From a virus (lineage: Duplodnaviria; Caudoviricetes): a stretch of DNA of 35,402 bases. This document shows positions 1 through 35,402 of the stretch, piece by piece (positions within the stretch are counted from its first letter, which is position 1; every line of letters begins with the position of its first letter). The stretch spans positions 1 to 35,402 of IMG/VR virus record IMGVR_UViG_3300037631_000271. The stretch is one strand, 5' to 3'. Below the pieces are notes generated by a model that saw only the letters and a program-made list of their open reading frames with translations, was not told the DNA's origin and searched no databases. Made by a program: the position numbers and the translations under genes.

Positions 1-862
1 CACTTGTGGTGTAAGTGTAAGTTCCCGCAGTGGATGAGCCAAAAAATGTCGGCGTCCAAGTGCCTTCTTCATAATCATCCAGCGCATTTGCCGCCGCCGT
101 ATCGCCGTTGAAGGTAAGGCCACCGCCGGACAAAAGACGGGCGGTTTCAGAGCCGCCAGAAAACATCACCAAATCGTTTGTTAATGCACCAACTCTTACG
201 GAACCATCATTGGATGTATTTGCATCTGAGAAAGTAGCAAAAGCATATGTTCCGGCTGTATGAGTTATGCTTGCAACCCTATTCTCACTTGCATTGACTG
301 TTAGTGTTCTTGCGGGAGAATTTGTGCCGATACCGACTTTATCATTACCGCCATCAACAACAAGCATATTAGCGTTGCCGTTGCTTTCAACACGGAAGTC
401 TACGTCTACGCTGTCCTCGTTGAGTACAGTTTCTGTGGGAGTTGCGGAAAAGCGTGACCTTGATGTACCAGCAACCTGTGTCATTAATGACCAAGTTGCA
501 TCTTCAGAGCCGTCGCTGACATCTGATGCAAGCACCTCAATTCCACAAAATGCATGGTCTGCACCGGCATCGTTATCAGCAGTCCAACTAATAAATCCGA
601 TAGCATCACCGTCGGCGGGAGAAGCAGAATCTCTTGTTAATACTAAATCAGGACCACGACCACCATCTGCGTCTGTAGACTTGAGTGTTAGGTTTGCACT
701 ATTGTCGTCAGTAGTGATTGTTGCGCCAGCACTTGATGTTATTGCGCCAGTAACATCAAGCGTACCCGCCGCTGTTGCGTTACCCGTAAGTGTGGTAGTG
801 CCGCTTACAGTGAGACTGTCAGCCGTATTAAATCGTGATACCCCAGAACCAATATACGGCAT
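1..862 (-). CDS. Tail fibre / receptor-binding protein, 3' end truncated by window edge
   Basis: Not in the ORF track because it runs off the window. ATG at 862-860 overlaps the upstream TAA (TAATG). It translates as MPYIGSGVSRFNTADSLTVSG...DFRVESNGNANMLVVDGGNDKVGIGT...ANALDDYEEGTWTPT, with motifs typical of marine phage fibres. Confidence 0.85.
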   Translation of the reverse strand, partial: MPYIGSGVSRFNTADSLTVSGTTTLTGNATAAGTLDVTGAITSSAGATITTDDNSANLTLKSTDADGGRGPDLVLTRDSASPADGDAIGFISWTADNDAGADHAFCGIEVLASDVSDGSEDATWSLMTQVAGTSRSRFSATPTETVLNEDSVDVDFRVESNGNANMLVVDGGNDKVGIGTNSPARTLTVNASENRVASITHTAGTYAFATFSDANTSNDGSVRVGALTNDLVMFSGGSETARLLSGGGLTFNGDTAAANALDDYEEGTWTPTFFGSSTAGTYTYTTS

Positions 863-1221
863 TAGGTTATCTCCATGATGCTCATAGTTACACTAGCCTT
901 GTCAGCAACAGAACAGTCAATCTGAATCTTGTCTGTTGTTTCAAGGACTACTTTGTTGCCAGCAAGTATTTCAAGAGATGAACCCACAGGAAGCGGGGCA
1001 TCTTTCAACAAGAATGTTGTCGTGTTGGTCGCTGTACGTCCACCGCCTGATGTATCACTAACCAGCTTCACACTTACTGTGACTTGGCTGGTGTGTACGT
1101 TTGAAAGCACCATACCCAAGATTATTGTGGTGGTACTGCCGGGGCAGGTGTACAAGTCTTCTGGCGTACCGCTAGATGCTGGCATAACGTCATGCGATAC
1201 TACCTTAAATGTGTTAGCCAT
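862..1221 (-). CDS. Small beta-rich tail-associated structural protein
   Basis: 119 aa, MANTFK...DLYTCP...IILGMVLSNV. Lies between two fibre genes and has a GAGGGA RBS. Confidence 0.7.
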   Translation of the reverse strand: MANTFKVVSHDVMPASSGTPEDLYTCPGSTTTIILGMVLSNVHTSQVTVSVKLVSDTSGGGRTATNTTTFLLKDAPLPVGSSLEILAGNKVVLETTDKIQIDCSVADKASVTMSIMEIT

Positions 1222-1242
1222 AGATTATCCCTCTTCGGATAT

Positions 1243-1271
1243 ATTATACGTTATTAATCGTTGATTGTCAA
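1243..1271 (-). promoter_or_regulatory. Consensus sigma70 promoter
   Basis: Minus strand TTGACA (1271-1266), 17 bp, TATAAT (1248-1243), in the intergenic gap upstream of 862..1221. Confidence 0.85.
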
Positions 1272-1273
1272 GG

Positions 1274-3361
1274 TTAACCCAGCGCAATTGCAAGGGCTGT
1301 CGCTTCGTTAGCAGCATCAGCAGCAGTTACAGCACCGATGTCTGAGATAACTTCTGATGCGGAACGCCCTTCAATGGATGTACCGTCAATACGAAGAAAG
1401 TCATTGTCAGCAGCACCACTCGTAAATACGGCTACATTACCACTGCTAATGCCTGTAGCTGCGACTGCTGCTGTACCAAGCCCTAGAGTTGAACGCTGCG
1501 CTGCTGCATCGGCATCATCAAGTAGGGCTTTTCCTGCTGCTGTAAGGTCGTATGTGGCTGCGCTACCAGAGCCGGTAAACTGAATACCTTTATCCGCTGC
1601 AGATGTCAGACCAGCAATTGCTTGTAAATCTGCATCAAGTCGTGCGTTAGCTACGGTGCCAGAAAGCTGACTGGCATTAATAGTTTTGTTGGTCAAAGTC
1701 TGAGTAGCTGTTGTTCCAACAATTTCTTGGTCGCCGCCAGCAGGAAGAGTCAGAGTATTTGTAACTGACGCAGAGTGTGGTTGTGCCTGTATAGTTTGTG
1801 CGTGTGCGTTACTTGACTCACAATAAAATTTAACTTGTGAACGAGAACCTGTGCCAGTGCGGATATCAACTAAGCCATCTGAAATGGTCACACCACCAGA
1901 TGAACCATTGCCGTCGATGTTTACCTTACCCGACCCGTTTGGTAGGATGTCGATATTGCCATTTGACGTGGATACGATGTCGTTGCCATTTACATCAAGG
2001 TCGCCACCAAGCTGTGGGCTAGTGTCGGCCACCACTTCTGTCAGGCCACCGGCACTAGAGATAAGGTTAGTGACTGTAACTTTTTTAAGTGCGCTTGCTG
2101 ATGCGTCATGTAACAGCAGAGTATCGTTAGTAATACTAACATCACCAGACGTAATAGCAGACTGACCGCTAATAACATTCTCGTTGACCATTGCTGTTTC
2201 AACTGCATCATTAGCAATCGTTGCTGCACCTGTAGAGGCCAGCGTAATATCACCAGAAATAGCCTTGTTGTCAAAGCTGTCAGAGCCATCATAGATAAGA
2301 ACGTGACCAGATGCAAGAGATGATATATTGGTATCGTTTAGTTCTTCTAGCGTATCTTCTGTCTGTATCTGTGCATCTACATATGCCTTAATAGCTTTAG
2401 CGGATGCCAGCGTCGTATCTGTGCCAGCAACACTGGACAGGTCCGTATCGAGAACACCCGACTTGAGGTTGTCCACTTCGATATTCGACAGGGTATTGTT
2501 GTCTGCGTCGATTGTTTTGTTTGTTAGGGTCTTTGTGGTTGCAGCAAGGTACGTGTCGAAAGTGTCAACTGTGGTCTGCCGCATAGTACCGGCGTCATTA
2601 GTTACAAGACCGTCAGCACCAGCCACTGCCGTTGTGCCAGCAGATGTGCCACCATCCATCAGGTTGAGTTCTGCAGTCGTAGCAGTAACACCGTCCATAA
2701 TGTTGAGTTCAGATGTGGTAGCTGTTACCCCATCCATAATGTTCAACTCTGACGCAGTAGCGGTTACACCATCAAGGATGTTTAGTTCTGCTGCAGTCGA
2801 TGTTACACCATCTAAGATATTGAGTTCTGCCGTAGTCGAGGTTACACCGTCTAGGATATTTATTTCTGCTGCTGTGGATGTTACGCCATCTAGGATATTA
2901 AGTTCTGCCGCAGTCGATGTCACACCGTCTAGGATGTTGAGTTCAGCAGCAGTGGATGTTATGGCTGTGCCGTTGAAGTTGATGGCATCTACGTGAGCCG
3001 TTCCATCTATATAGAGGTCCTTAAATTCCTTGCCCGATGAACCCAGATCGATATCGTTGTCAGTTGTCGGCTCAATCACGCCGTCCTTAAAGACAACCTG
3101 TTCGGTGGACGTACCTGATACGTCTACACTTACTTCGATTTGATTGTTGGGGTTGTCAACAACAACCTTGTTTAAGGGGGTCGTTACTCCCGGATCGCCA
3201 ATGAGTCCGATAACCGGACCCTCACCTGCTGTGCCATCATGCTTGTGACCAGTGGTATTAACAAACGAGGCTAAAAGCTGGTTGAATTCATCATTGGAAT
3301 CTGCTGCATCAATAACGTCGCCATCAACGTAGGTTGACTGCCGTGCGGAATATCCTGCCAT
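1274..3361 (-). CDS. Tail fibre protein with 13-aa tandem repeats
   Basis: 695 aa, rich in Thr/Ala/Gly/Asp. Has the N-terminal HKHDG anchor motif, (V)TSTAAELNILDG repeats, SPQLGGDLDVNG and C-terminal ALAIALG. Follows the tail nozzle gene. Confidence 0.85.
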   Translation of the reverse strand: MAGYSARQSTYVDGDVIDAADSNDEFNQLLASFVNTTGHKHDGTAGEGPVIGLIGDPGVTTPLNKVVVDNPNNQIEVSVDVSGTSTEQVVFKDGVIEPTTDNDIDLGSSGKEFKDLYIDGTAHVDAINFNGTAITSTAAELNILDGVTSTAAELNILDGVTSTAAEINILDGVTSTTAELNILDGVTSTAAELNILDGVTATASELNIMDGVTATTSELNIMDGVTATTAELNLMDGGTSAGTTAVAGADGLVTNDAGTMRQTTVDTFDTYLAATTKTLTNKTIDADNNTLSNIEVDNLKSGVLDTDLSSVAGTDTTLASAKAIKAYVDAQIQTEDTLEELNDTNISSLASGHVLIYDGSDSFDNKAISGDITLASTGAATIANDAVETAMVNENVISGQSAITSGDVSITNDTLLLHDASASALKKVTVTNLISSAGGLTEVVADTSPQLGGDLDVNGNDIVSTSNGNIDILPNGSGKVNIDGNGSSGGVTISDGLVDIRTGTGSRSQVKFYCESSNAHAQTIQAQPHSASVTNTLTLPAGGDQEIVGTTATQTLTNKTINASQLSGTVANARLDADLQAIAGLTSAADKGIQFTGSGSAATYDLTAAGKALLDDADAAAQRSTLGLGTAAVAATGISSGNVAVFTSGAADNDFLRIDGTSIEGRSASEVISDIGAVTAADAANEATALAIALG
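2651..2962 (-). repeat. 8 x 39-bp degenerate coding tandem repeat (VTSTAAELNILDG)
   Basis: Eight consecutive 13-codon units with many synonymous differences; 312 bp = 8 x 39. Confidence 0.9.
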
Positions 3362-4894
3362 TTAACGTCTCCCTCCCGGAGTAAATTCTAGTTGATAACC
3401 CTTGATTGAAAAGGGTGCAAGTCCGCTGCGGTCATCCACACGCACACCCACTGTAAATCCGCCACCCTCTACGGACTGACGTACCAGAGGTGCGCCTGAC
3501 GATCCATACACCGCAGTGGCGTACTTACTAATAGGATCGCCGTAGATAGCTGCGCTTCCTCCGGTGCTTAGGGCGTACTCTGCAGGTTGAGGAGTGTCAC
3601 TAGAAAGAAAATCATAACGAATACGAAAGTTGGAATTCATCGTGCCTTCGTTTTCGTAGTTCCAAATAATTCTTTGCATCATTTTGCGAACACCTGCATC
3701 TCCCATATTCAAGTCAGGAGATCGATATCGTGCGGGTATAGAAGTCCCATCAAAAGTGTTACCATCATCGTGTTTGTATACGTAACCGTCGTGACCGCCG
3801 TGAACGATTGTTTCGGTGTTGTCGATAAAGCCGGATGCCATGCAGGCAGGCTTGATGCCCTGCAAGTCAGCGTACTCGAACCCCATACCTCCGCTTTCGG
3901 AGGACTGCTTAATTACGGCAGCTATGCCCTTTGATCCTGTTTCCACAGTAGCATCTGCAGCAAAAAAGAGGCGGTACTGGCTCTTATTACGAATAACAGT
4001 AGAAGAAATTCTGTCGAGACTAATATTAGTAAGCAGAAGCCTGTCCTGTATCTGCTTTGATACTGTACCAAGTTCTACGTCACCGATACGTGCAGTACCC
4101 GCAAGGGTGCGAAGCCCATCGGGGGCAAGGTAGATAATGTCACCGCCAAGTTCCTGAATACTGTGCTGACTCACACAGCCGATTCTGCGCGTTACAGGTT
4201 GCAGTTGAAAGTCAGCAATGGATGTGCCGGTAAGTTGATGAATCTGATCTTCGCAGAAAATAAACAACGAGTTACGAAAAGTGACTAGCTGAACTACCGT
4301 GCTATCGACTTTGATTGACCCTGCGCCGTTTGCTGCAGAAAAATCTGTTTCGCTAAAGGGTGCAGAAAACACAATCTCTTGAGGGTTGGATGACATACCC
4401 GCAAAGAACATGTGATTTTTGTGTAAAGCGACAGTTGCAGGATCAGCGGGTGCGCCAGTAGTGTTTACAGCAGTAACGGAACTATTATTAAATATGGCAG
4501 CGTTATTAACGCCGTCTACATAGATTATTTTTTCGTTGTTGTCAAAGTTGTATGTAACAAAGCTGTAGCGTTCAGCACCAGTTCTGCCCGTCTGTATCTC
4601 TGTCCACGATCCGCTGGTGCCACCCTTAAAAACTTTTGTGCCTCGTGCAGCAATTATGTTGCCCTTGTATATAGCCACGCCAAGAATTTTTTCTGTGGAA
4701 GCACTCGTCTGCGGGACAATAGTGGAATTATATTTTGAAAAACCATTGATACGACGATAGCCGCCTGAAATATCCGGCTCAAAGTTAATAAGTTCAAGAG
4801 CCGCGCCGGGGGGCATAGAGAACGAATCCCTGTTAAGAATTAGTCCGCCATCTAGCTTTACAACAAATGGACTTAGTAGGGAAGTATCGGGCAT
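3362..4894 (-). CDS. Tail nozzle / tail tubular protein B-like (beta-propeller)
   Basis: 510 aa, beta-rich, with GGL N-terminus, IGC...SIQELGGDIIYLAPDGLR and YRSPDLNMGD motifs. Sits after the adaptor gene. Confidence 0.75.
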   Translation of the reverse strand: MPDTSLLSPFVVKLDGGLILNRDSFSMPPGAALELINFEPDISGGYRRINGFSKYNSTIVPQTSASTEKILGVAIYKGNIIAARGTKVFKGGTSGSWTEIQTGRTGAERYSFVTYNFDNNEKIIYVDGVNNAAIFNNSSVTAVNTTGAPADPATVALHKNHMFFAGMSSNPQEIVFSAPFSETDFSAANGAGSIKVDSTVVQLVTFRNSLFIFCEDQIHQLTGTSIADFQLQPVTRRIGCVSQHSIQELGGDIIYLAPDGLRTLAGTARIGDVELGTVSKQIQDRLLLTNISLDRISSTVIRNKSQYRLFFAADATVETGSKGIAAVIKQSSESGGMGFEYADLQGIKPACMASGFIDNTETIVHGGHDGYVYKHDDGNTFDGTSIPARYRSPDLNMGDAGVRKMMQRIIWNYENEGTMNSNFRIRYDFLSSDTPQPAEYALSTGGSAAIYGDPISKYATAVYGSSGAPLVRQSVEGGGFTVGVRVDDRSGLAPFSIKGYQLEFTPGGRR

Positions 4895-5556
4895 TAGACG
4901 GCTCTCATGTAATCCTTACGATTAATCAATTCGATACGCATACGAGACAATCCTTCTGTGTAATCTCGCAATGCAAGCTGTGAGAATTGCACATCGGAGC
5001 GTAGCATGTGTGCGTAGTACCTAGCGCGATTTACAATAACGTCGTGAAATCTTTCTGGAATAGTAGGTGTGTCTGTGTTTGCGGACATGTCGCTGACTGT
5101 CTTATAGTAGTAGTACCTAACGGTGTAGGTGGACACGTCCGGTACAGGAGACAATCCTAGCTTTTGGTCAGGCGTCTTATAAATAAACTCCGGCAGGGCA
5201 CGTGAACCCGTGTCGGGATTTGTATCGGTCTCATTGCGCCGATCTAAGTATTCATTAAATGAAAGATATCTTAGTTTTTTTTCTGCTGTCGATGCGGATT
5301 CTTGTACAGTAAAGCTGTCATAATCAACAGTCTTCGCATCTGATTCTCTGGCATACTCTGCTGTTCCTGCAGTAGTTGTGAAAGATTGACTAACAACAGT
5401 AAACGGCCACTCGATTTCTGAGTTGATAATGTCACGTTGAGCCTTGTTGATAAAATCAGCAACAGATGTTTGTATACCCCTAGTCGAAGCCACGTTAGTG
5501 ATTTCAACCTCGTTGATCTCTCGAAGAACAGCATTGCAGAGTTGGAGATAGTTCAT
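4894..5556 (-). CDS. Head-tail adaptor / tail tubular protein A-like
   Basis: 220 aa, MNYLQLCNAVLREINE...PVPD...PTIPERFHDVIV, typical of podovirus adaptors. Position supports the call. Confidence 0.75.
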   Translation of the reverse strand: MNYLQLCNAVLREINEVEITNVASTRGIQTSVADFINKAQRDIINSEIEWPFTVVSQSFTTTAGTAEYARESDAKTVDYDSFTVQESASTAEKKLRYLSFNEYLDRRNETDTNPDTGSRALPEFIYKTPDQKLGLSPVPDVSTYTVRYYYYKTVSDMSANTDTPTIPERFHDVIVNRARYYAHMLRSDVQFSQLALRDYTEGLSRMRIELINRKDYMRAV

Positions 5557-5559
5557 GTT

Positions 5560-5919
5560 TTACCTGTGAGGTTCGTAAAATTCTTCGGCAGCAACGACGA
5601 CTGTCAGGGTGTCAGCGGTGCCTGCAGCTACGATAATCTTGTCACCCGCGTGGCAGTAGAGAGGCTTGTCTACTGTAAAGAGTGATTCAGAACCTTTGCC
5701 TGTCACTGCGTGGGACGAAAACAACGTGTGTGTAGTCGAGGCATCAGCTTCGTGAAACTTTAGAGTGTAGTTACGATTACTAGAATCGTTGTTGGTTATC
5801 AGGACGTGTTCAATGTGGGACGAAAAGTTTGCCGGAACAACGTAGCAATCCGTATCATTCGTATTTGTCAGGGCCGTTGCTTGGGTAACAAACTTGGAAC
5901 CTCCATTTAATACTGGCAT
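5560..5919 (-). CDS. Small beta-rich structural protein, similar pattern to 862..1221
   Basis: 119 aa with DCYVVP...VLITN and GDKI motifs that parallel DLYTCP...VLSN and TDKI in 862..1221. Confidence 0.6.
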   Translation of the reverse strand: MPVLNGGSKFVTQATALTNTNDTDCYVVPANFSSHIEHVLITNNDSSNRNYTLKFHEADASTTHTLFSSHAVTGKGSESLFTVDKPLYCHAGDKIIVAAGTADTLTVVVAAEEFYEPHR

Positions 5920-5931
5920 ATCTAGTACCCG

Positions 5932-6138
5932 TTAAGCTTCGCTATCCAGAACTGCAAGTGCTGCCAGCTTGTCCTCAGCATCCGCCCAAGCTTGGACCGC
6001 CTTGTCCATTTCTTCAAGCAAATCCGGATGTTCACCGATAGCAGCAGGATTGTTCGTGTAATTCGCATATACAAAGAGTGCATCTTTTTGTTGGGCCTCG
6101 TACTTGTGCTTCAATGCTTCGTAGGCAAGTCGTTTCAT
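5932..6138 (-). CDS. Conserved small phage hypothetical protein
   Basis: Start moved to ATG at 6138 (MKRLAYEAL...NPAAIGEHPDLLEEMDK), which has a GGGAG RBS. Confidence 0.7.
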   Translation of the reverse strand: MKRLAYEALKHKYEAQQKDALFVYANYTNNPAAIGEHPDLLEEMDKAVQAWADAEDKLAALAVLDSEA

Positions 6139-6157
6139 GTCGGTCTCCCTGTAGAGC

Positions 6158-6186
6158 ATTATACACCTATTTTAACAGTTTGGCAA
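6158..6186 (-). promoter_or_regulatory. sigma70 promoter
   Basis: TTGCCA (6186-6181), 17 bp, TATAAT (6163-6158), intergenic. Confidence 0.75.
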
Positions 6187-6190
6187 GGAC

Positions 6191-6889
6191 TTATTTCTTT
6201 TGTGACTCGCGGATTGCTTTGAGTGTTTCTTGGATGCTTGGTGGCTTGGCATCGTTAGGCTCATACTTACACTGAAACTCGCGGGGGAACCACTCGTCCA
6301 TACGAAAAAACAACGTGTCCACCGTATTGTTTACGCCGTGATATACGCACACCCTCTGCTTGTCTACGGTGGTGCAGCCCTTCAACCGACAGGTCACGTA
6401 CTCTGGGTCTGCAGCGTGAGCAACCTGCCCCTTCATAAAGACGACGAAAGCGTATAGGGCTGCGGCACCTGCAGTAACTACCAGTATCCACGCTACAATC
6501 TCTACAAACTTCTGTCTGCGTTCACGCTGCTTGTAGAGTGTTTCCTTGCGCTGCTTACGTATCTGACCTTCCATTGCTACGAGTGAGTCCCACTTCGACT
6601 TGCCCATCGTCAGGCTTATCCACTGCTGTAGTTCGTATCGCTGCTGCCTTGCCTTTTCTTTATTGGCAAAGGCGGTTATGGCTTCCTGCTCCACCGTCTG
6701 TCCAGCAAACAACTTCTTGAATATCGGCGGGTTCTTGGCTTCCTTCTCCGCCTGCTCCAAGTCAGACATGGCACCCATCCAACGTGACAGGTCGCCCGCC
6801 ATCTGTTCGATATCCCGACCTACGGCAAAACCCTTCTTGATTGCAGAAAAGGCTGCCGAAGCAGTTGCCATTGCGGAAATGGGGTCCAT
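6191..6889 (-). CDS. Membrane-anchored protein with coiled-coil N-terminus and Cys-rich C-terminal domain (lysis region)
   Basis: Likely start is ATG 6889 (MDPISAMATASAAF), coupled by TGATG. One TM segment (IVAWILVVTAGAAALYAFVVFM) is followed by a 4-Cys domain. Confidence 0.7.
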   Translation of the reverse strand: MDPISAMATASAAFSAIKKGFAVGRDIEQMAGDLSRWMGAMSDLEQAEKEAKNPPIFKKLFAGQTVEQEAITAFANKEKARQQRYELQQWISLTMGKSKWDSLVAMEGQIRKQRKETLYKQRERRQKFVEIVAWILVVTAGAAALYAFVVFMKGQVAHAADPEYVTCRLKGCTTVDKQRVCVYHGVNNTVDTLFFRMDEWFPREFQCKYEPNDAKPPSIQETLKAIRESQKK

Positions 6890-7077
6890 CAGTATACTTT
6901 CGTGTTGTTGTCGATTAGTTTTGGTAGACAGTAGGAGGTTATCTTTTCTCCCTGTTTGTGTAGGGTTTGTGCGTACCACACACAATCATTGAGGTCGGCA
7001 AAGTACAAATCGTTGCTGACCATCTTCTTGTCTTCCCCCGTGCCCAAGAAAACGAACAGGAGAAAGACGTGTTTCAC
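6889..7077 (-). CDS. Small hypothetical protein with hydrophobic N-terminus and 2 Cys
   Basis: 62 aa, GTG start with GGGAG RBS, tightly packed between neighbours. Confidence 0.65.
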   Translation of the reverse strand: MKHVFLLFVFLGTGEDKKMVSNDLYFADLNDCVWYAQTLHKQGEKITSYCLPKLIDNNTKVY

Positions 7078-7079
7078 GT

Positions 7080-7565
7080 TCAGAACTCTCCCTTGACCAT
7101 TGCGTCCGAAAGCTTAGTGGCCCGCGAACCGACTTGTGTCGCCCAACGCGAATCGAGCATCTCCCGTCCAGCGGCGTCGAACTTCTTTTCGTGTATCGCA
7201 TTCCACATGCGCTTGAATTTACAGAGACGGGGGACACCCATGTTAAAAGCCATGTCCATCAGAATCAATTGTCGAACGGAGTCGAGGTCCTTCACACACT
7301 CGTGTACGCGACACAGTTCGTCCTCGACGATCTTCATATCGTTCATAGCTAGGTAGCGGGCATCAGCCTCTGTGATACCATGCTCGTACACAACAGCCAT
7401 CGATGGGATGTCCATGTGATCCAGTTCTTCTTTGCTGATACCACGATCCTTGAGATTGCGTCCGATACCAATTGTGTCGATACCCAGCGTATCCTGATAG
7501 ACAGTGAGGACCATGCCCTCGTGTGCAATCAGTTTATCCAGAAAATGAGAAGTGTTATACTTCAT
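7080..7565 (-). CDS. Endolysin, T4-lysozyme-like muramidase (GH24)
   Basis: HEG...YQDTLGIDTIGIGRNL carries the E-x8-D-x5-T catalytic triad; also MAFNMG and EMLDSRWATQVGSRA. Confidence 0.92.
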   Translation of the reverse strand: MKYNTSHFLDKLIAHEGMVLTVYQDTLGIDTIGIGRNLKDRGISKEELDHMDIPSMAVVYEHGITEADARYLAMNDMKIVEDELCRVHECVKDLDSVRQLILMDMAFNMGVPRLCKFKRMWNAIHEKKFDAAGREMLDSRWATQVGSRATKLSDAMVKGEF

Positions 7566-7745
7566 CTAATTACCAACCTTCTTTTTGGCTCGTACGTGAG
7601 CCTTTGTAAACGACATACCTGCTAGCATGTCCTTCTTCATTGCGGCCATATGTTTTTTACTATGATGCTTAGAATGCTTTTTCATAGTTTCTTTTTGCCG
7701 CTTAGTTAGGTCTTTCTTCGTAGGTTTTTTTGGAACTCGTTTCAT
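7566..7745 (-). CDS. Small highly basic Lys/His-rich protein
   Basis: MKRVPKKPTKKDLTKRQKETMKKHSKHHSKKHM..., ATG 7745 with GGAG RBS. Confidence 0.7.
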   Translation of the reverse strand: MKRVPKKPTKKDLTKRQKETMKKHSKHHSKKHMAAMKKDMLAGMSFTKAHVRAKKKVGN

Positions 7746-7950
7746 TTCTGTTTTCTCCTCCCATCCAGATACCAAACGCACCTGTCATGGCTCCCATTAC
7801 AACGCTTACAAATGCGGACTGTGCTGCAGTGGGGCTGTCCAAGTTCATAAACCACTCTGCACAACGCCAACTCATCAGTGTCATCACGAGCATCATAAAG
7901 CGGGGCAGAAGCTTCCATTTCGAGATGCGTTCGAATGTTACGTCAGCCAC
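7702..7950 (-). CDS. Small two-TM membrane protein (holin/antiholin-like)
   Basis: GTG start at 7950, with hydrophobic segments LLPRFMMLVMTLMSW and AFVSVVMGAMTGAFGIW. Lies in the lysis cassette. Confidence 0.6.
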   Translation of the reverse strand: MADVTFERISKWKLLPRFMMLVMTLMSWRCAEWFMNLDSPTAAQSAFVSVVMGAMTGAFGIWMGGENRNETSSKKTYEERPN

Positions 7951-7952
7951 GC

Positions 7953-8336
7953 CTATTTCTTTCCGAAGAACTTCGTTGCGCTTCGTACGCCAAAGCTTGC
8001 AGCAACAATAACGCCCAAGCTGTACTGGTACCATTCAGGCATTTGCTCCAGTTGTTGAAATCCGTGTGAGACGACATCTTCCATACCCGGTATGAATGCT
8101 AGGATCAGGGGAACCGAAAACAAGATAACCAGCCACTCATCCTTCCACGAGTTCTGACTACCCTTGATCGCTTCTAAGTCCCAGTCTATTTCACCTGTTG
8201 CTTTCTTTTCCATGATGACCGCTTCGGCTTTTGCCATCGCGACCTTCGCACCTGTTTCGGCTTTGGTCTTTTCGACCTTGCCCTGTAGCCATGTGCCAGC
8301 TAGTTCAGAAATCGGACCTATCAGTAGGTTTAACAT
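7953..8336 (-). CDS. Putative holin (3TM / GTA-holin-like)
   Basis: SWKDEWLVILFSVPLILAF...PEWYQYSLGVIVAASFGVR pattern with a basic C-terminus, upstream of the endolysin. Confidence 0.65.
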   Translation of the reverse strand: MLNLLIGPISELAGTWLQGKVEKTKAETGAKVAMAKAEAVIMEKKATGEIDWDLEAIKGSQNSWKDEWLVILFSVPLILAFIPGMEDVVSHGFQQLEQMPEWYQYSLGVIVAASFGVRSATKFFGKK

Positions 8337-8614
8337 TTCCACCTCTTCCGTGCTTGGCGAAGACGACTATTCGGATTCTTCGCTGCCTTCGGGAACTTCT
8401 TCATCTGTCCTGCAGAGCGGGCACAAAATGACTTGCGACGTTTTGCTGCCTTGCTTCCGGGTTTTACTTTACCTGTCACTGCAGTCTTGAGTTTGCTGCC
8501 GGGGTTCTTCTTGCGGTATGCAGCCACCCCAGCCTTCGTCATACCCGCACCCTTCTTGGTAGGGCGAAAGTTCTTCTTGTTGCGGGCAGGCATGTTGTCA
8601 GGCTTTTTTGCCAC
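8330..8614 (-). CDS. Small highly basic protein (RRKSFCAR family)
   Basis: 94 aa, very K/R-rich, GMTKAGVAAYRKKNPGSKLK...RRKSFCARS...ARKRWKC. Overlap-coupled with neighbours. Confidence 0.75.
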   Translation of the reverse strand: MAKKPDNMPARNKKNFRPTKKGAGMTKAGVAAYRKKNPGSKLKTAVTGKVKPGSKAAKRRKSFCARSAGQMKKFPKAAKNPNSRLRQARKRWKC

Positions 8615-8846
8615 TGGACTTCTTCCTTCTTCTGCCCGAAGCTGTTACAGACCAGTTCACTTTGCGTGGTCCGGTCTTCTTTGCTGCTTCTTTCTTGGTT
8701 ATGCGCTTGGCCACTTTGGCTGGCCTACATGCAGGATAGGGCCGCTTCTTCTTTTCTGATCCGGAACGACCACATTTCTTGCCGGTCTTTACATCCCGCC
8801 AGTCTTCCTTGAACCATTTCGTTAAGCCGCCCTTTGGTTTGGCCAT
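8598..8846 (-). CDS. Small highly basic protein
   Basis: 82 aa, GGLTKWFKEDWRDVKTGKKCGRS...YPACRP, coupled by TAATG. Confidence 0.75.
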   Translation of the reverse strand: MAKPKGGLTKWFKEDWRDVKTGKKCGRSGSEKKKRPYPACRPAKVAKRITKKEAAKKTGPRKVNWSVTASGRRRKKSSGKKA

Positions 8847-9028
8847 TAGGCGTACGTCCCACCACGCTTCTTATACGTACGAACAAGCCAAGCATTTGCG
8901 TATGCGCTTGGGTAAACATCGAATTTCTTCTTTGCTTCTGCTTTTACACGAGAGTAGAGAGCCTTGTTTTTAGGCGTAGGACTGCCTGACTTCTTCTTCT
9001 TTGGTTTGGCTGGTGCTCTAGGTGCCAT
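8846..9028 (-). CDS. Small highly basic protein
   Basis: 60 aa, NKALYSRVKAEAKKKFDVYPSAYANAWLVRTYKKRGGTY, with GGGGGA RBS. Confidence 0.75.
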   Translation of the reverse strand: MAPRAPAKPKKKKSGSPTPKNKALYSRVKAEAKKKFDVYPSAYANAWLVRTYKKRGGTYA

Positions 9029-9054
9029 AGGTGTATCCCCCGCAAAGGTTATTG

Positions 9055-9083
9055 CTTATAACATGAATTGAGTAAGGAGTAAA
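9055..9083 (-). promoter_or_regulatory. Putative sigma70 promoter with extended -10
   Basis: TTTACT (9083-9078), 17 bp, TATAAG (9060-9055) preceded by TGn, immediately after the terminator. Confidence 0.5.
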
Positions 9084-9109
9084 GGGGGCAAGTTGCCCTG
9101 CCCCCAAAA
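9081..9109 (-). terminator. Rho-independent terminator after the capsid operon (possibly bidirectional)
   Basis: GGGGGCAGG-GCAA-CTTGCCCCC hairpin with a GNRA loop, followed by a short T run. Confidence 0.75.
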
Positions 9110-9112
9110 GTA

Positions 9113-9565
9113 TTATGTACCCGTAGTTACGGAAGCAGTCTGCTTAGGACCTGTTCCGATATCGCACAGGATGGCGATAACGCGGAAGCGTCCTGCAGTT
9201 ACGCCTGCACCCAGTGCCTTAACCTGAATGGCGTCAGCAGCAATAACAGTATTGATGCCCGCAGCCTTGAGGTTAAACTGGTAGATGGCGTCAGCGTTTC
9301 CGTCAACACCGTCAGCAAAAGCGTCGATGTCAGTGCTGAGACCCACATCGTAGGTCAAGCCTGAACCGCCTGCTTCAAGAACATCGATACATCCGCCAAT
9401 AACCATTGTATTGTCCGGAACATCGATCATCTGAACGACATCGTTAGCTGACAGGTTCTGGTCAGCAGCATCGAAGATGCGAGACTGGACCATGTAAGGC
9501 CGGGGAACATTGCCGGGATGTCCGACAGTGCCGCCACCGGGAATGGTATGATTGTAAGTAGTCAT
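9113..9565 (-). CDS. Putative capsid decoration / minor capsid protein
   Basis: 150 aa, beta-rich, directly downstream of MCP with a strong AAGGGAGG RBS and capsid-like codon bias. Confidence 0.65.
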   Translation of the reverse strand: MTTYNHTIPGGGTVGHPGNVPRPYMVQSRIFDAADQNLSANDVVQMIDVPDNTMVIGGCIDVLEAGGSGLTYDVGLSTDIDAFADGVDGNADAIYQFNLKAAGINTVIAADAIQVKALGAGVTAGRFRVIAILCDIGTGPKQTASVTTGT

Positions 9566-9580
9566 TTACTTAACCCTCCC

Positions 9581-10558
9581 TTACGCGAAGTCAATGACGC
9601 CGCGAACGACAGCTTCTGGACGCAGAACTTTGCGACCGAAAACGTGCAGACCACGAATCACGTCAGAGAACGACTCAGTTGAACGAACCACTTCGGTCTT
9701 AGCAATGTGCGAAGCAGTGGAGGTGGACGACATGTGACCTGCGAGAATAACATTCTCAGAGGCGTCAGTTGCCACACCAGACAGAGTTACCTGATCGGTA
9801 CCTGCTGTTGAGTTGAGTGCGGTGGACTTGTAGCAGCGGAAACCAGCAAGGGTGCCCGGTACAGCAAGACCGTTACGCAGTGGTGAAGTACCATCGCCGG
9901 TTACCTGAACTTCAGCCATTTTATTACCGGCTTGGAACATCTTCTCGTAGAAGATCGGCGGTGCTACGAACCAGCGATTCTCTTCCGGCACAGACTGATC
10001 GTCAAGCGAACGTGCCATCAGCAGCATCAGGTTGATGCCTGCATCGTCGGTTTCTACGTTGATTGGAGCGGATGCTGTGCCCAGAGCAGAGTTGGTAGTG
10101 GTCAACCCGCCAGAGAGTGAGGCATCGTCAGCACCTGCAATGCCTGCACCATCTGACATGGCTTGCAGGACATTGGCGTCGTACTTACGCTTCAGGGCAA
10201 ATGCACCAGATGAGGTAGCAAGTGCTTCGAAGTTTACGTGCGAGTGCCGCTCTTCGATGTCGTCGATCTTAAACGCGAAAGCGTTTGCATTATCGACAAC
10301 CATCGTGATTTGATCGTCAGCCAAGTCTTGTGCGTTTACAACGGAACCCCGTGTGTATGCACTGACAGTGACTGTTGGTTCTTTGATGATGCGAACCGTG
10401 TCGCCAAAGTTTTCAATTTCGCCCGCGTAGTCGGTGTTTGTAATGTCTTCTACAACCGAAGCACGACGGAAGAACTTGAGAACCTTTTGGCTGAAAATTT
10501 CCGGTGCGAAGTTACCGGAAGGCAGGTTTGCGTAACCTGCAGCAGTACCAAATGCCAT
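9581..10558 (-). CDS. Major capsid protein (HK97 fold)
   Basis: 325 aa, NFAPEIFSQKVLKFF, TNTDYAGEI..FGDTVRI, FSDVIRGLHVFGRKVLRPEA. Follows the scaffold gene and has an AGGAAGGA RBS. Confidence 0.92.
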   Translation of the reverse strand: MAFGTAAGYANLPSGNFAPEIFSQKVLKFFRRASVVEDITNTDYAGEIENFGDTVRIIKEPTVTVSAYTRGSVVNAQDLADDQITMVVDNANAFAFKIDDIEERHSHVNFEALATSSGAFALKRKYDANVLQAMSDGAGIAGADDASLSGGLTTTNSALGTASAPINVETDDAGINLMLLMARSLDDQSVPEENRWFVAPPIFYEKMFQAGNKMAEVQVTGDGTSPLRNGLAVPGTLAGFRCYKSTALNSTAGTDQVTLSGVATDASENVILAGHMSSTSTASHIAKTEVVRSTESFSDVIRGLHVFGRKVLRPEAVVRGVIDFA

Positions 10559-10588
10559 TGGTTCTTTCCTTCCTTCTTGAGGTTAAGG

Positions 10589-11482
10589 TTAGTTGTTAGG
10601 GTCGATCCGTCCCTCTTGACGCGCAGAGTCGAGTTCTTCTTCGAGTTTCTCGAACTCCCACGGCTTGAGACTACGGATTTCGGAAGCCTTCCACACCTTG
10701 CCGTCTACTTTTGCAGTCGCTACTTCTCTCGCGGAGGTCTTAGTAACTGCATCTGCTGCAGAAGGTTTTGTGGTCTTCTTCCTTTTTGCCGGTACACCAG
10801 TATCGGCCTTGTAGAGGTCTATGACCCGTGCCGCCCATTTAGCATCCGTATTGTTTTTGTAGATGCCATCTGAGATTGACTCAGGCTGTTCTTCGAGCCA
10901 CGAAAGAAACTTTTCATCTGACTTGATCTCGTCGAAGTCTGAGTGATGATTGAGCAGTTGCTGGTAAGCCTTCTGCTTTTGTAGTTCCTTTTCACGCTCT
11001 TTGATTGTACCTAGTTCCTCGCGGAGTTCGGCAACTTGTGATTCAGCCTGATAGGATGAAACGGTCTGTACGACTTCGAACACTTCTGGATACTGATCTT
11101 TGAATGCTTGCAGTTCTTCTGGAGTCTTTGGCATTGCTACCCCCTTCGGCATCTGTGCTTGAGGAGATTGCATAACCGTTTTTAATTCCGCGATTTCCTG
11201 CTTGAATTCATTTACCTTTGTATCGTAGTGTCGTTTGAGGTCGTCATATCGTTTCTTGTAGTCGTGTTCAGCTTCTTGCTTTTGTTCTACGAAACTGCTT
11301 GCTTGTTGCGGAGTAGCCTCTTCGGGGTCCGCGTCTTGTGCTTCTACAGTCTCTTCCGCTTCGTTGTCTTCGTCGTCTTTGTAGACATCTTCGCGGTGCT
11401 TCCCACGATATAACGAGTCATTGTTGATTGTTCCGAATGAATCGTTAGGTTTGTTGGCACGGTGGCCTCTTGCTTTTGCCAT
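10589..11482 (-). CDS. Capsid scaffolding protein
   Basis: 297 aa, acidic and coiled-coil, HDYKKRYDDLKRH and C-terminal ARQEGRI, immediately upstream of MCP. Confidence 0.85.
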   Translation of the reverse strand: MAKARGHRANKPNDSFGTINNDSLYRGKHREDVYKDDEDNEAEETVEAQDADPEEATPQQASSFVEQKQEAEHDYKKRYDDLKRHYDTKVNEFKQEIAELKTVMQSPQAQMPKGVAMPKTPEELQAFKDQYPEVFEVVQTVSSYQAESQVAELREELGTIKEREKELQKQKAYQQLLNHHSDFDEIKSDEKFLSWLEEQPESISDGIYKNNTDAKWAARVIDLYKADTGVPAKRKKTTKPSAADAVTKTSAREVATAKVDGKVWKASEIRSLKPWEFEKLEEELDSARQEGRIDPNN

Positions 11483-11498
11483 TTTATTACCTCTTGAT

Positions 11499-11567
11499 AG
11501 CGGGGCTACTTTGGCGTGTAGGTAGCCGCTCCGGTTGTGCTGGGGCCGTTGTTAGCGGGTAGCCAGC
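11499..11567 (-). promoter_or_regulatory. Tandem structured RNA element in the scaffold 5' leader
   Basis: Two hairpins, GCUGG-CUAC-CCG(7)CGG-CC-CCAGC and AGCGG-CUAC-CUAC(8)GUAG-CC-CCGCU, share an identical internal loop. Confidence 0.7.
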
Positions 11568-11570
11568 GAA

Positions 11571-14264
11571 TTAGTTAAAAAGATCACTTACGAACTTTTT
11601 AAAGAAATTTTTCTTAATGCGTTTTGCGCGAGGCGGGACTTTTCTGCCTTTGAGAGCAGCGGCAGCTATGTTTTCGTAGTATTCATTTAACTCGCGCTGC
11701 ATAGGGTCAAAAGAAGCAAACTCTTGTCTACCTGCCTGAAGAGAAAGAGGAGAAATAGGTGGCACTGAAGGGTCGGACTTAGATGCTGTCATTCGATTGT
11801 GATAATCGTAGTAGTCCATCAGACGTTCTTCCGCACGAGGAGTGCCTATTACATTTTTAAGTTTACCTTCATTGTGGATATAATTTAGTGCTGCGTGTCT
11901 AAGTTCATGCGCCATCGTTATAAATACACCTGCTCTACTCATTTCTTGCGGTGTGTTTATAATCTTGCCGTCTTTATCCCTACGTACTTCTAGAGCCGGA
12001 TTCTTTTCTGCGTAGTAATAGATAGACGGGATATCTGTACGTATATCCTTTCCTACTTGCATCTTTCCCAGTGTCGGCATCACTGTCTGATCAGTATCTG
12101 CCTTTGCGACCTCGACAGGACCGGGATACATTTCCTGTCCTTTTTTAGGAAAGTAAATGCCGCCAAGACTTGACGCCGCGTAATCCTCTCCTGTATTGGG
12201 GTTTCGAAGCATGACCCCCGTCATGTCAATTTCGCCCTTAGAGTACAAGTCCCAACCAAGCCGTGCTAGTTTATCGTCTTTGATGTACGACTCTAAGTCC
12301 GCGCGAAGTTCTACATCTGCAAGGGCTTCGTCTCTACGTCTATCGACAAGGGAGGGCTTGGGAGTCGGAAGAACCTCATCCCCTTCTGCGTACTTTCCCA
12401 CGTCGAGGAATCCACCTCCTGCAGCACCCACTGGGCGTTGACCGTTTTCTTCGATACGTTTAGATGTTTCTTTCTTGCCGCGATTATTGATCTTTTCGAG
12501 GCGGTCATATCCAATGATCTTGGCGATGTGTGGAGGTATGATAACTTCCCCACGAGAAACGGCTACGTCGATTTCTTCCTTAGATGGTGTACGTCCCATG
12601 ACTTCCTTGCCACCACGAACGCGATAGTTTTCGTATGCCTTGTTGAGCATCTTGGCTATATCTGTTTCACCGGCTATTTCGACGGCTGCAGCGTTGATGA
12701 CAAACGTGCCCTCTGGGACGCTCATAGGCTTGTCGTCAGCCACAGTGGCCGCTTCGGATACCTGTGATGGGGGACGCTCTACGAAGCCTGCTGGTGCAGC
12801 CTGTGGAGCGGTTCCGCCCATCTGCATACCGACACGGCCACCGTCTGCGAAGTACGCACCGGCAATTTCTTGTTCAGTGTAGCTATCTTGAAATCCAGAA
12901 GTAGTGTCTTGACCAAAACCTCCGGGATCAGCAGGATTAAAATCGTCATCTTCTTGCTGCTGCTGTTCTCGATATCTTTGTTCAGCCTCTTTTTGTCTTC
13001 TTTCTTTATCTCTAGCGGCCTGTGCTTCTGCCTGTTTTTTGGCTTCTTCTTCTCTAGCAGCAGCCATACGCTCTTCATTGCCGGGAAGACCAACAGCCAC
13101 TTCAACTCGTCTTCGCGCAAGATCGGCAGGAGTTCGACCTGCTTCGTAGCCCATAGAACCCGGTGCGCGGTATGCACTAGAAGCATAACTTGGACGGACT
13201 GCGCCCGCTACGGACGTGGTGCCCGCGCCTGCAGTTCCGCTGCCCTCGTCATCCTGTGTGGTGCCTGATCCATACTTACCGACTACGTAATTTTTGACAA
13301 AATCTTGCGCTGTTCCCAAATTATCATTGTACGTAGAACCGTCCTGTCGGCGTACAGTTTCGAACGTGCCTATACCGCCCCTCATACTTGCATCTAGGGC
13401 TTGTTTCATTTCGAGGGCGGCTGAAGAAACATTTATTCCCGCCAGACTAATTCCCCGTTCGTTCATAGCATCTACAAACAATTTTTCACGCAGGGCAGTG
13501 GCCTGACTAGCACTGCCTCCCTGAACTCCGGATGCGCTGTGAACAGTGCCGTATGCGTCCATAGCTGCGCCACCGATGCTGGTCAGATATCCCTTGCCAG
13601 TTTGCTCCCAACCGCCTCCATCTTCGTCGGCAACTTGGTTCTCCTGCATTGTGCCGGGAATAAATCCTCGTCGTATTGCCTCTACATTAGCAACTTGCTG
13701 CTGGGTCATTCCACCTAGAGTGCCACTGTATATTCTGCTGCCGGGGGCACGACTAATAGTTTGATTATTGAATTTGAACATAGCACCGCCGGTTCCGCCG
13801 GATTCTGCTATTTTGTTGGCATTTTTCAGTTGTTCTTTTCTGTTCATAGCTGCACCGACTGCCATCATTGCACCCAAGCCGGGTACGCCCGTAGCTGTGC
13901 CAATCAGTAGTTCTGGTTTGGTTTGTATTTGATTTTTAGCCCAGTCTACAAAACCGCTCAGTGATTTGTCTTTGCCAGCACCTGTTTTTTCTTGCTCAGT
14001 TTCGCTAAAGTTTTTTATGTAGTCATTGTAGTCATAATCTTCTGAGGAAAAGGCGGGCATTCCTGTGGTAATATTCATCTGGTTAAAAATGCTTGCCCCA
14101 TCGTCGTCCCCTACAGGTGAAAGAACGTCAGGACTAACAGTGTCAGTGGGATCAGCATCCACAGGTGGCGGAGCCTTTTTTACGTCGATGCCGCCAAATC
14201 CTCCATAGTAGTCAATGAAAGAAGACTGGTATTCGTCTGGTGTGTATGTTTTTCTGTCAACCAT
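11571..14264 (-). CDS. Putative internal virion (ejection) protein with C-terminal HEXXH zincin-like domain
   Basis: 897 aa, Gly/Ala-rich with a coiled coil, ADDKPMSVPEGTFVIN and VAVSRGEVII motifs, and ITMAHELRHAAL. Lies between portal and scaffold. Confidence 0.65.
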   Translation of the reverse strand: MVDRKTYTPDEYQSSFIDYYGGFGGIDVKKAPPPVDADPTDTVSPDVLSPVGDDDGASIFNQMNITTGMPAFSSEDYDYNDYIKNFSETEQEKTGAGKDKSLSGFVDWAKNQIQTKPELLIGTATGVPGLGAMMAVGAAMNRKEQLKNANKIAESGGTGGAMFKFNNQTISRAPGSRIYSGTLGGMTQQQVANVEAIRRGFIPGTMQENQVADEDGGGWEQTGKGYLTSIGGAAMDAYGTVHSASGVQGGSASQATALREKLFVDAMNERGISLAGINVSSAALEMKQALDASMRGGIGTFETVRRQDGSTYNDNLGTAQDFVKNYVVGKYGSGTTQDDEGSGTAGAGTTSVAGAVRPSYASSAYRAPGSMGYEAGRTPADLARRRVEVAVGLPGNEERMAAAREEEAKKQAEAQAARDKERRQKEAEQRYREQQQQEDDDFNPADPGGFGQDTTSGFQDSYTEQEIAGAYFADGGRVGMQMGGTAPQAAPAGFVERPPSQVSEAATVADDKPMSVPEGTFVINAAAVEIAGETDIAKMLNKAYENYRVRGGKEVMGRTPSKEEIDVAVSRGEVIIPPHIAKIIGYDRLEKINNRGKKETSKRIEENGQRPVGAAGGGFLDVGKYAEGDEVLPTPKPSLVDRRRDEALADVELRADLESYIKDDKLARLGWDLYSKGEIDMTGVMLRNPNTGEDYAASSLGGIYFPKKGQEMYPGPVEVAKADTDQTVMPTLGKMQVGKDIRTDIPSIYYYAEKNPALEVRRDKDGKIINTPQEMSRAGVFITMAHELRHAALNYIHNEGKLKNVIGTPRAEERLMDYYDYHNRMTASKSDPSVPPISPLSLQAGRQEFASFDPMQRELNEYYENIAAAALKGRKVPPRAKRIKKNFFKKFVSDLFN

Positions 14265-14481
14265 TGCTTTTTACCACTGCCTCGTGACTATCCTTCAACT
14301 TCAGGAGCATTTCCAGTAAACCCAGCTTCCCCTGCACTTGGCGCAGTTCCGACTCCGATTGTGCCGTTACCACGGCCCGAATCATCGACTCCCGGAGGTC
14401 CGTCAGGTACTCCTCCATTTGGGGCCATTCCTTGCTGTAGAGGAGAGGGGCCAGCTTCTGAGCCTGCTGCTTGTTGAGCAT
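14257..14481 (-). CDS. Small helical protein overlapping the portal 3' end
   Basis: 74 aa, AAGGA RBS, ELRQVQGKLGLLEMLLKLK resembles the small gene that usually follows portal. Its stop overlaps the start of the next gene. Confidence 0.65.
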   Translation of the reverse strand: MLNKQQAQKLAPLLYSKEWPQMEEYLTDLRESMIRAVVTAQSESELRQVQGKLGLLEMLLKLKDSHEAVVKSNG

Positions 14482-16408
14482 TTTGCATCATTCCTTGTAG
14501 CATCTGTGCGTACACTTGCGCCTCGTTGGCGTCGTTAACCAAGCTGTCAGGATCGATGTCCTGTGAAATAGCTAGTTCACGCATCAAGTTTGGTATCTTC
14601 ACAAACGGAGCCAGCATAGGGTTGGCTACAGTTTGCAGCAGTGAGGTGAGTCGTTGTGTACGTACTTCCTTTTGCATGACGGCTGCTACGCCACGTGGTT
14701 TAATCTCTAGGTCACCTGTGATGTCATCTATGTTTTCTCCGAACTGCATGTTCCACTGAAAGAACGCTTCACCAATCGGCTTGAGCAGATGATCGTCGAT
14801 GTTCTTGATAACCGTCTTCATCGACAAGCCTGCACTGCCCATCAGCATAGACAAGCCTGCTGCAGTGCGTCCGGTGCCGGTGACTCCCGTCTGGCCGTGT
14901 GTGATCGACGGAATGCCTGTCTCTTCGTCAGCAAGCTGGCGTGAGATTTGATACATCTGGATGTTTTCACCGGCAGTGTTCGGAAACTTGAGGCCGTTGA
15001 TTGCCGTGCCGGTGACGCCCGACTGACGACGGAATATCTTACCGGGGAAGATGTCCATGTTCTGTCCGGGTACCAACGACGCCTCATCGACATCGAAGAC
15101 GAGGTTGCCAGCGAGGGCAAGGTTGTCAATTGCCATACGAACGTGGCCGTTCATCAGCATCTGTGCGTCTTCCATGTTCTCCGCAACACCAACGCCCCAG
15201 ATTTGATAGGGATTGATTTCGAATGGAAAAGCCTGATACGGAATACGTGCTGGGGTGAACGGGTTTACGACGCAGCGAAGGATCATTGTACCGCATACCC
15301 AGATGTTGACTTGCATCTGGTCAAACTCTGACATGTCTTCAGCACCCTCTAGTCCGACTTCTTTTGCGAACTTAGAGTCGAGGACGCCCCAATATTCTAG
15401 GACTTCGTAACGGTTCTCAGAGATGTGAGGTTCGGTTTCGTCCTCACGGATTGTGTCCTCATAGTATTTATCTTCGTAGTTTGGCCCCTTTGCGAGGCAC
15501 TCTTCAATTGCTTGGGCGTCAAAGTGAGGACGCATAACAAGGCTACGAAGCTGCTGTCGATTCATGCGGTGACGTTCGATAACGTACTCGCAGTCCTCTA
15601 CAGACGTGGCGGACGGATCAGGATGAAAGTCCCAGACAGATACGTGTTCGATGCGAGGGACCGTACGCTCGTAGGGGTCGTACTCCCGCTCTCCCTCTTC
15701 ATTCATCTTCCAGTTGTGAACACGCTTGTAGAAGTTGAATGGTCCCTTGACAATACCTGTGCCGAACAGAGACGACTCAAAGATAGCCTTGCGAAACTCG
15801 CTGACGGCATTTGTGTCGAGCAACTGATCGTGGATACACTTCTCCATCTTCCGTGCCTGCTCTTTTGCAGGCTCGAACTGCGGCTCTCCTGCGCGGGACT
15901 TGCCCGCTAGGATCATATCTCCGAAGTCTTTGCCGTAGGAACCCAGACGATGCGGCTCATTGGCTTGCATCGCTCCGGGTGCAAGTTCACGACCATCTCC
16001 CGGAAATCCGTAGGGATCACTGGGTGCTTGGGTTGCTTCGTCTAGGGGCGTACGCATATGAGCAAACTGCTCAATGCCTTCCGGCATCGGAGTTGCTTCT
16101 ACTACAAGTGGGAACTTCTTGTTGGCAAACAGAATGTCGATAATCTGCCCGTACGCAGCAAGGACCTTTGTCTTGGTGATCTTGATGAACACCTTAGACT
16201 TCTCGCTGTCGCGGTACTGCGTCGTACTATCGTAGATTCCACGAAAGTTTTTATACGCCTGCAGCCATCGCTGTTCGTATGAGAACCGTCCGTTTTCTGC
16301 GTCGTCAAACTTAGCCTTGATGTGGCCCGCAAGTCCGGGCATCTGCTCATCAGGGTTTATAATCGGAATCGCTCGTTCGTCGTCCGGCTCTAGGAAATTA
16401 TCGGCCAT
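14288..16408 (-). CDS. Portal protein
   Basis: 706 aa, RWLQAYKNFRG, SKVFIKITKTKV, VSVWDFHPDP, GVGVAENMEDAQ, RMAIDNLAL, TAAGLSMLM. Confidence 0.92.
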   Translation of the reverse strand: MADNFLEPDDERAIPIINPDEQMPGLAGHIKAKFDDAENGRFSYEQRWLQAYKNFRGIYDSTTQYRDSEKSKVFIKITKTKVLAAYGQIIDILFANKKFPLVVEATPMPEGIEQFAHMRTPLDEATQAPSDPYGFPGDGRELAPGAMQANEPHRLGSYGKDFGDMILAGKSRAGEPQFEPAKEQARKMEKCIHDQLLDTNAVSEFRKAIFESSLFGTGIVKGPFNFYKRVHNWKMNEEGEREYDPYERTVPRIEHVSVWDFHPDPSATSVEDCEYVIERHRMNRQQLRSLVMRPHFDAQAIEECLAKGPNYEDKYYEDTIREDETEPHISENRYEVLEYWGVLDSKFAKEVGLEGAEDMSEFDQMQVNIWVCGTMILRCVVNPFTPARIPYQAFPFEINPYQIWGVGVAENMEDAQMLMNGHVRMAIDNLALAGNLVFDVDEASLVPGQNMDIFPGKIFRRQSGVTGTAINGLKFPNTAGENIQMYQISRQLADEETGIPSITHGQTGVTGTGRTAAGLSMLMGSAGLSMKTVIKNIDDHLLKPIGEAFFQWNMQFGENIDDITGDLEIKPRGVAAVMQKEVRTQRLTSLLQTVANPMLAPFVKIPNLMRELAISQDIDPDSLVNDANEAQVYAQMLQGMMQNAQQAAGSEAGPSPLQQGMAPNGGVPDGPPGVDDSGRGNGTIGVGTAPSAGEAGFTGNAPEVEG

Positions 16409-16417
16409 GTCGCTTCC

Positions 16418-16636
16418 TTAGTAGTCGCGTTCGTCTGCCATCTTAAACAGTGAAGCTTCCACAGTTGCTTTTGTTTGCTTCTTGGGCATAGCTTCAATCA
16501 TCGGGCCAGTTACGACACGACCATCAAACTCCAAGCCTTCACGGTAGAGTTGTGTTGCGCCTTCGTCTTTATCGACGCTGGTCTTGTCGGCACTCATAAT
16601 GTATGATGCGCCGTAGTTGTAGTTATTACCGGGCAT
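16418..16636 (-). CDS. Small hypothetical protein
   Basis: 72 aa, GGGGAG RBS, fills the gap between neighbours. Confidence 0.7.
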   Translation of the reverse strand: MPGNNYNYGASYIMSADKTSVDKDEGATQLYREGLEFDGRVVTGPMIEAMPKKQTKATVEASLFKMADERDY

Positions 16637-16649
16637 AGGTTTCTCTCCC

Positions 16650-18422
16650 CTATGTTTGTGGTTGTTGTGATTCAGTATCTAGGAAACTCTGACGCGGTGC
16701 GTCCTCCATAGGATACGATGCAAACTCTGGTTTGATATACCCCAGAGCATCTGTTTGAGGGGCAACGTCTGTTCGCGGACCAAGCCCTGATCCACCGGGG
16801 GTAGTCGCCCTCTGACTCTCTCTGAATTCTCTGTCACTAAAAGCCATTCCGGGGGGTGCCACTAATTCTGATGCCCCTGCTGCAACACCCTTCATGCCAG
16901 CTACAAAGGAAGTGTCTCCCTGCGCTTCTGCTTCTCTGGAAGCTACAACTGCGCTAGATGCTACAGCAACAGGCAGTATGCCTTTTAGTATCTTGCCGCC
17001 TGTATCAGTAATTTGTTTGAACTTAAACCCTGCCTTTTCCATAGCTGAACGAACTTCAGGATTCTGTTCGAATAGTTCGTTGAGACTTGTGGGTGAGGGC
17101 TTTTCTGCGGGTGCAGCTTGTGCAGGCGACGGGACAACTGGTGCAGCGGGCTGGTCAAACATGCCCGGTATGTCATAAGTTGCGCTGGTTACCCTATCCG
17201 TTTCAAAATTAAATCTGTCCGCTACGTCAACGCCCTGTACACCATCAAACCAGTTTCCGACTGTCTGTGCGGCGTCCCTCTCTGCAGGATAGAACGTACC
17301 CCGTGGGCGTGGAAGATACCCAGACTTAGCAGTCTTTGATCGTGTCTCTGCGCCAGATTTCAAACTTCTTCCCTGTAGGAAGTCAAGCATTGTATCAGAC
17401 ATCTGCACTTCAAAGGCTGCTACATTTGCAAATACGTTACGAAGAAGAGGCGCACCAAACTTTCCCTTTTTATCATCGCCTTTATACGCAGGATCGTCAG
17501 GCACAAGAGTGTTAAATTCTTTGTTTGTTAAGTTATCTTTAATAATAGGAGTGGAGGTCTTGATACGAGAAAGAACCTCTGTCATATCCTCCGTGTTTAC
17601 TTGGCGGTATTTTCCATTTTTACCTTCTATTACAAACACAGGTGCAGCCTTATCGGCCTTTATCCTGCTCTCAATAAATGAACGTATGCCCGCATCTTCT
17701 TGATTAGCAGTTAGACGCTGTTGAAGACGAGCGTGTGCCTGCTCGTTTAGGGGCACGTCTTGTGGAATAGCCGTCCCGCGTTTTCCGCCCACCTTTTGTG
17801 CGCCCGTACGTTTATCTACGTCTGGAGTGGCTTTAGTTTGAGGCGTAATCTCAATAGTGCCCCTATCAACTTTATATTCTGCACCAGTTAGTCCCGCTAT
17901 TGCTCCACCGCGATAGCCTGTTTGCAAGTTAACATATATAGCATCAGCAATTACAGCATCATTCCCCCCGCCCTGACGGATTGAATCTAGCTGCTGCATA
18001 AATTCAGACCATCCGGCTTTATTCTGGACAATGATTGCAATTTCAGTTTGTTTTGGTGCGGATACTCGCTCTCCAAAAATATTAAAAGTCTGAGGATCAT
18101 TCGACTCTAGGCCCGGAAGCAAGTTCAGTGCTGGAGATTGTGGATCAGCATTGAATATTTGGCGATTAACATCCCTAGAAATCAGACGAAGATCATCTTG
18201 CAGAGAATTAGATGCGCCTTGACTCTTCATTCCTTCAAGCATCGTGTCGATAGGACGTACACCGTTTTCGTTAGGAGTAAATGCCTCTACAAGGGGCATG
18301 TCTCCATACTGTTTTAATGCACCCTTCGTACTAAACCTCGCAACTTTTCCTGCACCACGAGCATTATACGCATCGGCAGCTTCACGTAGGGTTATTTGCG
18401 TTGGGTCTTTTTTCTCTGCCAT
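16650..18422 (-). CDS. Diverged tyrosine recombinase-fold protein with long C-terminal extension
   Basis: Ordered motifs TLREAADAY, GDMPL, LQTGYR(171)GGAIAGL, VPL, PVF, PLLR(328)NVFA, DFLQGR(352) and SGY(369). Confidence 0.7.
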   Translation of the reverse strand: MAEKKDPTQITLREAADAYNARGAGKVARFSTKGALKQYGDMPLVEAFTPNENGVRPIDTMLEGMKSQGASNSLQDDLRLISRDVNRQIFNADPQSPALNLLPGLESNDPQTFNIFGERVSAPKQTEIAIIVQNKAGWSEFMQQLDSIRQGGGNDAVIADAIYVNLQTGYRGGAIAGLTGAEYKVDRGTIEITPQTKATPDVDKRTGAQKVGGKRGTAIPQDVPLNEQAHARLQQRLTANQEDAGIRSFIESRIKADKAAPVFVIEGKNGKYRQVNTEDMTEVLSRIKTSTPIIKDNLTNKEFNTLVPDDPAYKGDDKKGKFGAPLLRNVFANVAAFEVQMSDTMLDFLQGRSLKSGAETRSKTAKSGYLPRPRGTFYPAERDAAQTVGNWFDGVQGVDVADRFNFETDRVTSATYDIPGMFDQPAAPVVPSPAQAAPAEKPSPTSLNELFEQNPEVRSAMEKAGFKFKQITDTGGKILKGILPVAVASSAVVASREAEAQGDTSFVAGMKGVAAGASELVAPPGMAFSDREFRESQRATTPGGSGLGPRTDVAPQTDALGYIKPEFASYPMEDAPRQSFLDTESQQPQT

Positions 18423-20093
18423 TTAGTATCCGAATACTTCGTCTTGAACTTGATGTACTTGATTCTTGATTGCATTGAGTTGCTGGTGTATAGAGGCGTA
18501 ACCACTCATGCGTGTCATCATTCCGTAACGCAGGGCATCGTATGCGTGATCCTCTGCCTTCGTATCTACGTCTTCGCTGTTCGTCTTGGAGAGTGGTACG
18601 CCTGCAATCTGCTTGACGATGTTCTGACACGAAGAGAAGAAGCGTAGGCGTGGCTCCTCTGTGTAGGGATCGTCAGCGAGGCGACGGTGTATCTCCATCT
18701 TTCCCTGAATACGGTTGCGATCTGATGGTGTCCATCGTACGCCCTCTCGCATCATCACTTCTGCAATTGATGGCCCGAAACCCGTCTTGTTCCAGCATGA
18801 CGAGTCGAGGACCGTGTAGTGAGGTAGTGGGTCTAGCTGTTCCGCTTCTAGTATTTTACCAGCTAGTTCTTCTGCTGTCAAGTGTTTTTGATATAGTTCT
18901 CTGTATATCCAGATATTGTTGTCCCAGTCGATTGCACCCCAGAGAACGCATGAGGGTGCTGCGTATCCGTAGTCGGCCATTCGAATGCGCGGCCAGTTCG
19001 TCGGGAGTTCGAATGGCTCGACGACGTGCTTGGCTCGTGAGAACTCTGGGAAGGCGGCTCCCTCTGCTACGTCCCAGTCGCCTTCGAGGAGACGCCTGCG
19101 TTCTACGTCTGGCAGTGATCTGAGCATCGCCTCGTATTGACCGTCTGCCATGAGGTGCGGATTGTCAGTCAAGCGGGCAGGGACAAACTTTCGGAAGAAG
19201 AGAGGCTGACCCTCCTTCTCGTGTCCCTTCGGCCAGAGGAACGGCTTGTGCGTTTCTATATCGAAGGCAGGAAAAGGCTTATTCTCAGGTGTTCCTTCGA
19301 TGTAGGTTTTCTTGACCCACCAACCACCCACTCCTCCGGGGTTGGCTGTGCAGCGCATGTACAGGTGTTGCTGGAGTTCAGGATCAGTAGTACGAAGGCG
19401 AGAACGCAGGTAGTCCCACACATAAGGCGTGGGGTATTGTGTAATTTCATCTATGCCAATCCAGTTGAATGCCTGTCCCTGAAAACGAGTTACGTCCTTG
19501 TCCTTGTCGAGATAGGTGAACCAGATGGTTGCGCCGGAGGGAAAGACCCACGTAGACTTCGACTCACGAAACTTCGCACCGGGAAACGCCTTCGTGTATA
19601 GTTGGCGTGACTTGTCGATCAGTTCGGTTAGTTCGTCGAGAGTACGCCTAAGAAGAAGCCCACGATGATTAGCGTTGTGACAGAAGCGCAGAGGATCGGC
19701 CAAGAGAGCGAAAGATTTACCGCCCCCGGCTGCACCCCCGTAGAGAACATCTCTTTCACCCGCGCTGAGAAACTCTTCCTGTGGTCCCTCATTCGGACGA
19801 AATACGATCTCACTGTCTTCAACCAAGTCCGCAACGGCTGCAGGTAGATCATCCAAATCTCCTTGATCAATGACTGTCGTATCCTTGCCAACAAGGGCCT
19901 TCTCCACTTTACCTATCTTGGTTTCTAGTTTGCGGGCGTAGCGACGTTTGTCCTCTGCCGCCTTCGTTGTCTTGGCTGCACGACGCTTGGCCCCGTTGAG
20001 TTTCTTTTGGGCAGCACGTCGGGCACGTTCCTTTGTAGACAGGTTGTACGTGGCTTTGGGTGCGTTGGGGTCCTTTTTAGGGCGTCCTGCCAC
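18423..20093 (-). CDS. terL: Terminase large subunit
   Basis: Walker A GGAAGGGKS, Walker B WIGIDE, coupling motif TANPGG, nuclease motifs MADYG and DHAYDALRY. Confidence 0.95.
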   Translation of the reverse strand: MAGRPKKDPNAPKATYNLSTKERARRAAQKKLNGAKRRAAKTTKAAEDKRRYARKLETKIGKVEKALVGKDTTVIDQGDLDDLPAAVADLVEDSEIVFRPNEGPQEEFLSAGERDVLYGGAAGGGKSFALLADPLRFCHNANHRGLLLRRTLDELTELIDKSRQLYTKAFPGAKFRESKSTWVFPSGATIWFTYLDKDKDVTRFQGQAFNWIGIDEITQYPTPYVWDYLRSRLRTTDPELQQHLYMRCTANPGGVGGWWVKKTYIEGTPENKPFPAFDIETHKPFLWPKGHEKEGQPLFFRKFVPARLTDNPHLMADGQYEAMLRSLPDVERRRLLEGDWDVAEGAAFPEFSRAKHVVEPFELPTNWPRIRMADYGYAAPSCVLWGAIDWDNNIWIYRELYQKHLTAEELAGKILEAEQLDPLPHYTVLDSSCWNKTGFGPSIAEVMMREGVRWTPSDRNRIQGKMEIHRRLADDPYTEEPRLRFFSSCQNIVKQIAGVPLSKTNSEDVDTKAEDHAYDALRYGMMTRMSGYASIHQQLNAIKNQVHQVQDEVFGY

Positions 20094-20309
20094 CTAGTTC
20101 TTCTCCGCGCTTCCCTGTGCGGAGCGGCCCTTACAACTGCCGCCGTACGCCATCTTTTTTCGGGACTGATCTACAACCATAGGTATATAGTCGTTCACGT
20201 GCAGATTTTTAATTCCTGCTGCCTCGTCCTGCATGAGAAGAATGTCTACTTGTTTTCTCTGGCTGGAGGTCAAGTCTCTATACTTTGGGTACTTGGACAT
20301 ATCAGCCAT
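20094..20309 (-). CDS. Small hypothetical protein ending in a KMAYGG motif
   Basis: 71 aa, GAGG RBS, coupled to terS and terL. Confidence 0.65.
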   Translation of the reverse strand: MADMSKYPKYRDLTSSQRKQVDILLMQDEAAGIKNLHVNDYIPMVVDQSRKKMAYGGSCKGRSAQGSAEKN

Positions 20310-20706
20310 CGATCACGACCTCTTTTTTGGGTGGGAGCAGGACAACGCCGTGTACTGCAGTTACATTGTGGTTGATTGTCTCCGCCTGCTTCACTCCTAC
20401 GCGATTGAGAAGGCTCTCAGCGGCCTTGAGACGCAGATCATCACCGCGTTCGGGGGCGGGGTTGTCAATTGTGTCTACGAGGCGTGTAGCAGCCTTGTAG
20501 GCGTTCATAGATAGGACATCTTTCGTGCGATCTACGATCTCATCGGCGAGAGTTTTGCGTAACCAGACTGCGCTGCCCTTCGAATAGCCCGCATCGACGG
20601 CTGCGGCAGTCACGTTGCCACCGTTTTCGAAGAGAATGTCGAGGAACTGCGTCTGTTGGGGTGTGAGTTCCCGCTTTTTCGGTGTTTGTTGGGGTAGGAG
20701 GTTCAT
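20302..20706 (-). CDS. terS: Terminase small subunit
   Basis: Start ATG 20706. LTPQQTQFLD...GGNVTAAAVDAGYS HTH and RLKAAESLLNRVG; located upstream of terL. Confidence 0.8.
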   Translation of the reverse strand: MNLLPQQTPKKRELTPQQTQFLDILFENGGNVTAAAVDAGYSKGSAVWLRKTLADEIVDRTKDVLSMNAYKAATRLVDTIDNPAPERGDDLRLKAAESLLNRVGVKQAETINHNVTAVHGVVLLPPKKEVVIDG

Positions 20707-20708
20707 AT

Positions 20709-20909
20709 CTACGTGGATTCCTGCGCGACTATGGTGCATTGGGCACCGACGATGATCATTCCGGGCGTAATCGTGCGTATTTCGCCTATCATCTCGACGG
20801 CACGGGTGCCACACTCGCCCTTGTCAAGGTAGGGACCCCGTTTGTCGGTGAATTGTGTGCAGTCGTTGGGACTATGAAGCCAACATGCAAGGATCATGGC
20901 GGTGAACAT
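20709..20909 (-). CDS. Small hypothetical protein with hydrophobic N-terminus and Cys residues
   Basis: 66 aa, GGGA RBS, first ORF after the leftward promoter. Confidence 0.6.
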   Translation of the reverse strand: MFTAMILACWLHSPNDCTQFTDKRGPYLDKGECGTRAVEMIGEIRTITPGMIIVGAQCTIVAQEST

Positions 20910-21027
20910 CGGTGTTTCCCGTGAAAAAAGGAGGAGTGAGTCGCATTCATGTCCGATACCACTGATTGTATGACGAAGTAATTTTCGTTGTGGGGTGGTT
21001 CGACATAAAAATGCGGCTCACGTCAAC

Positions 21028-21056
21028 AGTATAGGTACTTTTTACATGTGTGTCAA
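21028..21056 (-). promoter_or_regulatory. Strong leftward sigma70 promoter (packaging/structural operon)
   Basis: TTGACA (21056-21051), 17 bp, TATACT (21033-21028). Confidence 0.8.
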
Positions 21057-21065
21057 CTTTTTTTC

Positions 21066-21094
21066 TTGACAAAAATGAAATTCAACTGTACTAT
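21066..21094 (+). promoter_or_regulatory. Strong rightward sigma70 promoter facing a non-coding region
   Basis: TTGACA (21066-21071), 17 bp, TACTAT (21089-21094). Confidence 0.75.
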
Positions 21095-21103
21095 GGGCAT
21101 AGG

Positions 21104-21493
21104 CCCGCCGGGGTAAACCCCATAGGTACCCGCCGGTATCCCGCTGACTACCCCAACGTATCCTTTTTACGCATATCGATAACTACACCGATACAAAATC
21201 GATGGCGGTATTGCTAGCATATGCGGGGGTACCCCAGTGGCCCTTGCGTGCGCCCGCGCACAGCCATTTATTTTTCCATTTGCCGCCCTTGCCAAGGTGC
21301 CCCAGCCCCAGACAAACCCGCCACATATCCCCGCCGGATTATCCCGCCATATATAACGCCCGCACACCCGCGCGCGTACACTAATTTGTCATGTTGGTTA
21401 ATTAGTGGGGTGGCCCGTCGAGTGCAGAAAGCGCAGCAATCCCCGAACATGCAACCCGCCAGATAATCCAGCCTATACAACCCGCAAGGTTAT
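21104..21493 (+). repeat. Dispersed CCCGCC-(AT-rich) short repeats and palindromes; candidate terminus/packaging region
   Basis: CCCGCCGG (21104, 21129), CCCGCCACATAT, CCCGCCGGATTAT and CCCGCCATATAT (21317-21354), CCCGCCAGATAAT, CCCGCAAGGTTAT. Palindromes TGCTAGCA, GCATATGC and GGGGTACCCC lie at 21212-21235. Confidence 0.6.
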
Positions 21494-21511
21494 TTACTGG
21501 CACCGGCCCAT

Positions 21512-21539
21512 AAAAAAACCCCCAGCACTAGGCCGGGGG
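21512..21539 (-). terminator. Rho-independent terminator
   Basis: CCCCCGGC-CTAGT-GCTGGGGG followed by T7 on the minus strand. Confidence 0.8.
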
Positions 21540-21590
21540 CAAGTTGGAGGGAGGAAAGCGCGGTATTAGCCCCCCGCGCAGGGTAACTGA

Positions 21591-22325
21591 TTAAGTTTCA
21601 AAGCGGTTTCCCTTTTGCATGTTTTCACGTGCTGAAATAACTCGCAGATTCCACGGCACGTGCAAGCCGCAGACGTTCCTACCCTTCAGCGGAACGATAT
21701 GATCTACGTGACAAACGATCTTTCCGGCTTTTCTGTTCTTGCGCCTCATATCTCTATAGATCGCTCTCAATCCTGCAACGTCTACCCATGGTGGTTGGGC
21801 TTTTCGTTGCAACACACGCCTTGCCGCCTGATATGCCGTTTGATACTCCATGTACCTTTCTTTATTTTCGATCTGATATTCTCTGACACGCGCACGTTCC
21901 TTTTCGGCATTGGCCGCGCGCCATTTCCTCTGGTGCTCTGCCCGGTATTCTTCAGTCCTGCGAATAGGGGCTTTTTTGTTACAGCAAAACGCGAGATCAA
22001 AACTTGCTCTCTCGCAAATTACACAATTTGCGCTACTAGTCCAGTGGGCTGCAACGTGCCCCTCTCTGCATGGCTGGCCCGTAAAATAGGTTGTAAGCCC
22101 TGCCGCCTTTGCTTCCTTCCTAGCCATCAAATACTGCCGCAGATGCGCCGGGACAGGGTGCTTTTGTGGGCGCTCTATGTCGCCCCAATATCTACGATCT
22201 AAACATTCCTGACAGTTGCCGCCAGACGTCAAACGCCCGGAAACGTGGCCGTGCTTACACGGCTTCCCGGTGAAATACCTTTGCAACCCCGCCGCCTTCG
22301 CTTCTTTTCTGGTGATAATTTCCAT
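21591..22325 (-). CDS. HNH endonuclease with two N-terminal Cys/His repeats
   Basis: C-terminal HVDHIVPLKGRNVCGLHVPWNLRVISARENMQKGN; two copies of RKEAKAAGLxxYFTGxPCxxGH...NCxxC. Confidence 0.9.
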   Translation of the reverse strand: MEIITRKEAKAAGLQRYFTGKPCKHGHVSGRLTSGGNCQECLDRRYWGDIERPQKHPVPAHLRQYLMARKEAKAAGLTTYFTGQPCREGHVAAHWTSSANCVICERASFDLAFCCNKKAPIRRTEEYRAEHQRKWRAANAEKERARVREYQIENKERYMEYQTAYQAARRVLQRKAQPPWVDVAGLRAIYRDMRRKNRKAGKIVCHVDHIVPLKGRNVCGLHVPWNLRVISARENMQKGNRFET

Positions 22326-22349
22326 CGTTCTTTTTCCCTTCCTAAACTG

Positions 22350-22374
22350 AAAAACCCCGGCACAAAGGCCGGGG
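22350..22374 (-). terminator. Rho-independent terminator
   Basis: CCCCGGC-CTTTGT-GCCGGGG followed by T5 on the minus strand. Confidence 0.7.
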
Positions 22375-22385
22375 CGAGGGAAACC

Positions 22386-22610
22386 CTACTTATGCTTCGG
22401 GTGATCAGAAGTGTACGTAGTAACCTTTTTCACCGGCTGCTTTGAATCCATGAAGACTTTGACCTTGATCGGCTGGCCGTACTGATCGGTGCCGGTAAGC
22501 TTAACAACCTTAAAGGTTTTGTGGTGGGTGGTTTCAAAGAACACCTTAGCATTACCCTTGTTGTGATCCGAAACGGTGTCTTTTGCGTGTGCGAAAATTG
22601 AGAGTTCCAT
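22386..22610 (-). CDS. Hypothetical protein
   Basis: 74 aa, AGGA RBS, same strand as neighbours. Confidence 0.65.
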   Translation of the reverse strand: MELSIFAHAKDTVSDHNKGNAKVFFETTHHKTFKVVKLTGTDQYGQPIKVKVFMDSKQPVKKVTTYTSDHPKHK

Positions 22611-22680
22611 TGGTTTCCTATCCTTGTTCCTAGACGTTGAGGCGGGCCAACAACGACCCGCCCCGCATTATAACCACAGA

Positions 22681-23094
22681 CTATGCAGCCTTTGCAAGCC
22701 GATAGATCAAACGGTAACCGCCCCGCCTGTTGCCGGTGCTTCTCTTTTCAAGCTTATATCCGGCCTGTTCAAGCTGACCCAGATAGGTATAAACCGACTG
22801 CTTCTTAATATTGCAATGACCGGCAAGAGTAGGAACCGCCATAAATCCATCGCGCAAATATCCAAGCATCTTACGGTGTGTTGCGTTCAGTTCGACACTT
22901 ACAACGTCGTCCGGCTGCTGGCCGGATTCGCGCAGCGGCTGGCCGTGCATATCGGTATTGTTGCCAGTGGCCGGAAACTCAGCCCGAAACTTAACAAGCA
23001 AACGCTGCCGCTCGTCACGTCGTATAGCCTGTTCGAAGTTATCGCCAAGCTGCTTGAGTTGCGCCAGTAGTTCAGGTGTGTAGATGGTAGACAT
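22681..23094 (-). CDS. Winged helix-turn-helix DNA-binding protein
   Basis: C-terminal MAVPTLAGHCNIKKQSVYTYLGQLEQAGYKLE...YRL fits the wHTH pattern. Confidence 0.7.
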   Translation of the reverse strand: MSTIYTPELLAQLKQLGDNFEQAIRRDERQRLLVKFRAEFPATGNNTDMHGQPLRESGQQPDDVVSVELNATHRKMLGYLRDGFMAVPTLAGHCNIKKQSVYTYLGQLEQAGYKLEKRSTGNRRGGYRLIYRLAKAA

Positions 23095-23123
23095 GTTGTG
23101 TGCTCTTTCTGCCCCGCAGGGCG

Positions 23124-23204
23124 TTAAATAGAGATGAAGGCGGTGATAAGAAGAATAAGAAAAACCAGAACCGCCGTCCGGTAAAGTAACAAGATCGCTT
23201 GCAT
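23124..23204 (-). CDS. 26-aa single-TM hydrophobic peptide
   Basis: Below the ORF-track cutoff. MQAILLLYRTAVLVFLILLITAFISI starts 1 nt after the upstream stop codon. Confidence 0.5.
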   Translation of the reverse strand: MQAILLLYRTAVLVFLILLITAFISI

Positions 23205-23205
23205 C

Positions 23206-24213
23206 CTATGCTGCCAACCCTTCCAAGTACCGCCAAGATGGCCCGTCCACTATCTGCCGGACTTGATCATTGCGCTGGTATCTTTTGCGCTCGTTGCGGC
23301 CATTGGCCTGTGCATCCGGCAAGTGGGTGGCCCAGTGCGTCAGGGCATTGTAACCGGCCCAAAGCGTCAGGCCCAGTTCCTGCTTCTCTTCCTTGAAGCG
23401 TTCCAGCATCCAATTCAGGCGGCTTTCATTGATGGCCAGACGTTCATCGGTTCGCGCTGCTGCCGTGTTTTTCTTGCAAAGCGTTTCCTTGCAGATGTCC
23501 GCAAACTGCTTTTCAGTCAGAGATGCAGACCGCCACAAGCGCATCTGTTCCTTCTGGCCCTGCCACATCTCAAGGCCCATTGTAGCCTTGCCGATCATGG
23601 CTTCAGGCGACACAGAACCCTTGTGTACCTTGCGCTGGTGATATGCCTTCTCACCGCCGAAAACCAACGTGTTCCGGCACAAGTCGCGATAGGCCCCGCT
23701 AAATATTTGCAAGGCCCAAGACATATCAACGCTGTTGAAGATATCCATGCGGCAGCGGACCATGTCCAGTTTACCGTCCTGCGTGGTAGAGGCTTCCTGC
23801 AAATCATGGAAGTAGATTGTGCGATGAACCCGCGCCCCTTCTTCATAGAGACGGTCCACCACTTCAACATTATCAAGCGGCAGATCGGACGCAGCCAGTT
23901 GTTCAGCCTGTGCCTTAAATAGCAGATCATGCGGCACTAGGGCATATGACTTGCCGACTGGCCGGACCTTAAGAATTCCGCCCGTTGCCGTGTTCTGCAA
24001 AGCGTGGAAACCCTCGAGCGGTTGCGGCTCGACGAATTCAACGTCCTGATGGGTGTATGTTGTTTGCGCTTCGAGCGGAACCCGCCGGATTTGCCCGAAC
24101 CGTTCATATAGGCTCACATCGTCAATTCGCTTGTGCGTGGCCCAGATGTCCCCACCCTTTGCCTTCGACCGGCTGGCGGCTTGTTCTTCAATCGGTATAA
24201 TATCAAGTGGCAT
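23206..24213 (-). CDS. DUF932-like protein
   Basis: Start ATG 24213 with GAAAGGGG RBS. Motifs VGKSYALVPH, IFNSVDMSW...GAYRDLCRNTL and TLWAGYNALTHWATH. Confidence 0.75.
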   Translation of the reverse strand: MPLDIIPIEEQAASRSKAKGGDIWATHKRIDDVSLYERFGQIRRVPLEAQTTYTHQDVEFVEPQPLEGFHALQNTATGGILKVRPVGKSYALVPHDLLFKAQAEQLAASDLPLDNVEVVDRLYEEGARVHRTIYFHDLQEASTTQDGKLDMVRCRMDIFNSVDMSWALQIFSGAYRDLCRNTLVFGGEKAYHQRKVHKGSVSPEAMIGKATMGLEMWQGQKEQMRLWRSASLTEKQFADICKETLCKKNTAAARTDERLAINESRLNWMLERFKEEKQELGLTLWAGYNALTHWATHLPDAQANGRNERKRYQRNDQVRQIVDGPSWRYLEGLAA

Positions 24214-24264
24214 GTTGTGCCCCTTTCTCTCGTTGTTGTTGCTGGCATCGTCGCCAGTTCGTGA

Positions 24265-24293
24265 ATCATGGCACACAATTTGCACCAGTTGAA
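24265..24293 (-). promoter_or_regulatory. Putative extended -10 promoter
   Basis: TTCAAC, 17 bp, CATGAT with TGn, upstream of the DUF932-like gene. Confidence 0.4.
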
Positions 24294-24443
24294 CCCCCCG
24301 GCCAAAAAAAGTTGGGAAGGTGGCGGGCTGGCCCCATCGACTCGCCGCCCGCCTGATCAATCCGCCAGTCCTGCCCCGCCCCCGAACGGACGAACAAGAA
24401 ACCGTTAATCGATCCCCAATAAGTTTTGGCGTCAGCCGGTTTG

Positions 24444-25061
24444 TCAAGTGATGCCCCAACGATCCCGCCAGACGCGCCAAGTGATAGCCTGTAATTGATA
24501 GGGCATAAGCTTCAGACGCCGCGCTGCTTCTTCATATGCAGCCTGCAAGGCGCGGTATTCACGGACGCCGATATTGGTGCGATCATCGGTCAAGCCTACC
24601 TTTTCATCATAGGCAATGTTGCGGGCGTGGCCGTCAATCGTCACGTTGAATTCCCCCATAATATCCATAAAAAAAGACGTGATCTTTTGTCCCTTCAGCA
24701 TGCGCTTTGCCCCGTCATAGTCCGGACGCGCTGCCAAGATATCCCAAGCCTTCTTTTTCATAGCGTGATAGGTGGAAACCTTCACAGCGTCGATGCCGTC
24801 ACCGCGCAGGAAAGCGGCAATCAAAGCGTCAGCATTGACAACATTACGCGCCCACTTGTTGTTAGGTGAAAGCGCGGCAATAACAGCCACAACAATATAG
24901 ACCGCGATGCCATACTTGGCCGCGATATTATGCGCCTGTTTTTGTGCGTCGGAATACCAGAGCAAGCCTTCTGTAACCTGTACGGAATCGGCAGCCCGAT
25001 AGCAGGCCATGATATTATGGACCATTCTTTCATGGTCGATTAGCGTTACCTGTTTTGTCAT
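24444..25061 (-). CDS. Helical DNA glycosylase-like (HhH-GPD-related) phage protein
   Basis: GLLWY, IAALSP, KITSF, VTIDGHA (compare VDTH of Nth) and LQAITW motifs. Confidence 0.6.
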   Translation of the reverse strand: MTKQVTLIDHERMVHNIMACYRAADSVQVTEGLLWYSDAQKQAHNIAAKYGIAVYIVVAVIAALSPNNKWARNVVNADALIAAFLRGDGIDAVKVSTYHAMKKKAWDILAARPDYDGAKRMLKGQKITSFFMDIMGEFNVTIDGHARNIAYDEKVGLTDDRTNIGVREYRALQAAYEEAARRLKLMPYQLQAITWRVWRDRWGIT

Positions 25062-25100
25062 GTCGTTGTGTCCCTGTCGTGTTTCCTAATCGTTGCGGCA

Positions 25101-25129
25101 AGCTTACGGACGGTAGCCCCCATGGTCAA
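25101..25129 (-). promoter_or_regulatory. sigma70 promoter
   Basis: TTGACC (25129-25124), 17 bp, TAAGCT (25106-25101). Confidence 0.7.
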
Positions 25130-25310
25130 GCGGTTTTATTTGTTGCCCCTTTTCTCGCAGCCAACAGGACGAGCAGCGCAGCCGGTCCCCCTCCTGCGTC
25201 ATGGCTGGCTGGCCGCACACATCACAGGAATAGTCAGGCAATAGCGTCGTGCGGTTTGTCTTGGCGGCGTTGCGTTTGTCAGTTTGTCTTGTCAGAATCT
25301 TGGCAGCCAT
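25104..25310 (-). CDS. Small zinc-ribbon protein
   Basis: CDVC...CSSC, with a GGGA RBS. Confidence 0.6.
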   Translation of the reverse strand: MAAKILTRQTDKRNAAKTNRTTLLPDYSCDVCGQPAMTQEGDRLRCSSCWLREKGQQIKPLDHGGYRP

Positions 25311-25489
25311 AGCGTCCCTGCGTTTGTCATCTGTGTCAGGCGTTTTGCCTCGTTTCTTGTCATAGTGTCAACGGTTTTGCCATTCCAGTCTGCTTCGTCA
25401 ATTAGCGTCCGCAGATTTGTCAGCCGGTTTGTCACGCTCTCAAGGCGGGGGTCTTTGTCTAGCGTCGGATACTTTGTCGGCCTATACAT
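25292..25489 (-). CDS. Hypothetical protein
   Basis: Likely start ATG 25489 (MYRPTKYP) with GGGGGA RBS. Confidence 0.55.
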   Translation of the reverse strand: MYRPTKYPTLDKDPRLESVTNRLTNLRTLIDEADWNGKTVDTMTRNEAKRLTQMTNAGTLWLPRF

Positions 25490-25649
25490 CGAACAAGTCC
25501 CCCTGATCTGGCTCGTCGATGTGTTCTTTGCGTTTGAATTCATCGTAGACATCAACAACAGTCTCGCCGTGCTTTGTCATCCACTCCTCGCGTGTCATAC
25601 ACGAGGCGTCCTCCTCCATTTCAATCAGCCAATCCTTTACCTTACCCAT
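25482..25649 (-). CDS. Small acidic hypothetical protein (55 aa)
   Basis: Below the ORF-track cutoff. MGKVKDWLIEMEEDASCMTREEW...GDLFDV, overlap-coupled on both sides. Confidence 0.65.
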   Translation of the reverse strand: MGKVKDWLIEMEEDASCMTREEWMTKHGETVVDVYDEFKRKEHIDEPDQGDLFDV

Positions 25650-25971
25650 TTCGTGTACCTACCTTTCGTTCGTAGTTTTCAACGTCACCGATCACATCGT
25701 TAATCCTGCCATATGCCAAGTCAAGGCCGCAGTCAATGAGGTCGATGTCTTCTAGTGCGTGTTTTGCCTGTGTCAAGAATGCGCGTACTACTGTTGTCTG
25801 TGTTAGCTTGGCGCGATAGAGTTCCCCGTCGCCATGACAGAGATGACAATGACCTATCTTGCCGACAAGTTCACCACCCATGATAGGGTCGGGCTGGGGT
25901 TCTTCGTACTCGACCTTTCCCCAGCCACCACAGTCCCAGCACTTGCAGGATTCAACGTGGTTCTCAGTCAT
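25642..25971 (-). CDS. DnaJ-type zinc-finger protein
   Basis: Start ATG 25971. CWDCGGWG and CHLCHGDG are two CxxCxGxG motifs. Confidence 0.7.
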   Translation of the reverse strand: MTENHVESCKCWDCGGWGKVEYEEPQPDPIMGGELVGKIGHCHLCHGDGELYRAKLTQTTVVRAFLTQAKHALEDIDLIDCGLDLAYGRINDVIGDVENYERKVGTRNG

Positions 25972-26245
25972 GCTCACCCCCATTGCCCCTGCCAAGACCG
26001 CCAAAGTAAGTCGGCTTACGCTTGGCTGTTTCGAATACACCCGCCGTAATAAACACACCAGCAATCAGTAAGGCATGTGCTATGGCACTGATGCCAAAGA
26101 CGGTGATTGACCCGACGGACATGGCAAAGATAATACACCACATCCATGCCAACACCTGCATCACCATGTGCCGTGTGTTGTTGTCGGGTATGTGGGACAG
26201 CGGGTTATACCGGCTGTCCATCACAAGCTGATACCACCTAGTCAT
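25964..26245 (-). CDS. Small two-TM membrane protein
   Basis: MDSRYNPLSHIPD...MQVLAWMWCIIF...IAHALLIAGVFITAGVF, with a GGAG RBS. Confidence 0.7.
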   Translation of the reverse strand: MTRWYQLVMDSRYNPLSHIPDNNTRHMVMQVLAWMWCIIFAMSVGSITVFGISAIAHALLIAGVFITAGVFETAKRKPTYFGGLGRGNGGEHD

Positions 26246-26480
26246 CGTCGTCATCTCCACCATGTTCTGCCAGCACCCAATCTGCATAGTACAGGGGGCG
26301 GCCTTCATCATCTTCTTTTGGTACAAACTTGAAGATGCGGTACAAGTCAGACTGCAACTTTTCCAGCTTGCCTACATCGGACATCCACAAATCATTACAA
26401 TCACATATTGTTTGCAGTGTGTTTCTCAAATCGTTGTATGACTTGAGCATGTCGAGACGTTGTTCGTTCGTGATTTCCAT
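26238..26480 (-). CDS. Hypothetical protein
   Basis: Start ATG 26480 (MEITNEQRL) with GGAAGG RBS. Confidence 0.65.
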   Translation of the reverse strand: MEITNEQRLDMLKSYNDLRNTLQTICDCNDLWMSDVGKLEKLQSDLYRIFKFVPKEDDEGRPLYYADWVLAEHGGDDDDD

Positions 26481-26515
26481 CGTGTGTAACCCTTCCGGTT
26501 TGTTGCGATACATAA

Positions 26516-26544
26516 CCCATATCGGTTAAAACAATGGGCGTCAA
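26516..26544 (-). promoter_or_regulatory. Putative sigma70 promoter
   Basis: TTGACG, 17 bp, TATGGG directly after the terminator; the -10 lacks the last T. Confidence 0.45.
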
Positions 26545-26546
26545 GC

Positions 26547-26584
26547 AAAAAAAGAACGGGGCCAGAAAAATCCAGCCCCGCTCT
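26547..26584 (-). terminator. Rho-independent terminator
   Basis: AGAGCGGGGCTGGA...TCTGGCCCCGTTCT hairpin followed by a T run. Confidence 0.8.
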
Positions 26585-26610
26585 CCACACACAACAACGA
26601 AAGTGTATCC

Positions 26611-26868
26611 CTACGAACTACCAACCTCGTAGGGAATACCCAGTTTTACCAAGACGTGACGGTGCTTGTCAAGCCATCGTTTACACTCTTGTTCACTTTT
26701 TCCGACAAATATTGTAACGAGGCGCAGATAGTCTACAGCCTGCTTCTTCTTGACAAGTTCGCGGCTTGTCTCCCCGATGCGAACGGATGACACAGGAGCG
26801 ACAACCTCCCACCTCCATCTGTTGACAATCTCTATCTCTAGGGGCTTGGTCTTCAGGTTATTCTTCAT
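26611..26868 (-). CDS. Hypothetical protein
   Basis: MKNNLKTKPLE..., overlaps the upstream ORF end on the same strand. Confidence 0.6.
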   Translation of the reverse strand: MKNNLKTKPLEIEIVNRWRWEVVAPVSSVRIGETSRELVKKKQAVDYLRLVTIFVGKSEQECKRWLDKHRHVLVKLGIPYEVGSS

Positions 26869-27043
26869 CGTTTCCACCCACTCTCATGCACAGGAGTTCT
26901 TGATTCATTGGCACATTTTCCCAGAATAACTTCGTCGATGCGACGTAACAGTCTGACATGGTTTCATACTCCGCTATAGGCTTCGAGTCGAACTCTGATC
27001 GATTAATTGCTGTCACTAGCAGCAGCACCCACTTCACTGTCAT
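26858..27043 (-). CDS. Small hypothetical protein with hydrophobic N-terminus and 2 Cys
   Basis: MTVKWVLLLVTA...YETMSDC...LLCMRV, with GGAGG upstream. Confidence 0.6.
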   Translation of the reverse strand: MTVKWVLLLVTAINRSEFDSKPIAEYETMSDCYVASTKLFWENVPMNQELLCMRVGGNDEE

Positions 27044-27221
27044 CGTCCAGTGCCTCCAAGTATATGTCGATACCCTCACGCATCAAGTCAGACACAGCAA
27101 CTTGTTCCCTGCTTGTCTTCTGTAAGCGTTCAGAGTGTGCAGCCAGTCTCTCATACTGCTTGACTGACATCAACAGACTATAGGTCTTTGTCGGTTCATC
27201 TATCTTCGCTGGTCTTCCCAT
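27003..27221 (-). CDS. Putative ribbon-helix-helix DNA-binding protein
   Basis: MGRP...KTYSLLM (strand), helix, then VSDLMREGIDIYL fits the RHH pattern. Confidence 0.6.
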   Translation of the reverse strand: MGRPAKIDEPTKTYSLLMSVKQYERLAAHSERLQKTSREQVAVSDLMREGIDIYLEALDDDSEVGAAASDSN

Positions 27222-27339
27222 CACGAATGTCCTTCTTAGCTTGTTTATCTTTTTCTTTAGTACGCTTGTCAGGTATTACTTGTTTACCATACTTGCGTAA
27301 CTGTTTAGCTATAGGGTTGATTTTATTAACCTTTTTCAT
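27196..27339 (-). CDS. Small basic protein (47 aa)
   Basis: Below the ORF-track cutoff. MKKVNKINPIAKQLRKYGKQVIPDKR...; first ORF of the leftward unit. Confidence 0.5.
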   Translation of the reverse strand: MKKVNKINPIAKQLRKYGKQVIPDKRTKEKDKQAKKDIRDGKTSEDR

Positions 27340-27372
27340 AACAGGGTATTCCCTATAGGGTGTTGTTCTTTG

Positions 27373-27444
27373 TGTGTAGCTGGTTTGTCAACAGGGGTCA
27401 AGAGATTTTTTCGTGTTGACAAGATTTGTCATGTCGATTATGCA
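27373..27444. promoter_or_regulatory. Divergent promoter region between early and replication genes
   Basis: Leftward TTGACC-17-TACACA (27401-27373) and rightward TTGACA-17-TATGCA (27416-27444), at the strand switch. Confidence 0.55.
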
Positions 27445-27479
27445 GGGGACATGTCTTCTGACAAACAAGGAACGCAACG

Positions 27480-28289
27480 ATGAAATCACCAGCTTGGTTA
27501 TGTGGGTATGTCGAGTCACTCGACTTCCCTGCGCTGACACGATATAGATCAGACTGTCCTGTCTGCGGCAAGAAGAATACATTTAGCGTGACGGACGACG
27601 GAATGCAACGCCTGTGGTATTGTTTCCACGCCGACTGCAACGTGTCTGGTCGCACAGGTATCACCCTAACAAAAGAACACGCCGCCCGAACCCTGCGTGG
27701 GTCGCAGGCTCTGGCTCCTGCTCCTTCCCGTACTAGTAACACTTACGAGGTACCTGACACATTTGTCAGTCTTTCTCGTAGTTTAGACGCGGAACTTTAT
27801 GTTAAACGTGTACAAGCATACGATGCGTATCTGTCGGGCAGGGCTGACATTCGATACGACTTCAAGCGTAATCGTGCGGTATTTTTAATCAAAGACGGCA
27901 ACAAGGTTGTCGATGCGGCAGGGAGATCAATCGATGGTAGAACACCTAAGTGGTATCGCTATGGATCAAGTAAAAGTCCTTTTGTTTCTGGGGCAAGTTT
28001 ATCTGTGGCCTGTGTTGTTGAAGACTGTGCTAGTGCTTGCAGTATTAGCGGTGTTGTCACTGGGGTGGCAATCTTAGGAACTAATCTTCTTAGCGAACAC
28101 ATCAGCGTATTGAAACAATATGACCGTGTGTTCGTCGCGCTTGACAAGGATGCCACTGACAAGGCTATTACGATGGTACGTGCGCTGCACACCCACGTGC
28201 CGACAAAACTCATGGTTCTTCGAACCGACTTGAAAAACATGCAAAAGGACGAACGTGATGACTTCCTACGATCCTACATCGATAGATAA
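27480..28289 (+). CDS. DNA primase (zinc-binding + TOPRIM)
   Basis: CPVC...WYCFHADC zinc finger; TOPRIM motifs VVEDCASA and ALDKDA. Confidence 0.9.
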   Translation: MKSPAWLCGYVESLDFPALTRYRSDCPVCGKKNTFSVTDDGMQRLWYCFHADCNVSGRTGITLTKEHAARTLRGSQALAPAPSRTSNTYEVPDTFVSLSRSLDAELYVKRVQAYDAYLSGRADIRYDFKRNRAVFLIKDGNKVVDAAGRSIDGRTPKWYRYGSSKSPFVSGASLSVACVVEDCASACSISGVVTGVAILGTNLLSEHISVLKQYDRVFVALDKDATDKAITMVRALHTHVPTKLMVLRTDLKNMQKDERDDFLRSYIDR

Positions 28290-29487
28290 ACAGCTACTGG
28301 GTTTCTGCCTCAACTCTGAGTTCTTCTCGAATGTGGCTAACACGGTGACCCGTGAGATGTTCACCAAAGAGATGCGTGATGTGTTCGACGTGATATCCCA
28401 CGCGCATACCACCTACGAGAACGACATCACTGTTGGTGAACTTGCCATCCTGTTCAATGACCGCAATCCTGCTATGCCGGACTCTACACGAGAGCGGGCA
28501 CAGGAACTGATCGTCACCCTAGAGCAGGGCAACCCACACAACATGGACATGCACCTCGACATGGTGCGTAACTTCTGGCTGCGTGACCGTGCCCGTATCA
28601 TTGGTGAGAAGGCCATTGAGATATTCACGGGTGAGAGCGAGGACTTCGGTGAGTTGCGGGCTATGGTTGAGTCTGTCGAGGACGGGCGTATGTCTGACCG
28701 TACCACTTATGAAGAGGTGACGGACAGTCTCGACGAACTGCTTGACGCGAACACCGGAGAGCCTGACTTCCCTTTTGAATTCGGCCTGATCAACGAGCGT
28801 GTGGCTGGCCTTGATCGGGGCAACTTGGGTATCATCTTTGCTCGTCCGGAAGTAGGCAAGACGACATTCTGCTGCTTTCTCGCCGCCTCGTATGTGCGGG
28901 CTGGACACAAGGTTGTCTACTGGGCAAACGAGGAGCCTGCCGAAAAGATCAAGCTGCGTCTCATCCAGTCGTTCTTCAACATCACACGCAAGGAACTCGA
29001 CGACAACCGCGCCAAGTACACACCGATGTACGAGCGAGATGTGATGCCCTATCTCAAGGTGATGGCTGCTGTGGGCATGGGCGTCGAGGAAGCTGACGCA
29101 TACGCAAAGCTGAACAAGCCTGACATCATGTTTATGGATCAGCTTGACAAGTTCCGCATATCTGGCGAGTACAACCGTGGTGACGAGCGGCTCAAGGAGA
29201 CATATGTTCACGCCCGTGAGATAGCCAAGCGCAACAAGATGCTGGTGTGGGCTGTAAGTCAGGCATCGAACGACGGGCATGACCGCCAGTTCATCGACTA
29301 CAACATGATGGATAACTCGAAGACCGGCAAGGCGGGTGAGGCTGACATCATCATCGGCATCGGCAAGACAGGGGCGAGTGACGTTGAGAACATCGTGCGT
29401 CACATCTGTATATCAAAGAACAAGATCAATGGATGGCACGGTCCCATCAACGCACAGATTGACGTACAGCGAGGGGTGTACTACTGA
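28258..29487 (+). CDS. SF4 (DnaB / T7 gp4-like) replicative helicase
   Basis: Walker A ARPEVGKT, IMFMDQLD, VSQA, SKTGKAGEADIIIGIG and ISKNK. Confidence 0.92.
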   Translation: MTSYDPTSIDKQLLGFCLNSEFFSNVANTVTREMFTKEMRDVFDVISHAHTTYENDITVGELAILFNDRNPAMPDSTRERAQELIVTLEQGNPHNMDMHLDMVRNFWLRDRARIIGEKAIEIFTGESEDFGELRAMVESVEDGRMSDRTTYEEVTDSLDELLDANTGEPDFPFEFGLINERVAGLDRGNLGIIFARPEVGKTTFCCFLAASYVRAGHKVVYWANEEPAEKIKLRLIQSFFNITRKELDDNRAKYTPMYERDVMPYLKVMAAVGMGVEEADAYAKLNKPDIMFMDQLDKFRISGEYNRGDERLKETYVHAREIAKRNKMLVWAVSQASNDGHDRQFIDYNMMDNSKTGKAGEADIIIGIGKTGASDVENIVRHICISKNKINGWHGPINAQIDVQRGVYY

Positions 29488-29639
29488 TGAGCAACCACGA
29501 AAACGAAGAAGCACTGGAGCGCCTCTACGACGAGGAGTATGTTCGTATACAAAAGCGTTGGCCTATGCTATCAGATGAACACACAGAGAAGTTCGCTGCA
29601 TACTTTGCACAGAAGCGGTTCGAGGAGGAGTCGGAATGA
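29487..29639 (+). CDS. Small acidic hypothetical protein (50 aa)
   Basis: Below the ORF-track cutoff. MSNHENEEALERLYDEE...FEEESE, with TGATG and ATGA coupling at its two ends. Confidence 0.7.
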   Translation: MSNHENEEALERLYDEEYVRIQKRWPMLSDEHTEKFAAYFAQKRFEEESE

Positions 29640-30220
29640 ATGTCCTGACCTTTGACGTGGAGACAACCCACACGGGCAAGCCGAACGGTGGCACGACTGC
29701 GTTGCCCTACTTCGGTAACCGCCTCGTGTCGATAGGCTACAAGTGGCTGGGTGAGGACAATGTGTTCTACCACTGCTACTACCACGAGACTGAGCCACCC
29801 ACGCCCAACGCAATGCACAGCTTTCAGACTGCCCTATACTGTGCCGATGTGGTCTTGGGCCAGAACATCAAGTTTGACTTGCAGTGGATACGTGACTGCG
29901 GGTTCGTATACAAGGGAGACATCTATGATACTATGGTTGCGGAGTATGTTCTATCAAAAGCGAGACGCTGGCCTCTTGGACTTGCTGCTCTTGCAAAAAA
30001 GTATGACACAGTGCAAAAGGAGAAGGACCTTGTTCAGCCGTATCTGGACGGGGGCAAGACGTTCTACGAGATACCGTGGGAGATAGTACGAGAGTATGGC
30101 ATCGCTGATGTCATAAGCACAGAGCAGGTGGCTCTGAAACAACTGGATGCCTTTGGCACTACATTCGAGGACTTATACAATGACGAACGATCTACTGCCG
30201 ACACTGCGCTTGTCGTTTGA
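29636..30220 (+). CDS. 3'-5' proofreading exonuclease domain of family A DNA polymerase (separate ORF)
   Basis: ExoI TFDVET, ExoII GQNIKFD, YDTM and ExoIII EYGIADV; GGAGGAG RBS. Confidence 0.9.
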   Translation: MNVLTFDVETTHTGKPNGGTTALPYFGNRLVSIGYKWLGEDNVFYHCYYHETEPPTPNAMHSFQTALYCADVVLGQNIKFDLQWIRDCGFVYKGDIYDTMVAEYVLSKARRWPLGLAALAKKYDTVQKEKDLVQPYLDGGKTFYEIPWEIVREYGIADVISTEQVALKQLDAFGTTFEDLYNDERSTADTALVV

Positions 30221-31718
30221 GATGGCCGACACACTGGCCCGCATCGAACGCAATGGCTTGCGGGTCAACCTAGATACACTACAAGAGATTGAGAAGCAGT
30301 ACCAAGAGGAACTCGACACACTCGAACTGCGCCTCAACGAGATGGCACGTGAGGCTATGGGTGACACGCCCATCAGTCTGACCAGCCCAGACGACAGGTC
30401 GATGCTTCTCTACTCTCGCAAGGTAAGAGACAAGAAGGCATGGTCACAGATGTTCAACTTGGGTATGGAGCGTCGTGGTGCCACGATGAAGCCCAAGCAG
30501 CGCACACGCATGTCAGGCAAAGACTTCCGCCTCGCTGTACGCAACAACACGGATGTCGTATATAAGACAATTGGTGAGCAGTGCCGCACCTGTGTCGGGT
30601 TTGGCAAAGTCCGGCCCGTACGAAAGGACGGCACACCAAGCAAGGCACTGCGTATCTGCAAGACGTGTGACGGCAAGGGTGTGGTCTATCGTCCGACGAG
30701 TGAGGTAGCAGGCTTCAAGATCGTACCACGCAACGTGCGTGACGTGGCATCTGCTGGATTTAAGACGGACAAGGACACACTGGCTGAACGTGAACTCGAA
30801 CTGTCGGGTCCGGCCCGTGAGTTCGCATCGTCGTATGTGCGCTACAATGCTCTGCGTATGTATTTGGGAACCTTTGTGGAGGGGATGAAAAACAATGTCG
30901 ATGACTACGGAATCGTACATCCGGAATTTATGCAGTGTGTTACGGCGACGGGTCGCCTTTCGTCTCGTAACCCGAACTTTCAGAATATGCCACGAGGTAA
31001 TACCTTCGAGATACGCAAGGTTGTCGAGAGTCGCTTTGAGGACGGCAAGATCATTGAGGGCGACTACTCGCAACTCGAATTCAGAGTGGCAGGATTTCTA
31101 GCCAATGATCAGCAGGCGTATGATGACGTGCGTATCGGCACCGACGTACACAGCTACACCGCGGGTGTCATAGGCTGCTCACGACAAGAAGCGAAGGCCC
31201 ACACATTCAAGCCTCTCTATGGTGGCACTACGGGCACAGAGGCCCAGCAACGCTACTACAGGGCCTTCAAGGAGAAGTATGGGGGTGTATCCCTCTGGCA
31301 TGAAGACTTGCAGCGAGAGGCCGTCGAGAAGCGCGTAGTGACGCTTCCCTCTGGTAGGCAGTACGCTTTTCCTGATGCGCGGTGGACAAAGTACGGCACG
31401 GCAACACACAGGACAAACATATGCAACTATCCTGTGCAGGGATTTGCAACCGCTGACCTGCTGCCCGCTGCCCTCGTTCGTCTCGACAGTCTGTTCATAG
31501 AAAACAAACTACAGTCTGTGATATGCAACACGGTCCACGACTCGATTGTGATCGACTGTCACCCAGACGAAAAAATCATTTGCGTCAAGCTGATGCGAGA
31601 GGCTATGCTCTCTCTGCCTGAAGAGACGATACGACGCTATGGTGTCGAGTACGACATGCCCGTCGAGATTGAGATAAAAATGGGCGATAACTGGCTTGAC
31701 TTGCACGTCGTAGAGTAG
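30180..31718 (+). CDS. polA: Family A DNA polymerase domain with DnaJ-like zinc-finger insert
   Basis: TATGRLSSRNPNFQNMP, motif A DYSQLEFR, motif B RQEAKAHTFKPLYG, motif C TVHDS; insert CRTCVGFG...CKTCDGKG. Likely start is ATG 30180 with GAGG RBS. Confidence 0.93.
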   Translation: MTNDLLPTLRLSFEMADTLARIERNGLRVNLDTLQEIEKQYQEELDTLELRLNEMAREAMGDTPISLTSPDDRSMLLYSRKVRDKKAWSQMFNLGMERRGATMKPKQRTRMSGKDFRLAVRNNTDVVYKTIGEQCRTCVGFGKVRPVRKDGTPSKALRICKTCDGKGVVYRPTSEVAGFKIVPRNVRDVASAGFKTDKDTLAERELELSGPAREFASSYVRYNALRMYLGTFVEGMKNNVDDYGIVHPEFMQCVTATGRLSSRNPNFQNMPRGNTFEIRKVVESRFEDGKIIEGDYSQLEFRVAGFLANDQQAYDDVRIGTDVHSYTAGVIGCSRQEAKAHTFKPLYGGTTGTEAQQRYYRAFKEKYGGVSLWHEDLQREAVEKRVVTLPSGRQYAFPDARWTKYGTATHRTNICNYPVQGFATADLLPAALVRLDSLFIENKLQSVICNTVHDSIVIDCHPDEKIICVKLMREAMLSLPEETIRRYGVEYDMPVEIEIKMGDNWLDLHVVE

Positions 31719-31724
31719 TAATAT
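31696..31724 (+). promoter_or_regulatory. sigma70 promoter
   Basis: TTGACT (31696-31701), 17 bp, TAATAT (31719-31724), upstream of an AAGGAG RBS. Confidence 0.7.
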
Positions 31725-31764
31725 CTATCTACCAACCCTAGAACGTAAAGGAGATCGAAGGATC

Positions 31765-32637
31765 ATGTTAGGGACAGAACTCATGGAAATGGATAACGAC
31801 CTTGATAACATCGTAGCGGCTATGTCGAGCGATAACGTCGAGGAGATGATGAAGCTTACTGGACAGGGTGGCGGTGCCACTGAGAAGGTTGGGCTTCCTC
31901 GTTTGAACATCAACTACGATCAGGAGACGGACGACGGTCACAACCTCACACGGGGCGACTGGAAGATGTTTCTTAACGGCCAGTATATCTTCGCCAAAGA
32001 AGTCAAGCTTCGAGCGTTGCTGCGTACCTACGAGTATTCTATGTGGGATGCAGAGGCCAACGAGGGTAAGGGCGGCTTCTCGTGCAAGTCAGTTCAGAAG
32101 ACTTCGTTCGGTGGTGGATTCCCCGACACGCAGGGCGGTAACAAGTGTGGTCGCCTCACTCGTGACGAGGAGGATGCACTCGACAAGGATGACGTGCGAT
32201 ACCTGACTTCTCGTGCCGTCGTATGTAATCAGGTGATTTACGGACGCATCAGTGGCACGTTCCACTCTGCGGATGGTACTCCTGTCGAGGTAACCGACGA
32301 GCCGGTGATTGCTTACTTCAAGCGGTCAGGGTTCAAGCCTATCGCAGACTTCATTCAGGGTCTGACGAAGCAAAACAAACTGATGGCGCAGACCAGCATC
32401 TTGCTGCGTACGAACCGTCAGAAGAAGGGCAGCGTGACCTACTGGACACCGATGCCTACGTTCGATAGCACTGTAGCTATCACGGACGACGATAAGGAAC
32501 TGTTGGGAACTTTCGCGGAAACCGTCAAGGGTCACAACGAAAACGTAATGAATGGACACAGGGAAGCATCTAAGCTGATGTCAGACGATAGTGATATCGA
32601 TCTGGCTGCGGATTTCAAAGATGCTGACGCTGCTTAA
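31765..32637 (+). CDS. Putative single-stranded DNA-binding protein
   Basis: 290 aa between the polymerase and nuclease genes, with an acidic C-terminal tail, its own promoter and a strong RBS. Function is inferred from synteny. Confidence 0.55.
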   Translation: MLGTELMEMDNDLDNIVAAMSSDNVEEMMKLTGQGGGATEKVGLPRLNINYDQETDDGHNLTRGDWKMFLNGQYIFAKEVKLRALLRTYEYSMWDAEANEGKGGFSCKSVQKTSFGGGFPDTQGGNKCGRLTRDEEDALDKDDVRYLTSRAVVCNQVIYGRISGTFHSADGTPVEVTDEPVIAYFKRSGFKPIADFIQGLTKQNKLMAQTSILLRTNRQKKGSVTYWTPMPTFDSTVAITDDDKELLGTFAETVKGHNENVMNGHREASKLMSDDSDIDLAADFKDADAA

Positions 32638-33514
32638 CATTCAAGACTACATGTCTAAGGCTTTGCGGGGGGAGACCAGTGCTTCCTCCGCAGGTCTTTC
32701 TGCGTTTGTAGAAGAGACGAGACACTCAGTAAACAGGCAACTCACTGAAAAGCGCGGTGAGTATCGCATACGTATGTCTGGCTTGGGTCGCCCCCTATGC
32801 CAGCAGGTCCTAGAGAAGAAGGGCATCAAGGAGTCGATGCAGTACAATACGCTGTTTCGATTTATCTTCGGTGACATCACAGAAGCTATCCTCATGCTTG
32901 TCATGCGAGAGTCGGGTGTGGACATCGTTGATGCACAGCGACAGGTCGAACTGAAGGTAGGTGACCAGACGATCAAGGGCACACTCGACGTAATCATACG
33001 CGACGAGACCGGCACAGAGAAAGTGTGGGACATCAAGTCAGCAAGTGACTGGGCGTTCAAAAACAAGTTCACTGGGTTCGGCGGCTACGATGGCCTCAAG
33101 GAAGACGATCCCTTTGGCTACGTCATGCAGGGCTTCCTATACTCTGCGGCGACAGGCATGCCATTCGGCGGCTGGATCGTAGTCAACAAGTCGAGTGGCG
33201 AGGTGGCTATGGTCGAGGCACCTGAGTGGCAGGATGAGGACCGTGCCAAATACTTGGCGGATGCTGAGGAGCGTGTCAAATTCTTGACAGACCCTGACGT
33301 TAAAGAATTCAAACCCTACCCCGACGAGTTCGAGACGTACCGCCGCAAGGGTGAGACCCTGCGTACAGGCAACAAGGTCTTGGCGAAGGAGTGCAATCTG
33401 TGCGGATTTCGCAGTCACTGCTGGCCGAAAGCTGAACTGCACCCCCGTGTGACATCACAGGCCAAGTCGCCGCCACAGGTATGGTACACCAAGCTGAAGA
33501 CAAGGGAGGTGTGA
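32621..33514 (+). CDS. PD-(D/E)XK exonuclease (Cas4/RecB-like)
   Basis: RMSGLGRPLC, FGD, GTLD, VWDIKSAS, GYVMQ...Y and CNLCGFRSHCW. Start ATG 32621. Confidence 0.82.
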   Translation: MLTLLNIQDYMSKALRGETSASSAGLSAFVEETRHSVNRQLTEKRGEYRIRMSGLGRPLCQQVLEKKGIKESMQYNTLFRFIFGDITEAILMLVMRESGVDIVDAQRQVELKVGDQTIKGTLDVIIRDETGTEKVWDIKSASDWAFKNKFTGFGGYDGLKEDDPFGYVMQGFLYSAATGMPFGGWIVVNKSSGEVAMVEAPEWQDEDRAKYLADAEERVKFLTDPDVKEFKPYPDEFETYRRKGETLRTGNKVLAKECNLCGFRSHCWPKAELHPRVTSQAKSPPQVWYTKLKTREV

Positions 33515-33515
33515 T

Positions 33516-33896
33516 ATGCCCTACATCTTCGTACGAGACTACGAGATAGAACTGATGGAGATGAACAAGGAACTGCATCACGTCTATGTTGAGTCTCACG
33601 GCGGCAGTGGTGGGGAGCGTAAGCTTGTTCGTCTTCGTATGAACGAGAGGGGCCTCCCTCTCACACTGCGCGATAACTACAGTGAGTTGGGTACGCTGTC
33701 TTCGGGTACCGAAAAGCGTGACATCACCACACTCGAATCTGAATTGCAGAAGATAGGAAGAGTAGCACACTCTGGAGCCAACGTATGCGTCCCACTGAAT
33801 CGTTTGACAAACGAACTATCTATAATCGAAAAACTTTCCCCAAGAGTGGCAGGGTACGTGATACAAAGAATGGGGTCGATAGGAATGCAGATATGA
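33516..33896 (+). CDS. Hypothetical protein
   Basis: 126 aa, GGAGG RBS, coupled by ATGA to the next gene. Confidence 0.7.
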   Translation: MPYIFVRDYEIELMEMNKELHHVYVESHGGSGGERKLVRLRMNERGLPLTLRDNYSELGTLSSGTEKRDITTLESELQKIGRVAHSGANVCVPLNRLTNELSIIEKLSPRVAGYVIQRMGSIGMQI

Positions 33897-34282
33897 AGCG
33901 TGGCAATCGCAAGGCAGGGTTCCGGTCTAACTTCGAGTTAGGCATAGCGAAAAAACTCAGCAGCAAAAAAATTTTGTACGAATATGAGAGCCTACGACTT
34001 ACGTACGTGCCCAAGCCCCGCACCTACACGCCAGACTTTCATCTTACCAAGCAGAACATAATCATCGAAGCGAAGGGCTACTTCGACAAGGGTGACCGTG
34101 TTAAGATGCTTCTGATCAAGGAGCAGCATCCTGACTTGGACATTCGTATTGTTTTCCTGAATGCACGGAATAAGATTTACAAGGGAAGCAAAACCACGTA
34201 CGGTGCGTGGGCAGAGAAGAATGGATTCAAGTGGGCAGAGGGTTCGATCCCAGAGGAGTGGCTAAAAGATGACAACGATTGA
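33893..34282 (+). CDS. T7 endonuclease I-like Holliday junction resolvase
   Basis: GFRSNFE, YTPDF, IIIEAKGYF, HPDLDIRIVF and SKTTYGAWAEKNGFKW. Start ATG 33893. Confidence 0.92.
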   Translation: MKRGNRKAGFRSNFELGIAKKLSSKKILYEYESLRLTYVPKPRTYTPDFHLTKQNIIIEAKGYFDKGDRVKMLLIKEQHPDLDIRIVFLNARNKIYKGSKTTYGAWAEKNGFKWAEGSIPEEWLKDDND

Positions 34283-34613
34283 TGAGGGTGAATTCGAAAA
34301 GGCAACCCTGATGCCTAACCGCTGGTATATTATCCTGCGTAAGATAGACGAGGAAAGCTTCCAAGTGTCTGCGTACGATACGACCACAGACGACGACGAA
34401 GAGTTCTACGAGGCCGGTACGATTGTCACGAACGGCATGATGGAACTCCTAGAGTCTGACTTCGATAGAGTGATGGAAGCAGGCTTGGCGCGGCTGGCCT
34501 TCGAGAACGTCAAGGAGAAGATGCTTGACGAGGTGGACAACGACAACGGCCCCGTCGTAAAGCACGAAGACGGTACGAACATAGTTAAGATAGATTTTGG
34601 TAAGACGCAATGA
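34269..34613 (+). CDS. Acidic hypothetical protein
   Basis: 114 aa, ends NIVKIDFG, overlap-coupled. Confidence 0.7.
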   Translation: MTTIDEGEFEKATLMPNRWYIILRKIDEESFQVSAYDTTTDDDEEFYEAGTIVTNGMMELLESDFDRVMEAGLARLAFENVKEKMLDEVDNDNGPVVKHEDGTNIVKIDFGKTQ

Positions 34614-34945
34614 TCAAAGAGAACTGGACCCTCAACAACTATCAGATGCAGGCTCGTGAGTTTGCCATCTACCCAGAAGACATGAAGATCACCTACCCCA
34701 CTCTGGGCCTAGCCGGTGAGGCAGGCGAGGTGGCAGACAAGGTGAAGAAGGTCTACCGCGACGGGCGTGACGACTCGCGGTTCAAGGGAGAGATAGCAAA
34801 AGAGATCGGTGACGTTCTCTGGTATTGCGCTGCCCTCGCAGATGATCTAGGGTTTTCTTTGCAGCAGATTGCAGAGATGAATATGTACAAGCTGAAGTCT
34901 CGCAAGGCTGCTGGTAAGATACAGGGTGATGGAGACAACAGATGA
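34610..34945 (+). CDS. mazG: MazG-like nucleotide pyrophosphohydrolase
   Basis: LGLAGEAGEVADKVKK and KEIGDVLWY (ExxE...ExxD). Confidence 0.88.
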   Translation: MIKENWTLNNYQMQAREFAIYPEDMKITYPTLGLAGEAGEVADKVKKVYRDGRDDSRFKGEIAKEIGDVLWYCAALADDLGFSLQQIAEMNMYKLKSRKAAGKIQGDGDNR

Positions 34946-35223
34946 GACACGACGAATACATGAAGATACGCAACGAGGATTACTTGGGGGAGAAGAGCAA
35001 GGATGTCGATAACGTCAATCACCCGCCACACTATAATCAGGCAGGTATCGAATGCCTTGACGCAATCGCAGCGGCGACAGGCGACGGCTTCCAATACTAC
35101 CTACAGGGAAACATCCTCAAGTACCTCTGGCGGTACAGATACAAAAACGGAATCGAAGACCTCAAAAAGGCACAATTCTACTTGAACAAATTGATCGCAA
35201 CAAAGGAAGATAACAATGAATAA
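34942..35223 (+). CDS. DUF3310-like (T7 gp1.7-related) protein
   Basis: DNVNHPPHY...IECLDAI...GNILKYLWRYRYKNGIEDLKKAQFYL. Confidence 0.85.
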   Translation: MRHDEYMKIRNEDYLGEKSKDVDNVNHPPHYNQAGIECLDAIAAATGDGFQYYLQGNILKYLWRYRYKNGIEDLKKAQFYLNKLIATKEDNNE

Positions 35224-35402
35224 TATGCTACCAACAACCTACCAACAGTTTATACACAAGTCACGCTATGCACGTTGGCTTGATGACGAGGAGCGTCGTG
35301 AGAATTGGGATGAGACTGTCGAACGCTACTTGAAGTTTATGATCTATCAAGTAAAGGGCAAGCATCGGTTTGACATGTCGGCTGACGACATAACAGACAT
35401 TC
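35216..35402 (+). CDS. nrdJ: Class II (B12-dependent) ribonucleotide reductase, N-terminal fragment
   Basis: Not in the ORF track because it is truncated. MNNMLPTTYQQFIHKSRYARWLDDEERRENWDETVERY, with an AAGGA RBS. Confidence 0.8.
   Translation, partial: MNNMLPTTYQQFIHKSRYARWLDDEERRENWDETVERYLKFMIYQVKGKHRFDMSADDITDI

Follow-up and report, generated by a model that had tools for sequence, protein, structure and literature searches.

A divergent tyrosine recombinase in the packaging operon of HMO-2011-type phages, possibly loaded into the head and injected with the genome

The viral DNA analyzed here (hereafter the window, a stretch of 35,402 nucleotides) encodes in its packaging operon a 590-aa protein that, by its conserved residues, is a tyrosine recombinase, and presumably an active one given the purifying selection on its core. 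It is a new variant of the tyrosine-recombinase family, real and unusual. Judging from sequence patterns, it is about an even call that a marine podovirus lineage packages a catalytically active tyrosine recombinase via a short C-terminal sorting signal, common to other internal proteins, and injects it together with the genome. Coordinates are collected in Table 1.

Table 1. Features of the recombinase locus and of its 590-aa product (positions are those of the window; residues are those of the recombinase).
Feature	Position	Strand	Remarks
Post-portal protein, 897 aa, polymorphic	11571..14264	minus	
Portal protein, SU10-type	14288..16408	minus	
72-aa ORF, conserved	16418..16636	minus	between recombinase and portal
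Tyrosine recombinase gene, 590 aa	16650..18422	minus (18422→16650)	
Core-binding domain of recombinase	residues ~8-120		from domain matches
Catalytic domain of recombinase	residues ~125-396		R171, K210 (candidate), R328, R352, Y369
Low-confidence tail of recombinase	residues ~430-590		
Swappable tail, residues 470-590	16653..17015	minus	hydrophobic helix 476-494 (moderate); SFL end motif
Terminase large subunit (terL)	18423..20093	minus	
71-aa ORF	20094..20309	minus	between terS and terL
Terminase small subunit (terS)	20302..20814	minus	
Back-to-back sigma-70-like promoters	21028..21094	both directions	common to recombinase clades
Non-coding region	21194..21590		GGGCCAC..GGGGTACCCC block conserved across clades; CCCGCC repeats; terminator 21540-21518

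The window portal is 45%–53% identical to the portals of HTVC033P, HTVC103P-type phages, CRP roseophages, and HMO-2011, and we therefore consider the window phage to be HMO-2011-type; its DNA polymerase carries a DnaJ CXXCXGXG insert. Upstream (5′) of the recombinase gene lie terS, whose true start is probably ~37 codons inside the annotated ORF, the 71-aa ORF, and terL. The terL stop codon abuts the recombinase start codon within one operon, and the two genes are probably translationally coupled. Downstream (3′) follow the 72-aa ORF, the SU10-type portal, the 897-aa protein (likely head cargo), a likely scaffold, and the major capsid gene. The preliminary description had placed the 590-aa ORF between terL and portal, naming no strand; the ORF is real, but the 72-aa ORF separates it from the portal gene. 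Two small ORFs preceding the portal of HTVC033P (L101:4341-4859) end in F.MA[DE]E.DY, like this 72-aa ORF.

Elsewhere in the window, DNA polymerase I (29636-31718) is encoded by two overlapping ORFs, one for the exonuclease and one for the DnaJ insert plus polymerase. The same two-ORF arrangement, either a conserved split or a frameshift, occurs in four related genomes (G001-G004), and HMO-2011, HTVC033P, and CRP-3 have a single ORF. An HNH endonuclease gene at 21591-22325 is sporadic, being present in two related loci (L054 and L055) and absent from most relatives, and a 33% identical homolog sits at the terL-portal junction of spring phage MW202701 (L117:5247-5906). Three very Lys-rich small ORFs (94, 82, and 60 aa) follow the capsid genes at 8330-9028 and possibly encode DNA-condensing core proteins. 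The divergent promoter region at 27003-27480, where HMO-2011 has an integrase, holds none here, and a 73-aa ORF in it looks, by eye, like a ribbon-helix-helix regulator.

Searched alone, the window protein had no match in Pfam (including PF00589), the PDB, or annotated phages, and PHROGs gave just a weak match to its tail. A relative 40% identical to it carries PF00589, which matches 11 of 36 slot proteins (that is, proteins encoded at this position) with E values up to 0.05. All 14 PDB matches of the slot-family profile were recombinases (E 2.5e-10 to 0.018), and a profile from which the close relatives of the window protein had been left out still recovered it (E 2.5e-9 at Z=1e6). The AlphaFold model (pLDDT 69; tail <50) has a tyrosine-recombinase fold, in line with the preliminary description. 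Its best VIA matches were XerA (Z 14.2; rmsd 7.0, 252 residues aligned) and Tn1549 Int (Z 13.1; rmsd 6.4, 261 aligned), followed by Brujita Int (Z 12.6), TopIB (Z 9.4), and protelomerases (Z 5.8-6.2; TelK, 6.2); the top 13 rows were all tyrosine recombinases, and Foldseek agrees. The domain layout of the window copy leaves no room for an arm-binding domain.

The motifs first read from the window alone (LQTGYR171, K210, P325-x-x-R328, QGR352, and Y369) were all found at the positions claimed. Among 36 slot proteins with 12%–44% identity, the only invariant columns are M1, R171, F263, R328, and Y369, and the catalytic motifs thus exceed chance. Conservation extends across the best 150 representatives, of which 142 have at least 500 aa: in a de novo alignment R171 was kept in 149, K210 in 101, F263 and R328 in 150 each, and Y369 in 141, while position 352 held H or R in 149. 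A profile search revealed a large family, with 122 clusters at 50% identity and E<1e-30, and 310 at 1e-10. Values of dN/dS over the core were 0.04-0.16 in 8 of 10 pairs, the other two being saturated, and the core is under strong purifying selection within clades.

Two features once singled out as distinctive did not hold as such. The position of the HxxR His is occupied in the best 150 representatives by S (53), K (27), T (22), Y (10), A (10), R (9), G (7), P (5), or Q (5), with His absent from the top residues. The HMO-2011 and CRP-3 integrases read MDLRR and RDLRR at the same site, both without the His, and CRP-3 integrates at tRNA-Met, as stated in PMC6918029. Since these ordinary integrases share the loss, the missing His is not diagnostic and does not indicate non-integrase chemistry. 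Similarly, Arg352, proposed as an SSV1-type mark, is a polymorphism (R in 49 and H in 100 of 150), and SSV1 Int ranked only ninth in the VIA list, tied with others. SSV1-type integrases carry attP inside their gene, which is split upon integration.

The gene occupies a fixed slot, and the terL-portal synteny raised in the preliminary description was borne out. Among 80 viral loci selected by terL, a set from which the family profile was partly built, both terL and portal were visible in 57, all of which had a family member (57/57); 17 more show the recombinase and 6 end too early. Portal-selected metagenome loci (n = 80), which share some contigs with the terL-selected set, gave 64/64 where both neighbors were visible. 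Of 45 loci found with a distant member (P0028), again a set with some contigs in common with the others, terL lay upstream in 41 of 42, and all 35 with enough DNA had the portal downstream. Such constant presence fits a needed job in the lytic cycle. The sole frameshifted slot gene seen (L048, 5989-7891) is possibly an assembly error. No slot gene of such size was found in HMO-2011, HTVC033P, CRP-207, CRP-3 (these four also searched with the profile), HTVC115P, or a spring phage, and HMO-2011-type phages therefore do not require a slot recombinase. Two contigs with portals 62%–63% identical likewise had no slot gene of recombinase size: the slot of one (L137:186-1205, portal 63% identical) is filled by a 339-aa ORF with no match to the recombinase profile, and the other (L138) has no large slot gene. 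A search with a loose first pass found no other PF00589 gene in four near-complete relatives of 49-57 kb.

The slot proteins are diverse and exchanged among close relatives. Clustering of 86 gave 35 clusters at 60% identity and 12 at 35%, and of 155 gave 56 and 11, respectively. The recombinase clade was common to 9 of 57 terL pairs at least 97% identical, and the 12 clade labels, mapped onto a 61-row terL tree, needed 38 changes (minimum 11; shuffled 44.5); clades swap even between terL copies 99%–100% identical. In co-occurring phages only the gene itself is exchanged, over a stretch that begins at the terL stop and ends in the gene's last codons, with joints at 16636/16661 and 18423/18425. 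Two kinds of ~135-aa N-terminal add-on were each found on several cores. Members of 55 aa on megabase contigs (the P0051 cluster), considered as split integrases, were unrelated sequences joined by a clustering artifact.

The C-terminal tail (residues 401-590), earlier described as Ala/Pro/Gly-rich, is richer than the core in Ala and Pro (14% and 10% versus 10% and 5%) but not in Gly (8% versus 9%). The window's tail is also found on cores of at least five other clades, and a hydrophobic 19-mer is present in 73 of 120 tails but in only 7 of 120 cores; the Atlas gave no usable match for the tail. Of 49 distinct slot C-termini, 35 have within their last 16 aa a three-residue motif, [SNG]F[LMIV], that we first spotted by eye in the slot proteins themselves, and 14 lack it; among 193 other ORFs, taken from the window and four contigs, 6 carry this end motif. 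It also occurs in 38 of 45 portal-selected slot C-termini and in 74 of the 142 long representatives, against a background of 44 of 1278 internal windows. Four of the six background carriers are one ~180-aa protein, which precedes genes of 860-1160 and 1560-1660 aa in a five-gene cluster that resembles in size and order the ejection genes T7 gp14-16 and SU10 gp20-24, as these are described in PMC8954989 and PMC9509320. From position and size, this protein is a putative member of an ejection cluster; it has no name in Pfam, PHROGs, or the Atlas, its Atlas matches being unnamed viral clusters. All 15 further loci of the ~180-aa protein (several identical) have the end motif, a ~170-aa homolog in HMO-2011 and HTVC033P ends in a GLMA variant, and the largest ejection-like proteins lack the motif. 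That slot tails and cargo-like proteins have an end motif in common hints at head loading, and we rate loading of the recombinase into the head as somewhat probable.

Neighboring genes are variable too. The post-portal proteins are polymorphic: they are 421-1213 aa long, are in some cases encoded by two ORFs, and differ in their C-terminal domains, several copies having HExxH motifs. The end motif is present in 22 of 67 of them and absent from the window's 897-aa protein, a central stretch of which may resemble a tape-measure C-terminal motif. The terS-terL interval of related loci holds one to four small ORFs with unrelated N-termini and a common basic GRxA..SAEK ending (GRxA in 85 of 102 ORFs), possibly a second cargo or DNA-binding signal.

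In keeping with the preliminary description, no ordinary integrase context was found around the gene: there is no intergenic space beside it for attP, the search turned up no tRNA genes, and just 2 of 92 slot genes contain T-loop-like words. A synonymous-conservation scan of the slot gene found no patch common to clusters. The gene of a locus (L002) whose protein is identical to the window's contains no inverted repeat matching at 9 of 11 positions around a spacer of 5-9 nt, and inverted repeats at 8-of-11 are fully conserved in only 4 of 17 clusters, at differing positions. Three scanned regions held no long palindrome, and the rows listed, which are contigs only, included no strand-change joint. 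Outside the gene, clade-private 14-mers numbered 0-4 in five clusters and 74-335 in five others, the latter read as general relatedness, and no convincing clade-private word was found. Two GTDB scans found no prophage (terL, 0; portal, three short phage-only contigs), a result that is weak if the host is poorly sampled, and no split gene flanked by host DNA appeared among the 80 portal-selected loci.

Between 20910 and 21590 lie a sigma-70 promoter pair, a terminator, and a G/C-tract block, each of which recurs across clades; the minus-strand promoter (21056-21028; 11/12 matches, near-consensus sigma-70) faces terS-terL-recombinase-portal. A 34-bp element at 21051-21084, considered as an att core, was rejected as the back-to-back sigma-70 -35 pair that recurs across clades; it has loose ends on both sides in three runs, and an exact scan for it found one near-identical phage only. 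Contigs break near 21209-21243 and 21554-21587 in four runs. A 370-bp unitig (21214-21583) had 1.1-1.5x flank depth in three runs and was missing in a fourth, all runs being contigs. There is a weak hint that 21194-21590 is a candidate packaging end or short terminal repeat. Some linkage of the non-coding region with clade is indicated, since both members are of one clade in 9 of the 10 most similar pairs; in one pair the region 20910-21590 is 96% identical and the recombinase cores are 37% identical. For a relative, MQM1 (portal 41% identical), terminal repeats of 327 bp are predicted in PMC10410586.

Head loading would be compatible with each of the explanations considered here. Of the three rivals to the reading we prefer, the foremost, though in our judgment unlikely, is that of a misplaced genuine integrase, packaged or not, with each clade targeting a different host site in phages that can lysogenize. 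Integrases and Xer enzymes are the best matches both by sequence and by fold, the four near-complete relatives yielded no second integrase, and integrase modules typically show such exchange of clades between nearly identical phages. The HxxR His is also absent from the group's ordinary integrases, among which that of CRP-3 is integrative (PMC6918029). Against it, the tail is left unexplained, there is no space beside the gene where attP could lie, tRNA genes were not found, and T-loop-like words are confined to 2 of 92 slot genes. The gene has neither a consistent synonymous-conserved patch nor a conserved inverted repeat, the 80 portal-selected loci include no host-flanked split gene, and the two GTDB scans gave no prophage, although the last point is weak if the host is poorly sampled.

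Next in probability, and likewise unlikely, is a packaging-stage enzyme resembling VLF-1 that, tethered by its tail, would resolve concatemers or branches or relax DNA at the terminase-portal motor. The abutting of the recombinase start and terL stop in one operon and the constant presence of an intact gene wherever both neighbors are visible (the frameshifted L048 aside) agree with it, and VLF-1 itself is a virion tyrosine recombinase whose Tyr mutant yields non-infectious virus, according to PMC3649998. A VLF-1 model appeared at rank 28 (E 0.008) in the BFVD fold search, and TopIB was among the VIA matches cited above. Such a role agrees with the position and not with the swapping: a protein working with a conserved motor would be expected to follow terL, whereas clades swap between terL copies 99%–100% identical; moreover, these genomes already encode an endonuclease, and the named relatives package without a slot recombinase. 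Last, and improbable in our estimate, is an injected conflict effector that would act on the DNA of the host or of competitors by nicking, covalent trapping, or rearrangement, with a specificity that diversifies in an arms race. The extreme diversity (56 clusters at 60% among 155 proteins, and 122 at 50% with E<1e-30), a distribution over the terL tree that is close to random (38 changes, against 44.5 when shuffled), the other polymorphic cargo-like slots flanking the recombinase, and the lack of any site found in the phage's own genome would suit it. Against it stand the strong purifying selection within clades, the failure to identify a target, and the fact that, where both neighbors are visible, the gene is never lost or replaced by another effector type except in the frameshifted L048; a survey of polyvalent proteins names no recombinase in its main text (PMC5512222).

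The reading that we prefer, tentatively, is that a packaged and ejected recombinase joins the ends of the incoming genome. A two-domain tyrosine recombinase would likely be loaded into the phage head by its C-terminal tail and likely be ejected together with the DNA, whereupon it could catalyze the joining of the linear genome ends into a circle. Its substrate may be short direct terminal repeats, and the enzyme would have relaxed sequence specificity, as no clade-specific site was found. End joining fits best because of the constant presence of the gene, its intact residues, its coupling to the packaging operon, its cargo-like tail, and the absence of att or lox sites. The role would resemble the one proposed in PMC7290940 for the non-catalytic gp44. 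A self-acting circularizing enzyme alone does not explain 11-12 clades under 35% identity, and rapid swapping suits an integrase or a conflict effector better than it suits end joining; we infer that swapping of the core reflects host or defense pressure on an injected protein.

If true, tailed phages would possess a virion-borne recombinase or integrase acting before any phage gene is expressed, and in dozens of exchangeable specificity variants. This could change the reading of "no lysogeny genes" for several HMO-2011-type subgroups as given in PMC9038755. The family, large and mostly missed by Pfam, is a pool of natural recombinase variants, and its end motif is a testable candidate head-sorting signal. 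A full-text literature search, with most subscription journals outside its scope, found no report of the slot recombinase. PMC9038755, on HMO-2011-type phages, describes an upstream integrase only, and the account of HTVC103P-type relatives in bioRxiv 10.1101/2019.12.14.876532 reports that no integrase was found.

Like XerA (4a8e/5hxy), XerD, XerH, Tn1549 Int (6emy/6en0), Brujita Int (5vfz), and the lambda Int core, the slot protein combines a core-binding with a catalytic domain, and it has the R..K..R..H/R..Y order of simple tyrosine recombinases. Unlike these, it lacks the HxxR His, carries a shuffled tail of ~170-200 aa, is fixed in a packaging operon, and has no recognizable site. Phage P1 Cre is also a tyrosine recombinase encoded near packaging genes; it is made after infection and circularizes incoming DNA via an adjacent 13-8-13 loxP site. 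No strong inverted-repeat site of this kind was found beside or in the slot recombinase gene. Within the same phage group, HMO-2011 gp09 and CRP-3 gp02 (subgroup I/III integrases) also lack the HxxR His; these HMO-2011-type integrases lie upstream of primase, have 292-357 aa and no tail, and in CRP-3 use tRNA-Met. They match the slot profile over a 35-column box II stretch only (probability 4.6%), and the slot recombinase shows neither their position upstream of the replication module nor homology to HMO-2011 Int.

Two virion proteins offer parallels for the role proposed. As described in PMC7290940, gp44 of Staphylococcus phage 80alpha, together with SPP1 gp7-like proteins and T4 gp2, is the product of a head-operon gene that is packaged and ejected and protects genome ends, and it is proposed to aid circularization. 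It differs in being a non-catalytic DNA-end binder without a recombinase domain, from headful Firmicutes phages. VLF-1 of baculoviruses, nudiviruses, and bracoviruses is a virion tyrosine recombinase tied to genome packaging (PMC3649998, PMC11654684); it belongs to insect viruses of another lineage, and its fold match to the slot protein is ordinary. According to PMC11654684, a VLF-1-type role is unknown in other viruses; a packaged and injected recombinase in tailed phages would, if true, be an independent case.
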